From a virus, in the IMG/VR virus record IMGVR_UViG_3300049617_000275, positions 1-64,000 of that record: a stretch of 64,000 nucleotides of DNA. The stretch is one strand, 5' to 3'. A model generated the notes under the pieces. The model was not told the origin of the DNA and did no database searches. It saw only the letters and a program-made list of their open reading frames with translations. Made by a program: the position numbers and the translations under genes. Below, piece by piece: positions 1 through 64,000 of the stretch (positions within the stretch are counted from its first letter, which is position 1; the number at the start of each line of letters is the position of its first letter).

Positions 1-2
1 GC

Positions 3-233
3 CCTTGTTGCGGGAAAGAGTTCGCCGGAGGAGAGAAGTATTGTGATATTGATCTAAATCGCCTCGTTCTTCGAGACACAAAGAAGATCGAAGAGGAGTT
101 CGCTGCCGATTACAAACACCCTCTTCTTTCTCAACCGTGGTCTATACAGAATATATTGACACATCTGGGGGGAATCTCCCCCGGCGACGAGGGCTTTAAC
201 CTTCCTTTTGCGGATTACTTCGGTCCGGTGTAA
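3..233 (+). CDS. 3' end of a gene entering from upstream (partial)
   Basis: Frame 3 is open from the window edge to TAA 231-233. The translation is protein-like (...EEEFAADYKHPLLSQPWSIQNILTHLGG...). No start codon lies inside the window. Confidence 0.45.
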   Translation, partial: PCCGKEFAGGEKYCDIDLNRLVLRDTKKIEEEFAADYKHPLLSQPWSIQNILTHLGGISPGDEGFNLPFADYFGPV

Positions 234-351
234 AGATATTCCTGTTTTGCCCTGTATTCTCACGCGGGAATATGTGTTCTGTCAGGAAACAAACCCTCAG
301 ATACAATTTCCCTCGAACACCGCGACCTTTTCTAAGGGAGAAAATCTTTAA

Positions 352-951
352 ATGTCAAATCCTCTCGGCCAATGCGATATTGTGGGAAATTGGGTGACAG
401 CCCAGGACCTGCTTAATGCCTCAGCCAGTGCAAACGTGAATCCCTTGCTGGTCGCATCCGGAACTGGTCTTCCTGCAACCTATGTACCGGGAGCCGTTGT
501 GCTTACTGCGTCATGTACCTCCAACACTTTCCAAGTTCCGTATTCGGAAAATCTATTCTTACTTTGTTCCTTGGTATCCGGAACTGCTTCGGCTGCGATT
601 AATACTGGTTCAAACTTGACGGGTATTACAACCACCTCGATTGTGTATGTTACTCCTACAAACCCTGTTTGGACGTTGGTAGAAATTCCTTCTGCTGCGT
701 TGACTGCTACGACCAACCCCTCACCTGGACAACCTACAACTCCTTACTTCAACGTAAGCTTTGCAACCTCAGGATGTCAGATCAATCAACTTGCAGTCTT
801 GGACGTAGGATTCCTTGTTCCTAATGCCGACGACGCTGTAAACGTCCGAAGCGGAAAGAACGCCTACGCCTCCGGAGTTACCAACTCCTTCGATACACTC
901 AACCCTCCTACAAACCTTGTAGGTTCAGGTATGTTCTCGATAACTGCGTAG
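352..951 (+). CDS. hypothetical protein (199 aa), probably virion-associated
   Basis: ATG is preceded by an AAGGGAG Shine-Dalgarno. The protein is S/T/A/N-rich with no motif I recognise. A hairpin plus T-run follows. Confidence 0.65.
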   Translation: MSNPLGQCDIVGNWVTAQDLLNASASANVNPLLVASGTGLPATYVPGAVVLTASCTSNTFQVPYSENLFLLCSLVSGTASAAINTGSNLTGITTTSIVYVTPTNPVWTLVEIPSAALTATTNPSPGQPTTPYFNVSFATSGCQINQLAVLDVGFLVPNADDAVNVRSGKNAYASGVTNSFDTLNPPTNLVGSGMFSITA

Positions 952-989
952 CGTAACAGTTCCTTTTCTCCTCTGTTTCTCCTTCCCTC

Positions 990-1020
990 AAAAACCCTTT
1001 CTCCAAAGGGTTTTTGTTTT
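990..1020 (+). terminator. rho-independent terminator
   Basis: Hairpin AAAACCCTT-tctcc-AAGGGTTTT is followed by a T-run. Confidence 0.7.
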
Positions 1021-1061
1021 CTCTATGTAGAATAAGGGAGAAAACTCTGTAGGACTTCTCT

Positions 1062-2765
1062 GTGCCCAAGAAAAAGAAGAAAGGTAAATCCAAAACTCCG
1101 GCGGGGTTAAGTAAGGAACAGAAAAAGGTTTTCAAGGAAGATCCTGTTGCACTCAACGAAGCCGCGGTGGATCTGGGATTTGTAACTCGTGAAGAGGCGA
1201 TCCTAAATCTTCTTCCTGTGTCTCAGCGGAATTTCATAATTTCCGAGATCGAAAAGAAGTACGACACCGGCGTCTATACGGATGTTATGGATGCTTTTCG
1301 CAATCAAGCCCGTTTAGAATCTACGATAGACAGGGCTGTATCCTCCGCTCTTGCAAAGAAAGGAACGCCGGCGGGGGGTATATCCAAAGGTTTTCCCCTT
1401 ATCAATTCCTCTACCTCTATCCTGGGCTACGAACCCGCCGGGAGTGTCTTGAGGAAGCTCTATCCTAATCCTTTTGCGGTCTACAGTTTCATAGGTAACA
1501 ATCACTGGGCAACACTCCTGGCCCGCTCCCGGTTTCGTTGCGACGTTGCAAGAGATGGGTGGGTACTGGTAGCTCCGGAGGGAGTATCCAAGAAGCTTAT
1601 AAAAAAAGCCTATGTTGCACTTAACGATCTCTATGTAGATGATCTCCTCCTCAACGGCTCAGACATGTTGAATGTGTACGGGAATGTTTGGCTGGACAGA
1701 GATAGAAACCTTTTAGGAGGTCTCCGTGGAATTCAAATCTTGCTTCCGGAGAAGATCCTCCCTATTCTAGATACCTATGGAGATTACGTCTTAGGGTGGG
1801 AGTATATTATCGGAAACAAGCGTTTCTACTTCAACCTCGGAGAAATAGACCACCTCAAGACTTACAATCTGCGTAGTCTTCAGCTTGGAAATCCCCAACT
1901 AACATCTGTTGTTGTAGATGTGGAAGCGGATCTATATGCTTCTATATACGCTAACATGATGTTCCAAAAGGGTGGACTGGTAAGGGCAATTGTGTCCCTG
2001 GGCGACACTGCTTCTCAAACGGACTCCGGCGATGTTCATGCTTTGAATCCTGAAGTGCAACTGCACTTCTCCCAGCAGGTTTACGAAATGTTTGCTCGCC
2101 AATACTCAGGCGTCCGCGGAGCAAACCAACTTACCTTTCTCCCCAATGTAAAGGGCGTGTACCCCATTACAAATCCGAAGGATCTAGAAGGTCCTTACAA
2201 GGAAACCTCCGATCGTACTGCGATCAAGGTCTCTCAACTCCTCGGAGTGAGCCCAAGGAGAGTTGGGATTCACACAACTACCCAATACGAAAACAAACAG
2301 GCTGTAGAGGATTCAGAGCAGCTTGCAGATGATAATTGGCGTTACTACATTACAAACATTATGTTCAATTATATTAATTCCATTGTGATGAGAAATTATC
2401 TGGAAATAGACGGAGTTCAAATGAAGTACTCCGGCGAATATTCCTCAATTTGCCTATCCGCGGCGGAGTTCGGAGCAAACATTGCTCAAATGTCCTGCAA
2501 CTCTATTACCGTAGATGAATTTCGTACACGTATCCTGCATTGGGAAGCGTTAGGAGGTCCAGACGGAGCCGAGTTCATAGGAAATGTGGCTAACAAAGCT
2601 GCTCTGCTCAAGAACGCAGGCAATGCTGCTTCCAACAAGGATCTTGCAAAAGTAGAGGAATATCTCCAAAAGGCTGTAGGCCCCAAGCAACGTCTATATG
2701 TTAACGACTACGAGGGAAGGAAAGACCTTGTTGTCTACCATCCTCGCGACATACGATTTTGGTAG
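1062..2765 (+). CDS. portal protein candidate (567 aa)
   Basis: GTG start and a Lys-rich N-terminus. Size and position upstream of the prohead protease/scaffold and capsid genes fit a portal. The family is not verifiable by eye. Confidence 0.6.
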   Translation: MPKKKKKGKSKTPAGLSKEQKKVFKEDPVALNEAAVDLGFVTREEAILNLLPVSQRNFIISEIEKKYDTGVYTDVMDAFRNQARLESTIDRAVSSALAKKGTPAGGISKGFPLINSSTSILGYEPAGSVLRKLYPNPFAVYSFIGNNHWATLLARSRFRCDVARDGWVLVAPEGVSKKLIKKAYVALNDLYVDDLLLNGSDMLNVYGNVWLDRDRNLLGGLRGIQILLPEKILPILDTYGDYVLGWEYIIGNKRFYFNLGEIDHLKTYNLRSLQLGNPQLTSVVVDVEADLYASIYANMMFQKGGLVRAIVSLGDTASQTDSGDVHALNPEVQLHFSQQVYEMFARQYSGVRGANQLTFLPNVKGVYPITNPKDLEGPYKETSDRTAIKVSQLLGVSPRRVGIHTTTQYENKQAVEDSEQLADDNWRYYITNIMFNYINSIVMRNYLEIDGVQMKYSGEYSSICLSAAEFGANIAQMSCNSITVDEFRTRILHWEALGGPDGAEFIGNVANKAALLKNAGNAASNKDLAKVEEYLQKAVGPKQRLYVNDYEGRKDLVVYHPRDIRFW

Positions 2766-2889
2766 GGCGAAGCTAACTGTCGATTACGAGCATCTTATCC
2801 TACTTTACGTGCTTTAAAGCGCACAATTTTGCAGGTACTTCCTGCAAGGTTAAAATAAACCTGAATCTCGCCGGGAGCAGAAAGACAGA

Positions 2890-3078
2890 GTGAAAAGTTT
2901 TAACCGTAAGGTCCATAAAGGAAGCAAACAGGAACCGCAGATTCTCAAGAAGGTTGCGGAGGAAAAATCCTCTGTGCTCTCTTCCATAGAAACGATGATG
3001 AGAGATCTAGAGGAAGCCGGAGTGATAGCTCCCGGCCTTGTTTCCCCTACTGTAAACCTCGCGCCGGAGAAGAAGTAA
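2890..3078 (+). CDS. small hypothetical protein (62 aa)
   Basis: GTG start. The ORF is charged and helical-looking and sits immediately upstream of 3080. Confidence 0.45.
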   Translation: MKSFNRKVHKGSKQEPQILKKVAEEKSSVLSSIETMMRDLEEAGVIAPGLVSPTVNLAPEKK

Positions 3079-3079
3079 G

Positions 3080-3553
3080 TTGATAAACACATACGTCATT
3101 TCTCCCGCAGCCCCCGTGACACTTACTTCTTCTGCTACGGCTAACATAGATATTCGCCTAAACAGTCTAGACGATATAAAGTTCTTCTTGAACCAAACCT
3201 GGCCGTCAGGATGTGGATCTACAACAGGTATTGCAGTTAACCTCTATCCGGGTTGGGGAGCGGCAGATCCCGCGGAGATCAAACTTCCTATTCCTTATGT
3301 CCTTTCTAACCCTGCGTCTGCAAACGTCTCTACAGTTCCGCAATTTTCTACCAACTATGCTCCGGTTCTTAACCAATCCGGAGGGAGTGCAATTGCTAAC
3401 CCTCCGGCGAACTCTTCCGCAGGAACTTCTACTACAACCGCCTTCTATCTGAATGCTGTGAATATGATTTGGACAAGCTGGATGAGGATGCAGATAGTGA
3501 ACCTAGATTCCGCTCACCCTGTCAAGATCTACCTTAACGCGGACTTATATTAA
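3080..3553 (+). CDS. hypothetical structural protein (157 aa)
   Basis: TTG start lies directly after the previous stop, with GGAGAAGAAG upstream. The protein is S/T/N/A-rich and precedes the fibre gene. Confidence 0.6.
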   Translation: MINTYVISPAAPVTLTSSATANIDIRLNSLDDIKFFLNQTWPSGCGSTTGIAVNLYPGWGAADPAEIKLPIPYVLSNPASANVSTVPQFSTNYAPVLNQSGGSAIANPPANSSAGTSTTTAFYLNAVNMIWTSWMRMQIVNLDSAHPVKIYLNADLY

Positions 3554-3568
3554 CCGCCGGAGGTATAA

Positions 3569-6500
3569 ATGTACGGATTTTACAACGGATACCCCCTTTT
3601 TGGCGGCACTTCGGGTTCTTCTGGAGGCGGGGGAGCAGATGTTGATGGCTACTATGTCCTCACACAATCGGATGCTGGTCTTCCCAACTCTTCTGTACTA
3701 ACTCCGGGCGTCGGTATTGCAATAAATGTAAGCGGCGGACTTTGCACAGTTTTGAATACGGTTTCTGGTTCAGGAACCGGCAGTGTTACTTCGTTTTCCG
3801 CGGGTAATCTTCAGCAATTATTTACCACTTCTGTTGCAAATCCCAATTCCACTCCTGCTCTTACTTTCTCTCAAATATCCCAAAACGGGAATCTTATATA
3901 CGCCTCTCCCTCCGGAGGAGCGGGCAATCCTTCCTTTAGGGCTCTCTTGGGTCCAGATCTGACATCCGCTCTCGAAGCCGGAAACAATATAACTCTTACT
4001 TCTAACGGCTCAGCGCTGTTGATTGCAACGGTTAACTCCGGCACGGTGTTTTCAGTAGGGCTTTCTATGCCTTCTATCTTCACAGTAGGAGGAACAAACC
4101 CAATCACAGGCTCGGGGAGTTTTAATGTAACTCTTGCAAACGAAAATGCAAATCTATTCTTTGTCGGCCCCGCTTCCGGCTCCTCCGCAGGACCTACATT
4201 CAGAGGGATTGTAGGAAACGATATTGTAAATGCCTTGATTGCGGGATCTGGAATCACTCTTGTCAACCAGGGCTCTGCCATCCTTGTTTCTTCTACAGCT
4301 ACTTCTTCTTCCTCCGGGACAGTAGCTTCGGTCTCCTGTACTTCTCTTTCTCCGCTGTTCTCTACAACGGTTGCAAATGCTTCTTCCACTCCGGCGATAT
4401 CTTTTACTCTAACTCCGCAAGCTTGCGGAACATTTCTTCGAGGTCCTTCCGCCGGAGCAAATGCTGCCCCCACTTTCGGAGGAGTTACCGGCAATGACCT
4501 CTCCGGAGTCCTGATCTCAGGAACAAACTCTTCTGTGGTCAACAACGGTTCTACAATCCAGGTCAACGTTCCTAATGCCCTTGGGGGCACAGTGACCTCT
4601 GTAACCGTTCACGGCACTCCGGAGATGTCTTCAGCAGGAAATCCTATAACAGGATCAGGTACTGTTCAGTTAGGATGGAATAGTGAGTCTGCCAACCTTT
4701 TTATGGCTGCTCCTTCTGCCGGTTCAGGAATTCCAGGATTTCGTGCTCTTACAGGAAACGATCTTGTTGGGGTACTTGTTGCCGGTTCAGATATCCAACT
4801 TACAAACAACGGGTCTACTCTTACAATAACAGCTTCTGCCCCCTCCGGCGGGAGTTCGGGAACCGTTACTTCTGTTGCAATGTCTGTTCCTCCTGCTCTT
4901 CTTTCGCTCACAGGATCGCCCATTACAGGAGCGGGGACTCTAGCAGTCAGTCTTGTAAATGCTTCTTCTACAACACTGTGGGCAGGACCCTCGGCCGGAG
5001 CTGCGGGAAGTCCTGGATATAGAGGACTCACAGGAAATGACATTCCCTTGGTTTCGGGAACAAACACGACCGTGGTCAACAATGGAGCTACGCTCCAGAT
5101 CAATGTTCCTTCTCCTTCTTATCCTGTAACAAGTGTAAGCAACTCAGATGGAACCCTTACAATTTCTCCTTCTACAGGAGCTGTTGTAGCGTCTATTGCG
5201 AACTCCGCTGCCCTGCCTGGGTCGCCTACCACTACTACCCAAAGTAGCACAGATAATTCAACAAAGATTGCAACAACCTCTTACGTTACAACTGCTGTTG
5301 CAAATGCAATTGCAGGAGTAAATCCCGCTGTTGCCGTACAAGTTGCAACCGTTTCCTCTTCTGACACCTCAGGACTTACTTACAACAACGGAGTCTCCGG
5401 GGTCGGAGCCACTTTCACTGGATCGACAAATACTGCTCTGACCTTCGATGGGGTAACCTTAACGTCGTTAAACCAACGTGTTCTTGTAAAGAACGACACT
5501 CAAAGTGGGAATCCTGGAGCATACAATGGAATCTACACTTTAACCCAACTCCAAACTGTTGGATTACCTCCTATACTCACACGGGCTGTGGATTACGATC
5601 AGCCCTCAGATATAAACAACACCGGCGCAATACCTGTTGTTTCGGGAACGGTAAATGCTGATACGAGTTGGTTGCTAACTTCTACCGTAGCTACTGTAGG
5701 AACAAGTGTTCTTACTTACACGCAGTTCACCTTAAATCCATCAAGTATTGTAACTGGAGCAGGTAACTTAACTCCTTTATTCACTACTTCTACTTCTGGA
5801 AATACTATTTCATTTAGTCTAACTAACGCCTCTGCGCATACAGTTTATTGTAATACTTCTGGAAGTTCTGCTGCTCCTGGGTTTAATGCTTTAACATTAA
5901 CTGCTGGAAATGGATTAACTGGAGGAGGTAATATAACAACCTCACCTACAGTTTCTGTAAGTCTTGGTGGAAGCTCTACTTATACTTCCGGAGCGTTAGT
6001 ATATGCTTCTAGTACAACAGCTTTAAGTGGATTAGCCCCAACTAATGGTGGAGTTTTAAGCTGTGCTTCAAGTATTCCTGTTTATTCATCTGCTGGATCT
6101 TCCGGACAACTATTACAATCTAATGGAACAAGTGCTCCATCTTTTACAACTAATACATGGCCTTCTACAGATACTAAAGGTGATTTAATTTATGCTTCTG
6201 CAAATAATCAAATTGCTGGATTAGCTATTGGTGCTACTAACTCTTTCTTAATTAGTAATGGAACTCTTCCAGTATGGACTTCAGCACAGAATGCACTTAA
6301 TGAATTAGCATCGGCTGGCGGCACCCCTACAAATGGACAAACGCTAATCTACAGTTCAGCAACTGAAAATTGGACTCCTGGTTCTGGCAGCATAATTCCT
6401 TCTGGCGAGGTTGGAGGAAGAATATATCTTGTATCTGGATCTCCGCTTGTAGACGGAGCCTCCGGAGGCAATTCAACAATATACTACGGGCCTTATACAT

Positions 6501-7237
6501 CCAATGTGGTAACAATCGGAGGAACTACTCAAACCTTTTCTGAAGCTTCTCTAGCTCTCTCCACTTCTGCCTCGGCATATTGGGTATATGTAAAATCCGC
6601 CGGAACAAGTTCTATAAGTCTAGGAACAGCGGCTTGGACAAATAATACAACTCCCTCTACTACCTACTCTCTTAACGGACAGATATATGCTGACTCCGGG
6701 CACACAGAACTTATTGTAGGAGGTATATATTGCCCCTCCGCTTCATCTACCCAAGACTGGCCAGGAGCTAGATGTATAAGTAATATCTATAATCCTATTC
6801 ATAAAATCTTAAGTGCTGTAGAAACATCTTCAAATTGGTCTACAAGCAGTGCTTCATGGAGTACTATGAATGGCTCTACAACTATCGGCACTCAGAGAGT
6901 AATAGTCTTTTGTACTATACCCACACCGGTAAATATAGAAACTAAAGTAAATATGTTTATGAGTAATCAAGGAAATATTTTCTCCGGACTTTTAGGATTA
7001 GCTTTAGATAGCGTATCTGTTTCTACTGCAAAGAGTGTAGTATTTGGCTATAGTTATCCCGGAGGACCTCTAAACGCTTCTGTCAGCACTAACTTAGTGG
7101 GTTTTCACTATTTTCAAAATCTACAAGCAGCCACTGACTCCGGAACTGCTACTTTTTATGGAGGTACGGGACAAGTAAATAGTGCTGGTCCCTCGGACGG
7201 ATATAACTGCTATATGTTAGGGAATGTGTTTTGCTAA
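3569..7237 (+). CDS. tail fibre protein (1222 aa) built from tandem repeats
   Basis: ATG follows a CCGCCGGAGG Shine-Dalgarno. There are at least five repeats of about 90-100 aa (GTVTSV..NPITGSGT..ANLF.AGPSAG..P.FR.LTGNDL). A DNSTKIATTSYV motif typical of phage tail fibres follows. The C-terminal part is AT-richer. Confidence 0.85.
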   Translation: MYGFYNGYPLFGGTSGSSGGGGADVDGYYVLTQSDAGLPNSSVLTPGVGIAINVSGGLCTVLNTVSGSGTGSVTSFSAGNLQQLFTTSVANPNSTPALTFSQISQNGNLIYASPSGGAGNPSFRALLGPDLTSALEAGNNITLTSNGSALLIATVNSGTVFSVGLSMPSIFTVGGTNPITGSGSFNVTLANENANLFFVGPASGSSAGPTFRGIVGNDIVNALIAGSGITLVNQGSAILVSSTATSSSSGTVASVSCTSLSPLFSTTVANASSTPAISFTLTPQACGTFLRGPSAGANAAPTFGGVTGNDLSGVLISGTNSSVVNNGSTIQVNVPNALGGTVTSVTVHGTPEMSSAGNPITGSGTVQLGWNSESANLFMAAPSAGSGIPGFRALTGNDLVGVLVAGSDIQLTNNGSTLTITASAPSGGSSGTVTSVAMSVPPALLSLTGSPITGAGTLAVSLVNASSTTLWAGPSAGAAGSPGYRGLTGNDIPLVSGTNTTVVNNGATLQINVPSPSYPVTSVSNSDGTLTISPSTGAVVASIANSAALPGSPTTTTQSSTDNSTKIATTSYVTTAVANAIAGVNPAVAVQVATVSSSDTSGLTYNNGVSGVGATFTGSTNTALTFDGVTLTSLNQRVLVKNDTQSGNPGAYNGIYTLTQLQTVGLPPILTRAVDYDQPSDINNTGAIPVVSGTVNADTSWLLTSTVATVGTSVLTYTQFTLNPSSIVTGAGNLTPLFTTSTSGNTISFSLTNASAHTVYCNTSGSSAAPGFNALTLTAGNGLTGGGNITTSPTVSVSLGGSSTYTSGALVYASSTTALSGLAPTNGGVLSCASSIPVYSSAGSSGQLLQSNGTSAPSFTTNTWPSTDTKGDLIYASANNQIAGLAIGATNSFLISNGTLPVWTSAQNALNELASAGGTPTNGQTLIYSSATENWTPGSGSIIPSGEVGGRIYLVSGSPLVDGASGGNSTIYYGPYTSNVVTIGGTTQTFSEASLALSTSASAYWVYVKSAGTSSISLGTAAWTNNTTPSTTYSLNGQIYADSGHTELIVGGIYCPSASSTQDWPGARCISNIYNPIHKILSAVETSSNWSTSSASWSTMNGSTTIGTQRVIVFCTIPTPVNIETKVNMFMSNQGNIFSGLLGLALDSVSVSTAKSVVFGYSYPGGPLNASVSTNLVGFHYFQNLQAATDSGTATFYGGTGQVNSAGPSDGYNCYMLGNVFC

Positions 7238-7668
7238 TGTCCGCATACTCACAAATTTTATTTTTGAATACTTATACGGCTTCCGGATGTGTAGGATGCA
7301 ATGGAGATCCTAACTGTGTAGATCCAGGTCCTTACGGTCTCATATATGTAGAAGGAACAGATCTTTCTGTACAGGCACAGATACTTACTGCCGCCGAGAG
7401 TTTCGATTGGAATCAAACTCCTCCTCCAGTGCCTAACATTGCAGGACTTATAGCCGCTGTAAAGACAGAACCTACCTTCAATGCACAAATAAGAACTGGA
7501 CTCGGGGGTCTATGTGCGACTCTTCTCGCAACAGGAATTACCTATGCTCAGCAGGAATACAACGATGCCGTAGAGACATACGGTAGTACTTGGCTTACTC
7601 CGGCGGTTCAGGCCACTCTCCTTGCATACTTTGTACAGTTTAACATCCCCATTGTGGCTGCTTCGTAG
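7237..7668 (+). CDS. hypothetical protein; fibre assembly chaperone by position only
   Basis: ATG overlaps the fibre stop (TAATG). The product is 143 aa and the gene lies immediately downstream of the fibre gene. Confidence 0.55.
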   Translation: MSAYSQILFLNTYTASGCVGCNGDPNCVDPGPYGLIYVEGTDLSVQAQILTAAESFDWNQTPPPVPNIAGLIAAVKTEPTFNAQIRTGLGGLCATLLATGITYAQQEYNDAVETYGSTWLTPAVQATLLAYFVQFNIPIVAAS

Positions 7669-7867
7669 AAATACTTGACACCGGGCGGGTGTCTGTGTTA
7701 CTCTGTTTTTGGAAGCGAGAAACATAGGAACAGATTCTCCGGTATATCTCTGCACTCGAACACATATGTTATCTTTAGAGTATTGCACCGGCGGGAGTCC
7801 AACAGATGTTTTCCGAACACCTTACAGAAGAACTTGTAAAATTCTGTAGGCAGGAAGAGGAGATAAA

Positions 7868-8350
7868 TTGGAGATAGTACTTGTAATAGTAACCGTTGCC
7901 CTTGTAATTGCAGTAGGGTTCGCGGTCAAACAGGAAAGAGATCTTGTAAGACTCCGGGAGGAGTTACAGACTAAGAACAGTGCCATTCAGGAGTATCTTT
8001 CTGGACAGGAAGATAATGTAGATCTTTTGATGGAAAAAGGGAAAGATCTCCTTCGTCGAGGAGACGACGCTCTTTCTGCGCATAAGCTAGAAGTAGAGAA
8101 TATAAAACTCCCTGTTCCGAGAGAAGATGTAGAGATCGTGTTCGTTTCAGATCATCCGAGTAATCACCTTAGCGACAATTACCTTCAGGTAAGGCTTAAG
8201 ATCAAGAATAGAGAATTGGATAAGCCCGGAGACGGCTTTTACTGTGCAATTCCTAAGAAACCCGGCCTTGTCCTCACTCCCGGCGAGCCCATCTCGGAAG
8301 AGTTGGCCTTACATATCCTTTCCCACCCTATTCTAGATTACCTTCGTTAG
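7868..8350 (+). CDS. membrane-anchored protein (160 aa)
   Basis: TTG start with a GGAAGAGGAG Shine-Dalgarno. An N-terminal TM helix (IVLVIVTVALVIAVGFAV) is followed by a charged region. Confidence 0.6.
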   Translation: MEIVLVIVTVALVIAVGFAVKQERDLVRLREELQTKNSAIQEYLSGQEDNVDLLMEKGKDLLRRGDDALSAHKLEVENIKLPVPREDVEIVFVSDHPSNHLSDNYLQVRLKIKNRELDKPGDGFYCAIPKKPGLVLTPGEPISEELALHILSHPILDYLR

Positions 8351-8387
8351 ACAGGGAGATTCCGGATGACGAAAAAGAGGATGGAAA

Positions 8388-8585
8388 ATGACAAACTCCA
8401 GAACACAGTCTCGTCTCAGGAAAAATAAAAGAGATGCTAAGGACAGGGTACAGGAGTTCGTTAATTCCTATTCCGGAGAAGGGTTGGGAGCAAGTGACCC
8501 TCAAGTAATGATGGATGACGTTGAGGAATTGCTGGAAGCTTTAGCTGTTTTGGGGTTTTACCCTGAATTGGGGGACGAAGATTAA
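8388..8585 (+). CDS. small acidic protein (65 aa)
   Basis: ATG with a GAGGATGG Shine-Dalgarno. It ends with LLEALAVLGF, a motif shared with the next ORF. Confidence 0.55.
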   Translation: MTNSRTQSRLRKNKRDAKDRVQEFVNSYSGEGLGASDPQVMMDDVEELLEALAVLGFYPELGDED

Positions 8586-8741
8586 ATGTTGGAAGTATAC
8601 GCAGAAGCAAGGGATATCGTAGAAAACTGGATGTACCTCCTAGAAATAGGAGACACCGGCGGGGCTGCAGAGGGTGCATATAGTTTATTGAGCGCTTTAA
8701 AAGTCCTTGGATTTAAGGCGTGGGAGCCTATAGAAAGATGA
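8586..8741 (+). CDS. small protein (51 aa), paralog of 8388..8585
   Basis: Not in the supplied track because it is under 60 aa. ATG directly follows the previous TAA. It carries LLSALKVLGF, matching LLEALAVLGF upstream. Confidence 0.45.
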   Translation: MLEVYAEARDIVENWMYLLEIGDTGGAAEGAYSLLSALKVLGFKAWEPIER

Positions 8742-9520
8742 CAATGCAGATAGTTTTGGTCCACGGTATCCTCGAAACAGATTCCTCTGCCGAGGTCCTT
8801 ATAAAGGATTGGTGTTTTAACCCCCAAGGATATATAAAACCTACAACCCGTGTCTCCGCGGCGTTCTGGGGAGATTTATCTTCTGCTCAAGAAAAGAAAA
8901 CACTCCGAACTTCTTGGGGAGACAAGATAGAAGATGGGGTCTACAAAGCTGCCACAAACAATTCTCTCCTCAAGGACTGCTACAACTACTTTTACAACGA
9001 GGAACTCCGGGCGGAAATACAGCAGAGATTCTTTTCCTGTATTGCGGCAATGTCCCCCGGAGACGACGTATGCATTATTTCCCACTCCCAAGGTACGGTA
9101 ATTGCTTACGAATGTCTCCTCAAAATGGAATTGGGAACAGCTCCGGCGCTTCCCGTAGTTAACTTCACAAACCTTATTACTATCGGAAGCCCCCTAGGTT
9201 TAGAGCAGATGCGGGCGGAGTTAAGAACTGCAAACAGTATTCCCAAGCTGCACATTCCCAAGAATGTTTGGAAGTGGGAGAACTTCAACGACATCCGAGA
9301 TCTTGTTGCAGCAGTACATAAGATATCTTCTCTGTACCCTGTAAAACAGGACAAGCTCGGTCCGGAGACAAATCCTTCCTTTGTTTACCCTATACAGGAT
9401 ATCCAGGTCGTAAATCCATGGACTCCGGCGGACGGAGGATTTTTCTTTCACGACATCGATACTTACCTCCAAGTTCCTGTTATCCGGGATACTATCCGCG
9501 CAGCACAGGGATTGCATTAG
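8738..9520 (+). CDS. alpha/beta-hydrolase (lipase/esterase-like serine hydrolase)
   Basis: ATG overlaps the previous stop (ATGA). It has VLVHGI near the N-terminus and a GxSxG-type nucleophile elbow, IISHSQGT. Confidence 0.65.
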   Translation: MTMQIVLVHGILETDSSAEVLIKDWCFNPQGYIKPTTRVSAAFWGDLSSAQEKKTLRTSWGDKIEDGVYKAATNNSLLKDCYNYFYNEELRAEIQQRFFSCIAAMSPGDDVCIISHSQGTVIAYECLLKMELGTAPALPVVNFTNLITIGSPLGLEQMRAELRTANSIPKLHIPKNVWKWENFNDIRDLVAAVHKISSLYPVKQDKLGPETNPSFVYPIQDIQVVNPWTPADGGFFFHDIDTYLQVPVIRDTIRAAQGLH

Positions 9521-9564
9521 TGGGTATATACAAAAACCTATTATCGAACACAAGGAAATGACAT

Positions 9565-10194
9565 ATGTTTGAGAGGTTTGATGCTCAGGCTATAAAAGTT
9601 GTAATGCTTTCTCAAGAAGAGGCGAGGAGACTTGGACATAATTTTGTAGGTACAGAGCAGATCCTTCTAGGAATTATAGGAGAAGGAGGAGCACCGGCAA
9701 AGCTTTTGCGGAGCTTAGGCGTCCGTCTTTTGGATGCACGCACAGAAATAGAAAAGATCGTAGGTCGAGGCAGTGGGTTTGTTGCAAGAGAGATTCCTTT
9801 TACGCCCAGAGCCAAGCGTGTTCTTAGTAATGCTTGGGAAGAAGCAAGGAAAATAGGACACAATTACATATCCCCGCCTACTATTCTTTTAGGCTTACTC
9901 CGAGAGACAGAGGGAGTTTCTGCTCGTGTTTTGGAGAACCTAGGAACAGATTTGGATGTTTTATATAAACTTACTCTAGAGCAAACTCCGGACAAGAAAA
10001 TGCCAGCCGAGCCGGTGTTTGACCCGTCCAGACTCATAGCAAGAATTCTTGATCTGGACTCAGGAATGCTGGATCTTGTAAAAGGGAATTTGAAACACAG
10101 CCTCATGCTGATCTCCAAGCCTTGTGAAGCGGATATCGAAGAAGGAGTACGGAGTTTGGTTGACTTTGTAACTCTCTTGAAGTCTATAAAGTAG
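9565..10194 (+). CDS. stand-alone ClpC/ClpA N-terminal (double Clp_N repeat) domain protein with a novel C-terminal tail of about 70 aa
   Basis: [38 protein letters not shown]....[21 protein letters not shown]...[10 protein letters not shown] is near-identical in pattern to ClpC N-domains. No AAA+ module follows. Confidence 0.85.
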
Positions 10195-10201
10195 GCAAAG
10201 T

Positions 10202-10678
10202 ATGTCTGAGAAACTAACACTGGAAGAACAAGCTTGTAACTTCAAAACGATGGAACACATCCATCTTGTTGCCCGAGGTCTTCACAGCATGATCAAAGAA
10301 CTTTTGGATAGGGCAGACAAACACGATGCAAGTAAGCTGACATCGCCGGAGGTAGAAGCCTTCACAGAATTTACTCCTAAGTTGGCAAGGCTTACATTTG
10401 GCTCTCCGGAGTATTATGCTCAGTTGAACTCCGCGGAGTTCCAAACGGCAATCACCCACCATTACTGCAATAACCGTCACCACCCGGAGGCACATAAGTC
10501 TGGGATAGATGATATGAATATCGTAGATATTGCAGAAATGCTGTCGGATTGGTATGCTTCTAGCAAGAGACAGTATGACGGTAATCTCCGGAAGAGTATA
10601 GAGAAGAACGCAGATAGGTTCGGTATGTCTCCTCAGCTCCGGAGGATACTGGAAAATTCCATAGATTTGTTCGAATAG
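10202..10678 (+). CDS. HD-motif protein resembling the DUF5662 family
   Basis: Motifs HDASKL, FGSPEYY, HHYCNNRHHPE and DIAEMLSDW are present. The family name is from memory. Confidence 0.55.
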   Translation: MSEKLTLEEQACNFKTMEHIHLVARGLHSMIKELLDRADKHDASKLTSPEVEAFTEFTPKLARLTFGSPEYYAQLNSAEFQTAITHHYCNNRHHPEAHKSGIDDMNIVDIAEMLSDWYASSKRQYDGNLRKSIEKNADRFGMSPQLRRILENSIDLFE

Positions 10679-10686
10679 GGATTAGT

Positions 10687-10736
10687 GCCGAAGTGTCTTA
10701 ACGGCGGGATTTAAAATCCCAAATCGTAGTCTTCCT
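10687..10736 (+). other. tRNA-Leu(UAA)-like fragment (acceptor 5' strand plus anticodon arm, no T arm)
   Basis: GCCGAAG-TG is followed by GGGATTTAAAATCCC, the anticodon arm of bacterial tRNA-Leu(UAA). The D arm is truncated and there is no T arm or matching 3' acceptor. Confidence 0.3.
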
Positions 10737-10758
10737 GTAAATAAATTAAGAAAGTTAA

Positions 10759-10790
10759 AATACTCCTGAATCCGCGGGAGTATTTTTGTT
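10759..10790 (+). terminator. rho-independent terminator
   Basis: Hairpin ATACTCC-tgaatccgc-GGGAGTAT is followed by TTTTTGTTTT. Confidence 0.65.
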
Positions 10791-13088
10791 TTGATATCCA
10801 GAAAAGAAGTAGAAGATCTTATATACGAGGTCTCCGGCGCCTTGTCGGTTGAAGAAAAGAGGAGCAAAGCTCTCTCTGCTCTTTCTCTGGTCTCTACTCC
10901 GGTAACTCACGATGCGGTTAAAGGTGCAGATCCGGAAGTTCTGGAAGGCATTGTTCAGGACATAATCGAGAAACTTGTATCTCTTCTCCGCGCAATCGAC
11001 GCCGGAGAAAAATCTTCCGAATCCAAATCCAAAGAAGTAGAGTTGGATGGAAACGACAACGTAGTTCTTCCCATTGACAACTCCCCGCTTGTTCCCCCTT
11101 CTCCGGGAGAGCCGAATACGCTTGTAGGAACGATTGATCCTAACGCAACTGGGATTCCAGACAATGCCCGTAAGTCTGCACCCAAAACTATGGATGCCGA
11201 TCTTATGGAACAGTTGGATCATCCTAATTTTCCTACATATTCCGATATGGATACAGAGAAGTATCCTACAGTTTACTCCGGCGATGAGTCGCAGATATCT
11301 TCTTCCGACGAAGTTGCGGGGAGTAAGGATCTGGGGAACACTCCACCGCATACTCTGGATCAGTTCTATCCTGTGAAAGTAGGAGACTTCGTATCCTGGG
11401 CTTCTCCCCTAGGAAGATCCTTCGGGCAGGTGGAAAGTATTGTTTTTGCAGGACAGGTGAACATTCCTGACTCCGGCAACAGTCTTGCAATGATTGCAAC
11501 AGAAGAAGATCCTGTCTGTCAAACTCGTATTTACAGAAACGACTCCGGGGAGGGATGGAGTAAAACCGATACTGTTACTTCCCTCAAGATGTCTGCTCTC
11601 TACAGAATCGATCCTTTGGAAGGTCCCCGTGCTCTTCCGCCGGTGTTACCTAACTCTCGGTCAAACTCATACTCCGCGCCGGAGTGCCAAAAGATCCTAA
11701 ATAGAAAAGGATTGGGACATTTCAAGGCCCTCGACAACGGAACAGTTTCTGTTGTCAAGAACTTCCAGATAGGAAAAGCAGAAGTTCAGAAAGACATAAA
11801 CTCCGTGAGCTTAGGAAGCGGCGGGAGTAGAAAATCTTCCTTTGACATAACCGGAGAGGATAGAGCACTTCTAGGATCAGATTGGATACCCGACGGAAGT
11901 ATATGCTGCGACGTTGTTGCAGCCGACTCGGACGTTGACAGAGGGAATGAACAGTTCCTTTCTCCTTCCTTAGATCAGCTCGCTCTTCTTTACAAAGGGA
12001 TGCCTTTACTTTTAGATCATGATTGGTCGGCTAGGAATATTGTAGGAAAGATTCTCTCCGGAAGAAATGACTCCGGCGAGCTTGTACTCCGGGCATTTGT
12101 TCCCAACACAGACGCTAACAAATGGGTTGTTGATGCAATCAAATCCGGAATCTTCTGTAAGGTATCCGTGGGATTTGCATCTTCTCCGGATTGTATGCTC
12201 TGCTCCGTTTGCAAGATTTCCATGTCTTCGGAGACGTGCCCTCACCAACCAGGAGAGACAACTCCTTTAGGAACTCCGGTAGTTCTCCAATACTCCGGGG
12301 TGTCAGATGTTTACGAAGTGTCCATTGTAGGAGTCCCTATGCAACGCAACGCGAGGATAAAAGGAGTTCATAGTCTCTTAGATTCCATTCTCCCGACAAC
12401 CGAAAAGAGACTGTTAGATAGAATTTCTTCCGAGACCAATACTAAAGGAACTGTTGAATTGTCTACTAAAGAAGTTACTCCGGCGGAGAAAGAAAATTTG
12501 ATGCCTCAAACGGCAGTCGATCCACAGTCTGCTGGAACCTTGGATGACCCGGTAGTTCCTGGAACTGCAAAATCTGCCGAAGACATGCCTAAAGAGAATC
12601 CCGGTGAAGAACCAGGAATGAATAAGGGTTTTGGTGCGATGCACGACAAGATGGATGCCCATTCCAAGATGATTGGGGAAGTCCATCAAGCTCACGAGAA
12701 TTTGAAAAACGATGTTGCCAAGATGTTCGGTACTTTGCAGCAAGTTCACGACACCTGCGGGGACATCGGGCGTAAATTAGAAGATGTTCACAGCAAGTGC
12801 GATGCCATGCATGGGTTGATGAAGTCTTTCTCCGGCGCTTCTGAGTCTATTCAGAAGGAACTAACTACCAACAAGGAAGAAAACGACGCAATACTTGTGA
12901 AATTTGCACAGGCGCTGGTAGAAATTCATAAGATGTTGGAAGTAGGTATGTCCGTATCTACGGAAACTATTCGTAAGCAGTTGTCTCAGGACAACCTTGC
13001 GCGGGAGAATGCTCTCCAAAAATCCACAAAATACTGGGTCCAAGAAGTATTTGGCTCAGACAACAATGACTCTGGAGGTCAACAGTAA
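10791..13088 (+). CDS. prohead protease (HK97/S78-like) fused to a scaffold-like coiled-coil C-terminus (765 aa)
   Basis: The central part carries VVAADSDVDRGNEQF...LLLDHDW..VGKI...GELVL....VDAIKSGIFCKVSVGF, which matches the prohead-protease pattern. The C-terminus is His/Lys-rich and helical. The TTG start is uncertain. It lies directly upstream of the capsid gene. Confidence 0.7.
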   Translation: MISRKEVEDLIYEVSGALSVEEKRSKALSALSLVSTPVTHDAVKGADPEVLEGIVQDIIEKLVSLLRAIDAGEKSSESKSKEVELDGNDNVVLPIDNSPLVPPSPGEPNTLVGTIDPNATGIPDNARKSAPKTMDADLMEQLDHPNFPTYSDMDTEKYPTVYSGDESQISSSDEVAGSKDLGNTPPHTLDQFYPVKVGDFVSWASPLGRSFGQVESIVFAGQVNIPDSGNSLAMIATEEDPVCQTRIYRNDSGEGWSKTDTVTSLKMSALYRIDPLEGPRALPPVLPNSRSNSYSAPECQKILNRKGLGHFKALDNGTVSVVKNFQIGKAEVQKDINSVSLGSGGSRKSSFDITGEDRALLGSDWIPDGSICCDVVAADSDVDRGNEQFLSPSLDQLALLYKGMPLLLDHDWSARNIVGKILSGRNDSGELVLRAFVPNTDANKWVVDAIKSGIFCKVSVGFASSPDCMLCSVCKISMSSETCPHQPGETTPLGTPVVLQYSGVSDVYEVSIVGVPMQRNARIKGVHSLLDSILPTTEKRLLDRISSETNTKGTVELSTKEVTPAEKENLMPQTAVDPQSAGTLDDPVVPGTAKSAEDMPKENPGEEPGMNKGFGAMHDKMDAHSKMIGEVHQAHENLKNDVAKMFGTLQQVHDTCGDIGRKLEDVHSKCDAMHGLMKSFSGASESIQKELTTNKEENDAILVKFAQALVEIHKMLEVGMSVSTETIRKQLSQDNLARENALQKSTKYWVQEVFGSDNNDSGGQQ

Positions 13089-13090
13089 GA

Positions 13091-14308
13091 ATGACAGCAA
13101 CAGCCGATATTAAAGGCGTTTGGGATGCCCTAGACGGGTTGATTGCCAAGAAGCATCAGCTTACCGGTACTGCTCCGGCCCCAGAAATCACAGCCATTGC
13201 CAACAAGAGAATGGAGCAGAATAAGCTGAACCTGGAAAAGGCTTTGCTCATGGATGTTCCAGATCCCCGCGACCGTTCGGTTAACACCGCTCAGTCCAAA
13301 GAATATGTAATGGGAGTCATTACCAAGGATCTGAAATCCACGGATCTAAACAGCTTGCGTCTTGTATCTCTCGCTGACAAGATGGGAGAGCTGCGTAACG
13401 GTCAGACAGTATTCCTTAACGTAGTAGAAGCTAACTCCGTCCAACGCGTCACCGACTTCCAAGTCCGTTTACGGGAACGTAGACTCGGTCAACAGACTGC
13501 TCAATGGCTGTCTCTCAACCAAGATCAGTTTGCTCCAGAAGCTCAGTCCAACTATCCGCAAAGAAGCAATACTTTAGGATTCTTGGGTAACCAGCTCAAC
13601 ATCCGTTTGATCGGTCAAGAACTTGCAGCTCAGTCTCCTGTTCAACCGGTAGACATTGTTCAGCAGGAGATCGAGTTCGAAGTAACCCGTATTCGCAGAG
13701 CGATGTCGAAATACCTGCTCTTCAACTACGAAGTTGTTAACGAAGCTTCCATTACTCCCCCGCAGCCAGGCGGATTCATAAATAGATCCAACCTGTACAA
13801 CTTTAATCTATCTGTTCCTTCGGATTTCACAAACGCAATTATCCAGCAATCTGTGGATGCGATTGCAAATGCTGCAAACCCAGAAGGTGTGTCCTACAAC
13901 GTTCCGTTGGTTTGCTTGTGCCCTTCAAGTCAGATCTCCAAGATCCGTGATTTGATGATTGCAAGATATCCTGGAACCAACGCGGAGACGTTCTTGAACG
14001 AGCAGAGTGAGCTTCGTGCCCGCTTCGCTCAAGTAGGAATTGCGCCAAATCAGATGAAGGCTTATCAGCCCGATCCCGGTATGAGCGTTCTGTTTATATT
14101 TGATCCGTTGCTCCCTGGCAACACCGCGATCTTCTTCGATCCTACCCAACCTCAACTAGGTAAGTTCCAGATCAACGGTCAGTATGGTCCTTGGGCAATC
14201 GAACGTCCAACTCCGGCTCTGACTACCCTCCTGTATGTTTTCGACGGATTCACCCTCCTGGATAACCTCCGGGAAACTCGGTCGGTTGTAACTAACCTCA
14301 ATAACTAA
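13091..14308 (+). CDS. major capsid protein candidate (405 aa)
   Basis: It starts 3 nt after the protease-scaffold stop. The size is typical, and a strong terminator follows immediately. Confidence 0.7.
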   Translation: MTATADIKGVWDALDGLIAKKHQLTGTAPAPEITAIANKRMEQNKLNLEKALLMDVPDPRDRSVNTAQSKEYVMGVITKDLKSTDLNSLRLVSLADKMGELRNGQTVFLNVVEANSVQRVTDFQVRLRERRLGQQTAQWLSLNQDQFAPEAQSNYPQRSNTLGFLGNQLNIRLIGQELAAQSPVQPVDIVQQEIEFEVTRIRRAMSKYLLFNYEVVNEASITPPQPGGFINRSNLYNFNLSVPSDFTNAIIQQSVDAIANAANPEGVSYNVPLVCLCPSSQISKIRDLMIARYPGTNAETFLNEQSELRARFAQVGIAPNQMKAYQPDPGMSVLFIFDPLLPGNTAIFFDPTQPQLGKFQINGQYGPWAIERPTPALTTLLYVFDGFTLLDNLRETRSVVTNLNN

Positions 14309-14347
14309 TCCGTAAGGATTTCCTGTCTACGGTCACCCACGCAAGAT

Positions 14348-14369
14348 ACTCCCTACGGGGAGTTTTTTG
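14348..14369 (+). terminator. rho-independent terminator after the capsid gene
   Basis: Hairpin ACTCCC-tacg-GGGAGT is followed by TTTTTT. Confidence 0.75.
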
Positions 14370-14419
14370 TTAGGAATATTTTTAAAAGACATTGACTCTT
14401 CTCGGCACTTTAAGAAACA

Positions 14420-14695
14420 TCAAGAAGGAAATGCTACATCTATGGCATTGAGATGGGGTTTTCTAGCTTTGTGATTTTTCTCAATACAAAACATACAGTT
14501 TCCAAGATAAATGCTATTTTGCTCACAAAAAGCTTTGGTATTAGGGCCTATAATGTAGGAAAAACATCCCATAGCCTCATTCCAATTGAACTCTTTCTTC
14601 AACCGTACCCAAAAATCAGGATGTTTGCTATCCAGCATATTGTTCTTTTTTCTCCAAACTTTCTTTGTAGATGACCTTACGGTAGAATAAGTCAC
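14420..14695 (-). CDS. small Cys-rich protein (91 aa) on the opposite strand; possible homing-endonuclease-like insert
   Basis: A markedly AT-rich segment of about 300 bp lies between the capsid terminator and the next gene. It has four Cys, including NCMFCIEKNH. There is no clear HNH motif. Confidence 0.35.
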   Translation of the reverse strand: MTYSTVRSSTKKVWRKKNNMLDSKHPDFWVRLKKEFNWNEAMGCFSYIIGPNTKAFCEQNSIYLGNCMFCIEKNHKARKPHLNAIDVAFPS

Positions 14696-14746
14696 AGCAG
14701 ATGTTCTGTCAACACCCCCGGCTTATCCCCTCTATAGGACTCGATT

Positions 14747-15304
14747 TTGAGTACAGCAGTAATGTCAAATAAAAAAGGAAAAATCCCTTCCGACCACTAC
14801 ATTATCAACACCGTGACCCGTGCAACGGAAGCGGGGCTAGGTATGCCTAATACAGGTAGGAACTGGGTAGATATGAATCTCACCGCCGACCCGGAGTTCG
14901 CAGAACTTACCCGAAAACAGGGGCCAGCGCTTCGCGAAGAAATGAAGAGGGAAGGGATGGCAAACCACCTTTGCGGAGTTGCAAAGTTCCTTCACACGAC
15001 CAACCACCTGACTCCCGGAGTCTATCAATACCGAACAGATGAAAAGGGATGGATTTGGATTCCCAAGGAAGAAAAGGAAACCGCAAAGAGAATTTTCTTG
15101 AATCTTCGGAAGATTGATCCTGAAGTCTCTTTCCACGAAATGGGTCTTCGCCTTACTCCCGCCGAGCTTAAAGAACTCGGATCAGAGTGGGAAAAGACCA
15201 TGGAGGACATCCGTAATCGGAGAGAATACTACCAAATGTCCAAGGACGACCTGGAGTCTCTCTCTTCTGCGGAAACTCCGCCGGAGTCCAAGAAAACAAA
15301 GTAG
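14747..15304 (+). CDS. hypothetical protein (185 aa; start may be ATG 14762)
   Basis: A long ORF with protein-like composition and a Lys/Glu-rich C-terminus. Confidence 0.6.
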   Translation: MSTAVMSNKKGKIPSDHYIINTVTRATEAGLGMPNTGRNWVDMNLTADPEFAELTRKQGPALREEMKREGMANHLCGVAKFLHTTNHLTPGVYQYRTDEKGWIWIPKEEKETAKRIFLNLRKIDPEVSFHEMGLRLTPAELKELGSEWEKTMEDIRNRREYYQMSKDDLESLSSAETPPESKKTK

Positions 15305-15339
15305 CGCCCGGAGGAACCTTGAAAGAGGTTCTTCTGATA

Positions 15340-15368
15340 TTGACATAAACTCTTTCTCATGCTAGGAT
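15340..15368 (+). promoter_or_regulatory. sigma70-type promoter TTGACA-N17-TAGGAT
   Basis: The -35 is at 15340-15345, the spacer is 17 nt and the -10 is at 15363-15368. The ATG of the next gene begins 7 nt after the -10. Confidence 0.6.
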
Positions 15369-15374
15369 GTTACG

Positions 15375-16199
15375 ATGACAGACAAAGAAGATACTTACGC
15401 AATTGTAATTCCTGCTTGCGAGACTGTGCCGGAGTGCAGGAACCTTCTTAACACACTCTTGACGTCTATTCGATGGGGCAAATACAGTTGCCCGGTGATT
15501 GTTTGTTACGACAATTGCTCTGCGGACTTCGTGACCTTCTTCGAAACGGAGTTCTCCGATCTACGCCTTATTTCCCTCATACACCGTGGGGATAAGAATC
15601 TGAACTTTGCTGCAAATGCAAACCGAGGATTACGGAAGGCATACAATGACCTTCATCTTGCAGCTTTCTGTATAAATCAAGACTGTGCTCTTCCGCATAG
15701 GAGTCTTCTGGAGAAGGTAATAAATTCTGGAATTGCCTCCCCGAAGCCTATAGATGTTGAAGGAACTGTGCAGGCCAAGTTCACGAAGCTTAACCAGATG
15801 GTACAACTCCCGTGCCCCTGTCGCGGAGAGAAGTGGGAAGGAATGGAGCCTACAAACAAATTTGCTGCCTTCTGCATATGGATATCAAAGTACGCATTCT
15901 CTAAGATAGGGTTCTTCGACGAGAAGACATTCGAGGCGAGTTTCGAGGACGACGATTACTGTGTCCGGGCTTGTCTTGCAGGACTGCCCTGCGAACAATC
16001 CGAAATTCCCGTACATCACGAAGGAGGCCGGACGGAGGATAAGATATCTACTACGGGTGCATACAATATGGCTTCGTTGGTAAATCATCTTAACCGGTTT
16101 AGGACGAAGTGGTACATACCTCCGGCGGTCTCTCATGGAAGCTGCGCGGAGTTTATCCTACAAAATTATAAATGGAGCGACACATACCGTTGTGAATAA
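15375..16199 (+). CDS. family-2 (GT-A fold) glycosyltransferase
   Basis: YAIVIPACE...VIVCYDNCS, NANRGLRKA, INQDCAL (DxD-like) and SKIGFFDEKTFEASFEDDDYCVRACLAG are present. Confidence 0.75.
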   Translation: MTDKEDTYAIVIPACETVPECRNLLNTLLTSIRWGKYSCPVIVCYDNCSADFVTFFETEFSDLRLISLIHRGDKNLNFAANANRGLRKAYNDLHLAAFCINQDCALPHRSLLEKVINSGIASPKPIDVEGTVQAKFTKLNQMVQLPCPCRGEKWEGMEPTNKFAAFCIWISKYAFSKIGFFDEKTFEASFEDDDYCVRACLAGLPCEQSEIPVHHEGGRTEDKISTTGAYNMASLVNHLNRFRTKWYIPPAVSHGSCAEFILQNYKWSDTYRCE

Positions 16200-16587
16200 G
16201 ATAGAGAAAGAATTTTTTGAGGATCTGTTCTCTGATAAGAAAATCAGAGAACATTTTGTGGATTCTCTGCTTGTTTCCCTTATTCCGGAGAAAATATCAG
16301 AGATATACCTCCGCCTCAAAACAGAGGCCAATTTCAAGCCTTTGGACTATGAAGAAAGGAATAACTGGCTGGTAGCTACACTTAGATCCTATTTCTCCTC
16401 CATAGGATTCGAGGCTGCAAAGGAAACTTTTATGCCTGACTACATTCGTATGGAATATTTAGAAGAAAGGAATGCTACTTACACCTCCGGCGAAGTCGTA
16501 ACGATTCCAGAGCCTAAGGGAATGTTAGGGAATTTAGTTCAGTCCTGCAAGGATTTCTGGACTTCCCTTACGGGATCAAAGATCTAG
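16192..16587 (+). CDS. hypothetical protein (about 131 aa from GTG 16192; ATG 16135 is the alternative)
   Basis: The ORF overlaps the end of the glycosyltransferase gene. The downstream part is protein-like. Confidence 0.5.
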   Translation: MNKIEKEFFEDLFSDKKIREHFVDSLLVSLIPEKISEIYLRLKTEANFKPLDYEERNNWLVATLRSYFSSIGFEAAKETFMPDYIRMEYLEERNATYTSGEVVTIPEPKGMLGNLVQSCKDFWTSLTGSKI

Positions 16588-16592
16588 GACAC

Positions 16593-16665
16593 GCCGGAGA
16601 AGCAGAATAGGATATGCACTCCACTTGTAATGGAGAGATTGTGAGTTCGAAGCTCACCTCTGGCT
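16593..16665 (+). tRNA. tRNA-Thr (anticodon UGU)
   Basis: Hand-folded cloverleaf. Acceptor GCCGGAG/CTCTGGC, D arm GCAG-AATAGGAT-ATGC, anticodon arm CTCCA-CTTGTAA-TGGAG, 5-nt variable loop, T arm GTGAG-TTCGAAG-CTCAC. Position 8 is A. CCA is not encoded. Confidence 0.8.
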
Positions 16666-16705
16666 TAGTTAGAATACTCTCTGTAGACACGCCGAGAGTA
16701 GATAT

Positions 16706-17515
16706 ATGTTCCTTTTCAATATCCTCAAGAAGAAAGAACCTCTTCACAAGTACACCTGTAGGATAGAGAACAGACCTATTCGTACTTCCTGTACTTTGAG
16801 TCTCCCCGCGGAGGGAGTAGATACGGAAGCCCCGGTGAAGTCCAGTGTTCAATCATCTTGTGCGATTATGGACAATCAGCAGTCAGAAGGGGACTGTACG
16901 GCTGAGGCTTGGAAGAATGGATATTGGCAAGCTCTAGTTGCACAGGGTTTGCCAGGTAAACTCATCTCTCGTCAGTATTTGTATTACTACGAACGTCTCC
17001 ATATGGGCCCGGAGTATGTGTTTCAGGACTCCGGCGCCGCTTTATCCGATGGGGCTTATGTGCTTACCTCCCGCGGAGTTTGTGTAGAGAGTTTATGGCC
17101 ATATTGGCAGCAATTAAATATGTCGATTACTCCTCCTTTTTGGTGTGATTTCAATGCGGTCAAAAACAAAGTCACAAAAGCGGAACAAGTCCCTCAAACT
17201 CTTGCCGCGATCAAGCATGTCATCGGAGTCAATGGAAGAACTGTCCAATGCGGAATTAACGTATTTAGCTCTCTTGAATCCGCTGCAACCCTTGCGTCTG
17301 GAAATGTTCCAATGCCCGCTGCCTCAGAGACATTACTGGGGGGACACGCTATCTCCCTTGTGGGGTATGATGACTCCGTGGAACAGATCCTCTGGAAAAA
17401 TAGCTGGGGGACCGGAATTGGCGTAAACGGAACAGGATATTTCACCCTTCCTTACGAATATATTTTGGATTCTAAACTTGCTTCGGACTTTTGGGCGATA
17501 GATCAAGCTCAGTAA
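16706..17515 (+). CDS. papain-family (C1) cysteine peptidase
   Basis: QQSEGDCTAEAW supplies the catalytic Cys context. GGHAISLVGYDD and WKNSWGTGIGVNGTGYF supply the His and Asn-Ser-Trp-Gly motifs. The start may be internal. Confidence 0.8.
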   Translation: MFLFNILKKKEPLHKYTCRIENRPIRTSCTLSLPAEGVDTEAPVKSSVQSSCAIMDNQQSEGDCTAEAWKNGYWQALVAQGLPGKLISRQYLYYYERLHMGPEYVFQDSGAALSDGAYVLTSRGVCVESLWPYWQQLNMSITPPFWCDFNAVKNKVTKAEQVPQTLAAIKHVIGVNGRTVQCGINVFSSLESAATLASGNVPMPAASETLLGGHAISLVGYDDSVEQILWKNSWGTGIGVNGTGYFTLPYEYILDSKLASDFWAIDQAQ

Positions 17516-17579
17516 GACGCTAAAATACCTCTGATTCCAGAGGTACAGAACAATTCAAAATATAAATTTCCTGTCTACA

Positions 17580-18515
17580 ATGACAAGTCCTGTATCTACA
17601 GGAACTACCGTATTCTCACTTACTTCTTGGAATGCTTCCCTCAACGTTGCACTTACTTTTGCTTGTACGGGAATCTCCGCCGGGATGCCTGAGTATCTGG
17701 TTACTCAAACTATTACCCAGCAAATATCCTCTTCTCTGTATGCCTCCGGGAACCTCTTCGCCGGGTGTCTAGGACTTATTACAGATCCCGTCTCCGCGGC
17801 GTTTAATGTAAACCGCACAGATCATGTAATGTCCCTCTTCTCCCAATGTCAATATGACTTCGAGGTTGTCTCGGATACTACAGGAACAAACTACTACATA
17901 GACAACATCCCTGTCCTTACAACTGTTGCCGATGCGATGGCATTTGCACCTCTTGCAAACCAACTCCTGCAATCCTGCTCCGGCGGACCTTTGAGCATAG
18001 TGCAGATCATCGATCTTCTTGCAATGTCTTCGGCGGATCTGGTCTCAACCCTCAGGAATAATATTGTCTCCTGCTACTATGTCAAATATTACACAACCCT
18101 CCAGACAAACGCAATAAGGTTGGATAATCGTCCGGTGCAGTATTGGTTTAACCCTTATACTCTCCGGCCTACGATTATCCAGCTTGCAGTTGCTGTAGCT
18201 AGTTGGGTATCTAATTCTGTCTTCGAAGTTGACTTCCAGAGCGGATGGATGACCTTTCGTTTCGCACAGGATCAGCTCTTTAACTACGAACCGTTCGATT
18301 ACCAAAACCAGTTTTACTTAGGTTACCTTGCAGGAAACAATTACATTCCTCGGGAGATACGGGATGCAGTCCTCAAGTGGAGTTACATCCTTCAAACATC
18401 CGGCTTTTCCAACGTAAAGTCCATTTCCGACGGAAACTCCAAGATCGAATACGAGTTAGACAAAAACACGGAGAAGAGAAATATCTTTGCTCCTATTCGC
18501 AGGTATTGTCAGTAA
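17580..18515 (+). CDS. hypothetical morphogenesis protein (311 aa)
   Basis: A long ORF in the structural block, translationally coupled to the next gene (TAATG). Confidence 0.6.
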   Translation: MTSPVSTGTTVFSLTSWNASLNVALTFACTGISAGMPEYLVTQTITQQISSSLYASGNLFAGCLGLITDPVSAAFNVNRTDHVMSLFSQCQYDFEVVSDTTGTNYYIDNIPVLTTVADAMAFAPLANQLLQSCSGGPLSIVQIIDLLAMSSADLVSTLRNNIVSCYYVKYYTTLQTNAIRLDNRPVQYWFNPYTLRPTIIQLAVAVASWVSNSVFEVDFQSGWMTFRFAQDQLFNYEPFDYQNQFYLGYLAGNNYIPREIRDAVLKWSYILQTSGFSNVKSISDGNSKIEYELDKNTEKRNIFAPIRRYCQ

Positions 18516-19177
18516 TGGTCTACAACCCCTGTCTTCTTAACCAATCCTACATATTACTGGCAGATACTTTCGGAATCTCCGCACAGATATACAGAATTCC
18601 GGACTTTACGGCGGTGGATCAGACTCCGGAGCTTGTAGGAACACAGAATTTTAAATTCACCCCCGGCGGAGGTCCAAAATACGCAGTCCCTTACCTTCCA
18701 GGCCCAACCTACTTCACAATCACGGGAAACAGATTCAATTTCCAGCCCGGAGACATTCTTGTTCCCGTGGATTCGGAATTTCCTCCAATTACTGTATTGA
18801 ACTACGATTACAATATGCCTTGCATAGGTTTTCGGAGTTCGCGAATCGCGAATGTGAATTTGTCATACAGTTCGGATGGCACTCAGAACTCTGTCTACAC
18901 AAATGTCTATTTTGATTGGTGTGCTCCTACTTCTCCCACCGGCGGTCTTATTGATCAGCTCTCGGAAGCCCTCGGAGTGTCAAATAAAAAGGTAGTGATG
19001 TGGACCCGGATTAATCTCCAGCCTCAGAACAACGATGCCCTTGTATCGGGATGGAGAATTCAGGAAATAGATGGGCTAAATGCTATAAACCTTCAACCTC
19101 GCTGGGTTGTAAAAAGCCTTACTCAACAGGGAAATCTCACAATATTTAACATAGACAACAACCCCGCCGGAGTCTGA
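18515..19177 (+). CDS. hypothetical morphogenesis protein (220 aa)
   Basis: ATG overlaps the previous stop. The longer ORF from 18377 in the track overlaps the upstream gene. Confidence 0.6.
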   Translation: MVYNPCLLNQSYILLADTFGISAQIYRIPDFTAVDQTPELVGTQNFKFTPGGGPKYAVPYLPGPTYFTITGNRFNFQPGDILVPVDSEFPPITVLNYDYNMPCIGFRSSRIANVNLSYSSDGTQNSVYTNVYFDWCAPTSPTGGLIDQLSEALGVSNKKVVMWTRINLQPQNNDALVSGWRIQEIDGLNAINLQPRWVVKSLTQQGNLTIFNIDNNPAGV

Positions 19178-19181
19178 TCTT

Positions 19182-19781
19182 ATGTCTTCTATTCCCATAC
19201 AGTATATGCTTCAGAACGACACAATAGATCGTGCTGCAAGTACCGTTGTTGCTCTCAACCCCGGCACGTTCTGTGGGGGAGTTTCCTCTGTCCCCCCGTA
19301 TCTTTATCAGTCTCTCAAGACATTGTGGGCTCCTACGCTAACGTTGGACGCCTATCAATCCCTGATTGTCGCAGATCTAGGCACCGGCGCGGAGGGGCCT
19401 CAAGCAGCAGGGAATATTGTAATCGGACAGCGAGGACTACGGGAGCAGGTCCTTTCTCGGGACGAATCCCTACGTATGGATGTTCCGGGAGCCACGGTCA
19501 CTCCTATAGAGATCACAGCTTATAAACCCCGTACTCAGACTTCTATACAGACTGTCAAGTATGCTCTCTATCGCATACGCTATCTCTTGGACAACACTCT
19601 CCGTGGATTACAGACACTTCCCGGCGGGGGGTCCCTTCCTCGGATGGCAATCCAGCAGGATATTTCAATAGATCCCCGGTTTTGGCTCTTCTGTTTCTAT
19701 ATAGACGCGGCGGAGGAGATAAATGCTCAAGAAGGCACTTCTTTGTACATTACAAACTACGTGACTCTCTTCTCCCGGTAG
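19182..19781 (+). CDS. hypothetical morphogenesis protein (199 aa)
   Basis: ATG is preceded by CCGCCGGAG 9 nt upstream. Confidence 0.6.
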   Translation: MSSIPIQYMLQNDTIDRAASTVVALNPGTFCGGVSSVPPYLYQSLKTLWAPTLTLDAYQSLIVADLGTGAEGPQAAGNIVIGQRGLREQVLSRDESLRMDVPGATVTPIEITAYKPRTQTSIQTVKYALYRIRYLLDNTLRGLQTLPGGGSLPRMAIQQDISIDPRFWLFCFYIDAAEEINAQEGTSLYITNYVTLFSR

Positions 19782-19836
19782 AAAACTGTTTCATAGATAA
19801 AATTTCCTTGAAAGCTCTATTCAAGGAAGTACGGGA

Positions 19837-20841
19837 ATGCCCTCACAAAGTTTTATCATCGGCGTCGCCGGAGTTAGCATCTATCAACCCATTACTACTT
19901 CTCTGCCGTCTGCGTCGGGAGTAGGGTTTACTGTAACTACTATGGCTCCTACTGTCTCTATCCCAAATGACATCCGGGGACCGTTGATCTCGGGAACTGC
20001 CTATCAAGTCATCTGGGCGTTCTTAGGACACGACTCTGTCAACAACGGCTACACCGTAACGGCAGGCAGTTCTGCCTCCGGTGCGGTTACTCCGTCTACC
20101 GGACAAGGATTGCTTGTAAATATTCCTGTAGGAAACTTCCCCGCCGGGAGTTCTAACACTCCGGCCATTGCAATTTTCACAAAGGCAGGAAACGGCAACT
20201 ATAATCTAAATGAGTTCGCATACTACAACGCTAATTCAGGTTACGATTTCAACCACTTCCTCGGATATTCTCCTCTGTTCTCTGCTCCGGGCAACTTTAC
20301 TGCCTCCCTTCTGCAATCTGCATCTTCGGACCCTGTCCTGGGATCGCGTTCTGCTGTGGGCTGGAGCAAGTCTACTCTATCTCCAACAACCGGCGGTGTA
20401 AGAGTAACACGTGAAGTAACTCAGGTAACTGTACGTCCAGATACATCTGCCGACTTCCCGATTGCTACAACCCGTACAGCGGAAATTACTTTCCAACTCC
20501 TACCGAACGACATCATAAACGTTGTCGAAGGTAACGCAGGTACGTATGTTCAATACACAGCTTCCAACGGATTTATCTACGAAGAAGCTCAGATGTCTAT
20601 CAACACTGCATCTGCGCTGATCACTGGAAACAATCCGATGGTTCTGCTCATGCCTCCGGATAACTCCGGAACTCAGGCAGTCCGCCTGTATCTAGGACAA
20701 CTGCTTCAGAACCAGACCCAGAACGTAGAAAACTGGACAAAGACCGACACTGCGCCTATCGGATATACCTACAGCGCCGTTGCAATTGACACCCTCACAG
20801 TCTCTATGCCTACCGAAATCCAATCCAAAGTAATCCTGTAA
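19837..20841 (+). CDS. abundant structural protein candidate (334 aa; tail tube/sheath-like by position)
   Basis: AAGGAAG Shine-Dalgarno. The protein is S/T/G/A-rich and is followed by a strong terminator. The function is positional inference only. Confidence 0.55.
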   Translation: MPSQSFIIGVAGVSIYQPITTSLPSASGVGFTVTTMAPTVSIPNDIRGPLISGTAYQVIWAFLGHDSVNNGYTVTAGSSASGAVTPSTGQGLLVNIPVGNFPAGSSNTPAIAIFTKAGNGNYNLNEFAYYNANSGYDFNHFLGYSPLFSAPGNFTASLLQSASSDPVLGSRSAVGWSKSTLSPTTGGVRVTREVTQVTVRPDTSADFPIATTRTAEITFQLLPNDIINVVEGNAGTYVQYTASNGFIYEEAQMSINTASALITGNNPMVLLMPPDNSGTQAVRLYLGQLLQNQTQNVENWTKTDTAPIGYTYSAVAIDTLTVSMPTEIQSKVIL

Positions 20842-20872
20842 CCTACATCTTTCGCTCAGCCAATCCGCAGAG

Positions 20873-20904
20873 AACTCTCTGTATAATACCGGAGAGTTTT
20901 TTGT
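20873..20904 (+). terminator. rho-independent terminator
   Basis: Hairpin AACTCTC-loop-GAGAGTT is followed by TTTTTT. Confidence 0.65.
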
Positions 20905-20990
20905 TAGGAGAAATAATAGATTGATCAAGAATATAAAGGTTTACCCCTACGAAGAATATACTTCCTTTACAGTTTGTAGACTGTGGGGCG

Positions 20991-21290
20991 ATGGATGGGT
21001 TTGGGCCTTGCACAAGGTTTGACAGGAAAACAGCGGAAGAGATAATTGCCTTTATAGATGAGAATAGGAATCTCCCCGGAGAACAGACTTTACATGTAAA
21101 TTGCATGGTAGGTAAGAGCCGCTCCGGCGCGATTGCAACTTTTGCGTGCTGGTATTTGGGATTAAACCTCGAAGAGTTCAAAAATGCGAACATACAGATT
21201 GTTCCTAACCTCCACATTTTGAACACTCTGATGTCCGTTTTACAGGAGAGATACGAGCCCGGAGGCGCTCTCAAAAAAGTTTCTGCGTAG
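20991..21290 (+). CDS. minimal CX5R protein phosphatase-like protein (99 aa)
   Basis: HVNCMVGKSRSGAIATFACWYLG contains the HCxxGxxRS/T P-loop of dual-specificity/tyrosine phosphatases. There is no upstream in-frame start, so it is unusually short. Confidence 0.6.
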   Translation: MDGFGPCTRFDRKTAEEIIAFIDENRNLPGEQTLHVNCMVGKSRSGAIATFACWYLGLNLEEFKNANIQIVPNLHILNTLMSVLQERYEPGGALKKVSA

Positions 21291-21293
21291 GTA

Positions 21294-21322
21294 TTGACAC
21301 CCGTCGAGGGGTGTGGTATAAA
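21294..21322 (+). promoter_or_regulatory. strong sigma70-type promoter TTGACA-N17-TATAAA
   Basis: The -35 is at 21294-21299, the spacer is 17 nt and the -10 is at 21317-21322. No ORF follows for about 830 nt. Confidence 0.65.
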
Positions 21323-21673
21323 TATAGAGTCTGAAACGAACGAGGTGGGACTCACTAACTGACACCCCCAGCAGGAATCTAGGTTAGTGCTTTTTAAGTC
21401 TGACTCCCGAAGACTATAAAAATAGGGAATACCGCCCGATGGTGCAACAGCTACCAATACACCTGAGGATTTAATTCCTCTTATAAGGCGCGATAGTTGA
21501 CTCCGATAAACTTTAAACTCTCGGAGCCTTTTGCAAACAGGTTGATTGATCCTTATTCCTGTTCGCCCAGTCGGAAAAATAGAAAGGATCTACTTTAAGG
21601 GTAGGTTAGTCCTATGTTCCCTGAATCGATCTTGCAGCGCAACAAGGGGATTTGAATACAAAGGGCCGTGTTC

Positions 21674-21744
21674 TTGAAAAGAGCTGGTAGGACACAGCAC
21701 CTGCGTTCAGCAGGGAGATAGGGGTTCGAGTCCCCTTTTTCGAG
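21674..21744 (+). ncRNA. tRNA-like element 1 (non-canonical anticodon arm)
   Basis: Acceptor TTGAAAA/TTTTCGA, extendable to 11 bp. D arm GCTG-GTAGGACA-CAGC, T arm AGGGG-TTCGAGT-CCCCT. The anticodon arm is only 15 nt (CCTGC-GTTCA-GCAGG). Confidence 0.35.
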
Positions 21745-21753
21745 AACTACATC

Positions 21754-21826
21754 CGGGAAATAGCTTAGTGTTCAAAGCTCTGTCGGAGGTGACAGAAGAT
21801 CGGAGGTTAAAATCCTTCTTTTCCGG
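21754..21826 (+). ncRNA. tRNA-like element 2 (6-nt anticodon loop)
   Basis: Acceptor CGGGAAA/TTTTCCG, D arm GCTT-AGTGTTCA-AAGC, T arm GGAGG-TTAAAAT-CCTTC, anticodon arm CTGTC-GGAGGT-GACAG. Confidence 0.35.
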
Positions 21827-22065
21827 GAGGCTACATCAGTTCTCGGCTAGCGGTCGCGGAACACAAAGGCTTACCGTTGAGCCAGCCTGGCGAATCAGCG
21901 GTACTTCTTCGAAGCAGGAACATACTTTCTCAGCAATCCTGGAACTTGCCGCTAAGGCAGTTCAAACAGGCAGAGGAAGAAGGAGGTAGCACCTCCGGAT
22001 CTCGGTAGCCCGAGCAGGAGTCTGGCGCGTTTCCTGGGAGTAGCTCTCTAAATAATCGCCCGGAT

Positions 22066-22137
22066 GCGGATGTGGTATATACGTCTGTGCCGCAGTGCTC
22101 CACACTGTAGAATCGAGTTCGAATCTCGACCTCCGCT
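22066..22137 (+). tRNA. tRNA-Gly(UCC)-like, with C33 and one acceptor mismatch
   Basis: Acceptor GCGGATG/CCTCCGC with a T6-C67 mismatch. The D stem is weak (G-C, U-G, A-U, U-G). Anticodon arm GCAGT-GCTCCAC-ACTGT, T arm TCGAG-TTCGAAT-CTCGA. Confidence 0.45.
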
Positions 22138-22151
22138 TAAGGTAATTAAAA

Positions 22152-22478
22152 ATGCTGATGACTTGGATAATAACTCTTTACATCCTCCAAAATACCATCC
22201 TCTGTGGAACTGTTTCCAACGAGAAAGGATATATAGGAATCAGAGAGGATTGGCATAAAGGTATCCAGAAGGTATGTATTGCTTCTCCGGCGGACGTTGC
22301 AGGGATATGTCCGGGAGACAAAATTGTTCGGGTAGAGGGGGTTGCTGGGCTAAAGGAAGAGGTTCGAGGACCCGTAGGTTCCACAGTTAAAATAACTGTG
22401 CGCCGGGGAGTCGAGTATCTTGAATTCCAGGTAAAGAGAGTCCCTCACGCTTCTATCGATTGGAAGCACCGGAAGTAA
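22152..22478 (+). CDS. small PDZ-domain protein with a hydrophobic N-terminal signal/anchor (108 aa)
   Basis: MLMTWIITLYILQNTILC is followed by ASPADVAGICPGDKIVRVEG....GPVGSTVKITVRRG, the PDZ pattern. Confidence 0.7.
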   Translation: MLMTWIITLYILQNTILCGTVSNEKGYIGIREDWHKGIQKVCIASPADVAGICPGDKIVRVEGVAGLKEEVRGPVGSTVKITVRRGVEYLEFQVKRVPHASIDWKHRK

Positions 22479-22481
22479 TCC

Positions 22482-23015
22482 TTGTCCTCGATCAACAACA
22501 TCCCCCTCTTTGCCTTTGCCGGAGCTTATCTAGGCAATTACGGCTCCGAGTCTACAATGTTTGCACTCACGGATCTGCGTACCAACGGGGCTTCGATCTT
22601 AGAAGAGTTTCCTACTCAGTTCGAGGTTGTTTTAAACAACGATATTCAGACCGGGAATCATAAGATGACCGTAGAACTGGAATTCATTGCAGATGGACTT
22701 TCCACCGGCCTTCTCTCCCGCGGCCTCTATTACAATCCCACCGGCGGAACTATCAACGCACCCAACAACTACTTTACATACAATCTCCTGCTTCTAGCTC
22801 CCGGCGGGACTTTGCAGGACTCTTTCTTTTTCCCCCAGTTGAGGACAATAAAGGTAAGGAACCTCCAGTACAGAAAAGATCAGGCTACGACCACCCGCAT
22901 AACTTTCTCTTGGGAGCAGAGGAACGTGAATGTCACTCTCTTCTATCAAGACACAATCGAGAATCTTATCAACAACACCCCGCTCGGACCCATTTCTCCG
23001 ATAACATTGTCGTAA
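22482..23015 (+). CDS. structural protein (177 aa), tail-tube candidate by size and position
   Basis: TTG start with a GGAAG Shine-Dalgarno. No motif recognised. Confidence 0.5.
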   Translation: MSSINNIPLFAFAGAYLGNYGSESTMFALTDLRTNGASILEEFPTQFEVVLNNDIQTGNHKMTVELEFIADGLSTGLLSRGLYYNPTGGTINAPNNYFTYNLLLLAPGGTLQDSFFFPQLRTIKVRNLQYRKDQATTTRITFSWEQRNVNVTLFYQDTIENLINNTPLGPISPITLS

Positions 23016-23108
23016 TCCACCTTAGTTAGTAGGTTATCCTACAAAAAGGAGTCAATCCCCCATTTATGGGAGTATGATCCTATTAAAGTTTGCACGGTAG
23101 AATCCAAG

Positions 23109-23600
23109 GTGATTTTGTCTCTAAAGGTACTTGCATTGGCTACGTTAAAACTTAAACTCTTTTCTCCTCCCGGCGTCCCCGGAGAGAACTCTTTCTCTTT
23201 GAATACAGAGAGGCTAACTCCTGACTCCATAGATATACTGGCGGAGAAACTTACAGATCTTAAACTAAAACACTCTGTCTTCGGAAAGTATCCGATTTGG
23301 AAAGATGAGACTGTAGATGACTGGAGTAAGCGTATCCAGCCTACGCTGCAAGAGGACAACAAACGGAAAGAGGAAGAAGGTGCGGAGGAATATCTCAAAC
23401 GCAGCCTCTTTGCCGTGGACAATAAAGACAAGATGAACTTTGTATTCGATACCCTTAACGCTCTCGCGGAGACATTTGGACAGCCAGAGATAACCCGAGA
23501 CATCTTCCGTAAAACCTCCTACACAGAGGTCAAAGGGTTCATTACTGCAATCCTGAGTGTTGCGGATATCTCTACTAAGGACTTCGAGAATCAGGAATAG
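23109..23600 (+). CDS. hypothetical protein (163 aa) ending in STKDFENQE
   Basis: GTG/TTG start is uncertain. The C-terminal tail and the junction sequence are repeated at 25033-25071. Confidence 0.55.
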   Translation: MILSLKVLALATLKLKLFSPPGVPGENSFSLNTERLTPDSIDILAEKLTDLKLKHSVFGKYPIWKDETVDDWSKRIQPTLQEDNKRKEEEGAEEYLKRSLFAVDNKDKMNFVFDTLNALAETFGQPEITRDIFRKTSYTEVKGFITAILSVADISTKDFENQE

Positions 23601-23609
23601 AGATGAAAA
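23571..23609 (+). repeat. 39-nt junction repeat, copy 1 (35/39 identical to 25033-25071)
   Basis: Sequence TCTACTAAGGACTTCGAGAATCAGGAATAGAGATGAAAA. Confidence 0.8.
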
Positions 23610-23938
23610 CTCCAAAAGGTCCGGCGGAGTCACGAGATACCTCTGTAGGAAAGAAGGGAAGCCAAAGGAAGCTCCAAATAGGAGATGTCCTTATCGAAAA
23701 GATTCTTATTGCTCCTGATCTAGATTTGGAGTTTCCTTTTCCTACTACGTGGGAAGTAGTGGGCTTTGAATACATTCAAGACGAGATGACAGATATAGAG
23801 AATGTCTTAATTCGACGCTATGTTAGAAAAGGGGTAACCAGGTTCAAACCAGCAAAGTTTATTATGCATGATATTAAGGATTTCCTTTTTATTGACCTCC
23901 TCACAAAAGAAACCCAAAAGCTCTCGTGCCTCCTGTAA
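23603..23938 (+). CDS. hypothetical protein (111 aa)
   Basis: ATG lies 3 nt after the previous stop, inside the conserved junction TAGAGATGAAAA. Confidence 0.55.
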   Translation: MKTPKGPAESRDTSVGKKGSQRKLQIGDVLIEKILIAPDLDLEFPFPTTWEVVGFEYIQDEMTDIENVLIRRYVRKGVTRFKPAKFIMHDIKDFLFIDLLTKETQKLSCLL

Positions 23939-24363
23939 CTCCGGGGAATGGACCTGGAAGAAAGATCCCCAATTTCTCCCGCCACCTAAACGTAAGCCCA
24001 GAACAGCAGATCGGACCTCCGGTTCGCCTTATAGGGAACATAGGAACTTCCAACGCTTTCGATATTGCTGCAAAGCAATATGCTCTAAAAGAAGAGAAGG
24101 GGAACTCTGCGGGAGTTGACAACAAATGGATTCCGCTGTACGATAAAGTAGGAAGACACAACGGATGGGGTTGGCGGGAGTTCAAAGAAACTCCCTACGA
24201 AGTGATCAAGTGGTACAACTCCGAGATAGATAGGAGGTTGGAATCTGTCCTTCCCAAGACACTAAGCTCCGCCGGAGGTTCAAAAGAAGGAAATGAGTTT
24301 CTGAGTTGGGAACTTCTGTATTTGTTGATTGCACTAGGAAAGTTATTCGGGGGAGAAGACTAG
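23926..24363 (+). CDS. hypothetical protein (145 aa)
   Basis: GTG start overlaps the previous gene by 13 nt. Confidence 0.5.
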   Translation: MPPVTPGNGPGRKIPNFSRHLNVSPEQQIGPPVRLIGNIGTSNAFDIAAKQYALKEEKGNSAGVDNKWIPLYDKVGRHNGWGWREFKETPYEVIKWYNSEIDRRLESVLPKTLSSAGGSKEGNEFLSWELLYLLIALGKLFGGED

Positions 24364-24364
24364 A

Positions 24365-24802
24365 ATGGGAGTAAATATTGTAAGACTTGCTAAATCAAGA
24401 TCCGAAAATAGTTTTTTAAGGGCCGAACTCCCTTTGGATGCAGAAGAAGTCTTTTTCCATGTATTAGGGAAAGACTCCTACTCTGAAGGTAAGTTTACAA
24501 CAGAGGACGTAGATACTTGGTTTTCTTTAGGGAAAGTAGAGGATCTGAGTTGGAGCAGTAACTGTGAACTTCTGAACGTTGTCCGGAACGGAATCAATTT
24601 TAAAGTAGTGTCCGTAGAATGTTCTCGTTTCATTCCTCAAAATTCCAGCGCTACTGTAATGGAGATAGGAGTTTCCCGTAAAGAAAGTAAGCTTTATGAA
24701 CAGGCAGTAGATCTTCGAGGAAGACAGGAGTTCATAGAAAAACTCCCGACTCTTATCCAAGAGGCAATCCAGAAGGCTATGGTGGGCTCGTTCTCATGCT
24801 GA
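24365..24802 (+). CDS. hypothetical protein (145 aa)
   Basis: ATG lies 2 nt after the previous stop. Confidence 0.55.
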   Translation: MGVNIVRLAKSRSENSFLRAELPLDAEEVFFHVLGKDSYSEGKFTTEDVDTWFSLGKVEDLSWSSNCELLNVVRNGINFKVVSVECSRFIPQNSSATVMEIGVSRKESKLYEQAVDLRGRQEFIEKLPTLIQEAIQKAMVGSFSC

Positions 24803-25062
24803 CACCGGGCGGACTAGAGAAAATAGAGCTGAGAGCTATTTCCCAAGGACGTTCTCTTAGAAAACTCGGCGCTAGCCTTCAAAAGAATATTCACAAGTTT
24901 GAAGATCCGGATGCAATATTCTGTATGTCGCAACTTTATGAAATCATAGGAGAACTGTACAGTCAGGTAACAGAGCTTACTTTTCATATCCGCGACTATC
25001 ACATCCGACTGATGCTAGAAGAGAAATTCAAGTCTACCAAAGACTTCGATAATCAGGATTAG
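24796..25062 (+). CDS. hypothetical protein (88 aa) ending in STKDFDNQD
   Basis: It overlaps the previous gene by 7 nt and shares its C-terminal tail with 23109..23600. Confidence 0.5.
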   Translation: MLTPGGLEKIELRAISQGRSLRKLGASLQKNIHKFEDPDAIFCMSQLYEIIGELYSQVTELTFHIRDYHIRLMLEEKFKSTKDFDNQD

Positions 25063-25071
25063 AGATGAAAA
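25033..25071 (+). repeat. 39-nt junction repeat, copy 2
   Basis: Sequence TCTACCAAAGACTTCGATAATCAGGATTAGAGATGAAAA. Confidence 0.8.
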
Positions 25072-25081
25072 GGGAAGAATT

Positions 25082-25579
25082 ATGCCCACCTTCGTAGACT
25101 CGGACGGAGATAAATACAGGATCAAAGTAGTATCCAGATACGAAATATCCGCAGTAGCTCGGAGAGATTACACTTTTGAGTTTTTGGAACCTTTGAAGTA
25201 CGTAGGGTACATTGAGGGCCGAAGATGTGATTGGAGAGATGGAACAGAAGTCTATTTCCTATCCGACAGACGGATAATGGAGGAAAGTAGATTCCAGGAA
25301 TGTCTTAACTCCGCCGATCCTTCCTTCGACGGAAGTATTGTGGACAGCTTCGATATAGGTTACTCCGCCCGTTCTTACGAGGGAGAAGTTCCTTTGGATG
25401 TGCGCTCTCAAGTGTGGGATGATGTATATACAGACATAATGGATTGCTCCGGCGCTCGGTTCAAAGACAGAATCAGACATATCAGGTGGACTCCGCCGGA
25501 GTCCTTACGGGTAGTAAGAATTTCTATACCCGAAGGAACTACTCCTCCTTGTAACAGTGTGATTCTAGAAGTCAAATAG
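25082..25579 (+). CDS. hypothetical protein (165 aa)
   Basis: ATG with a GGGAAGAA Shine-Dalgarno. A terminator follows. Confidence 0.55.
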   Translation: MPTFVDSDGDKYRIKVVSRYEISAVARRDYTFEFLEPLKYVGYIEGRRCDWRDGTEVYFLSDRRIMEESRFQECLNSADPSFDGSIVDSFDIGYSARSYEGEVPLDVRSQVWDDVYTDIMDCSGARFKDRIRHIRWTPPESLRVVRISIPEGTTPPCNSVILEVK

Positions 25580-25590
25580 GGAATGTGTAA

Positions 25591-25617
25591 AATACCTCTG
25601 AAAAAGAGGTATTTTTG
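25591..25617 (+). terminator. rho-independent terminator
   Basis: Hairpin AATACCTCT-gaaaa-AGAGGTATT is followed by TTTT. Confidence 0.7.
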
Positions 25618-25619
25618 TC

Positions 25620-26081
25620 TTGTCCCGTAAGCTCTACACAATAAAACTGACTCCGGCCGCCCAACAGGACTTTGGAATCCTGCGGAAGAACGGCACGGCA
25701 ATCAAAACCCGTCTTCGAAGGACTTTAGACAATCTTGCTTTGGACTGCACCCGTGCTTTCCAATCGGCAGTACCTATAGACACCGGCGAGCTTCGAGCAG
25801 GAATAGATTACAAACTTACTTCGGATACCTCTGCGGAGGTATATTTGGAGGAGTTTCAGCATCAAGGAAGTAGAAGAGGGAAACCTATATCTTCTACTTT
25901 ACTAGCTTTTGGGGGAGCAGAAGACAAATTTAAATATCTTCAGGACACTCGACTCAAAAGATCCAGGAGTTCAGATAACTGGGTAGATTTTCCCTCTGCT
26001 CCGGCGCGGAGCAAGACGGCGGGGTGGGAGAAGTTAGGAAAGAAGTACTTCCTGGATCAGTACAAGAAGGTACTAAAGTAA
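25620..26081 (+). CDS. HK97 gp10-like head-tail/tail-completion protein
   Basis: AVPIDTGELRAGIDYKL matches the P.DTG.LR motif of the gp10 family. The start is TTG. Confidence 0.55.
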   Translation: MSRKLYTIKLTPAAQQDFGILRKNGTAIKTRLRRTLDNLALDCTRAFQSAVPIDTGELRAGIDYKLTSDTSAEVYLEEFQHQGSRRGKPISSTLLAFGGAEDKFKYLQDTRLKRSRSSDNWVDFPSAPARSKTAGWEKLGKKYFLDQYKKVLK

Positions 26082-29000
26082 GTGGCCGACGATAACACCT
26101 TAAATATCCCGGTAAGCCTCACCGGAGACTTTGCAAAGATAGAAGCTCTCAAGAAAGGCTTCTCTGTTCCTACAGGAATATCTCTTGCCGGAGAAGGATA
26201 TCAAGAACTCAAGGCTCTATCTGTTAAGCCCATAACAGTCAACATAAACTTGAAAATAGGAGGATCGGACTGGTCCAAACTCCAGGATCTGATACAGAAT
26301 GGGGCTACGATAAATCTAAAGACTTCGGACGGAAGCTCCCGGAGTCGTACTCCTAGAAATATTCCTGTTCCCCCAAACCCTATAGAAACCAAGAAAGGGG
26401 AGTCTGTTGCAGAGTATGACCGAAGACAAATAGAAAGATACCAACAGGAATACGACAAATTCATCCGTTCTCGGATTTCGGATGTTGGAAGTTTGTCTAA
26501 CAATGATAAAGCGAAGCTTCGAGAGCTAGGATATTTAGATAAACCTTCTCTTAACTCTCAGGAAAGAGCAAAGAACTCCCGCGACCTTTACAGAGCTACA
26601 AAGCAATCTGTAACTAGATTCAACGAGCGCAAGCCTATTGATGACCCGGAGAGACAGGCCAACTCCCGAAATCTGTATAGCTTTCTCCGTGCAAGAGAAA
26701 ATTCTTCTCCCATAAATCCCGATGTAGATGTATTGAGACAGAAGGCTGTTACAGAGGCTCTCCGTAAACAGTATGGGAAGTCAGATTCCTCCGATTTGTC
26801 CGGACTTAAATCTCAACTCTCCGGAGTTTTGGGCTCTGTGTCTCCTAAAGCCGTTTTGGGAGCCATACCTGAGCAGTCTCCTGCGGATGTGGGAGCTCAG
26901 CGAAGAAATAAAGTCCTCGGAGAATTACGTAAGAAATATGCCAAGACCGACAATCAGGATTTCTCCTTTCTAAGAAGTATCTCCGGCCCGCTCTCTGCTC
27001 GGAATGTAAAGGACACCCTCGCTGCAATTCCCGATTTATCTCAAGCAGATATCGAATCTGCCCAGAGGCAGGATGTATTGGACTCTATCCGAAAAAGATA
27101 TGGAGGAAGAGGGAACGGATCGAACGACGATAACAACTTTAGCTCCCTACGCCCTCAACTGGAGAAAATAGCTTCCAGGAAAAATATTATAGATAGGGAT
27201 TTAGGTAAAGCCGCAAATGCTATTCCTTCTCCTATAAATCCAGCATATTTAAATGGACCTTTTATTCCTCCGCCTCAATCTCCTCAAGACGCCCGAAGGA
27301 TAGAAATTCAGGAAAGAAAGGATTTCCTAAGACAAGGAAATATAGAGCGGGCACAGGAAGAGTTCTACAGAAGTTCTCTTTTCACTCCCCGCGAAAAAGC
27401 TCTTAAAAACGCGGCTTTCAACAACAATCTCCTTCCAAAAGATCTCGCACATTTAGGAAACAGAAACCCTCTTAACCTAGCACAAAGATTCGATCAATCT
27501 TCTACCCGTGATCTTCTCTTTTCCCTCCTTGTGGGAGGCGGGGGAGGTCTAGGTAAGTTAGGAGGTGTTACAGGAAGTGTAGTAGGCACCGCAATTGGAG
27601 GACCGGGTGGAGGTCTTATAGGATCTTTGGCTGGACAATTCGCCGGAGAGAAACTTTCCGAGACTTTCAATCAACTAACTGAGAGTTTCCGAAGTGCAAC
27701 AGAGGCTGGAAAAGCTTTCCAACAGTCTGTTACTTCTATAGGAGCTGTGCTCAACAACACAACGGAAATTGCGTCTCCTGCCGGAGGGGATCAATTTGCT
27801 CTCCAAACTCAAAGAGCAAGAGAATTCCAATTGGAAGCCAGGAAAAATCTACTTCCTTTCGGTATCGCCGGACAAAGCGAAGTAGCGGTAGCCCAGGGTC
27901 TTGCAACAGGACTTGTCCCTCGCGTGCCTGGTATATCCGCACAGCAATTCGGAAAGCTTGCAGGAGCCTTAGGAGCGACCTCTCAGGTCCTTAGACCGGA
28001 TCTTGCTCAAAACCCTACTCGATATCTAAAAGATGTAGAAGATCTTTCTTCCGGAAATACCTCCGCGGCCCGTAGGACGGAGCTAGGTATTGCTCTCAAC
28101 ACTGCTTCGCCGGGGTTTATAGAGAAGTTGGCCAATGCTCAAACCTCCGAAGATATAGATGAGCTTACAAAATCCCTGCAAGGCTTCCAAGACGCTCTTT
28201 CCAAGACGTCTACTGGAAGCAGACAGTTAACAGTTATTGCCGGAGTGTTCGATAAGCTGCTGACAGCCTTCGGAGACAAACTCCTGGATTCCCAAGTTGA
28301 TGGGCTCAAGAAGCTTGTAGATGTTTTAACGGATGAGAAACTCACCGAGGATGCAGAAGCTCTGGGCGATGCTTTGGGCAAGCTTGCTTCAAGTATTGAG
28401 AGTGCCCTTGCAGGTGTGCTGGAATCTGTTAAAAACTTTACTTCCGGTGTCTCCGGCGCTGTCTCTCTTCCTGGACATCTTGCGGAGTTTAGCAAAAACC
28501 CTGGACCTGAGACCGCCTTATCTCTTGCAAAAGATCTGAAAGGATTAACTTCGCTGGGAGACAAAACAGACCCTCAACTTCAGAAACTCAGAGAATACCT
28601 AGACGGAGCAATAGAGAAATTCTCTGGTGTTGTAAAACCTGCTCTTGAAGCTCAACAGAAATTCTCTGGCGCCCTCAAGAGTTTATTCCAGCAAGCCGGA
28701 GCGGGCGGAGACGAATCCCCTTCTGACTATCTAGACAAGGAAACTTCTTCTTCTCCTACATATAAACTTGCTTACAACGATGCAATTCGCCAAGCCCTCA
28801 ATGCTCCGGCCGGAGGAATTTCCCGTAATCCTTTGACAGGGGAGATAATATCTCGCAATATCTCTCAAGAAGAAGGGGTGCCTGAGGCACAACTCAAGAA
28901 TGCCTTCGAGACTCTCAAAAACCTAGATTCCGAATTTTCGGAGAAATCCAAGAATATAGATACTGGATTTCTGGGGGAAGGAGATAACGGAGGTCTCCGG

Positions 29001-30593
29001 GAGTTGCGTACTCTGCGAAATAATAGGCTTGCAGGTCAGAAATCTACTTTAGATGATCTCAAACAAGCTTTCTCCTCTCTTCCCGCAGTAGACGAGAATT
29101 CTTCTTTTAGAGATAGACTGCAACGCTCTGAGCTTCAGAATTCCATATCTGACAAAGAGAAAATATACGGAAAGAACAGTAGAGAAAGCCTTAGGAGTGA
29201 CATATCCGAGGACAAACAGGAGTTGGAGAACTCCCATCAACTCTCGAATGCAATCCGGCAACTAAACAGCACTCTTACTTCTACAGACAACAAGTTCAAG
29301 AGTTTGAATACCTCCCTCGATCAAGCAAAAGCTGGGCTAGACGAGCTTGCCTCTAAATCCGCCGCTGCTTATGCCTCCAAAGAGGAACAGCTTACAAATG
29401 CTATTGAATCCTACAAGAAAGGAGGCTATGCGGAATCTACCGGTATAGGACTGAATCTGGATGTTACGGATGAGGATATTAACGCAATCAAGGGTAATTC
29501 CATCCTTGCTCAAATCGATCAACTCCGGGCGGAGACCGGACATCCGGGAGAAAATAGAGCTGCTCCCTTTGGTGTTTCCGGTCAAGTCTCCCCCGGTCTT
29601 TCCGGCTCTTTCCAACTCGGACTGCAAAAGGATCAGGAAAATGCTCAAGAAAAGGTTGTAGATGCACAGAGTGCTGTAGACAGCTTTTCTGAAGAACTGG
29701 ATCACTCCGTCGAAGCTTTGAGACTCTTTATCGAGGAGCTGGAGAGTTTCACTCAAGCTGATCCGGATAAAAGTCTGCGAAGACTTGCAGAACAGAATCC
29801 TGTAGATCTGCGAGGAAAGGGCACTCCGGCAATTGCCGCTGGGGGCAATCTTATTCCTGGATTTTCTCTCAACGGAGAATCTGTTGTAAATCCTTTGGCT
29901 ACGGGAGCTACAGATGCAGGGAATATCTCCGGATTCTCTTTTGACGGAGCACAGGTTGCAAATCCTCTTCTCTCCGGTGGACAAACACAGATAGGCAATA
30001 TTCCTGGGTTTACACAGGAAGGCAATCAAGTTGCCAACCCCCTTGGAAATTTTGAACCTGTTCGCTCTGTGGACAATCTTGTAAAAGATGCTCAAAAACA
30101 GATAGAGGATTTCTCTAATCCGGACAGGGTTGTAGGAGATCTGGACACCCAAACTCAAGATTTATCCGATCTGGGAGTCCCCGGAGGAGAGCCGGTGGGA
30201 AGTAAGGTACAGAAGATAAGTTCCTTAAAACGTGTTCCCAGGAACAATATTGGAAGCGCAGTTGCCGCCGGAGTTCTACAGCTCCCTGGAGCAGGGCTTA
30301 CAGGATACAACCCTTCTTACGGAAGGAAGGAGCTTGCAGAGAACCTTTTTGGAGCTTTTGGAGACTCTTCGGATACTTTCCGCCCCGCCGCCCCCGCTTT
30401 GCCTAAAGCAAACACAAACCTTATGAACAGCAGTTTCCAGTTCTCTAACCCTGCTGCTCAGCAGGCCAAGCCGGACGCAGCCGCTGCTCAGGAAGCTTCC
30501 AAGACCAATCAAATCTTGGGTCAGCTCCCCTCTATGATTCAATACGCAATTCAAAACTCTTTACAGACATCCTTTGCCGGAGCGAGTACGTAA
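26082..30593 (+). CDS. tape-measure protein (1503 aa)
   Basis: Very long helical ORF. Three repeats of about 55 aa (RK.YG/AK.D...FS.L....L.AIPD.S.AD) lie in the N-terminal third. A Gly-rich hydrophobic segment is LLVGGGGGLGKLGGVTGSVVGTAIGGPGGG. Three GNI.GF...G..V.NPL repeats lie near the C-terminus. Confidence 0.8.
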   Translation: MADDNTLNIPVSLTGDFAKIEALKKGFSVPTGISLAGEGYQELKALSVKPITVNINLKIGGSDWSKLQDLIQNGATINLKTSDGSSRSRTPRNIPVPPNPIETKKGESVAEYDRRQIERYQQEYDKFIRSRISDVGSLSNNDKAKLRELGYLDKPSLNSQERAKNSRDLYRATKQSVTRFNERKPIDDPERQANSRNLYSFLRARENSSPINPDVDVLRQKAVTEALRKQYGKSDSSDLSGLKSQLSGVLGSVSPKAVLGAIPEQSPADVGAQRRNKVLGELRKKYAKTDNQDFSFLRSISGPLSARNVKDTLAAIPDLSQADIESAQRQDVLDSIRKRYGGRGNGSNDDNNFSSLRPQLEKIASRKNIIDRDLGKAANAIPSPINPAYLNGPFIPPPQSPQDARRIEIQERKDFLRQGNIERAQEEFYRSSLFTPREKALKNAAFNNNLLPKDLAHLGNRNPLNLAQRFDQSSTRDLLFSLLVGGGGGLGKLGGVTGSVVGTAIGGPGGGLIGSLAGQFAGEKLSETFNQLTESFRSATEAGKAFQQSVTSIGAVLNNTTEIASPAGGDQFALQTQRAREFQLEARKNLLPFGIAGQSEVAVAQGLATGLVPRVPGISAQQFGKLAGALGATSQVLRPDLAQNPTRYLKDVEDLSSGNTSAARRTELGIALNTASPGFIEKLANAQTSEDIDELTKSLQGFQDALSKTSTGSRQLTVIAGVFDKLLTAFGDKLLDSQVDGLKKLVDVLTDEKLTEDAEALGDALGKLASSIESALAGVLESVKNFTSGVSGAVSLPGHLAEFSKNPGPETALSLAKDLKGLTSLGDKTDPQLQKLREYLDGAIEKFSGVVKPALEAQQKFSGALKSLFQQAGAGGDESPSDYLDKETSSSPTYKLAYNDAIRQALNAPAGGISRNPLTGEIISRNISQEEGVPEAQLKNAFETLKNLDSEFSEKSKNIDTGFLGEGDNGGLRELRTLRNNRLAGQKSTLDDLKQAFSSLPAVDENSSFRDRLQRSELQNSISDKEKIYGKNSRESLRSDISEDKQELENSHQLSNAIRQLNSTLTSTDNKFKSLNTSLDQAKAGLDELASKSAAAYASKEEQLTNAIESYKKGGYAESTGIGLNLDVTDEDINAIKGNSILAQIDQLRAETGHPGENRAAPFGVSGQVSPGLSGSFQLGLQKDQENAQEKVVDAQSAVDSFSEELDHSVEALRLFIEELESFTQADPDKSLRRLAEQNPVDLRGKGTPAIAAGGNLIPGFSLNGESVVNPLATGATDAGNISGFSFDGAQVANPLLSGGQTQIGNIPGFTQEGNQVANPLGNFEPVRSVDNLVKDAQKQIEDFSNPDRVVGDLDTQTQDLSDLGVPGGEPVGSKVQKISSLKRVPRNNIGSAVAAGVLQLPGAGLTGYNPSYGRKELAENLFGAFGDSSDTFRPAAPALPKANTNLMNSSFQFSNPAAQQAKPDAAAAQEASKTNQILGQLPSMIQYAIQNSLQTSFAGAST

Positions 30594-30597
30594 TTTT

Positions 30598-31263
30598 ATG
30601 CCTATCTCCCCCCGCGCGTCTAATATCAAAATAATTTCTACTCTGAGTCCCGTTGTGTCTGCGAATTTATATGTGGATGAACTCTCCTACACTTTCCTTC
30701 GACAGAATTTTGATAGGTTGGAATTCTCGAATGTAAAGCTTAAGGAAGCTCCTACTTCCACCGGAGCACTTCCCCTTATCGTTACTGCTTTCGGAGGTCA
30801 GCTTATACAGTTGGCTTCTACCTGTACAAACGACTCCCCCCGACCTCTTGGTCCGGACGATGCAAACATCGGGAACATAAAACAGTGTTTTAACATCACC
30901 CGTTATACTCTCCGCGGAGCTGCCAACACAGAGACAGACATAGGAAATCTGTTCCAGATCTGGAATTATCACTGCGACTTGCTTAATGCCTTTGATCTGT
31001 ACCTTCAGGAACTCAACATGTTTGTCTCCTACTCTTTTCTTGTTGATACCCTCCAACCTTTAGATTTCTCATATCTCACCACCACCGGAGTGTCTATGGC
31101 AGGCCCTGCTCTTTTTCAAACAGAAAACAATCTTCTGATATCTTCTTTCACCGGCGGGGTTATCTACGAATCTCAAGTTCCGGGAGGGAGTAATTCAACT
31201 GTCTTACAGGACTTCGAGATGGTAATAGAGAATAGGGTAATATCCTCGCAAGGCACAGATTAG
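30598..31263 (+). CDS. distal tail protein candidate (221 aa)
   Basis: ATG lies 5 nt after the tape-measure stop. The call rests on position only. Confidence 0.5.
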   Translation: MPISPRASNIKIISTLSPVVSANLYVDELSYTFLRQNFDRLEFSNVKLKEAPTSTGALPLIVTAFGGQLIQLASTCTNDSPRPLGPDDANIGNIKQCFNITRYTLRGAANTETDIGNLFQIWNYHCDLLNAFDLYLQELNMFVSYSFLVDTLQPLDFSYLTTTGVSMAGPALFQTENNLLISSFTGGVIYESQVPGGSNSTVLQDFEMVIENRVISSQGTD

Positions 31264-31390
31264 TTCGGTGGAATCGGGTGTTTCCGGGTGTTTCACCATA
31301 CGGTAAAACAGGGCAAAAGAGCGAAACAGTTTGTCTCCGGGCGAATATGTATACTTGCAGTAGATAGAAACAAGGAAAGGTAAACCGCCG

Positions 31391-32278
31391 GTGTCAGTAG
31401 CTAATGTAGGACTAAACTTCTATGTCCAAGATTCTTTTAACTTGGCAAGTCAAGTTGATCCTACGGATACGTTTGTTTCCTCTCCTACGGCTACATATAA
31501 GTTATCGAATAAACCTACCTCACGGTTAGGGCAAACAATCCAAGCCGGGAATGTGGAGTATTATCAATTCAACGGGGGCTTTACAACCAACTCCGCCGCG
31601 TCTACCTTTACTCTGGCTTCGACTCCGGCGGCTGGTACTCAAGTAGTTGCTCCTGGAATTACCCAGGTTATAGTATCTGCTTTTGATCAGCCCGTGGTTC
31701 CAGGGGTGGCTACGCCTCTTGTAGGTCAGACAGATTGCTGGCTTTGCGATCCTTCCACAATCAACAATTACAAGTACGAGCCCTTTCCTTACTACCACGG
31801 CATTCAAATCTCTGTTGTAGACCTCATCTCCGGCGGAGGTATCTCTACAAGTTGGATACAGATGGCTTCTGCGGATGCAAACGGGAATGCTCTGACGTTT
31901 GGAGCAACCGGCGCACCTCTGTATCTTCCTCCGCTCGATGCTCAGACTACTTTATCTACTACTGTATGTGCAGCCGCATCTACGATAACTGTTGCAAATA
32001 TTGCACAGAATTGGTTTCCCGCTCAGTATATCCTGATCAACCCCGGTGGAATTACACAGGAGATAAGACAGGTGACGCTGGTAAACACCGTCTCTTCCCA
32101 ACTCTCTATTCAAAACACCGGGTTCTCTTTTGGACATGCCGCCGGGGAATTGATCTTTGCTTGTGGGTATCCTTTTGTAATACAGATGACAGTTCCCGTG
32201 AATGCTGCGAACAACACTCCGGTCAACCTATACAATCTAGGATTGCAACGTTTCTGCGCTGTAAGTGCTCGTTCGTAG
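31391..32278 (+). CDS. tail/baseplate structural protein (295 aa)
   Basis: GTG start with an AAGGAAAGG Shine-Dalgarno. Confidence 0.55.
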   Translation: MSVANVGLNFYVQDSFNLASQVDPTDTFVSSPTATYKLSNKPTSRLGQTIQAGNVEYYQFNGGFTTNSAASTFTLASTPAAGTQVVAPGITQVIVSAFDQPVVPGVATPLVGQTDCWLCDPSTINNYKYEPFPYYHGIQISVVDLISGGGISTSWIQMASADANGNALTFGATGAPLYLPPLDAQTTLSTTVCAAASTITVANIAQNWFPAQYILINPGGITQEIRQVTLVNTVSSQLSIQNTGFSFGHAAGELIFACGYPFVIQMTVPVNAANNTPVNLYNLGLQRFCAVSARS

Positions 32279-32296
32279 CGCTATTTCATTACACTA

Positions 32297-32368
32297 TCCG
32301 AGTAAAGAATGTCGAAATCTTGGCCCCTTGCTCCCAAAGCAAGTGCTCTTCCTCTGAGCTACACCCGG
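32297..32368 (-). tRNA. tRNA-Pro (anticodon UGG)-like, antisense to the flanking genes, weak T stem
   Basis: Reverse strand fold. Acceptor CCGGGTG/TACTCGG, TA-GCTC-AGAGGAA-GAGC D arm, anticodon arm CTTGC-TTTGGGA-GCAAG, T arm AAGAT-TTCGACA-TTCTT with a 53-61 U-U mismatch. Confidence 0.55.
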
Positions 32369-32450
32369 ACCCATATTTTATCTCTAAAGTTCGCCGGTGT
32401 CAAGGATAGAATAGGGTCGAACAGTAGGAAAAGGAAGAGAGATAGATAAA

Positions 32451-33104
32451 TTGGCAGACGTACAGTATATAGACGACCCTTCGGTAGATTCCTCGAAAAT
32501 TCCCACCGGCGCAGCCCCCTCTTATGTCAAGTGGGACGTGTACACACGGGAAGTGCTGGGAACAACCCAATCTTTTGATCCTATCTCCGGAGCGTGGGAC
32601 ACGCTGGATATTGTGGGAGACGTTGTTCACGAATCCCACGGAACAAACCTTGTTGTAAACACCGGGCGGAGTCAGCTTCTAGGAACAGGGTTTATTCCCT
32701 CTGCTTCTGGAACTACAGGTTTCTACTACCTCGGAGTAGGTGCCTCCGCCGTTGCTGCTGCTGTTACAGATACCCGTCTCACTTACGAACTCATAGGCAA
32801 TCCTTCCCGCAAAACGGTCACGGACTCTAGCGGAAATGTTCCTTCTCCTTCGGACATCCAAACTCAGACAACGATTGTAGGAACGTGTTCTTTTTATCAG
32901 CAACTTGTTCTTCAGGCAATATTTACCTCTTCCGACGGAAACAACGGAACTACCTTCAACGAGTACGGATTGTTCACCTCCACCACCCTGCCGGGAAGTC
33001 CTGTGGGAACTTCGGGAACAATGTACAACCACTACATTGATCCTTCTCCGGCTTTCAAATCTTCTACCAATCAAGTAACTGCGGTAGTTACGATCTACCT
33101 GTAA
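32451..33104 (+). CDS. tail/baseplate structural protein (217 aa)
   Basis: TTG start with an AGGAAGAGAG Shine-Dalgarno. Confidence 0.55.
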   Translation: MADVQYIDDPSVDSSKIPTGAAPSYVKWDVYTREVLGTTQSFDPISGAWDTLDIVGDVVHESHGTNLVVNTGRSQLLGTGFIPSASGTTGFYYLGVGASAVAAAVTDTRLTYELIGNPSRKTVTDSSGNVPSPSDIQTQTTIVGTCSFYQQLVLQAIFTSSDGNNGTTFNEYGLFTSTTLPGSPVGTSGTMYNHYIDPSPAFKSSTNQVTAVVTIYL

Positions 33105-33120
33105 TCCGGGAGGGCAGTTT

Positions 33121-34335
33121 ATGCTTACTCTCCGCGGAGACATCTTTCCTGTAGCGGGAAACTACGGATTCTTAGGTGTCTGTGCCTCAGGAAATAACAT
33201 ATATACGGTTACATCGGAACCTAAATTCCGGCAATACGAGTTTACTTATCTTACTCAAACTGCTTCCAGCACTGCAAATCTTCTTGGATCTACTCCCTCG
33301 GACATTACCCTTATTGCTCCTACAACGGCATGTATTTCTTACTCTGGAAGCAACAGATTCGATCTTATTTGTCTCACAACCTACGCAACGGCGGGAATTA
33401 CCACCGGCGCAGCCGCTACTAACGGAAGTACTACAACCCACCAACAATGTGCAGGTAATCCTGCAACAGGATTTGCCCTTGCAACGGATAACACAGCAGG
33501 AAAGATCCAACTTATAAATTCTGCAAATAACACCTGCTTACCCGTCACTCCCTCCGGCGGGAGTTGGGGGACGGATACTGCTTACTGTGTGATTGTGAAG
33601 CCTGATTCCAACACTTGGCTTGTAGGAACGAACAAAGGAAAGATATATGAAATATCCTCCGCCGGAGCTATCCTCAACACAATTGTTCTCCCTTCTTCTG
33701 CTGTTGTTGCTCCTTCTTCCCTTATCCCTACTGTCCAAGTCCAAACTCTCTCTTACTGTCCGACTACTTCTGCTGTATGCGCCATTACCCAGAACGGACC
33801 AATGTATGTTTACACCTGGCCTACTGCTGTTCCGGTCTCTTCTTACATATCCATTGCATCGAAGCCAGTTCTATGCCAATCTTCTTCAGGAACTGCAATC
33901 TTAGGCAATGCCGCCGGAGACGGTTTTGGTCTTATCTCCGAGATTTACTTCGAACAGGGGTATCCTGTATTCTCTTCTCAAATAGGAATAGAGAACTCCG
34001 GCGGGTGTTACACAGTAGGGCTAGAGAACACTTTTAACTATGCTTGGAGTTCCAACTCCACTACCAACACTTACCCTGCTCTTCGGATTTACAATATTAC
34101 CTCTTCCCAGAAGACTACTGTTCCTTCTGCTTCCCAAAACCCTCCAGGAAGTTATGTAAATCAGAGAATTATTCGCTTTCGCGACGACGGAATAGGGACG
34201 GCCTGCGTAGAATACGATGCTTATATGGTGTCGGCTGGACCTATCAACCTTCCTTGCACAAACGACCGGAACTACATCGAGTTAGGAATAAACCAAGCCG
34301 GGACGGAGTGGGATATAAGGGAGTTCACTGCGTGA
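33121..34335 (+). CDS. tail structural protein (404 aa), paralog A
   Basis: GGGAGGG Shine-Dalgarno. It shares WL(V/I)GT..G.IYEI and GIG...VE(Y/W)D.YM with the next gene. Confidence 0.6.
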   Translation: MLTLRGDIFPVAGNYGFLGVCASGNNIYTVTSEPKFRQYEFTYLTQTASSTANLLGSTPSDITLIAPTTACISYSGSNRFDLICLTTYATAGITTGAAATNGSTTTHQQCAGNPATGFALATDNTAGKIQLINSANNTCLPVTPSGGSWGTDTAYCVIVKPDSNTWLVGTNKGKIYEISSAGAILNTIVLPSSAVVAPSSLIPTVQVQTLSYCPTTSAVCAITQNGPMYVYTWPTAVPVSSYISIASKPVLCQSSSGTAILGNAAGDGFGLISEIYFEQGYPVFSSQIGIENSGGCYTVGLENTFNYAWSSNSTTNTYPALRIYNITSSQKTTVPSASQNPPGSYVNQRIIRFRDDGIGTACVEYDAYMVSAGPINLPCTNDRNYIELGINQAGTEWDIREFTA

Positions 34336-34340
34336 TCACA

Positions 34341-35531
34341 ATGTCTGCTTCTACAACTCTTCCTTCCTACACCCCACGAGATGGGGTATGGAATGAATAC
34401 AACGGACAGATTGTTCTTGTAGAGAACAATCTTAACTCTATTCGCACATATTCCAATACCTGTGTCTTTCAGGCATCTTCTGCGTTAGGATTCACTCCCG
34501 CCGGAGTCTCTATTGTAAACTCGTCCTCGGCCGTGGTTGTAAGCAGTTCCAATACTTCAATAGCACTTGTAACTTTGACTCTTACTGCCTCACAGGTATT
34601 TACCGGTGTAACCGCAGGATTAAACTCCAGTACTGCTCGGGGACAGATTGTTTCCGCTGATCCCTCTACAGGGATTGTCTTCTATATCCCTAACGGCGAC
34701 AAGACCATAGAGCAGTTTAACACAAATACATTTACTGCTCAATCTTTCACCCTTCCCATGTATTCGGGCGATCAGTGCAACTGCATAATCCTCAAATCCC
34801 CAGGAAGATGGCTCATAGGGACTCTGGATGGATATATCTACGAAATAGATGTGAACGGAGTTGTTCAGGATTGTTACTCCCTCGTACTTCCTGCTGTACG
34901 TGCTCCTTTGAACGCATTGACCGCTATCACCAATCTTGCTTACGACAACAATATGTTGCTAGTATCTACCAACCAAATGTTGTTTTATTTAGATTGGTCA
35001 ACAAAGACCCAAATCCCTATTTCTCCTACAATTGCAGGAGGGAATACGAACGGAATTACTTTGTGCTCTGGCGCCTCCGGCGAGACTCTTGCGGTGCTAA
35101 GCGGCATATCTGCTGTAGGAAACAACAGTATAGTCGCGGAACTAGACTTCACAATTCAGCCAGGAAGCTGCCGGGGTCAGATATATTGGTCGAACAATCA
35201 ACCCCCCATAACTATAGGATTATCCCAAAATTATGCAATGGGATTCGGGATAGATAACAGCCAAAAAACTCTTGCGGTGTTTAACGTCTCAACCAGAGGA
35301 ACAACAACAGAGACATTTAACATTCCTCCGGGAAACAGTATCTCCGGTGTAGCGCAGGGGAGAGTTATCCTTGCAAACGACCCTGGCATTGGGGATTGCT
35401 TTGTGGAGTGGGACACATACATGCGCTTTCCCGGTACATATCGTGTACCCACCGGACAGACTCTTATGCCTGTTTACAAGCTAGGAGACGGAGCTAACGC
35501 CCTATTCTACGCTTCGAGGTTCAATACGTAG
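34341..35531 (+). CDS. tail structural protein (396 aa), paralog B
   Basis: ATG lies 6 nt after the previous stop. The track ORF from 34044 overlaps the upstream gene. Confidence 0.6.
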   Translation: MSASTTLPSYTPRDGVWNEYNGQIVLVENNLNSIRTYSNTCVFQASSALGFTPAGVSIVNSSSAVVVSSSNTSIALVTLTLTASQVFTGVTAGLNSSTARGQIVSADPSTGIVFYIPNGDKTIEQFNTNTFTAQSFTLPMYSGDQCNCIILKSPGRWLIGTLDGYIYEIDVNGVVQDCYSLVLPAVRAPLNALTAITNLAYDNNMLLVSTNQMLFYLDWSTKTQIPISPTIAGGNTNGITLCSGASGETLAVLSGISAVGNNSIVAELDFTIQPGSCRGQIYWSNNQPPITIGLSQNYAMGFGIDNSQKTLAVFNVSTRGTTTETFNIPPGNSISGVAQGRVILANDPGIGDCFVEWDTYMRFPGTYRVPTGQTLMPVYKLGDGANALFYASRFNT

Positions 35532-35532
35532 T

Positions 35533-37878
35533 GTGGCAGGCAAGCAGCAGAGAAGTCACTGGAATATAGATCCTGTCCACCAAAACTATGAAAGTTTTGG
35601 TACTTCTGCGTCCGGCTCTCCTGTTAACCTTTATCTCCAAGACTCCGCCGCCTTCCAGAACTTTACTTCTTTTGGGAGCACAGCTTCTGCGTCCAGCCTT
35701 AAGACTTCCGGATATCAGTATGCTCTTACTGTAACCTCGCAGGTTACAGCGCATATAAACGAGTACCAAGCTTTAGGAGAAGGGCCTTTATTCAAGGATT
35801 TTTCTTCCTATATCTCGGAATTCCAGCCTTCTCATGATGGATTGTTCGATGGAACTTCCCATGTCCCGGAACATCTAAGTCTAGGAGATAGCTGGTTCAC
35901 AAAGATCCAGGTCAACATCCATGAATTTATGCCTCCCGGCGAGGCTTGGCAGAAGATCAAGACCGACCCGGAGACATTGAATTTAGGAGATTCCGTTGTT
36001 TCCAACATTACAACCTTTATTTCCGAGCATATGCCCGTCGGAGACAAGGTTCAAGGCGTCTATCCTCTAACCGGCCTTACAGGTATTACTTCCCAGATCT
36101 TTGTTGACGGATCTCAAAACGACAGCTTCCGGGGAACAATCGAAGTATACGACACAACGCTGACTTCGTTAAACGTATCGATCACACAGTTTAACCTGTC
36201 TCCTGTGGTCTCTATATCGGCTCTGCCTCCACAGTCTGATGTAACGCCGGTGATCAACATTACTACATTAGGAGTTCCCTATTACCCTCCGCCTATTTCT
36301 GTAGAAAGCAACCCCTTCGAATCTACGGTGATCTTAGGAGGAACAACCTACGCCACAAATCCTTCTACTGCTCCTAATCCGGACACAATAACTGTAGATT
36401 CCAACTTCATACGGTGGTTGAACGTAGGAGTCGGCGGAGCAAATTCCTGTACATTCCTTAACTTCTCCTGCGAGCTAAACCAAGGCGGAGGTACTTTTAC
36501 TGTTGTTTCCTCCGCGCCGCTTATAGTGGGAGCGACTACTTACGCTCAGAACCTCACTCAGCCTATCGAGGCTTTTGGGTACAACGCAACAATAACAGAT
36601 TGGGGGCAGGTCGCAAATAACTCCCAATTTGGATATACGACAAAGGGCATATTCGGCTCTCCTACAGTCTACAAACAGTTAAACGCTCTTCTGCAAGGTA
36701 CGGCTCTTGCAATGCTTACGAATTCTCTCTTGGTTTACTACCAAGAAACTCAACTCCAGACCTATGCAGGGTTTGCACAAGCAATCGCCACAGCGGCCAA
36801 CGTAAACTTGCAGTGGGTAATTACGGACTTTTCTCTTGTGAACTTTACAGTGCAGCAAGGAGAGACAGCAATCTCCGCCCTTCAATCTATTGCAGGACAG
36901 TTCGGAGGGACCTTACGGTGGAACGGAGGAAACAACTACCTTGTCTGCTATCCTGACTTTATTTCTGGGCAGTGGGAACTTCCTTCCGATGCTATTCTCT
37001 CTGCGTCGGGGATGGAGTACGTCTATCACCTGGATCTAACTCAAGGTGTTTATGCCGGAGGCTTCTACGGAAGTCAGATAACTGTTCAATTTGATCCTTC
37101 TCAATTATTTACTCCCGGCTTCTCTTTGGATGATTCCAACCCTGTTGTACAAAGAGTTTCCGGACTCAAGAATGTAATTCTCGGTTCTGAGGACCCGACT
37201 TGGGTAACAGATCTACCCCTGGACACAACAGAGTTGTTTTGGCATGTGTTGGTAAATCCTTCGAACCCTAATTTTTCCTCCACTTCAGGCACCGGCGGAA
37301 GAACAAATCCGATCACAGGAAACCCCGAACAATGGGTAAGTTTGGGATCTCCGGGACTCTCCAATCAATACTGTACTTACACCCAAAAGGGAGGTGCCGG
37401 AGGTGCAATTGTTCCTCAAGCTACTATCCCATATAGTCTTATGACGGATATTACTTCTAATTTATCTGCCATCGGAGACTTTATTGTAGAGATAGGAGTC
37501 ACCCGCAACAATCAGAGCAATCTTCTTCAGGAAGCAATAAACCTCCGTAACCAGCAAATAGAGAATCAAATGGCTCTCTACAACAACTCCTTTGCCTATA
37601 CCAAGGTATACGAAGGAACTATCTCCTGCTACTTCTTCGGATCTATTCCTACTCCGGGCATGTGGGCTACGGCAACCTCTGCCTGTGCAGGATTTACAGT
37701 AGAGGGCATTATCGAGTCTGTGTCTTTTAATTTCCCTGGTATTCTTACAATACAGGTTGCACAATATATGCGTGTTCCTCACGCAGAGAATTACTACTAT
37801 GTCAACCTCCTTCAGCTTGCAGGCTACAACGATACAATCGGGGTGCCGCCACCGCAATATGGCACCCCGGAAGCTTAG
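35533..37878 (+). CDS. large tail/baseplate protein (781 aa)
   Basis: GTG start lies 2 nt after the previous stop. No catalytic motif recognised. Confidence 0.6.
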   Translation: MAGKQQRSHWNIDPVHQNYESFGTSASGSPVNLYLQDSAAFQNFTSFGSTASASSLKTSGYQYALTVTSQVTAHINEYQALGEGPLFKDFSSYISEFQPSHDGLFDGTSHVPEHLSLGDSWFTKIQVNIHEFMPPGEAWQKIKTDPETLNLGDSVVSNITTFISEHMPVGDKVQGVYPLTGLTGITSQIFVDGSQNDSFRGTIEVYDTTLTSLNVSITQFNLSPVVSISALPPQSDVTPVINITTLGVPYYPPPISVESNPFESTVILGGTTYATNPSTAPNPDTITVDSNFIRWLNVGVGGANSCTFLNFSCELNQGGGTFTVVSSAPLIVGATTYAQNLTQPIEAFGYNATITDWGQVANNSQFGYTTKGIFGSPTVYKQLNALLQGTALAMLTNSLLVYYQETQLQTYAGFAQAIATAANVNLQWVITDFSLVNFTVQQGETAISALQSIAGQFGGTLRWNGGNNYLVCYPDFISGQWELPSDAILSASGMEYVYHLDLTQGVYAGGFYGSQITVQFDPSQLFTPGFSLDDSNPVVQRVSGLKNVILGSEDPTWVTDLPLDTTELFWHVLVNPSNPNFSSTSGTGGRTNPITGNPEQWVSLGSPGLSNQYCTYTQKGGAGGAIVPQATIPYSLMTDITSNLSAIGDFIVEIGVTRNNQSNLLQEAINLRNQQIENQMALYNNSFAYTKVYEGTISCYFFGSIPTPGMWATATSACAGFTVEGIIESVSFNFPGILTIQVAQYMRVPHAENYYYVNLLQLAGYNDTIGVPPPQYGTPEA

Positions 37879-37909
37879 GCTTTAGCTTCAGATTCAAAGA
37901 AGGAAGAAA

Positions 37910-38194
37910 ATGTCTCTCAAGGGAAGAATCGAACAGATTGCCCGCTCCGCGGTTAAAAACTACGCAACTGCTTACGGCCAACTTACCCAAGGACAGTCCG
38001 CCGGAGCAACTACTTCTACTTCCAATGTGCTAATGGGGAGTGTTGTATCTACAACAGGGAACTTCACTGGTACCCAAGACTACATCATCCAATTCTCTGA
38101 TGGGAGTACTCAACAATGTCCTCCGGCGGGAACTAAGCCTCTATATGTGGGAAGTGTAGTTTTGGTAAGTAACGGGATGATAGTCTCCTCGTAG
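37910..38194 (+). CDS. small structural protein (94 aa)
   Basis: ATG with an AAGGAAGAAA Shine-Dalgarno. Confidence 0.55.
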   Translation: MSLKGRIEQIARSAVKNYATAYGQLTQGQSAGATTSTSNVLMGSVVSTTGNFTGTQDYIIQFSDGSTQQCPPAGTKPLYVGSVVLVSNGMIVSS

Positions 38195-38200
38195 CTGAGC

Positions 38201-38229
38201 TTGACAAAGGATGTGGATTAAAGTATCCT
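38201..38229 (+). promoter_or_regulatory. sigma70-type promoter TTGACA-N17-TATCCT
   Basis: The -35 is at 38201-38206 and the -10 at 38224-38229. The ATG of the next gene begins 8 nt after the -10. Confidence 0.55.
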
Positions 38230-38236
38230 AATCTTA

Positions 38237-38536
38237 ATGCCTAAGAAATTTATATTTGAAGTAGAAAAAACCTTTTTTATTCCAAAAAGAGGGTTGGTGA
38301 TTTGTGGAACTCCGGCAGAGCCTTTTGCTCCCAGGTCTGTCTTAAACGGACAGGAAGTTTGGATAGAGAGAGTGATCGAATGTGGGGCAAAAGCAAGGGA
38401 TTTTATAGGAACGGCGTTCGTAGAAGTAGAGATTCCTACTCCTAGGACCGGGATAATGTCTCTGAATATTTGGGACGCGTCTCCCGACGATATCTGGGTC
38501 GGAGACCGTATTTACATCTCTGCGGAGAATATCTAA
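38237..38536 (+). CDS. hypothetical protein (99 aa)
   Basis: ATG lies at the predicted transcription start. There is no Shine-Dalgarno. Confidence 0.5.
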   Translation: MPKKFIFEVEKTFFIPKRGLVICGTPAEPFAPRSVLNGQEVWIERVIECGAKARDFIGTAFVEVEIPTPRTGIMSLNIWDASPDDIWVGDRIYISAENI

Positions 38537-38538
38537 CT

Positions 38539-41500
38539 TTGGCAGGAGAAGGATTCGACTACACAGAAGATCTTGCAAAATATCTTGCAAAGCAGTACAT
38601 AAACAAAGCTGCTCTTCAGAACAATCTTGCGCAGAGTTCAGGAAGTATTGCGAACTCCGGCGGGTGTTCCATGGCAACACTCTCTTCGGACGGCACAGTT
38701 GCCTATTTCCCTGACGGATCTTCGATGCAGGTGTCTTCAATCGGGTCTCCGGCTCCCGGCGGAGTCGCTCTTGTATGTAACGGAGAAGTAATCCTTCAAG
38801 AACCTATCCAATATATCCTGACTTCCACTCAAACAGGGTACGTCGCGGGATGGGTTCCTAATCCGGATTTTACTCCTACTCCTGACAATAAAACAGATTT
38901 AGGGACATTCTTCATAAGGAAAATCGGAGGAAGTCAGCTCTACCCTATTCCTATGCTTCCCTGTATAACAGCGGGATATGTAAAGCCCGGACCAAATAAT
39001 TCAGGAACAGAAATTCCCAACATTATCCAGATTCAATTTTCTGCGGACGGGAATGCGTTTGTATTTGGGGCCGTCTATCAGTCCACTTTCTATCCTTTCC
39101 ATACCTTTGTCGAATATGTTCTTTATATAGGATTTACTCTGGGAGCGGATGATGACGGAAACCCCAAGCTAAATTGGCAATACTGTTCGTCCGACAATAC
39201 TCCTTTGGTTTTGGACATCTCCGGACCCGGAGAAGTAGATATAACACAGGCTGTAACCGGCAATTATAATACTCCGGGCTCTCAACAGCCTGGAACTCAG
39301 GGAATATATTACCTCTCTCCCGCAGGACCAGGCCCAGATTATCAGACTGACGGATCTGGGGCAACTGGACTAGGAGATTCGGCCGGAAGTAGGTTCTTTC
39401 CTGCTGTACAGCAGAACTATACTTATGCTCAAGACGATTTTGTTTCGAGTGAGGGGCCGGTTCTACCGACGATGTATTTCAGCAACATGGGAGGAAGTGG
39501 AACAATGGACACTTCCTGGACCGCCAATAACCCCACTCCTGGAATTCCTCAGAGTGGTCTAGATAGTTCGGTGCCCCTATTTCAAATGGAGAGAGCTTGG
39601 AATTTTCTTTGGAATCAAATTCCTAATGCAGGAGACACTACATGGCCTGAATTCTCTTCCATTGGAACAAAGGACTGTGACCTCTTCTTCGTGCTCCAGA
39701 GTATTGACATAACTCCAGTAGGTAGCAATACTACTTCTACAGCATATGTCGTCGATTTCAATGCTAACTACTCTATTGCTACTACCTTTTCCATAGCCAA
39801 CGACTACATTACCACAAACGACACAGGAAATTACGATTATCAACAGCCATCCGACGAATTACCTCCGGGATGCGGGGACGGGCATGGGTATGGATACGGG
39901 TACTGGAGCAATGTATTTTACAATAATTACAATACAACATTTGAACCCACTTTTCCGTTTTATCCAGCTCTTCTTGTTACCCCGACTGGGCAGTACACCT
40001 ATCCGGGAGTTCCAGTTGCTATTTTTGATGTAAATGGAAATCCTATAACAACGATAAATGATGCAAGTAATGTTGACCCTCTTCAATTCGAAGGAATTAC
40101 CAAAGAGATATACACTCAAGGAGGACCTACGGGATCAGGAGAGTTCGAATGTTGTGCTTGTTGCGAAGGCGAGTGTGTGGGGTGTGGAACATCCAGTCCT
40201 CTGCCGGCCGGAGGGTGTGGTCCTCCTGGATGCGGCCCAAGTTGTATCTATCAAGCGGGAAATGGTAGTCAGACTATTACTTTTTATCTTTGCCCCTACA
40301 CTAACTCCGAAGGGGATAAAACGTGGTGTTTTTTCCCCAATAATGTAGATACTTCTCTGAATCAGGTTGGACATGCCGGAGGCCTAGTGGGGTCGGGTCT
40401 TGACTTCTTCGGAATGTGGACAACAAACACTTATGACAATACAGATTATGACGGAGAGCAGTTTGAGAGTACGGATATTCCGAGTTTCCCCGGAAATTCT
40501 GTAATATTTACTAACACTCCCGACGAAGCTAATTTCTGCTATCAACAATCTCCGGGATGTCTTCCTTCTTTTAATGCAGATTTTGCAGGTATTGGGGGAT
40601 GTCCTTTTTTCCCCATACAGCTCCAAACAGCAGGTCTTGTAAAAGACTACCGCTACGGAAGAGGAAATGCCAGCTTCGTAGGGGCAATGCAGGTACAGAT
40701 GGATTCCGCGGCACAGGGACCTCCGTTGTTCACCGACAAATCCATTACTTACGACGACGGTCAGACCCTTGTTCCTACCGTCCTATATGTGCTTTACAAT
40801 TCCAATGCCCAAAATTATATGTGGACAGGATTCCGTTCTCCTTCTACAGGAAACACTGCGCTTGTTTACCAAAATGCTGCTCCGGTCACCCCTACTTCGA
40901 ACTTTTGGACTCCGGGTTTTGAGGGAATAGAGTTTTGGAACTACTCCTCTCCTTATATTACAAATGTAGAAGTTCCGGTAGATCCGGAAAACAACCAAAA
41001 TCCGCCGGATGTCTTCACAGATGCCATCCTTGCTCCTTCGGGGACTTGGCCTTTTCCTGCAAATTACTTGAAAGGAGTTGACAGTTTTTGGGTGGAGAGT
41101 TATTATGTCTCTAATTCAGGAAGCACAGATAAGGAAACTATTACTCTGTATCAAATTTCTGATGGAACTGGAAACACACCGGCAGGGGAAATATCCCAAT
41201 ATTCTTCTGTTTCAGGAACTATCCAGGCCGCAGCTCAAGGAGAAGTCCTATACGACTATATATTGCCCTACTCTCTACCCTCTTTTCCCGATTTCCAATA
41301 TCCCACAGGAGTTGCAAAAGGACCTTTGACCTCAGATGCAGAAGTTAACTCTCAAGATTTGGGAACACCGATCTATTCGTCTTCTGGAGGAGGATCAAGT
41401 GGAGGGAGTAGTTACTTTACAGGCACAGATGAGAGTTCTTCGAACAGTAGCCTGGTAGGAAGTTTAGGAGTAGATTCTGGACTGAGCAATTACCTAGAAA

Positions 41501-41598
41501 CAGAACTGCAATTATCTGAACAAGGACAGGCCGCAGATCAAGAAGAATTGGACGAACTTGAAAGTGCCGACGATTCCGGCGAAGGAGGAGGATTATAA
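38539..41598 (+). CDS. large fibre/receptor-binding-like protein (about 1019 aa from TTG 38539)
   Basis: TTG lies 3 nt after the previous stop, with GGAG 11 nt upstream. It has a Cys cluster (ECCACCEGECVGCG...GGCGPPGCGPSC), a GHGYGYGYW motif and a Ser/Gly-rich acidic tail. Confidence 0.6.
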   Translation: MAGEGFDYTEDLAKYLAKQYINKAALQNNLAQSSGSIANSGGCSMATLSSDGTVAYFPDGSSMQVSSIGSPAPGGVALVCNGEVILQEPIQYILTSTQTGYVAGWVPNPDFTPTPDNKTDLGTFFIRKIGGSQLYPIPMLPCITAGYVKPGPNNSGTEIPNIIQIQFSADGNAFVFGAVYQSTFYPFHTFVEYVLYIGFTLGADDDGNPKLNWQYCSSDNTPLVLDISGPGEVDITQAVTGNYNTPGSQQPGTQGIYYLSPAGPGPDYQTDGSGATGLGDSAGSRFFPAVQQNYTYAQDDFVSSEGPVLPTMYFSNMGGSGTMDTSWTANNPTPGIPQSGLDSSVPLFQMERAWNFLWNQIPNAGDTTWPEFSSIGTKDCDLFFVLQSIDITPVGSNTTSTAYVVDFNANYSIATTFSIANDYITTNDTGNYDYQQPSDELPPGCGDGHGYGYGYWSNVFYNNYNTTFEPTFPFYPALLVTPTGQYTYPGVPVAIFDVNGNPITTINDASNVDPLQFEGITKEIYTQGGPTGSGEFECCACCEGECVGCGTSSPLPAGGCGPPGCGPSCIYQAGNGSQTITFYLCPYTNSEGDKTWCFFPNNVDTSLNQVGHAGGLVGSGLDFFGMWTTNTYDNTDYDGEQFESTDIPSFPGNSVIFTNTPDEANFCYQQSPGCLPSFNADFAGIGGCPFFPIQLQTAGLVKDYRYGRGNASFVGAMQVQMDSAAQGPPLFTDKSITYDDGQTLVPTVLYVLYNSNAQNYMWTGFRSPSTGNTALVYQNAAPVTPTSNFWTPGFEGIEFWNYSSPYITNVEVPVDPENNQNPPDVFTDAILAPSGTWPFPANYLKGVDSFWVESYYVSNSGSTDKETITLYQISDGTGNTPAGEISQYSSVSGTIQAAAQGEVLYDYILPYSLPSFPDFQYPTGVAKGPLTSDAEVNSQDLGTPIYSSSGGGSSGGSSYFTGTDESSSNSSLVGSLGVDSGLSNYLETELQLSEQGQAADQEELDELESADDSGEGGGL

Positions 41599-41601
41599 AA
41601 A

Positions 41602-41997
41602 TTGAGTTTTAACATACAGGAATTTTTGGGGGATCGGATCAAGTCTCTCTCCTCCCCGGAGCCTATCAAAGAAGATAAGCTGATCAAAAACAGTCTCTAC
41701 AAAGATGGGGTTACTTTATACGACAAGTTCTTGAAAAAGAAAGCTATAACAGACCCTCCGGGAAGGACATATGAGGAATGGAGAAAGCTGCGCTTTGAAG
41801 GCAAAGAAAATTGGCCGGTAGGCCAGTCCCATTCCATGATCCGAGAGAGACTGGGAATAGAGCCTAAACGCAAGGAACATAAAGTCCCTCACCAAAACCC
41901 CCACACCCATACTCCCGTTGTAGACTTCGGAATAGGAAAAGGTAAACACCCGGCGGGGTTGATCAAACCCTCCAAAAAGGAGAAAGATGTTACTTAA
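41602..41997 (+). CDS. hypothetical basic protein (131 aa)
   Basis: TTG start with a GGAGGAGGA Shine-Dalgarno. Confidence 0.5.
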   Translation: MSFNIQEFLGDRIKSLSSPEPIKEDKLIKNSLYKDGVTLYDKFLKKKAITDPPGRTYEEWRKLRFEGKENWPVGQSHSMIRERLGIEPKRKEHKVPHQNPHTHTPVVDFGIGKGKHPAGLIKPSKKEKDVT

Positions 41998-42511
41998 GGA
42001 CGTTGCAGAACAGTTACAGAAAGGACAGACTGTAAGATTCCGTCCTACAGGATACAGTATGTCTCCTACAATCAACTCCGGCGACATTGTAACAGTTGCT
42101 CCGGCAGAGGAGTTCTCTGTAGGGGACGTTGTTCTCTGTAAGGTCGCCGGAGACTACAAACTGCATCTTATAAAGGACATCAAACAGGTATCCGGGAAGA
42201 CCCGATATTTGATCTCGAACGCCAAGGGCAAGGAAAACGGTTGGACCTTGACGGTGTACGGAAAGAGGGTAAGTAATTCCTTCGACAAACAGACCCTTGC
42301 AACGGCCAGAGCAAGCTTCATAAAGGAGTTCTGGGACAATGATTCCAAGATCACAAACGTAATCTCCCGCGATGAGGGTCTAGAAGTCCATTTCCTCCAC
42401 GCTCAAGGTATGGAAAAGTTTCTTCCTCGCAGTCATGCCGGAGTCCCTCTTTTCAAGAGTGTAACTCCTATGCCTAAGATCAGGGATACCGCGAGGATAA
42501 GCCAGTGGTAG
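41987..42511 (+). CDS. S24/S26-type serine peptidase domain protein (LexA/UmuD/signal-peptidase fold) without a DNA-binding domain
   Basis: TGYSMSPTINSGDIVTV....GDVVLCKV...KLHLIKDI matches the G.SM.PT...GD.V Ser-Lys dyad pattern. Confidence 0.55.
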   Translation: MLLKDVAEQLQKGQTVRFRPTGYSMSPTINSGDIVTVAPAEEFSVGDVVLCKVAGDYKLHLIKDIKQVSGKTRYLISNAKGKENGWTLTVYGKRVSNSFDKQTLATARASFIKEFWDNDSKITNVISRDEGLEVHFLHAQGMEKFLPRSHAGVPLFKSVTPMPKIRDTARISQW

Positions 42512-42652
42512 AGGAAGAAAAAATAAAACCCTTTTTCCTAAAAGAGTTATGTTGGCTAGGGTGGGAATATCGGGAGTTGGGAAGACTTTATTTAGGATAT
42601 GTAAACTCAGGTAAAATTCCGGTTGAGACACACCCGCCGGGAGACATCTGCG

Positions 42653-42874
42653 ATGGCAATCCACAACGAGAAGACACTTTCCCAAATTGAGACAATGGAC
42701 ATTGCCTGCGGTTTGCTCCGCGACTACATTGTTACTCAAATAAAGACTTCTCCGCAGAATCCTCAATTTCCGAACCCGTACAACGCGTTTACGCAGGTGC
42801 AGACAATTATCAACAACGCCACTGCGGTTCAAGCGAACATGATTGCGTACAGCAACTGGTCTCAACTTCCATAA
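42653..42874 (+). CDS. hypothetical protein (73 aa)
   Basis: An ATG internal to track ORF 42623..42874. Confidence 0.4.
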   Translation: MAIHNEKTLSQIETMDIACGLLRDYIVTQIKTSPQNPQFPNPYNAFTQVQTIINNATAVQANMIAYSNWSQLP

Positions 42875-42899
42875 TTTCGAACTCCCGCCGGAGGTTCAT

Positions 42900-43031
42900 A
42901 TGCTCCGACTTCTCCGTTCTGTCCTTGTTCTTGTTGTCGAACACATACTCATAGAGAAAATCATAGAAATAGGAAAAAAGCTGTTTTCAAGCCTTTTCTC
43001 CCGCGAATACATGGAAAAAACCTCTTTTTGA
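42900..43031 (+). CDS. small hydrophobic protein (43 aa)
   Basis: CCGCCGGAGG Shine-Dalgarno lies 5 nt upstream of ATG. The sequence is MLRLLRSVLVLVVEHILIEKII. A terminator follows. Confidence 0.5.
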   Translation: MLRLLRSVLVLVVEHILIEKIIEIGKKLFSSLFSREYMEKTSF

Positions 43032-43051
43032 CCCTGTTTTCAGGGTTTTTT
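43030..43051 (+). terminator. rho-independent terminator
   Basis: Hairpin ACCCTG-tttt-CAGGGT is followed by TTTTT, which merges with the next -35. Confidence 0.65.
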
Positions 43052-43078
43052 GACATTTTGGGAAGTCTATGTTAGAAT
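43050..43078 (+). promoter_or_regulatory. sigma70-type promoter TTGACA-N17-TAGAAT
   Basis: The -35 is at 43050-43055 and the -10 at 43073-43078. The ATG at 43085 begins 7 nt after the -10. Confidence 0.65.
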
Positions 43079-43084
43079 CCGTTT

Positions 43085-43396
43085 ATGCCTATTTTATTCG
43101 TCGAAGACTATACAGGAGACCATCGTCTCCTAAGTGCAAGTAAGGTAGCAGAAGCTACGAGCATTCTGTCCTGTACTCCGGACAGAGCTTTGTGCTACTT
43201 AGGAGGTTGGAACACCCGCGTTCTGGCAATTTATGACTCCGGCGACCTTTCCAAGGAAGATCTATGTTCCATGGTAGGAATGAGCAAGAACGAGGCGGAG
43301 AAGTGGTTCGAAGTAGATATAGAGAAAGAAGGAATAGAGATACTATGGGACAGAGAAAGGCTAGTAGGATTAAACCCATATGCAGGAAGTAAGTAG
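43085..43396 (+). CDS. hypothetical protein (103 aa), probably leaderless
   Basis: ATG lies at the predicted +1 and there is no Shine-Dalgarno. Confidence 0.55.
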   Translation: MPILFVEDYTGDHRLLSASKVAEATSILSCTPDRALCYLGGWNTRVLAIYDSGDLSKEDLCSMVGMSKNEAEKWFEVDIEKEGIEILWDRERLVGLNPYAGSK

Positions 43397-43637
43397 AGAG
43401 ACTGCGTATTGGTGGAAGAAGTGTTGGACGGTACTGTCCAAATACAAAGAACCTATGGTCATATGCTCTCCGACCCTTTTTGCAGCTCTGTATCCGGGAG
43501 TAGACTCCGCCGCGGAGAAGAACTTTTGGGATACAGAAGAGAAGATCAAAATTTGCGTCGATCCTTTCCTGGAAGAAGATAAGGAAGGAGACGACAGGTT
43601 TACTTTCCAAGTCACCGAGGCAGTAGATGAAGGATAA
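43380..43637 (+). CDS. hypothetical acidic protein (85 aa)
   Basis: It overlaps the previous gene by 17 nt. Confidence 0.4.
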   Translation: MQEVSRETAYWWKKCWTVLSKYKEPMVICSPTLFAALYPGVDSAAEKNFWDTEEKIKICVDPFLEEDKEGDDRFTFQVTEAVDEG

Positions 43638-43893
43638 GGATGAATATCTCTCCGGTGACCTCACGCCGGAGATGATCCAGCAGGCCGTAGACAGCATCAA
43701 GAATGGAGAAGGGTTGTATACCCCTTATCCTACTTGTCTTGTTTCTCCTAACTAACAGTTATGCTAAATGGCAGGCAGTATGGGAAGGAATAGGAACATT
43801 CTGCCGCCGACCGGAGATCCTCCTTATTCGAGATAGATACACAACAGAACCCGAAACTAACGGCTACCAACCAGAACAGAATCAAGAAAACGA

Positions 43894-43916
43894 AAAGGAC
43901 CTTTAAAGGTCCTTTT
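43894..43916. terminator. bidirectional hairpin terminator
   Basis: Palindrome AAAGGACC-tttaaa-GGTCCTTT is flanked by A-run and T-run, between convergent genes. Confidence 0.65.
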
Positions 43917-43919
43917 GTT

Positions 43920-44231
43920 CTAAGCATATATTGGGTTTTGTTTCCACTCCGGCGGGGTTTGAGGAGGATTGTCGCGGAGCTCTGCAAACTTCTTCTCCTT
44001 TACAAAGCAAAGTTCTTCGAAGTGCGCCCGGAGCATTCCTCCGTTGTCGTATATATTGCACATAGAAGCAAAATACTCGTAAGCTTTCTGAGGGGACTCC
44101 GCCTCCCGGAGTCCTGTAATGTGTGTTTGAAGTTCAAACTTACTCGGGTTGTTCATACTCACCTGTTTTGGTTCTCCTTGTTTTCGGGCATAAAGGTCAT
44201 TGTAATCGAAGTACTTACTTGATCCGAACAT
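43920..44231 (-). CDS. hypothetical protein (103 aa), lone reverse gene in the + block
   Basis: GGGAGA Shine-Dalgarno. A TTTACT-N17-TAGCAT promoter-like sequence lies upstream on the minus strand. Confidence 0.6.
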   Translation of the reverse strand: MFGSSKYFDYNDLYARKQGEPKQVSMNNPSKFELQTHITGLREAESPQKAYEYFASMCNIYDNGGMLRAHFEELCFVKEKKFAELRDNPPQTPPEWKQNPIYA

Positions 44232-44377
44232 TGTAAATGTCTCCCGGCGGCTCTTGTGCTTTCCTGCATGTTATGCTAACCTATATTCTATGGAAAGTAA
44301 ATAGGAAAGAGAAAGTTTCTTGGAACTTATACCTTAAAAGACATCAAATCGGATATTTATATCTTAAAGGATATCAA

Positions 44378-44518
44378 ATGAACTTGAAAGAGGAACTTAA
44401 AGAACTTATGCCTGTTAACCGGGTTAAGACTTGGAAAGACGGGGTCGTCGAAGTCCTAAAGAAGAGAGCCTCAGAGGGGGGCTTCCTCCGCCGACCTTCA
44501 AAGAGAACAGATTTGTAA
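44378..44518 (+). CDS. small protein (46 aa)
   Basis: AAAGGA Shine-Dalgarno. A direct repeat CTTAAArGAyATCAAAT (x2) lies upstream. Confidence 0.4.
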   Translation: MNLKEELKELMPVNRVKTWKDGVVEVLKKRASEGGFLRRPSKRTDL

Positions 44519-44715
44519 TGGTGGATAATAGATCCATCGACTGGCTCCGAGAGAAGGAGGAGTGGTTGGAAGCACGATTTTTTACCGGTGTAAATTTTAT
44601 AAAAGTTTGCGACTTCTACGGATTCAAAGAAGACCACGAAAATGTTAGCCTTATGGAGTATTTTCCTGAGTTAGAAGAGATGATGGAGAGAGCATGGGAT
44701 ACGTATTCAACATAA
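44518..44715 (+). CDS. small acidic protein (65 aa)
   Basis: ATG overlaps the previous stop (TAATG). Confidence 0.45.
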   Translation: MVDNRSIDWLREKEEWLEARFFTGVNFIKVCDFYGFKEDHENVSLMEYFPELEEMMERAWDTYST

Positions 44716-44993
44716 ACGAAGTAAAGTCCCTCCAGGACTATGTAGACAGAGTTATGGAATGTCTGGAACACCCGGACGCACTTGTAACAGATTTGAGTAC
44801 AGTAGGTGATTTCGCGCCGGAGATGAAAGATAACTCCGTCCACGACCAAGCATATTACTACCGCTGTATCCAGAATTTATCCTCCGAGGGGTTCCCTTGG
44901 GACCAAAATTCCTATACGATATGGAGGTTCGAAACAAAGAAGATTGTGGAAATAGCTTCGGATTGGAAGTTAAAGGAGATGGAATGGACCTAA
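44694..44993 (+). CDS. hypothetical protein (99 aa)
   Basis: ORF in the tightly packed + array. Confidence 0.5.
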   Translation: MGYVFNINEVKSLQDYVDRVMECLEHPDALVTDLSTVGDFAPEMKDNSVHDQAYYYRCIQNLSSEGFPWDQNSYTIWRFETKKIVEIASDWKLKEMEWT

Positions 44994-45280
44994 TACCTGT
45001 ATCTTACATATACTCCCGCCCGGTGTACACTTCTGCTGTGCAAGCGGAACAAAGACTCCGGCGCGGAGAGGAAGTACCTGTTGCCGTAAGGAGACTAGGA
45101 CAGGAAACATACACACTCCTGTACACAAAGGCTGTGCTCATGTATTTGCAAGCCAAATATGGAATCCTTCCTTCCTACGAGTATTCCTCTTGTACTGCAA
45201 CGCTCCGGTGGAGTCTAGACTCCCGGCGGGTTCCTGCGGAGAAACTTCCCGAACTCAAGGCGGAGACGGGGAGATTGTGA
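44984..45280 (+). CDS. hypothetical protein (98 aa)
   Basis: Internal ATG with a GGAG Shine-Dalgarno. It overlaps the previous gene by 10 nt. Confidence 0.45.
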   Translation: MDLIPVSYIYSRPVYTSAVQAEQRLRRGEEVPVAVRRLGQETYTLLYTKAVLMYLQAKYGILPSYEYSSCTATLRWSLDSRRVPAEKLPELKAETGRL

Positions 45281-45441
45281 TGGGAGGAGGAATTACTGAG
45301 TTTCTTGTATCAAAGCTGGAAGAGAAATGGTTTCTGGAGCCGGGAGTGGAACATTCCGAGGCTGAGATTATAGAAGCCATACGCGTGGTATTTGAGTTTA
45401 TTACTTCCTACGAAGATGAAATGGATCAGAGGCTGAAGTGA
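45280..45441 (+). CDS. small acidic protein (53 aa)
   Basis: ATG overlaps the previous TGA (TGATG). Confidence 0.45.
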   Translation: MGGGITEFLVSKLEEKWFLEPGVEHSEAEIIEAIRVVFEFITSYEDEMDQRLK

Positions 45442-45442
45442 C

Positions 45443-45721
45443 ATGGAAAACAGAGAAAATATTATTAATCTGATGCGCCACGCTTTCTTTATGGGATTTA
45501 ATGAAGGCTACGCTTCCGGAAAAGGAGCAGGTATATATATCAGGGATTGCAAATACACAGGAAAACCCTTTGAGGCTAAAGTATTCAATTCTTATTATGA
45601 TTTCAACTCCGAAGAACGGGATGCAGACCTTCTCTCCTTGTTGGTAGATTTTGAAGATAAGGGATTTATGTGTTACGGCACTTCTTGCGGTTGCGGCGAG
45701 GGGTGTCCAGAGAATGATTGA
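45443..45721 (+). CDS. hypothetical protein (92 aa)
   Basis: ATG lies 2 nt after the previous stop. Confidence 0.5.
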   Translation: MENRENIINLMRHAFFMGFNEGYASGKGAGIYIRDCKYTGKPFEAKVFNSYYDFNSEERDADLLSLLVDFEDKGFMCYGTSCGCGEGCPEND

Positions 45722-45923
45722 TGCAGAGAAGGAAATAGAGTATCTGCTCCGGGCAGCCCGGCAGATGGCGCCAGAGAGGCTGCGTAGCCTACGCAAACTT
45801 GCCCAAAAGAGACTGAATCAAGAGAAACAGAGAAGAGAGCCTACATCCTGGGTTCCAGAAGAATACTCAGGAATGTACGAGAGATCTTTGTATGCATTTT
45901 TCGAGGAAAGAAAAGAGTGCTGA
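45714..45923 (+). CDS. hypothetical protein (69 aa)
   Basis: ATG overlaps the previous gene by 8 nt. Confidence 0.45.
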   Translation: MIDAEKEIEYLLRAARQMAPERLRSLRKLAQKRLNQEKQRREPTSWVPEEYSGMYERSLYAFFEERKEC

Positions 45924-46255
45924 CAGAAACAGAACAGAAACTTCTTCAAGCAATCTCCAACGTCATGTATGGGTTTGAGGCTGTAAGGCAGGAAAGTCTC
46001 CGCAACTTCCCCGAAACCTATGCTGCCTCGAAAGAAGGAGTTGTACCTGTACACAATATGATCCTGACTTTGCAGCAGGCCGCTGCGGCGAACTCCGCCG
46101 CTCGGGATGCCGAAGGGAAACCTAACCTTATGTTTGTTCCTTTTGGATGTACCTTTACTCCGGCCGCCCTGGAGAAGATAAAGGAGGAGAATGTCCGGAG
46201 ACAGCAAGCAAACCCTTCTGCAACGCCGCCAGGAGGCTCTGTACCATCTCCGTAA
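45917..46255 (+). CDS. hypothetical protein (112 aa)
   Basis: GTG start overlaps the previous stop. Confidence 0.5.
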   Translation: MLTETEQKLLQAISNVMYGFEAVRQESLRNFPETYAASKEGVVPVHNMILTLQQAAAANSAARDAEGKPNLMFVPFGCTFTPAALEKIKEENVRRQQANPSATPPGGSVPSP

Positions 46256-46457
46256 CCTTTACGGGTGTATAGAGCAGGTTCGAAATACGGAAGCGGTCCC
46301 GGAGGAGTATGGCTTGACTTTGTACCTTCTTCCAGGTAGAGTAAAGAAGGAACATTTTCCTAGATTTTTTGAAGGGTATTCCCTTACGGTAAAGAACATG
46401 AATACAGGTAATACAGCACCCGGTGGAGCCAAGAACAATGCCAAGAAAAGAAAATGA
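46191..46457 (+). CDS. hypothetical protein (88 aa)
   Basis: It overlaps the previous ORF by 65 nt, so the start is uncertain. It shares GL.LYL..G with the next ORF. Confidence 0.4.
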   Translation: MSGDSKQTLLQRRQEALYHLRNLYGCIEQVRNTEAVPEEYGLTLYLLPGRVKKEHFPRFFEGYSLTVKNMNTGNTAPGGAKNNAKKRK

Positions 46458-46611
46458 TCTGTCTGAAAAACAGGAAGCAAAAGGACGCCTCCGGGAGGCG
46501 TACAGAAATTGCCGAGCATTTGTTGGCGTAGGTATGACGGAAGTGGGGCTGAACCTGTATCTAGACGGTGGGGTAATTCTTCCTAAGTATTTACCTGACA
46601 TGTTCGAATGA
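46438..46611 (+). CDS. small protein (57 aa), weak paralog of 46191..46457
   Basis: Internal ATG. It carries the EVGLNLYLDGG motif. Confidence 0.4.
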   Translation: MPRKENDLSEKQEAKGRLREAYRNCRAFVGVGMTEVGLNLYLDGGVILPKYLPDMFE

Positions 46612-46686
46612 TATCCTTTGACAGTAGTACTCGTTCCCGGAGGGTATTCTGCTTTTGATTTCTGTATTCAAAGGAGAGTGGAATCT

Positions 46687-46902
46687 ATGGAAGTAAATAA
46701 AGTTTGGGGACTGTTCGGGTTTTGGGGTAACACCTACGAAACAGGAAACATAAAGGAACTTGTTTCCCTTCACACCTCCGAGGACTCCGCCGTTCGCAGG
46801 TCCAAAGAGTTGGATGCCAAAGGGCATTGGGGGAAAGGGAGTTGGGAGATAGAAGAACTGGAGATCGAGGGGATGGAAGGAGAAATACAGTGGCTAACGT
46901 AG
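46687..46902 (+). CDS. small protein (71 aa)
   Basis: AAGGAGAG Shine-Dalgarno lies before the internal ATG. Confidence 0.5.
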   Translation: MEVNKVWGLFGFWGNTYETGNIKELVSLHTSEDSAVRRSKELDAKGHWGKGSWEIEELEIEGMEGEIQWLT

Positions 46903-46954
46903 AGAGACTAAAAAGATTCGCTCTGTCCTCGAACAGGACCCGGAGTTTTTCGAT

Positions 46955-47278
46955 ATGGAAGTTATGTGGAGTAATCCTTGGAGGCTTGATGTAGATTACG
47001 CAGAGGATCTACGGAATATTGCAAAGGAATATGCTCTTCCTCCCTGCGGAACTGCTTGCTGTATTGCAGGGCTTGCGTGTTTCCTCTATCCGGACGGTCT
47101 CTTTCACAACAAGAATATTTGGAAACACGCAGGGGAAGTTTTGGATTTGTGTCCTGGAGAAGATGATAGACTGTTCTCTCAGTTTTCTGACCTGACATCG
47201 GACGATGATCTAAGCGTGTGTGAACTCCCGGAGGCTCTGGAAAGAATAGACTCTCTTATCGAGAGGTACAGTCAGTGA
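46955..47278 (+). CDS. hypothetical protein (107 aa)
   Basis: ORF in the + array. Confidence 0.5.
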   Translation: MEVMWSNPWRLDVDYAEDLRNIAKEYALPPCGTACCIAGLACFLYPDGLFHNKNIWKHAGEVLDLCPGEDDRLFSQFSDLTSDDDLSVCELPEALERIDSLIERYSQ

Positions 47279-47294
47279 AAGATAAAGAAGATAA

Positions 47295-47621
47295 ATGGGA
47301 GGCTTCAACCGGGGATCTATTGAAATATCCTGTCTTCCGTGGAAGCCGGGTAAACTAGAGATTTTTCCGTACAAGTACGGGCAGTTGGAATTCAAATTGT
47401 CTCCCTGCACTCCCGGCGGAGATCCTCGGGAAAATTTTTGGTACAAGATCACCCACGACCAAGTCCTAGAACTTACAGCGTGGCTTATGCAGTATATTGC
47501 CCGTACCAACACTTATCCAGGAGAAGATCCTACTCCTGCAAGAAAGAACTTGGAAGAGCTTTTGAAAGAATGCAGGAAGTGGAAGATGTCCGAGGAGGAA
47601 CTCCGGGAGCTGTATGAGTAA
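47295..47621 (+). CDS. hypothetical protein (108 aa)
   Basis: ORF in the + array. Confidence 0.5.
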   Translation: MGGFNRGSIEISCLPWKPGKLEIFPYKYGQLEFKLSPCTPGGDPRENFWYKITHDQVLELTAWLMQYIARTNTYPGEDPTPARKNLEELLKECRKWKMSEEELRELYE

Positions 47622-48117
47622 ACATACGTGGGAGTATACGAACATAGGACGCAATACTTGGGGAGATGTATGTAAAGTTTGTAGCGTGGACGCTCTTCTG
47701 GGAATGTCTGATGAAGGATGTCCTGGAACAAGGCTTTGGAACGAACATTGGCTTGGAAACAATGAATGTGTAAAGTTTTCGGAGCCGACAGAGGTAGAGA
47801 GTGTATATACTTTTTCTGATGCTCACCCTTTTACCCGAAGGATCCTTTCTGGAGAGCTTATATGCCGCCGCGGAGGAACAGAAATTGCCCGCTACACCCT
47901 TCCTGGATTTCCCCAACCCGAACCTATAACAGAACTTACGTTGGTAAGCTTAGGACAGCAGATACAACAAAAGCTTATTTCCGGAGAAGTGGATGTTTAC
48001 GAACAGGATTGTCCTTTTCTGGACTTCGTGGAAGCTTCTCCTTCTGTCTCTGTAACGGACTTCCAGTATAGACTACGCCCCAAACTTCCTGATCCTACTG
48101 TCAGAGAAACAATTTAA
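47614..48117 (+). CDS. hypothetical protein (167 aa)
   Basis: ATG overlaps the previous gene by 8 nt. Confidence 0.55.
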   Translation: MSKHTWEYTNIGRNTWGDVCKVCSVDALLGMSDEGCPGTRLWNEHWLGNNECVKFSEPTEVESVYTFSDAHPFTRRILSGELICRRGGTEIARYTLPGFPQPEPITELTLVSLGQQIQQKLISGEVDVYEQDCPFLDFVEASPSVSVTDFQYRLRPKLPDPTVRETI

Positions 48118-48165
48118 ATGGTTGAGTATTATTTCCTGCTTTGCTGAACTGCAAAGATACAGGTA

Positions 48166-48194
48166 TTGACCTCTCCTCGGATTCCTGATAGAGT
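48166..48194 (+). promoter_or_regulatory. sigma70-type promoter TTGACC-N17-TAGAGT
   Basis: The -35 is at 48166-48171 and the -10 at 48189-48194. A leader of about 115 nt precedes ATG 48317. Confidence 0.55.
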
Positions 48195-48316
48195 ATTCCG
48201 TATGTAGGACACCGGCTCACACAGGAATTTCCGCAAAGAGAAACCCTCCGCTGGGAGCAGAAGAAAGATCAGGATCAAGACCGCGGGGAGTATTCTTTTC
48301 ACAGAAGGAATTTTAC

Positions 48317-48714
48317 ATGGAAGAAGATAAACTCAGAGCTTTTCTTTTACTGTTAGGAGACAAGTGGGAAAGGATAGAAAAGGTTCCCAACGAATACTGC
48401 GGAGACGGGCCGGGAGCTACATGCTCCGTGTGCAGGAACAGACCGTGGTGGAAAATAAAGTTTGAGGGAGTAGATGGAAGAATCAAGATCGGGTGGAGAA
48501 AGAGAGTTGGGAAGAGACAGGAGTGTCCTTGGATCTGGCGGACAAAAGGGAATACTCTGTTACCTCCGGCCCTTTCTATTACCACTGTTGGGGATATGGA
48601 CAATTACTTGAGAAAACAGGTCACGTATTGCAATATCTCTATATGACGCCGGAAGGAAAGGAAGTACAAATAAAGTTTCCTCATGCCGACAGAATATCGG
48701 GAGAAATTCAATAA
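48317..48714 (+). pseudogene. gene split over two frames (48317..48646 and 48493..48714)
   Basis: Frame 1 is protein-like up to ...RIKIGWRKRV. The -1 frame is protein-like from ...SWEETGVSLDLADKREY to its stop. The cause could be a frameshift, recoding or an assembly indel near 48490-48510. Confidence 0.4.
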
Positions 48715-48823
48715 TCTCTGTTTCTACTAAAAAAGTTTCCTACTGTTCCAAATTCTTTGGATCTCAGGGGACCGGAGTCGCCCGAATGGCGCCCCCTGTG
48801 GGCTTTAAAAAAACCGGGACAGG

Positions 48824-49021
48824 TTAACTTAAGTTAACCTCCCAGATCCAGACTGTGTTGTAAGTTCCGCGGGCCACCCAGCGGTCGCGAATTTCTTCCG
48901 CCGCCTCACGGCTTGCGGCTGTAGGGTAGTCGGAACGGGCGGGTTGGAAGACCTCGACGGGCTTGCCGTCTTGGTTGAATGCGGTGCGGGTGTTACCCAG
49001 AATGATTATGAATTTTTCCAT
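48824..49021 (-). CDS. small protein (65 aa), island gene
   Basis: GGAG Shine-Dalgarno lies before MEKFIIILGN. The codon usage is GC-richer than the surroundings. Confidence 0.55.
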   Translation of the reverse strand: MEKFIIILGNTRTAFNQDGKPVEVFQPARSDYPTAASREAAEEIRDRWVARGTYNTVWIWEVNLS

Positions 49022-49086
49022 TTTACTCCGGTGTTGTTGTTCCAACAAATACAGAATACTATGTATTTGTGGAATTTTTGTGGAAT

Positions 49087-49260
49087 TTACTCCGGGCGGT
49101 TCCAGTCCTGCCCGGCCAGTTCTATAACCCTGCCCGGATGCGGGTCAAGAGAAAACATCGCACAGAGGCTGCGATAGCTATCTTCTCTTTTCCCTGCGGG
49201 AACTGTATCCGCAATAACGGCGGATAAGTTCAGGTGGAGTTGGTTTTCTGCTGGGTTCAT
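49087..49260 (-). CDS. small protein (57 aa), island gene
   Basis: Not in the track because it is under 60 aa. AAGGAA Shine-Dalgarno. The sequence is MNPAENQLHLNLSAVIADTVPAGKRED... Confidence 0.45.
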   Translation of the reverse strand: MNPAENQLHLNLSAVIADTVPAGKREDSYRSLCAMFSLDPHPGRVIELAGQDWNRPE

Positions 49261-49388
49261 TTTGTTGTTCCTTTTGCTTACTTCCTCTCAACTTCTTTAT
49301 ACTAACACTGAACCTACCCGGAAGATCAGGTAGGTTCAAGAAAGTTTCTAAAATTTCAATAACACTGGGCAGTGCACCACGTCGTTTT

Positions 49389-49637
49389 TTAGCTTAAGCA
49401 GTGAGCTTTCAATCCACGATCGATGCGCTTGATCTCTTCGAGCGTGGCATCGTTGATGCTGGCAGCGCTGCTGGCATCTAACCAGCCTACTCGTTCTTCC
49501 GCGCTTAAGTTCGAGTAGTACTCGACAGTTGCAATATCAATATCAGACTGTGAAGACGAGGATTCACAGTCAGCGCAAAGCTCAAAATCGTTGCACTGAG
49601 TGCAAGTGAATATATCGGACTGAGTAAGTTTTCGCAT
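49389..49637 (-). CDS. small Cys-rich protein (82 aa) with a CTQCN...CADC motif
   Basis: GGAG Shine-Dalgarno lies before MRKLTQSDIFTCTQCNDFELCADC. Confidence 0.55.
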   Translation of the reverse strand: MRKLTQSDIFTCTQCNDFELCADCESSSSQSDIDIATVEYYSNLSAEERVGWLDASSAASINDATLEEIKRIDRGLKAHCLS

Positions 49638-50026
49638 TTTTTTTCTCCGGGTCGACTGCTGCTTACTTCCTGAGTTTACTCGAAGGGTTTGTTTCTGTAA
49701 ACCCCGATTCTGTATTCTGGAATACAAAATCTTTGATCTCGGTCTGAGATCGGACACTAATATAAGCAGGGCATTTATATAATCCCCGGAAAAACAGATA
49801 TCAAACCCAATAAACACGTCAAACTTTATTTGCAGGTTTGTTCGAAGCGGAGTTTATTTTGGGGTACCCTGTACTCAAAGAAAAACACCGGGCATTGCTG
49901 CCCGGCGTCCAAAACGCTCTCTGAGAGAGCTATTCGCGCGGTGTCTCCTGTTTGTCTGTACTGTTCTCTTGTTACGAAACTTTATTTGCGTGAGCAATAC
50001 ACGAAACGTAACAGGGCCCTTGACTT

Positions 50027-50338
50027 TTAGAGTTTCAGTGCCCGTTCTTCGCTTTTACAGAGAGTACAAAGCGCAGTAGCGTGGTCGTGGTTAAACTCGC
50101 AATCTACACGTCTGCTGTGTCCGTGTCCGATCACTCTTGTATGGCCGTGATCCACAACTGCGTTGCACTGAGTGCAGAGGTGGTTGTGATAGTCAGAAGC
50201 GATTGAATACGCTTCTGCGTCGTCATCAGCTTCAATAACGAAGCCGTTGGGCGCACAAGCGACCAACGCGGTGCTCCAAGAATCTGAAGCGTATTCGATA
50301 CTTACTACTTTCTCTTTTACTGTTACTGCGTAAAACAT
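50027..50338 (-). CDS. Cys/His-rich protein (103 aa) with CTQCN and repeated HGH motifs
   Basis: GAGGA Shine-Dalgarno. HNHLCTQCNAVVDHGHTRVIGHGHSRRVDCEFNHDH..CTLC is present. Confidence 0.6.
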   Translation of the reverse strand: MFYAVTVKEKVVSIEYASDSWSTALVACAPNGFVIEADDDAEAYSIASDYHNHLCTQCNAVVDHGHTRVIGHGHSRRVDCEFNHDHATALCTLCKSEERALKL

Positions 50339-50376
50339 TTATGATCCTCGCGGTTCGGTTCGCTTTTGATTGGACT

Positions 50377-50405
50377 AATATAGCAATTCCAAGCACAAAA
50401 GTCAA
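50377..50405 (-). promoter_or_regulatory. sigma70-type promoter TTGACT-N17-TATATT (minus strand)
   Basis: On the reverse strand the -35 is at 50405-50400 and the -10 at 50382-50377. It drives 50027..50338. Confidence 0.55.
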
Positions 50406-50569
50406 ATGCTTACCGCAAACAACGACTCAAACAAGAAGAAAACCTTCCCCAGAACAACAAGCCGTTTTGGATGTTGCCAAGAATCCAAACCAGAATACAA
50501 CAAACTTGCTACGTTTTGCCATCTCGAATTACTCCTAAAATTGATCGCAGACTCTGGTGCTGCCCATCC

Positions 50570-50814
50570 CTACAAAATTTCCTTTACTAATGCCGGTCCC
50601 ACCTTGATGCACCTGCCCACTGTTCCAGGTGCACCTTCTCCTATTTTTATAATGACACCACGAAACTCCGCTCTTTGTTCCTTTTTCATCCCTCGGATTT
50701 TCGGTATCTCCCCGAAGCCAACAACCTCACCTTCGTAAATCTTGTCAGCTTCGACTCCTTGCCTAGACCCGCCGCTTCGAACTTGTGAATTGACTCTGCC
50801 ACTGCGCTACTCAT
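50570..50814 (-). pseudogene. either two tiny ATGA-coupled ORFs (42 aa and 39 aa) or one frameshifted gene of about 80 aa
   Basis: MSSAVAESIHKFEAAGLGKE... is in one frame. The second frame (..ADKIYEGEVVGFGEIPKIRGMKKEQRAEFRGVIIKIGEGAPGT..) stays open about 40 codons upstream of its ATG without a start. Confidence 0.3.
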
Positions 50815-50952
50815 CTCGCGTCCCTCCCAATTGCTTACCTTATTATATTAGCGTATAAGCTAATAACTTGGTGCTATTTGAACAATCATTTAACTATCTA
50901 CTTTTTCCTACCGAACTGAACATTTACACAATAGAGGAAACTCCGGCGGGTG

Positions 50953-51324
50953 TCAAGAAATTTTTTCCCGGTTTTGTATTCGGGCCAACAATTTTGTAGA
51001 TTCTTGAATACCTTCTAGCCTGTCTTCTTTGTACCTAGCACCGGAGATAATAGACCTGGCCTCGCCTTCCCAGACTTCGGACTCATCAGGCATATGTTTG
51101 ATCAAATCCTGTAATTCTTCAATTATTGTTTCAGCAGTTTGAAGAGAGTTTCCAAACTGTTCCATCACGTCATATGAGATCACGTATTGCTCTAGATCCG
51201 TGGCCTTGCGCAATACCTCTCCTATTTCTGTGAGATCTTTTCTGTCTAATCCTCTTTTCCAACGAAGATTAAGAAGGTGGGAAGAGATAGTTTCAAGCAA
51301 CTCTTCGATATTGGGTTTTCCCAA
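50953..51324 (-). CDS. hypothetical protein (123 aa)
   Basis: TTG start. It overlaps the upstream gene by 79 nt. Confidence 0.45.
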   Translation of the reverse strand: MGKPNIEELLETISSHLLNLRWKRGLDRKDLTEIGEVLRKATDLEQYVISYDVMEQFGNSLQTAETIIEELQDLIKHMPDESEVWEGEARSIISGARYKEDRLEGIQESTKLLARIQNREKIS

Positions 51325-51872
51325 GGCAGATAATCCCGTTTTTCTTGCACCGCCGGAGAATCTTTGACCTTGCGGTAAATATCTTGCGGAGAATCTGTTT
51401 GACCGGGATGGAGACCGTGTTCGAAGTCTCCTTCAATCTTTGTCCAACCCTGTTCTTGTAGAACAGAGTCAGAAAGCAGGTGGTTAGCGCGATCGGGATC
51501 GTCTTGAACGGATTCTAGATACTCCGCCGGGAATTCGCGGGTACAATCGGGGCAAAGAACCCCGTTCTCGTCTACGGAAGGTGTTTCGAGATCCCCGTAA
51601 TATCCCGGTTGGAGTTCGCAATACTTGTAGCAGTTATCGCACCGGAGCAGCTCATCCTCGAATCTGCAATCGTAATCGAGGCGCCGGAGGATGTCTTCCA
51701 CCCGCCGGAAAAGGTCTTTTCTCTTGCGGTAAACACCTGGCAGAACAGTTTGAAGCTCATTCAGCTTCCACCAATACCCGATTATTACTTTGTCTCCGGA
51801 GACTGTTTCTCCGATACAGAATTCTTCCGGATCAACACCGGCGGCTCTTAATACGGCTTCAAGGGATGTCAT
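51246..51872 (-). CDS. hypothetical protein (208 aa) with a zinc-ribbon-like CxxC pair
   Basis: CDNCYKYC...CPDC is present. The last 26 codons overlap the next ORF. Confidence 0.55.
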   Translation of the reverse strand: MTSLEAVLRAAGVDPEEFCIGETVSGDKVIIGYWWKLNELQTVLPGVYRKRKDLFRRVEDILRRLDYDCRFEDELLRCDNCYKYCELQPGYYGDLETPSVDENGVLCPDCTREFPAEYLESVQDDPDRANHLLSDSVLQEQGWTKIEGDFEHGLHPGQTDSPQDIYRKVKDSPAVQEKRDYLPWENPISKSCLKLSLPTFLIFVGKED

Positions 51873-51967
51873 TGTTTTTTTTTTACCTCGGCAAGAAAGA
51901 TTCGATAGACAGAAGTATAGGGAACAGAAACAAACTACTCTATTCCTGTTCCCATTTTTATTTACAT

Positions 51968-52020
51968 CTCCGGCGGGGTTTCAACATCTAGAGAATAATC
52001 TACCCGCCGGAGGTTTTCAA
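51968..52020 (-). promoter_or_regulatory. promoter-like TTGAAA-N17-TATTCT with an inverted pair of the iterated motif
   Basis: CTCCGGCGGG (51968-51977) and CCCGCCGGAG (52003-52012) form a 10-bp inverted repeat. Each sits in the spacer of a TTGAAA -35/-10-like pair on the minus strand. Confidence 0.4.
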
Positions 52021-52049
52021 CTTATCTAAGAAAACTTCATGTCGGCTAT

Positions 52050-52535
52050 TCAATACATGGAGCGGGCGGAGTAGGTCTGGATGGGGTTTCCTTCTAGATC
52101 GTAATCAGGACTGTAAAAGCGGTTGGCCTTCTCGATCTGTTCTGAAAAATCGGCGGTGTTGACCGAAGGCCTTACCGCGGTCTCCGCAAGCTTTCTAAGT
52201 TGAGCGGATGTCCAATGTTTTGCTTGAGAAACAGGGTTTCCCGTTGCAGTGTCTGTAAGCGTTACAGTTGCTCCGGGGTGTGAGATCAGCTGTTGGGAGA
52301 ACTCCCGGCGGGCTTCTACAAAGGATTTGAAGACGAGCTTCTTGTTTCTCCGGGTCCCTTCTGTCTTTACGAAGATCTCAAGATCTTTGGAAGGTTCAAA
52401 CGCTTCTACACTCACCGGCGGGTTAGGGTTTTCTGTTCTTACAAAAGAGGAGTGTTGCGGATTGCGGGAGTGTTTGCCCCCGGCGGACGTAGAAGCAGAG
52501 AAAACGGGAGCGAGTTGGGATCTGAGTGTGCGCAT
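52050..52535 (-). CDS. hypothetical protein (161 aa)
   Basis: Long ORF in the minus array. Confidence 0.55.
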   Translation of the reverse strand: MRTLRSQLAPVFSASTSAGGKHSRNPQHSSFVRTENPNPPVSVEAFEPSKDLEIFVKTEGTRRNKKLVFKSFVEARREFSQQLISHPGATVTLTDTATGNPVSQAKHWTSAQLRKLAETAVRPSVNTADFSEQIEKANRFYSPDYDLEGNPIQTYSARSMY

Positions 52536-52662
52536 TGGTTTTACCTCGTTTTTTGAAAGTCTGGATATTGGAGTTTGTTTTGTTTACGCTCTTCCTTGGA
52601 CGCTGTATGTTTTCCTTCCGTCTGCAAAGTTTCCTATATGGATCTTAGATTTTATAATCCCG

Positions 52663-52953
52663 TTACTCATCTTCTAGGTTCTCCGCCTGATCTTTGTAAA
52701 CTTCCAAGGCATCTATATCGGAGTCTTCCAACACCGGCGCGGAGCTGTATTCTTCGTCTTCTTGCTCCTCCGCGCGCTCTAGGATCAGTTCTACAAGTCT
52801 TGATCCGACGATATGCTCAAAATGAGCTTGCTGTCCGGCGGAGAGCAGTTGTATCTTAGAAGAGTTCGCCGGGAGTTTTGAAAGAAAAGCAGTAAGACAG
52901 AACGAGGTTATTAGTTTTGCAACTGTTTCGAATTTAGGATGTGTTTTGTACAC
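52663..52953 (-). CDS. hypothetical acidic protein (96 aa)
   Basis: ORF in the minus array. Confidence 0.5.
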   Translation of the reverse strand: MYKTHPKFETVAKLITSFCLTAFLSKLPANSSKIQLLSAGQQAHFEHIVGSRLVELILERAEEQEDEEYSSAPVLEDSDIDALEVYKDQAENLEDE

Positions 52954-52997
52954 TGGAGCATTTCCTCAAAAAAGGGTTTTGTTGTATTTACTGTAGA

Positions 52998-53207
52998 TCA
53001 GAACTCCCGGCGGTTCAAGTGAGAATTCTCTAATGCAGCATCTTTTCGCCTGCAAAGATTGTCGCAGTAGGCATTTCCGTCTTTGCCGTAGGTCACGTTT
53101 TCCAACTTTACCGTAATCCTACAATATTTACACCGGGGGTTTTTGTCTTTTTCTGAAACAGGAATATTGGATTCAGGCGAGTCGGCTGATCCTTTGTATT
53201 TTTCCAA
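52998..53207 (-). CDS. small zinc-ribbon-like protein (69 aa)
   Basis: CKYCRITV...YCDNLC is present. Confidence 0.5.
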   Translation of the reverse strand: MEKYKGSADSPESNIPVSEKDKNPRCKYCRITVKLENVTYGKDGNAYCDNLCRRKDAALENSHLNRREF

Positions 53208-53278
53208 AAGAAAACAGGGCTGTTTCCAACCCTGTTCTCCCTTTCTTGTCGAGGAAAAGCTTTTGGGCTTCTAGGCTC

Positions 53279-53602
53279 TCAGGCCGTCTGTTTTGCTGCC
53301 TTAGCAGCAACGGCGCAGATACGTTTTCCGTAATTTACGCACTCGTTGCCGATCTCCATAAGCCTGGAGGAGGAGACCGGCTCTTTACGTTCGACCTTGT
53401 TTTCTTGGTGTTCTACATACTGCTTGAGCCCTCCGGAGTCGTTCACACCGGACATTTGAGATTGGAGCATTGCAAGGAAGGTAGCGGCCATTGGTCCCTC
53501 TACGATGACCTGAGGGTCACGCTGGACAATGTCCTCCATCTCCTTGATAATGACGGTGATGTTGTTGAAAGCACGGGGTTGTTTGGATGTAGGTTGAGGC
53601 AT
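53279..53602 (-). CDS. hypothetical protein (107 aa)
   Basis: GGAGGAGA Shine-Dalgarno upstream. Confidence 0.55.
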   Translation of the reverse strand: MPQPTSKQPRAFNNITVIIKEMEDIVQRDPQVIVEGPMAATFLAMLQSQMSGVNDSGGLKQYVEHQENKVERKEPVSSSRLMEIGNECVNYGKRICAVAAKAAKQTA

Positions 53603-53660
53603 TTTTTTTCTCCTCCGCCCTAACCGGGCGGGAAATGTGTGTGTATTTGCTCCGCGGGCT

Positions 53661-54014
53661 TTACGCGGGAGTTAGAAACTCCGCCTCGGTATTTCTGGCA
53701 CGGACACGATAATAGGGTAAATCCCAAGTTTGTAGTGAAATTCCTTCGGGAAGTGTTCCTTGCAGCAATCCACCGAGGCAGGAAGGGTAATATACGCAGA
53801 CATTCTCGATCCCCCATTCTCCGATATATGCTCTAAAGACCTCACCGAACTTTTCCATATTTGCGTTTGCGATTGAGTTTTGCAATCTACACATGCTCCG
53901 TAAATGTGTGTAGGGTAGATACCTTGAGTAGTTCACCGTTTTCTCGCAGAAGAGGGAGTTTCGCAGTAACTCCGCCCGGTGTCCTTTGCTTTCGATGTAT
54001 ACAGAATAGATCAA
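53661..54014 (-). CDS. hypothetical protein (117 aa)
   Basis: ORF in the minus array. Confidence 0.5.
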   Translation of the reverse strand: MIYSVYIESKGHRAELLRNSLFCEKTVNYSRYLPYTHLRSMCRLQNSIANANMEKFGEVFRAYIGEWGIENVCVYYPSCLGGLLQGTLPEGISLQTWDLPYYRVRARNTEAEFLTPA

Positions 54015-54074
54015 ATCCTCCTGTATTTCAAGTTAACGCTTTCTCATATTCAGTAAATGTTGTTGATCGCAAGC

Positions 54075-54452
54075 TCATCTTCCGAACCTCGCGTTGTTCA
54101 TATCCTTCAAAATTTGCTCCGCTCGAACCTTGCGTTGCTCATACTCCAGGTTTCTCTGATCGAGAGAAGTATGAACCATGTACCCGTTAACATACTTCAG
54201 AAACTCGGGAGTAAGTTTTATCCATTCTTGAGCGGTCTTTTGAAGCTCCCGCGCATCTCCAAGATAAGAAGAATAATCTCCCTTCTTCTTCTCGACAAGA
54301 ATTTCATAAGCGGAGTTTAGTCTTACCTCCACACACCGGCGGACACCGCCGGGGAGCAGGACCACATAAAATCCGTCTAGTTCGTGGGCTTTGTGCCATT
54401 CCTCCACCGGATCATACAGTTCCGGTGCTTTATCTGTTTCTATCTCTGTCAT
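54075..54452 (-). CDS. hypothetical protein (125 aa)
   Basis: ORF in the minus array. Confidence 0.55.
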   Translation of the reverse strand: MTEIETDKAPELYDPVEEWHKAHELDGFYVVLLPGGVRRCVEVRLNSAYEILVEKKKGDYSSYLGDARELQKTAQEWIKLTPEFLKYVNGYMVHTSLDQRNLEYEQRKVRAEQILKDMNNARFGR

Positions 54453-54580
54453 ATATTTCCTCCAAGAAAAGGTATAGATACAGAATACTTACTTCTCTTC
54501 TTTGTACAAGTAAAATGTATCTCATGAAACTCAAAACCCCTGCCGGAGCAAGGGTTTCAAGCGTTAAGAACCGGAGGAAA

Positions 54581-55084
54581 CTAAGATATAGAGGCGTCCG
54601 GAAATTTTGTATTTCTGCCGAAAACCGATACAGGTTCTTCCCTTTTGATCTTGCCTGTAAGATATGCAGTAAATACCTCCGCGGCGTCTTGAGGGTTAAG
54701 ATCCCCTCCTACACGCCCTGCTTGGTCCACAAGAGTTATGTGGTTTGCAGAGCGGAAATTATCTACTTTTATAGTTAGATACGAGAACACGTCGGAGGCA
54801 ACAGCATCCTCCAAAACAGAGGCCAGCGCAGTATTGCGGTTCTTTGTAAGCTTCCTGTTGGCCTGCTTCAGCTCTCTCTGTTTGTTCTGGAGATCGCGTT
54901 GCTGATGCCCCAACTCTTTTACCTTCCTTCGGGCGGATGTCAACCTAGGAATTATGGATCTGTGAGCAAGGACAAGATCCAGGAGTTCGTCTTGAATATC
55001 TGCAAGCTCCTTCGGGTGGTCGAAGTCTGAAAGACGGAGAATGAGATCGGTTAGCTGTTCTTCGGTAAATCTACGGGTAGGCAT
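54581..55084 (-). CDS. hypothetical protein (167 aa) with a coiled-coil centre
   Basis: KVKELGHQQRDLQNKQRELKQANRKL is present. Confidence 0.55.
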   Translation of the reverse strand: MPTRRFTEEQLTDLILRLSDFDHPKELADIQDELLDLVLAHRSIIPRLTSARRKVKELGHQQRDLQNKQRELKQANRKLTKNRNTALASVLEDAVASDVFSYLTIKVDNFRSANHITLVDQAGRVGGDLNPQDAAEVFTAYLTGKIKREEPVSVFGRNTKFPDASIS

Positions 55085-55341
55085 ATGTTTTCTTTCCTCG
55101 GTTTGCGTATTGTTGTTCGGTCTATATTTCTGTAGCGGTCACTCCATTCAGGAGCTTGCCATGGTTTATCTCTATCTGCGTGCTTACGCTGATTCTCGTT
55201 GCGGTGGTATTTGCAGTAGGAACAGCTTATCCTCCCTTTGTTCGCAAGTTTAAATTTATACAGTTTCTTCCAGGCATAAGAAGAGGAAGTTTCTTCAAAA
55301 TCATGACTCCGCCGGAGTCTGTAGACTTCTTCTCTGTACAC
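55051..55341 (-). CDS. small basic protein (96 aa)
   Basis: ISCSYCKYHRNEN is present. It overlaps the next gene by 34 nt. Confidence 0.45.
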   Translation of the reverse strand: MYREEVYRLRRSHDFEETSSSYAWKKLYKFKLANKGRISCSYCKYHRNENQRKHADRDKPWQAPEWSDRYRNIDRTTIRKPRKENICLPVDLPKNS

Positions 55342-55461
55342 ACTACAGCATACCCCAAAATACTGCCCAAAACATCCCCAAGACTGTATTTGCTGCTCCC
55401 AGCAGCAGCAGCAAGAAAAGCCCGGAGTATATCAGGATATTCTTGTTTCTCTCTTCTTCTG

Positions 55462-55722
55462 TCACGCTCTCTTCCCCTTAGATCTAAGGCACTCGTAGTA
55501 TGTGCCTTTATTTCCTGCGTCCAACCACTCTAAATATTCAAGAGCTTCAGGTACAATCTTTACCTTACTCCCGGCGACAGTGCATCTAGGGAAGTACAGT
55601 TTTGAAGTTCCATACTTGGGATCAAGTGTATTGTAAGCATTATCCGACTCGTGCTCTTTTAAATGTTTATGTATTCGATCCGCGATTTCTGCAAGTTTGG
55701 GTGTCTTTTCTGTCTTTTCCAT
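55462..55722 (-). CDS. hypothetical protein (86 aa)
   Basis: A strong AAGGAAGGAAA Shine-Dalgarno lies before the internal ATG (MEKTEKTPK). Confidence 0.5.
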   Translation of the reverse strand: MEKTEKTPKLAEIADRIHKHLKEHESDNAYNTLDPKYGTSKLYFPRCTVAGSKVKIVPEALEYLEWLDAGNKGTYYECLRSKGKRA

Positions 55723-55799
55723 TTTCCTTCCTTTATACATATTTACAGGCAATTTGTATTTCTGCAACAGAAACACTATACATATTCAGAGGAAATATG

Positions 55800-56096
55800 T
55801 CAAGGATTTTCTCCATATTTCTGCTTGAGACGAACAAGTTCCTTGAGATCTTGAGACACTGCATTTACTTTTTCGCGAAACCAATAATCTTGAGCATCCG
55901 AGATGTTTTGAATGTATTTAGGTAAGAACTCCTCCTCACATCTCCGGAGATATTCAGGATCGGGATTGTATACGGGAGAATGAGGCATAGGGCATTCATT
56001 GCCGCACTGTATCCAATCGTCTCCGGATATGTGCCTGCATTTTATACATACAATTGCCCAGTCTTTTTCCCATACTGTGCGTGTCGCATCCCACAT
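55800..56096 (-). CDS. small Cys-containing protein (98 aa)
   Basis: CIKCRH...CGNEC is present. Confidence 0.5.
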   Translation of the reverse strand: MWDATRTVWEKDWAIVCIKCRHISGDDWIQCGNECPMPHSPVYNPDPEYLRRCEEEFLPKYIQNISDAQDYWFREKVNAVSQDLKELVRLKQKYGENP

Positions 56097-56143
56097 AATT
56101 TCTCCTCGAAATCCCGACAGAATGTCGGCTAAAATGTCGGAAT

Positions 56144-56359
56144 TTAATCAGGATAATCAGGATCAAGGTATTCACAGAGAGTATTCCACTCTAGATCTCT
56201 GAACTCTGCAACAACAGAGTCAAAATCGTGCTCGGAGTAAACAGGATGGTATACCTCCCGGTGTGTGCTCTGTAGGTTTGCTGCGTTCAGAGCAGCAATA
56301 CGGGCAGAAAGCATTGCCGCACGAGCAATCACAAAAGCACCTCTTTGCTCCAGTCTCAT
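56144..56359 (-). CDS. hypothetical protein (71 aa)
   Basis: The frame is protein-like but has no nearby Shine-Dalgarno. It is overlapped by the ORF starting at 56462. Confidence 0.4.
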   Translation of the reverse strand: MRLEQRGAFVIARAAMLSARIAALNAANLQSTHREVYHPVYSEHDFDSVVAEFRDLEWNTLCEYLDPDYPD

Positions 56360-56462
56360 CTCGGATAAAGGGCTTGTTTAACCCCTCCTCGCGGAGGATC
56401 TTACGGAAAAGCTTTCTTAGCTTATCTTTTGTGATCCTGAGTTTCTTGGATTTTTTGCCCAT
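56220..56462 (-). CDS. basic protein starting MGKKSKKLRITK (80 aa as read)
   Basis: A strong GGAGGAG Shine-Dalgarno is present. The C-terminal half looks out-of-frame and overlaps 56144..56359. Confidence 0.4.
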   Translation of the reverse strand: MGKKSKKLRITKDKLRKLFRKILREEGLNKPFIRDETGAKRCFCDCSCGNAFCPYCCSERSKPTEHTPGGIPSCLLRARF

Positions 56463-56522
56463 CTCCTCCAATAAAGGGAATGTTCCTTGCAGTGTAGAGT
56501 ACTCAGGCGCCGGTGTCAATCT

Positions 56523-56654
56523 TTATCCTATTGCTTCAGGAATGGATTTAAGATAGCTTCCTGCCCAACTTACTGCTCCCACAGCTATTCCTCCCGATAA
56601 GAAAGGATTGCTTGCGGCTAAGTGAGAGAATTGGGAAACAATGTCCCAAGACAT
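56523..56654 (-). CDS. small membrane peptide (43 aa) with a Gly-zipper
   Basis: ATG overlaps the previous stop (TAATG). GGIAVGAVSWAG is present. Confidence 0.45.
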   Translation of the reverse strand: MSWDIVSQFSHLAASNPFLSGGIAVGAVSWAGSYLKSIPEAIG

Positions 56655-57031
56655 TAGCGGAAGTCCTCGGACTCGGGCGTGGCTATATATGGAACAGATA
56701 CTTTCTGTAGACCGGATACATACGGACAAAGATCTGTACTTACAAACCCCGCAATCTCACATACAAGTTGAAGTATCTCTACTACCTCATTCATGTTTAC
56801 TCCGGCGGTTGCTGTGTCTACAGTTCCTAAGACCTGCTCCGGCGCGGTGTGGAGCAAAGAAAACTTGTAAAGCTCGGCGGAGATAGAAAGCTGCTTTGTT
56901 CCTCTGTTCGGAAGAGTCTTTGCTTCCAAAATATCCAAAAGATCCAGCAATTCTGTCTTTTGAGGGGAAGAAGAGATCAATTTCCAGATCTCTGCAAGGT
57001 TAGGAAGGTTAGGGAGTTGAAGATTATCCAA
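56654..57031 (-). CDS. hypothetical protein (125 aa)
   Basis: TTG start with an AGAGGA Shine-Dalgarno. Confidence 0.55.
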   Translation of the reverse strand: MDNLQLPNLPNLAEIWKLISSSPQKTELLDLLDILEAKTLPNRGTKQLSISAELYKFSLLHTAPEQVLGTVDTATAGVNMNEVVEILQLVCEIAGFVSTDLCPYVSGLQKVSVPYIATPESEDFR

Positions 57032-57050
57032 TTTATTGTCCTCTTAACAT

Positions 57051-57139
57051 CTGTAGGTTGCACCGCCGCCCGAGTACAGAACTCAATGGCTTCTGCAAGG
57101 TTCAAAGAATTTACACTCCTTTAGGACCAAAATAGATCA
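57051..57139 (-). repeat. 89-nt copy of an internal segment of gene 62832..63455, with a 165-bp deletion
   Basis: 57051-57122 is identical to 63122-63193, and 57114-57139 is identical to 63352-63377. The junction lies at the 7-nt microhomology ACTCCTT. Confidence 0.85.
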
Positions 57140-57333
57140 TTCTCTACCCTCTCGTCCTCTGTTGTAAAACTCAAGCTTTCCATTTCGAAAGCTTCCAAGA
57201 ATGCTTGGTCATACATCTTCATTATATGAGTTTCTCCTCCTTCATTTTCTATTTCGAGAATATTCTTGATGTCTTCGGCCAGCTCTCTAGGGTCGTGGAC
57301 ATGAACTCCATATATTCCGTGAGATATGGACAA
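57121..57333 (-). CDS. small acidic protein (70 aa)
   Basis: The last codons (DLFWS) are supplied by the duplicated fragment. Confidence 0.45.
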   Translation of the reverse strand: MSISHGIYGVHVHDPRELAEDIKNILEIENEGGETHIMKMYDQAFLEAFEMESLSFTTEDERVENDLFWS

Positions 57334-57414
57334 TTCTCGAAAGCGATAACGAGTGTAGGTAAGTCTATTTCTATATGCAAATGAGTGTCTGTCAGTTTGA
57401 TTTCTAATCCCATT

Positions 57415-57729
57415 TTATTTCTTCTGTACCACCTGTTCTGTACGGTAATGGGAGTAACGGAGTTCTATACGGAAAGGTTTCTCCGCCGATGCGTATCGCG
57501 TTGTTTCCCGGACATCTTCTGCATAGGAAGAGAGGAAATCTCCGTCTTTGTGCAGGTAGGAATTCACAATGTCGAAGGTGTCCTCGGAATACTCCGGGTC
57601 GTCTTCTGGCAGAGCATATCCTACAAGCCTCAGATTGTCCAGTGCAATTACATACTTCTTGAGCACCGGCGGTCTCTTCTTTTCTGTGTCCTCCGGAGAA
57701 GAGGAGAAAGTAATGTTGTCTTCTGTCAA
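57415..57729 (-). CDS. hypothetical protein (104 aa)
   Basis: It overlaps the previous gene by 4 nt. Confidence 0.5.
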   Translation of the reverse strand: MTEDNITFSSSPEDTEKKRPPVLKKYVIALDNLRLVGYALPEDDPEYSEDTFDIVNSYLHKDGDFLSSYAEDVRETTRYASAEKPFRIELRYSHYRTEQVVQKK

Positions 57730-58250
57730 TTTAATACTCCTAGCAATTCAAGTACTTTATCCACTACTGTGTCTCCGGCCGGAACCTTTTCGAACGGGAG
57801 CTCGAGATCCTCTAATAATTCCCAAATTCTGTAATCTAACTTCCTGGCTTCTCCCTCGGTTTGGTTTCTCCCTATGGGATCGTACTCGTAATCGTTATTT
57901 CGCCTAATAAATATATTTATAGCGTCGTAAGAATTCCACATTTCCATAACCAAAGGCTTAAAAGACGAAAAATATTCTGGTTGAGAATATATAAGCCCAA
58001 AGGGAAGAGCGGTATCTGTTACAAGGTATTCGACTCCGTGTCCTTCATGCCTACAGTAAATCCGATTCTGTTTTGCAAGGATATAGACCTGATCTGCAAG
58101 AGCCTCAAATCTTTTATCGAAAGTTAGTTGTTTGGCATACTCCGGACAATATTCCGTTCGCTTTCCCAGTTTTTTGAGAGTTGCCGCAAGATCCAATGCA
58201 GCAGTAGACTTACCTACTCCCGGCCCCCCCCAAAAAGATATTATCTTCAA
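57726..58250 (-). CDS. P-loop NTPase/kinase-like protein (174 aa)
   Basis: TTG start with a GGAAGAGGAGAG Shine-Dalgarno. The Walker A GGPGVGKST lies at residues 8-16. The EYAK...LVTDT layout resembles small nucleotide/nucleoside kinases. Confidence 0.6.
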   Translation of the reverse strand: MKIISFWGGPGVGKSTAALDLAATLKKLGKRTEYCPEYAKQLTFDKRFEALADQVYILAKQNRIYCRHEGHGVEYLVTDTALPFGLIYSQPEYFSSFKPLVMEMWNSYDAINIFIRRNNDYEYDPIGRNQTEGEARKLDYRIWELLEDLELPFEKVPAGDTVVDKVLELLGVLN

Positions 58251-58252
58251 AT

Positions 58253-58684
58253 CTATCTCTCCTCTTCCTTTATAGCAGGCATACGGGTTACGCTTATGAA
58301 GATATCTTCTTCTCCGGGCATCTCTGCAAGTTTCTCCGAAATTATCTTTCCGATTGTGCAGGAGCACTTCTCTTGAAGAACCTCCGCCGGGAGTTTCCCT
58401 TCTCTTCCTGTCTGCTCCCAAGCCTCTGTCAGAGTCTGCGGAAGTCTTTCTGTGCCTTCTTCTGATCTCTGCGCCAACTCGGATATCATTGCCGGAAACC
58501 ATCCTACTACCATCATGAGGAATACGAACCCCCGAGCCCAGGGGGTGTTAAGGACCCCCGCCGCTTCGAAAGGAACATCCTCGGGATGGGCGGAGAGATA
58601 TTTCCAAAGCATGGCGGCAAAAGTAATTCCCATGGATATATAAGTCACAGCAAAGGTTGTAAGTACAAGATTCAGGTATTCCAC
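58253..58684 (-). CDS. membrane protein (143 aa, two TM helices)
   Basis: LVLTTFAVTYISMGITFAAML and FVFLMMVVGWFPAMI are present. Confidence 0.55.
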   Translation of the reverse strand: MEYLNLVLTTFAVTYISMGITFAAMLWKYLSAHPEDVPFEAAGVLNTPWARGFVFLMMVVGWFPAMISELAQRSEEGTERLPQTLTEAWEQTGREGKLPAEVLQEKCSCTIGKIISEKLAEMPGEEDIFISVTRMPAIKEEER

Positions 58685-58685
58685 T

Positions 58686-58910
58686 TTAGCCTACCTCTTC
58701 CAAACTATCTGTACATTCTTCTCCTCCGCCACATCCCAGTTCACAACAGCAGGAGGAAAAAGCTCCTTCCCCAATAGGGGTCCACCCTCCTGCGAGACTA
58801 TCGAACAGCTTATCCGCATAGATCTCCAACTTCAGGAGAGAATCTTCGTCCAGAGCAGCAACGGTGGCTACTATACTCCCTACAATCTCGTTTCGAGTCT
58901 TTTCGTCCAT
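58686..58910 (-). CDS. small acidic protein (74 aa) with a Cys-rich C-terminus
   Basis: It ends ...SSCCCELGCGGGEECTDSLEEVG. Confidence 0.5.
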   Translation of the reverse strand: MDEKTRNEIVGSIVATVAALDEDSLLKLEIYADKLFDSLAGGWTPIGEGAFSSCCCELGCGGGEECTDSLEEVG

Positions 58911-58916
58911 TTCCTT

Positions 58917-59202
58917 TTAATTCTCCTTGGTTCTTTCGGGCTGAGTACTTATGTGGTAACCTACACAGAAACTACATTTGTATATACGGGCTCCGGGGCG
59001 GAGGTATCCTTTCTTTCTCCCCCGCTCGATCTCTTCTGCGGCATTCTTTTCAAACCGGAAGAACTTCTTCGAAGTACAGGATTTGTACTCCCAATGCCCT
59101 TCTTCCGGAAGAAACTTCTCAATAAGGAAAGAAACTCCTTTGTCCAGAGGTTTGGCGGAGTGAGGGATCTTTCCGTAAATACTACTACTTCCTTTTTGCA
59201 TT
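58917..59202 (-). CDS. small basic protein (94 aa) with a C..C..H motif
   Basis: The internal ATG (MQKGSSS) overlaps the end of the glycosyltransferase gene. YKCSFCVGYH is present. Confidence 0.45.
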
Positions 59203-60159
59203 TTTCCTCTCCTTTCGGGAAACTTTTGGTCTGCGTCTGGGTTTATGTACAAAGAAATCCTGTATCTTCTCTGGCGTCCAACTTGCAAAGTCTCTTAGAG
59301 GAATGCACAGTTCTTTGTCCAAGAAGTCGTGGTCTACATACAGAGACTCCGGCTGACCGTTCCAAATCTTCAAAAACTCTTGATCGTGCATCTTTGTGTT
59401 CTCTCCGAACACCCTATCTAGATTCAACTCCCCGCCGGGGTAGGATTGATAGTTGATCTCCGAGTCTTTTATATATTCCAGACTCTTCTTCAAAGTTGGG
59501 AAGTGCTTGGGATCATACCCTTGAACTCTCAAAGCCCGCCGGGAGAGATCCGAATGCTCCCCTCCGTAGAAGTAGGGAAACTTCTTCATATATCCGATTT
59601 TTTGGAGCAGTTTACGGGAGAACCACATCATCTGCCCTATGCAGCCGGGATGCCAACGCAAATCTTTGCTCTCAGCTTGAAAAGGGAAAGAGATTTGAAG
59701 TCCTTCTCCTATGTATCCTAGGATATGCTCCTGTTCCTCTCTCCGGCCGACATCCGCGAGATACGAAAGTAACCCTCTCTTTATGAACTCTACATCGTTA
59801 TCCATGAGAAGCAGGAAGTCAGCATCCGATTTCTTTAGGAAGTAGGATATTACTCTATTCTTGTTTGCCCAAATCCCGTTTGTATTTCCTGTAAGATAGG
59901 CTCCAGAGACAATATTTGTCTTTACCGTATCCCAAGCATCTCCCGGGGAGTCATCAGCTATTACCACATCCCAATCATGGCCTAATTCTGGACCTAAACA
60001 AACTCCCCCTTCTCCTAAGTTCAGACAGGAACGAAGAAAGCGCAGGAGAACATCGTTTTTCTTGTAGGTGGTAACTCCTATGAGAGTTTTAGGAACTTCA
60101 TTTGACACCGGCGGTCCCTCGTAGTTCCTGGCTTTGCAGATAAATCTTCTCCATCTCAT
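59185..60159 (-). CDS. family-2 (GT-A fold) glycosyltransferase (start uncertain; GTG 60108 is the alternative)
   Basis: LIGVTTYKKND...VVIADDSPGD, LLLMDNDVEF (DxD) and GGEHSDLSRRA are present. Confidence 0.7.
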   Translation of the reverse strand: MRWRRFICKARNYEGPPVSNEVPKTLIGVTTYKKNDVLLRFLRSCLNLGEGGVCLGPELGHDWDVVIADDSPGDAWDTVKTNIVSGAYLTGNTNGIWANKNRVISYFLKKSDADFLLLMDNDVEFIKRGLLSYLADVGRREEQEHILGYIGEGLQISFPFQAESKDLRWHPGCIGQMMWFSRKLLQKIGYMKKFPYFYGGEHSDLSRRALRVQGYDPKHFPTLKKSLEYIKDSEINYQSYPGGELNLDRVFGENTKMHDQEFLKIWNGQPESLYVDHDFLDKELCIPLRDFASWTPEKIQDFFVHKPRRRPKVSRKERKNAKRK

Positions 60160-60225
60160 CGAAGCTCTTTAAATTTACTATCCGTTCAATACCAATATAC
60201 TCCCGGAGGTGTTTGAGATCTGTTA

Positions 60226-60513
60226 TCAAGCGTAGTCCCCCCAATATGGGTAATCCAGGTCTTTCCACTCTTCGTGCTCTTCGAACCAGTCCCATTCAAA
60301 ATTTGTCCACCATGTCTCCGAAAATTCGGGTCCAGGAAGTATGTCTTCGAACTCCTCTCCGGAGGTGTTTACTACTCCGGAGAACTCCGCCGCATAGGCT
60401 CCCGGAGAGGAGTATCTGTATGTAGCAGCAATAAGTTTGCTCTGTGCGTCTTCTAGGTTCGCCCTTGCAAAGAAAGAGTTTCCTCGGGCAAACAGGTCCA
60501 TATACTCGCTCAA
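60226..60513 (-). CDS. acidic Trp-rich protein (95 aa)
   Basis: TTG start with an AGGAGGG Shine-Dalgarno. WWTNFEWDWFEEHEEW is present. Confidence 0.55.
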   Translation of the reverse strand: MSEYMDLFARGNSFFARANLEDAQSKLIAATYRYSSPGAYAAEFSGVVNTSGEEFEDILPGPEFSETWWTNFEWDWFEEHEEWKDLDYPYWGDYA

Positions 60514-60663
60514 TTTATCGCCCTCCTATCATACATCACAGCTATTCCACACATCCCAAACTTCTTTTCCTAGTATCTCCATTGCATCTTCGAAAACACT
60601 ACTTTGTCCTCTACAGGAATATCTCTTAGAGAGCGAAGGTTTCTACAGCTGATTTCCAAATTT

Positions 60664-61242
60664 TTAGGCAATGTGCATCTCCTTGTTCCATGTGTAACGC
60701 CTGCCAGAAAGAATTCCTACAAACTCCTCCGGGCGGCTTCCGGAGGGAAGGTTCCACTTTACTCCAAACTTGACTACGTCCTGAGGGTTGCGTAAGTTCT
60801 CTATCTCTGCTGCAATAAGTTCATTCAGTGTAGCATAGTTTTGGGGAGAAAACACAGCATTTATACTTTCTTCATAAATTGTTTTGCGAAGCAGGAAATC
60901 GGGAAGAAACATATTTTCCCGAAAGACATTATCCATTTTTCCTATTCTCCGCAGATCTCCTATCTTTACAGTAAGGGAGACCCCGGCGCCCTCTATGCGA
61001 ACAAGCTCGTTTTCCGCGATCCACTGCGAAATCCGTAGAGTATCTACAAGAAAGTTAAGAGCATCTGCCGGGCGGAGCCGCCGGAGAGAAGGAAAGATAT
61101 GCTGTCCTCCGGTCTTAGGAAGAGCACAGGGAACAAGTACCTCTTCCTCTAGGTCCCGTAAGGGGTTTGCAAGGGAAAGAACTGTATCTCCGTGTTCTGC
61201 CGGGCAGATGTTATCGTTCTCTTCTGTTCGTAGAATGTACAT
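60664..61242 (-). CDS. hypothetical protein (192 aa)
   Basis: Long ORF in the minus array. Confidence 0.55.
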   Translation of the reverse strand: MYILRTEENDNICPAEHGDTVLSLANPLRDLEEEVLVPCALPKTGGQHIFPSLRRLRPADALNFLVDTLRISQWIAENELVRIEGAGVSLTVKIGDLRRIGKMDNVFRENMFLPDFLLRKTIYEESINAVFSPQNYATLNELIAAEIENLRNPQDVVKFGVKWNLPSGSRPEEFVGILSGRRYTWNKEMHIA

Positions 61243-61549
61243 TTACTCTCCTTTGGCACTTTTTTATGAACTCTGCGGCAATGGGAACAAGCCTTTTGTC
61301 CGTAACGCGAAGTCGTGTTCTCTCCGGACATTCAGGAGTATCAAACTCTCCACCGTAACACTTGCATAACCCCGGACGGTTGTCTTGGAATACATATGCA
61401 AGGACTTTTACAGGCTTTGTTTGAATAAGTTCCAGGTTCCATCCTGTATTTAAAACCATGGACTGATAATATATGAAGATACTTTCCAGGTCTTTGGATT
61501 TGCCGCGGAGTTTATACCTTTTCTGATCCGCGCTTCTTATCGCATACAT
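61211..61549 (-). CDS. hypothetical protein (112 aa)
   Basis: ATG is coupled to a 40-aa upstream mini-ORF (TAAATG). Confidence 0.5.
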   Translation of the reverse strand: MYAIRSADQKRYKLRGKSKDLESIFIYYQSMVLNTGWNLELIQTKPVKVLAYVFQDNRPGLCKCYGGEFDTPECPERTRLRVTDKRLVPIAAEFIKKCQRRVNVHSTNRRER

Positions 61550-61691
61550 TTAAACCGAACCTGGCGGTCCCATTACAAGATCTTTATACTTCTCTAGGAG
61601 AAGGTTATACCGTCTGGCATGTAAATTCCAAGCGTCGAATATTTCCGGAAAAATAAACTTTGCAATCCTCATTCTAAATTTGTATATCAAT

Positions 61692-62243
61692 CTACTCTCC
61701 TTTCAAAACAATCGGCGGGCCGCAATCGGAGCGAAGCTTGCAGGCAGTGTCTACTGCATCGAAAGCAAGATCCCAAAGCTCCTCTTTTGTATGTGCTTTA
61801 CTGTACCCATATTCCAGAACTGCCCTACATATATCTCCTCCGCTCCCGGCTACTACGTAGCGGGAGGACTCTACACAGAATCCGTAGGGATCAGGATAGA
61901 AAAGTCCGGAGTCGGAAACAATGATAACATCGAACTCCGGCGGAGGATCTGCACACACAGAATACATCTTGTCTGCAACGATGGACTGGAAACGGTTAGC
62001 ATCCTCTACCCCCCGCATCTCCAAATACTTTGCTTTTGAGTTCAGAAGCGAGTATACACAGTGCTGGACTGCCATATTCGTTCCCGCATAAAGAGCTGTA
62101 AATCGAGGAAATATACAGTACTTCTTCGAATTTGAAAGCTCGAAGATCTCGTCGCCGGAGCAAATCCGGGAGTCACAAGCCCAAACAGTATATGCACATT
62201 CTTCCCGAGGGAGGTATTTTCTAACTGCACATATCGCTGTCAA
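61692..62243 (-). CDS. HslV/proteasome beta-subunit-like Ntn hydrolase
   Basis: TTG start gives an M-T-A-I-C-A-V N-terminus (Thr1). ACDSRI is the Asp17 equivalent and SKKYCIF the Lys33 equivalent. YAGTNMAV and VVAGSGGDICRAVLEYGY align with the HslV/20S beta motifs. Confidence 0.7.
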   Translation of the reverse strand: MTAICAVRKYLPREECAYTVWACDSRICSGDEIFELSNSKKYCIFPRFTALYAGTNMAVQHCVYSLLNSKAKYLEMRGVEDANRFQSIVADKMYSVCADPPPEFDVIIVSDSGLFYPDPYGFCVESSRYVVAGSGGDICRAVLEYGYSKAHTKEELWDLAFDAVDTACKLRSDCGPPIVLKGE

Positions 62244-62703
62244 GGCTTGTCTCCGGATGCTCTTGGAAAGAGCGGCTGCTTAACAGTGTTCCTGCCATCT
62301 CGTCTATGAGAATCTCTGTCTTCTTCTCCGGCGAGAGAAGTTCGTGGAGTTTAGATTCCAGAGCTTTAAGCCTGTTCTGTTCGTTCTGGCGGTCCAGAAC
62401 TGCGATCTTGGCCCTTAGATCTGTCAGCCAATCCTGCAAAGAGAATCCTCCTATTGTCGGACTCAATCCGAGTTCGTAAGCGGACTGTTGAAAAGCATTT
62501 ACCTCCACCGCCAAAAGAGATAGATCGTTTACCGAACAGCAGGTATGTAGATTTACCGCTCTTCCAGTTGAATCTAGATCCAGAGAGCAGTGGGTAACGG
62601 GAACAAACTTCTCGCTCCGCGCCAGTCCCTTCTTTTTCTCCTCTATCTGTTTCTTGAGTTGAAGAATGCGGGAGTCGTTGTTAGTATTTCTTTTCGTTGC
62701 CAT
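62221..62703 (-). CDS. hypothetical protein (160 aa)
   Basis: Basic N-terminus and a coiled-coil segment. Confidence 0.55.
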   Translation of the reverse strand: MATKRNTNNDSRILQLKKQIEEKKKGLARSEKFVPVTHCSLDLDSTGRAVNLHTCCSVNDLSLLAVEVNAFQQSAYELGLSPTIGGFSLQDWLTDLRAKIAVLDRQNEQNRLKALESKLHELLSPEKKTEILIDEMAGTLLSSRSFQEHPETSLDSDMCS

Positions 62704-62831
62704 TCTGTAAAAATCTCCGTTCTATTGTAAAGTTGAATTGCTCATGTAGTTCCGGAAACAATGGAAAACACTTTTTCTTTCAGCAAAAAGGGAAGGTCCG
62801 GAACAGTTCCAGCGACTCCCATCTCCTGATC

Positions 62832-63455
62832 TTAAAATCCATATCTGGGATCTGCGAAACTCCGTTTTGGGGTCAGTGGGGTAACAAGATCTTTTGCCTT
62901 CACGGACGTGCGGGAGTTGAGTATCTCCGAAAAGTCCTGTATTGAAGAGAACTCCGGCGCCCCCTCTGGGATCAGCGTCAGCTCTGTTCCTTCCCACCCA
63001 TATACAAACTTCCCTTCCAGTCCTTTTCCTTTGATAGAGTTCGTGTGCTGGAGAATGTAAAGGAGGTTAGGTAGGGTTATCTCAAACTCAAAGCCGCGAG
63101 GATCAAAGACACGGGCATAGGCTGTAGGTTGCACCGCCGCCCGAGTACAGAACTCAATGGCTTCTGCAAGGTTCAAAGAATTTACACTCCTTATAGGATA
63201 TGTGCTCATGTCCTGTCGGAAACTCCCCCAGTCGTTGGCGTAGCCTCCTACTTTTTTGTTGAGGACAAATCCTTCTGTAGGAGAGTTATCAAACTCCTGA
63301 GGCTCAATATTCCTGTCTCTCCAACTCTGCCACCCTTTCTCCTTCTTGAGAACTCCTTTAGGACCAAAATAGATCACGTAAGCAAGCTTGCCGGTGTAGG
63401 TTCCGCTTCGGTTTTGAAACCCTACTTTGAGTTTCTCGGGTATGTATACAGGCAT
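62832..63455 (-). CDS. hypothetical protein (207 aa); source of the fragment at 57051-57139
   Basis: ATG overlaps the helicase stop. No motif recognised. Confidence 0.6.
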   Translation of the reverse strand: MPVYIPEKLKVGFQNRSGTYTGKLAYVIYFGPKGVLKKEKGWQSWRDRNIEPQEFDNSPTEGFVLNKKVGGYANDWGSFRQDMSTYPIRSVNSLNLAEAIEFCTRAAVQPTAYARVFDPRGFEFEITLPNLLYILQHTNSIKGKGLEGKFVYGWEGTELTLIPEGAPEFSSIQDFSEILNSRTSVKAKDLVTPLTPKRSFADPRYGF

Positions 63456-64000
63456 TAAAACAACTCCGCAATAAGGTTTCGTAAAGGAATTTCACTTTTC
63501 TTTCCGTCTAAAATGTTAGCAGAATCCGCATACTTTTGCAAGATCTTCCGTAGGATCTGTTTTTCCCGTGTTCCTTCGGCAGTCAGGAAGAAAGTATTCG
63601 TGTCCTGGGTTTGGGTAAGACGGGAAACCCTGTCTCGGGCCTGGAATATCACATCTGCATCCGGATCAAAAGAAGAATATATGGAAGTGTTAGCTCGGGG
63701 AAGGTTTATTCCCAGCCCGCTCTTTCTGCTATGTGTTCCTGAGAAAATCAGGGCTCCGGCGGGAGCAAAGGGAAAGTCCGGATAGAGCTTCTTGAGGCGT
63801 GCAAACTCTCTTTCTTCGTCTTCATTCCGAAGACCTTGGAAAGCCCATACCGCGAGTTTCTGCATTCCTTCAGACACCGCGCCGGAGTAAACAACAGCAT
63901 GTTTAGGAAACTTCTCCTGTACAAGGCGGGTTATACGTTCGAACCTACTCCAATGCACAATGGGCTCTCCCCTCTCTATGTGTTCCTTGAAAGTTTCAAA
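63455..64000 (-). CDS. SNF2-family helicase, C-terminal part (gene continues beyond the window)
   Basis: Motif V/VI region: LIFSGTHSRKSGLGINLPRANTSIYSSFDPDADVIFQARDRVSRLTQ. The frame is open to the window edge. Confidence 0.8.
   Translation of the reverse strand, partial: FETFKEHIERGEPIVHWSRFERITRLVQEKFPKHAVVYSGAVSEGMQKLAVWAFQGLRNEDEEREFARLKKLYPDFPFAPAGALIFSGTHSRKSGLGINLPRANTSIYSSFDPDADVIFQARDRVSRLTQTQDTNTFFLTAEGTREKQILRKILQKYADSANILDGKKSEIPLRNLIAELF

Follow-up and report, generated by a model that had tools for sequence, protein, structure and literature searches.

A phage-encoded proteasome-like Ntn hydrolase of the BPH/HslV type with a conserved catalytic set

RESULTS

A proteasome-like gene starts next to the codon of its predicted nucleophile

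A single proteasome-like ORF is present in the window, by which we mean the whole 64-kb stretch of viral DNA analyzed here. It occupies positions 61692..62243 of the minus strand (stop codon included), where the 183-aa product beginning M-T-A-I-C-A-V that had been given in a preliminary description of this DNA was confirmed, and it was annotated as a proteasome-like (group I, BPH/HslV-type) Ntn hydrolase gene on the basis of the ORF, Pfam PF00227, PHROG 1040, an AlphaFold2 (AF2) model, Foldseek and hhalign. The 5′ end of the gene reads TTG ACA GCG ATA TGT GCA GTT, corresponding to (f)M-T-A-I-C-A-V; the initiation codon is TTG rather than ATG, a point absent from the preliminary description. 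The TTG start (62241-62243) and the next codon, ACA, which specifies the nucleophile Thr (residue 2, or Thr1 once Met is gone), together span 62238..62243. An in-frame TAA is located at 62280-62282, TTG is the first start codon after that stop, and no alternative start occurs in the sequence between them. A Shine–Dalgarno-like GGAG motif lies 7 nt upstream of the TTG (62251..62254, minus strand), within the 3′ end of the upstream gene, and a separate gene call, made on a Logan contig, has the identical start.

The same arrangement recurs in the relatives described below, nearly all of which have a start codon adjacent to the Thr codon. TTG-ACN is found in the window and at locus L004 and ATG-ACN at L005, L008 and L016, while in two more relatives the abutting start is likely TTG (L012) and ATT (L009); GGAG or GGAGG motifs like that of the window precede the starts of L004, L005, L009 and L012. 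It had been considered earlier that the true start might lie upstream, which would leave the threonine internal. This is not so: the gene begins no further upstream, and residue 2 is Thr. A scan for promoters and terminators around the gene gave counts that were not above those of shuffled sequence, and a search for expression evidence located the sequence only in DNA metagenome runs (moss).

The gene follows an SNF2 helicase gene in a conserved block

The 3′ part of an SNF2-type helicase gene (PHROG 62), with a frame open to the window end, is found at 63455..64000 (minus strand) and is 38–55% identical to the SNF2 genes of L004, L005, L010, L012 and L016. In all seven relatives with readable context, an SNF2 helicase gene is directly upstream of the proteasome-like gene, and in some of them the SNF2 stop and the proteasome-like start abut or overlap. 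Cpn10 and a sigma-70 factor are encoded upstream in six of the seven. This SNF2/Cpn10/sigma-70 context is the mark of an uncultured phage lineage whose contigs measure ∼75–170 kb and of which the proteasome-like gene is a conserved early or replication-block gene. Only in the window phage does a two-gene cassette (62221..63455, minus strand), made up of phrog_2475 (62832..63455) and phrog_2574 (62221..62703), lie between the SNF2 and proteasome-like genes, the phrog_2574 gene overlapping the proteasome-like start by 23 nt; the cassette was not found at the corresponding position in the seven relatives. We also considered the cassette and the peptidase as a unit and rejected this, since in phage LIBA2945 the 178-aa gene that comes after the phrog_2475/2574 pair is not homologous to the proteasome-like protein.

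On the other side, a gene for a 192-aa protein (60664..61242, minus strand) is a conserved downstream neighbor: its tblastn match to positions 10876-11187 of L016 covers 112 aa at 28.6% identity (E 1e-9), and in L016 the homolog comes directly after the proteasome-like gene. With A2, a conserved downstream family of ∼250 aa, the 192-aa protein shares a C-terminal motif only, and weakly (hhalign, 11.6% probability). The A2 family was discarded as a recognizable partner, having no Pfam or PDB sequence match. A GT2 glycosyltransferase gene at 59185..60159 (minus strand; Pfam and PHROG) belongs to the same conserved block and is 26–44% identical to GT2 genes in the relatives. PADLOC, run to look for a link to defense or anti-defense, returned no match for the gene or its neighbors.

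The statement that no HslU-like ATPase lies in the window holds, and no AAA+ unfoldase of any kind was found in these 64 kb; the 108-kb source contig extends for another ∼44 kb, which may encode a phage AAA+ partner. The sole ORF with a Walker-A motif encodes a 174-aa AAA_28 kinase-like protein (57726..58250). Likewise, no conserved AAA+ gene accompanies the proteasome-like gene across the neighborhoods of the seven relatives, each related locus having one PF00227 gene; a PF00004 AAA gene is present 3 kb downstream at the locus of one distant relative (L014). The rich proteolysis toolkit proposed for this phage stood in part: the Clp_N (9565..10194), papain-like C1 (16706..17515) and S24 (41987..42511) genes were each confirmed by Pfam.

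The protein has a proteasome fold, with BPH as its nearest solved relative

Profiles, profile–profile alignment, a high-confidence model and a fold search all support the original identification of an HslV/proteasome-like Ntn hydrolase, as does an intact catalytic set, and membership of the 183-aa protein in the proteasome-beta/HslV Ntn-hydrolase superfamily is thus supported. The score with Pfam PF00227 (Proteasome), 32.1 bits (E 1.2e-7), exceeds the gathering score of 22.4, and PHROG 1040 ('peptidase HslV family') was matched with an E of 1.1e-6. An hhalign comparison with E. coli HslV gave 96.8% probability over 160 columns, the two N-termini being paired MT to MT. The AF2 monomer model (pLDDT 94.1, pTM 0.90) contains the strand and helix order expected of the proteasome fold, an S1–S11 sandwich with flanking helices H1–H4. 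It is compact, without S12/H5 and without insertions, and is closed by S11 (residues 179–182) with nothing beyond; this architecture agrees with the group I description in PMC8665760.

A Foldseek search with the AF2 model, which had been suggested as a check against HslV, BPH and 20S beta, returned a probability of 1.00 for all three, Thiobacillus BPH being the top match (TM 0.78–0.82) and 20S beta and HslV coming next. Single-sequence phmmer against the PDB gave archaeal 20S beta subunits as the best matches, and a family-profile search of the PDB gave Cupriavidus BPH (5ovu_A, E 1.5e-14, 57 bits). BPH (PDB 5OVS, 5OVT, 5OVU; PMC5777263), the best solved match by fold and by family profile, is the nearest solved relative of the protein, rather than HslV or 20S beta.

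Narrower assignments were tried and rejected. The protein is not an HslV equivalog, as it does not match the NCBIfam HslV models TIGR03692 and NF003964, which 4–6 of the 24 family members match weakly (best E ∼2e-6); nor is it a 20S-beta equivalog, scoring 38.5 bits with TIGR03634 against a cut-off of 224 (this model is matched by 23 of the 24 members). A prohead protease does not fit, as the gene lies in the early block and thus opposite to the structural module. PPH is ∼140 aa long and lacks H2 according to PMC8665760, whereas the window protein has 183 aa and an H2 at residues 79–96. Connectase was set aside because H1 and H2 are both present and S3 (27–29) and S4 (32–34) are joined by a 2-residue turn, with no two-helix insertion, and an alpha/beta pair because the window has one proteasome-like gene.

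Catalytic residues are conserved across the family

The hhalign comparison with E. coli HslV confirmed all five landmarks that had been aligned by eye to HslV and 20S beta, and the Pfam and PDB alignments agree. Conservation was counted in an alignment of 24 sequences that are 22–36% identical to the window protein. The Thr1 column contains T in each of the 23 sequences that reach it. Within the ACDSR motif, D24 falls on Asp17 of HslV, and this residue (62172..62174, minus strand) is D in 23/24 members, the remaining one having E; K41 of the SKKY motif falls on Lys33 (62121..62123, minus strand) and is invariant (24/24). G54 of the YAGT segment aligns with the glycine of FAGG and corresponds to the oxyanion-hole Gly47 (62082..62084, minus strand; G in 24/24). 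The GSGG sequence matches GSGG of HslV, Gly133-Ser134-Gly135 (61839..61847, minus strand) being equivalent to proteasome G128-S129-G130; G133 is found in 24/24, and position 134 is S in 15 sequences and C in six.

In alignments to 20S beta, Cys174 (61722..61724, minus strand) occupies the proteasome Ser169 position, which is C in 20 of the 24 members, S in two and T in one; as judged from this alignment, cysteine here is a signature of the family. The Asp166 position is variable, with R in the window protein and N, S or D in other members. Taken together, the counts suggest that the catalytic set is under selection in the family, and we infer the label 'peptidase' from this conservation of the active site.

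The window protein has a short acidic H2-S7 'pore loop', CADPPPEF (residues 97–104; 61932..61955, minus strand), which was delimited by DSSP of the model (helix 79–96, strand 104–110), by loop lengths and charges, and by alignment with the acidic loop of BPH. In BPH, an elongated and highly acidic pore loop lies between H2 and S7 (PMC5777263). The loop is net acidic in 24/24 members and near BPH length in most of them; that of the window protein, at only ∼8 residues, is about 8–10 residues shorter than most and is also much shorter than the BPH loop.

Relatives are few and almost entirely metagenomic

Single-sequence phmmer identified 26 relatives among 1.84 billion representative proteins, and 24 aligned relatives form one coherent family with the window protein. 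When the sources of 20 relatives were looked up, 19 were metagenome only and one also had an NCBI source tag. A word-indexed protein search found only the protein itself when queried with the single sequence and five proteins when queried with the family profile. Among GenBank phages, megablast of the 6-kb region gave nothing meaningful and tblastn of the protein gave no homolog, whether at E 1e-3 or at a relaxed E of 10, and scans of IMG/VR and GTDB genomes with the protein or a sub-alignment gave no relative, no prophage copy and no host clue. On these searches, the protein appears to belong to a small subfamily that is so far almost only metagenomic. Since 19 of the 20 relatives looked up are solely metagenomic, the family probably fell outside the nr-based survey of 2021 (PMC8665760).

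DISCUSSION

The protein described here resembles BPH in several respects: both have a compact subunit, a Thr directly after Met, no propeptide and no dedicated unfoldase (for the phage protein, within the window), and the H2-S7 loop is acidic in BPH as well as across the window family. BPH is a homo-oligomer encoded by a single gene, and by gene count the same would apply to the window protein. There are also clear differences. The two proteins are only ∼14–16% identical, and the window protein differs in its ∼8-residue loop, in the Cys at the Ser169 position, in being phage-borne and in being syntenic with SNF2. BPH itself is a tetradecameric (7+7) double ring; the window protein was modeled as a monomer. 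BPH showed no activity toward standard peptides or casein, yet it bound epoxomicin (PMC5777263).

With HslV (ClpQ), the protein shares the fold and the catalytic residues, and both begin with MT and have no propeptide. However, HslV normally works with its AAA+ partner HslU, typically from an hslVU operon, and no hslU is found beside the window gene or elsewhere in the window; the pore is acidic in the window family and basic in HslV, and the S1-S2 hairpin of the window protein is 4–6 residues longer. Archaeal and bacterial 20S beta subunits have PF00227, Thr1, Asp17, Lys33, Gly47 and the GSG motif in common with it, but the window contains no alpha subunit or second proteasome-like gene, and the protein lacks a propeptide and S12/H5.

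Phages are already on record as carriers of such genes. The phage-associated proteasome homologs PPH, AAH and CPH were catalogued in 2021 (Fuchs, Alva and Lupas; PMC8665760) and HslV-only jumbo phages have been noted (PMC7823757). Like the window gene, PPH, AAH, CPH and the HslV-like genes of cultured phages (PHROG 1040) are stand-alone phage members of group I with no AAA+ partner. HslV-like entries in BFVD come from Vibrio phage phi 3, Gordonia phage Daredevil, Caulobacter phage CcrBL9 and Serratia phage Moabite and are 10–20% identical to the window protein. The preliminary description held that self-compartmentalized proteases of phages are poorly characterized. This is correct as regards experiments, our literature search having found no experimental work on phage proteasome homologs; the novelty is nevertheless lower than implied, since these proteins had been catalogued.

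We consider it likely that the gene product is a Thr1 peptidase of the group I (BPH/HslV) proteasome-like clade that has no propeptide, forms homo-oligomers and probably works independently of ATP, that it falls in a small and mostly metagenomic subfamily, and that the gene is a conserved one of a phage lineage. Translation would begin at the TTG codon. Methionine aminopeptidase prefers small residues at position 2 of its substrates. Because of this preference, and with HslV and BPH as precedents for Met removal that exposes Thr (PMC5777263), we infer that host deformylase and methionine aminopeptidase would strip fMet, Thr2 becoming Thr1 with a free alpha-amine. The O-gamma of Thr1 would then attack the scissile peptide bond, assisted by Lys41 (Lys33) and Asp24 (Asp17), with Gly54 (Gly47) stabilizing the oxyanion. 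Identical subunits probably assemble into a double ring that encloses the active sites and has an acidic pore loop. Such a ring would probably act without a dedicated unfoldase, on peptides, unfolded proteins or specific host or phage proteins, in early or middle infection.

The end-to-end alignment with E. coli HslV, in which even the MT starts without propeptide coincide, and the presence of HslV among the fold matches raise the possibility that the protein is instead an HslV mimic, forming HslV-like rings that dock on a host AAA+ protein (HslU or another) or on a phage AAA+ protein encoded outside the window, and so redirecting ATP-dependent degradation to targets chosen by the phage. The HslV-only jumbo phages (PMC7823757) would be a parallel, and the classical AAA gene near the L014 locus is consistent with such a partner. 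We nonetheless regard docking of this kind as improbable: in sequence and fold HslV is more distant than BPH and 20S beta, the acidic pore loop differs from the pore entrance of HslV with its Arg86, Arg89 and Lys90 (PMC5777263), no AAA+ gene is found in the window or conserved in the seven neighborhoods, and none was found to co-occur with the newly described proteasome-like homologs (PMC8665760). Equally hard to favor is a specific Ntn enzyme that is not a general protease, such as a connectase-like transpeptidase/ligase or an amidase with a single defined substrate from phage or host, perhaps tied to the glycosyltransferases or SNF2. Retention of the full proteasome triad and oxyanion glycine argues against it, as does the presence of H1 and H2, which connectase lacks; the helical S3/S4 insertion that is the connectase signature is absent, and the top 50 fold matches do not include connectase. 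On the other hand, the Ntn clan has a versatile chemistry, connectase itself being a ligating proteasome homolog (PMC8665760), BPH showed no general protease activity (PMC5777263), and the tight, conserved coupling to SNF2 together with the co-conserved A2-family and GT2 genes hints at a specific role.

A dead scaffold, a decoy or an annotation artifact, with a miscalled start, a Thr away from the N-terminus or an unexpressed ORF, is very improbable and already largely refuted. The TTG start, the 23-nt overlap with the upstream gene and the restriction of the sequence to DNA (metagenome) runs would be in keeping with it. However, the region between the in-frame stop and the TTG offers no other start, starts further downstream would delete S1 and catalytic residues, and the GGAG motif, the independent gene call, the MT starts throughout the family and the invariant catalytic residues all speak for a functional enzyme whose gene boundaries are correct. 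Beyond the likely Thr1 peptidase set out above, we tentatively raise a more far-reaching interpretation, which we think somewhat unlikely, namely that the gene represents an undescribed, phage-restricted proteasome-like branch. It would be a core gene of the uncultured lineage, translationally coupled to SNF2, and its product would be a BPH-like ring protease that works without ATP and has a definite role in infection, which might be the removal of a host factor or, beside the phage sigma factor, the timing of the early-to-middle switch.

As phage proteasome homologs were described in 2021, the novelty is modest, and the result is sound annotation but no surprise. The gain is that a 'hypothetical protein' becomes a 'proteasome-like Ntn peptidase (group I, BPH-like)', and that the gene block can be used as a marker for this phage lineage. 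The stand-alone homologs (BPH, Anbu and the 22 families of PMC8665760) are without known substrates or partners, and the phage-borne ones are without experimental study. The gene described here is a clean case, with a conserved active site, a start pinned to the nucleophile and a fixed place behind SNF2 in a lineage with Cpn10 and a sigma factor. If it can be knocked out or expressed, it could reveal what a proteasome-like enzyme does without an unfoldase. Should it indeed represent an undescribed branch, a clear infection phenotype could yield the first physiological substrate of any proteasome homolog that lacks an unfoldase.

Fold of the 183-aa product

The 183-aa ORF at 61692..62243 (-) had been described by eye as encoding an HslV/proteasome-like Ntn hydrolase, and by all the tests run its product is of the proteasome/HslV type. 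The protein scored 32.1 bits against Pfam PF00227 (Proteasome; gathering score 22.4) and matched PHROG 1040, 'peptidase HslV family' (E 1.1e-6). A phmmer search of PDB sequences returned 20S beta subunits of archaea (6z46_H, E 4.7e-5), in an alignment that places D24 at position 17 and K41 at that of Lys33. An hhalign comparison of the family alignment (24 sequences) with E. coli HslV (from NC_000913.3) gave a probability of 96.8% and paired MT with MT, D24 with Asp17, K41 with Lys33, G54 of YAG with the FAGG glycine and GSGG with GSGG, so that every landmark named in the preliminary description proved correct. The AlphaFold2 model built with the same alignment (pLDDT 94.1, pTM 0.90) has its elements in the canonical order S1–S6, H1–H2, S7–S10, H3–H4, S11, with no extra elements. 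A Foldseek search of the PDB, a check which that description had proposed, ranked Thiobacillus BPH first (TM 0.78–0.82), ahead of beta subunits from yeast, archaea and mammals and of HslV; all have probability 1.00.

Start codon and predicted N-terminal threonine

Reading out the ORF confirmed its position, strand and length. The gene begins TTG ACA GCG ATA TGT GCA GTT, or (f)M-T-A-I-C-A-V, and its initiation codon is thus TTG, which had not been mentioned before. This TTG is the first ATG, GTG or TTG past an in-frame TAA (62280–62282), so there is no upstream start and Thr directly follows Met, as had been proposed. A GGAG motif (62251–62254 (-)) lies 7 nt 5' of the TTG, and the upstream gene (62221..62703) covers the first 23 nt of the ORF with its 3' end. 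A gene caller picked the same TTG on an independent Logan contig. The window sequence itself is present in moss metagenomes. The start and Thr codons, TTGACA, also match the sigma-70 -35 hexamer perfectly, and GAAAAT lies 16 nt further downstream (62216..62243 (-), 10/12 matches); this is probably a coincidence, since sigma-70-like sites around the gene are no more numerous than in shuffled sequence.

Among loci on other contigs that carry relatives, the start codon adjoins the Thr codon in L004 (TTG-ACT, immediately after the helicase TAA and behind GGGAGGAG), L005 (ATG-ACC, immediately after TAA), L008 (ATG-ACA) and L016 (ATG-ACT). The called starts of two members, P0004 and P0013, probably sit too far upstream, because an ATT (L009) or TTG (L012) well spaced from an SD motif directly precedes the Thr codon. 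At L009 (L009:70-90) the start was called five codons upstream of a probable ATT-ACT, with GGAGG 8 nt before ATT. At L012 (L012:10001-10015) a GTG was called three codons upstream of a likely TTG-ACA, the TTG having GGAG 8 nt before it and overlapping the helicase TGA as TTGA. Only in L010 (L010:10001-10021; protein P0016) is there no adjacent start: a 6-residue prefix, MATKTT, precedes Thr and seems genuine, so autoprocessing may be needed there. An N-terminal nucleophile needs exactly this: Thr held at position 2, even where the start codon is weak. Methionine aminopeptidase specificity allows removal of fMet before Thr. From this specificity and by analogy with HslV and with BPH, for which an exposed Thr1 was shown by mass spectrometry (PMC5777263), the window protein would be expected to lose its fMet.

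Relatives and conserved residues

The protein is rare. A word-indexed search of 5.8 billion proteins returned no relative other than the protein itself, and among 1.84 billion representatives, searched exhaustively by single-sequence phmmer, 26 proteins passed E <= 1e-3 (9 of them E <= 1e-10); the 24 aligned sequences form one family with the window protein, at 22–36% identity to it. Of 20 relatives whose sources were checked, 19 are of metagenomic origin only (JGI, ENA, Logan) and the other also has an NCBI source tag; contigs bearing relatives reach 172 kb.

Residue occupancies were counted column by column in this alignment. K41 (Lys33), G54 (Gly47) and G133 (Gly128) are invariant (24/24 each), and T2 (Thr1; T in 23/23), D24 (Asp17; D in 23/24, E in one) and S25 nearly so. 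S134 (Ser129) is S in 15 members and C in 6, and C174, at the Ser169 position, is C in 20/24. R171 (Asp166) is unconserved, other members having a polar N, S or D. Between H2 and S7, the loop called the 'pore loop' in ring-forming homologues has a net acidic charge in every member and is unusually short in the window protein (CADPPPEF). Nine of the 24 members, the window protein not among them, carry a Lys/Arg-rich C-terminal tail of 10–26 residues. The tails of P0010, P0011, P0012, P0016, P0018, P0019, P0023 and P0024 hold 4–9 K/R, often after an L-P motif, and that of P0013 is acidic/Pro-rich instead. Because C-termini point outward in known proteasome-like rings, the Lys/Arg-rich tail could serve in docking or nucleic-acid binding.

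Partner subunits and unfoldase

A six-frame hmmsearch of the window with the family profile matched the gene itself alone; it is therefore single-copy there, and neither an alpha-like subunit nor another beta-like one is encoded. Scanning the six frames for Walker-A motifs yielded one credible P-loop ORF (57726..58250), a 174-aa AAA_28 protein that by Pfam and PHROG is kinase-like and no unfoldase, and none of the window's ORFs of 250 aa or more was an AAA+ protein by Pfam. The earlier statement that no HslU-like ATPase lies in the window thus holds, in agreement with published searches in which BPH (PMC5777263) and newly described proteasome homologues (PMC8665760) showed no co-occurring AAA+. 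L014, a distant relative on a 172-kb contig, has a 355-aa classical AAA protein (PF00004; L014:13708-14775) 3 kb downstream of its proteasome-like gene; no counterpart was found in the window (tblastn) or in the six other loci with readable context.

Gene order and lineage

Moss metagenomes are the source of the phage (46% GC, 108-kb contig). Its plus strand (1–42.5 kb) encodes, by Pfam, a portal-like protein, a Clp_N-only protein and an S24 peptidase, together with a large protein that weakly matches a prohead protease and long Pfam-less proteins, presumably tail components. The Clp_N protein (9565..10194 (+), 209 aa) has two Clp_N repeats (Pfam E 9e-27) and no ATPase domain; its gene belongs to the structural module, where it stands between the portal-like gene and that for the 765-aa protein (10791..13088 (+)) with the sub-threshold S78 prohead protease match (18.6 bits, cut-off 21). 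The S24-like peptidase (41987..42511 (+), E 3e-8) ends the module. A papain-family Peptidase_C1 protein is encoded at 16706..17515 (+) (E 2.6e-6, 28.1 bits, cut-off 20.7); a 33%-identical homologue (L016:7417-8148) stands immediately upstream of the SNF2 helicase, beside the proteasome-like block. Four tRNA genes are scattered through the module: Thr(TGT) at 16593..16665 (+), Glu(TTC) at 21673..21745 (+), Gly(TCC) at 22066..22137 (+) and Pro(TGG) at 32296..32369 (-).

Small genes occupy the minus strand from ~43 kb to the window end. There, in order of transcription, come an SNF2 helicase (its frame still open at the window end), phrog_2475, phrog_2574, the proteasome-like gene, genes for 112-aa, 192-aa and 95-aa proteins, a GT2 glycosyltransferase, further small genes and the AAA_28 gene. 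Context was readable in seven relatives (L004, L005, L010, L012, L014, L015, L016). The SNF2 helicase precedes the proteasome-like gene in all seven, directly in six and with two small genes between in L015; Cpn10 and a sigma-70-type factor lie upstream in six (not L004), and GT2 downstream. The block Cpn10–sigma-70–SNF2–proteasome-like–GT2 marks the lineage. Identity to the relatives' proteins is 38–55% for the helicase, 26–44% for GT2 and just 23–33% for the proteasome-like protein, and the gene is therefore a lineage-conserved, fast-evolving member of the early or replication block.

In six relatives (L012:10686-11438, L004:10305-11054, L005:10761-11504, L010:12765-13571, L015:10564-11319, L014:11267-11887) the proteasome-like gene is closely followed by a member of a conserved ~250-aa family (28–54% identity); this family had no Pfam or PDB sequence match, and candidate GT-A-like motifs (NRLNFARNxNxGLR and an acidic DDD) were seen by eye. 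The 192-aa window protein (60664..61242 (-)) shares a C-terminal motif alone with this family and has a 197-aa homologue directly after the proteasome-like gene in L016.

The two-gene cassette between SNF2 and the proteasome-like gene (62221..63455 (-); phrog_2475, 207 aa, E 3e-64; phrog_2574, 160 aa, E 8e-31) occurs there in this phage alone and is an insertion specific to it. The pair is also adjacent in Clostridioides phage LIBA2945, where no proteasome-like gene follows, and phrog_2475 has homologues in 164 records of GenBank phages, of which 139 are Bacillus, 15 are Prevotella and 6 are Vibrio, with a few others. GenBank phages gave no DNA match for the region. A tblastn search of 50,697 GenBank phage records brought no match for the capsid-size 405-aa protein (13091..14308 (+)), and the helicase matches GenBank phages at <= 26% identity; this is therefore a lineage without a cultured relative.

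Placement and proposed function

Fuchs, Alva and Lupas define a 'group I' with BPH at its centre and HslV, AAH, CPH and PPH radiating from it, its subunits compact, without insertions and without S12/H5, and report PPH, AAH and CPH from phages (PMC8665760). The window protein has every group I trait tested. Of solved relatives BPH comes closest, both in the profile search (Cm-BPH, 57 bits, E 1.5e-14) and in fold, at only ~16% identity. Membership in PPH was rejected, as PPH are ~140 aa and lack H2, unlike the window protein. As a 20S beta equivalog it was rejected on score (TIGR03634, 38.5 bits vs 224), with no alpha subunit in the window and no propeptide. Vibrio phage phi 3, Gordonia phage Daredevil, Caulobacter phage CcrBL9 and Serratia phage Moabite are among the cultured phages behind about 30 BFVD models that resemble it in structure (E <= 1e-3), and jumbo phages with HslV only have also been noted (PMC7823757). 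The protein is thus a new member of a catalogued kind, the phage-borne group I proteasome-like Ntn hydrolases, and probably a new subfamily; the almost wholly metagenomic family suggests absence from the nr-based survey of PMC8665760.

Both the observation and the interpretation in the preliminary description were supported. In the best-supported reading, the protein is a propeptide-less Thr1 peptidase, whose proteolytic activity and substrates we infer. Thr1 O-gamma would be the nucleophile, Lys41 and Asp24 would complete the triad, per the unified proteasome mechanism cited in PMC8665760, and Gly54 would form the oxyanion hole. Like every solved group I member, the subunits would assemble into a homo-oligomeric double ring, here with an acidic lumen entrance, and the enzyme would work without a dedicated unfoldase and independently of ATP.

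Caution is needed, because BPH was inert on standard substrates, yet bound epoxomicin (PMC5777263). A specific ligase or amidase is an unlikely alternative reading; connectase membership was rejected, since the AlphaFold2 model has H1 and H2 and lacks the S3/S4 insertion, unlike connectase. We give about the same low weight to an HslV mimic dependent on a host unfoldase. The window protein was rejected as an HslV equivalog, with no HslU in the window, no match to curated HslV models and a pore that is acidic, not basic. A dead protein or artefact is very improbable beside the near-invariant Thr1, Asp17 and Lys33 positions and the same start call on an independent contig. The analysis contributes four things: a BPH-like placement, a conserved catalytic set in which Cys stands at the Ser169 position, the constraint on the start codon, and a fixed place coupled to SNF2 in a phage lineage that is uncultured. 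The existence of such a gene would not surprise a specialist; phage proteasome homologues are without assigned function, and a lineage-conserved example is a reasonable entry point.
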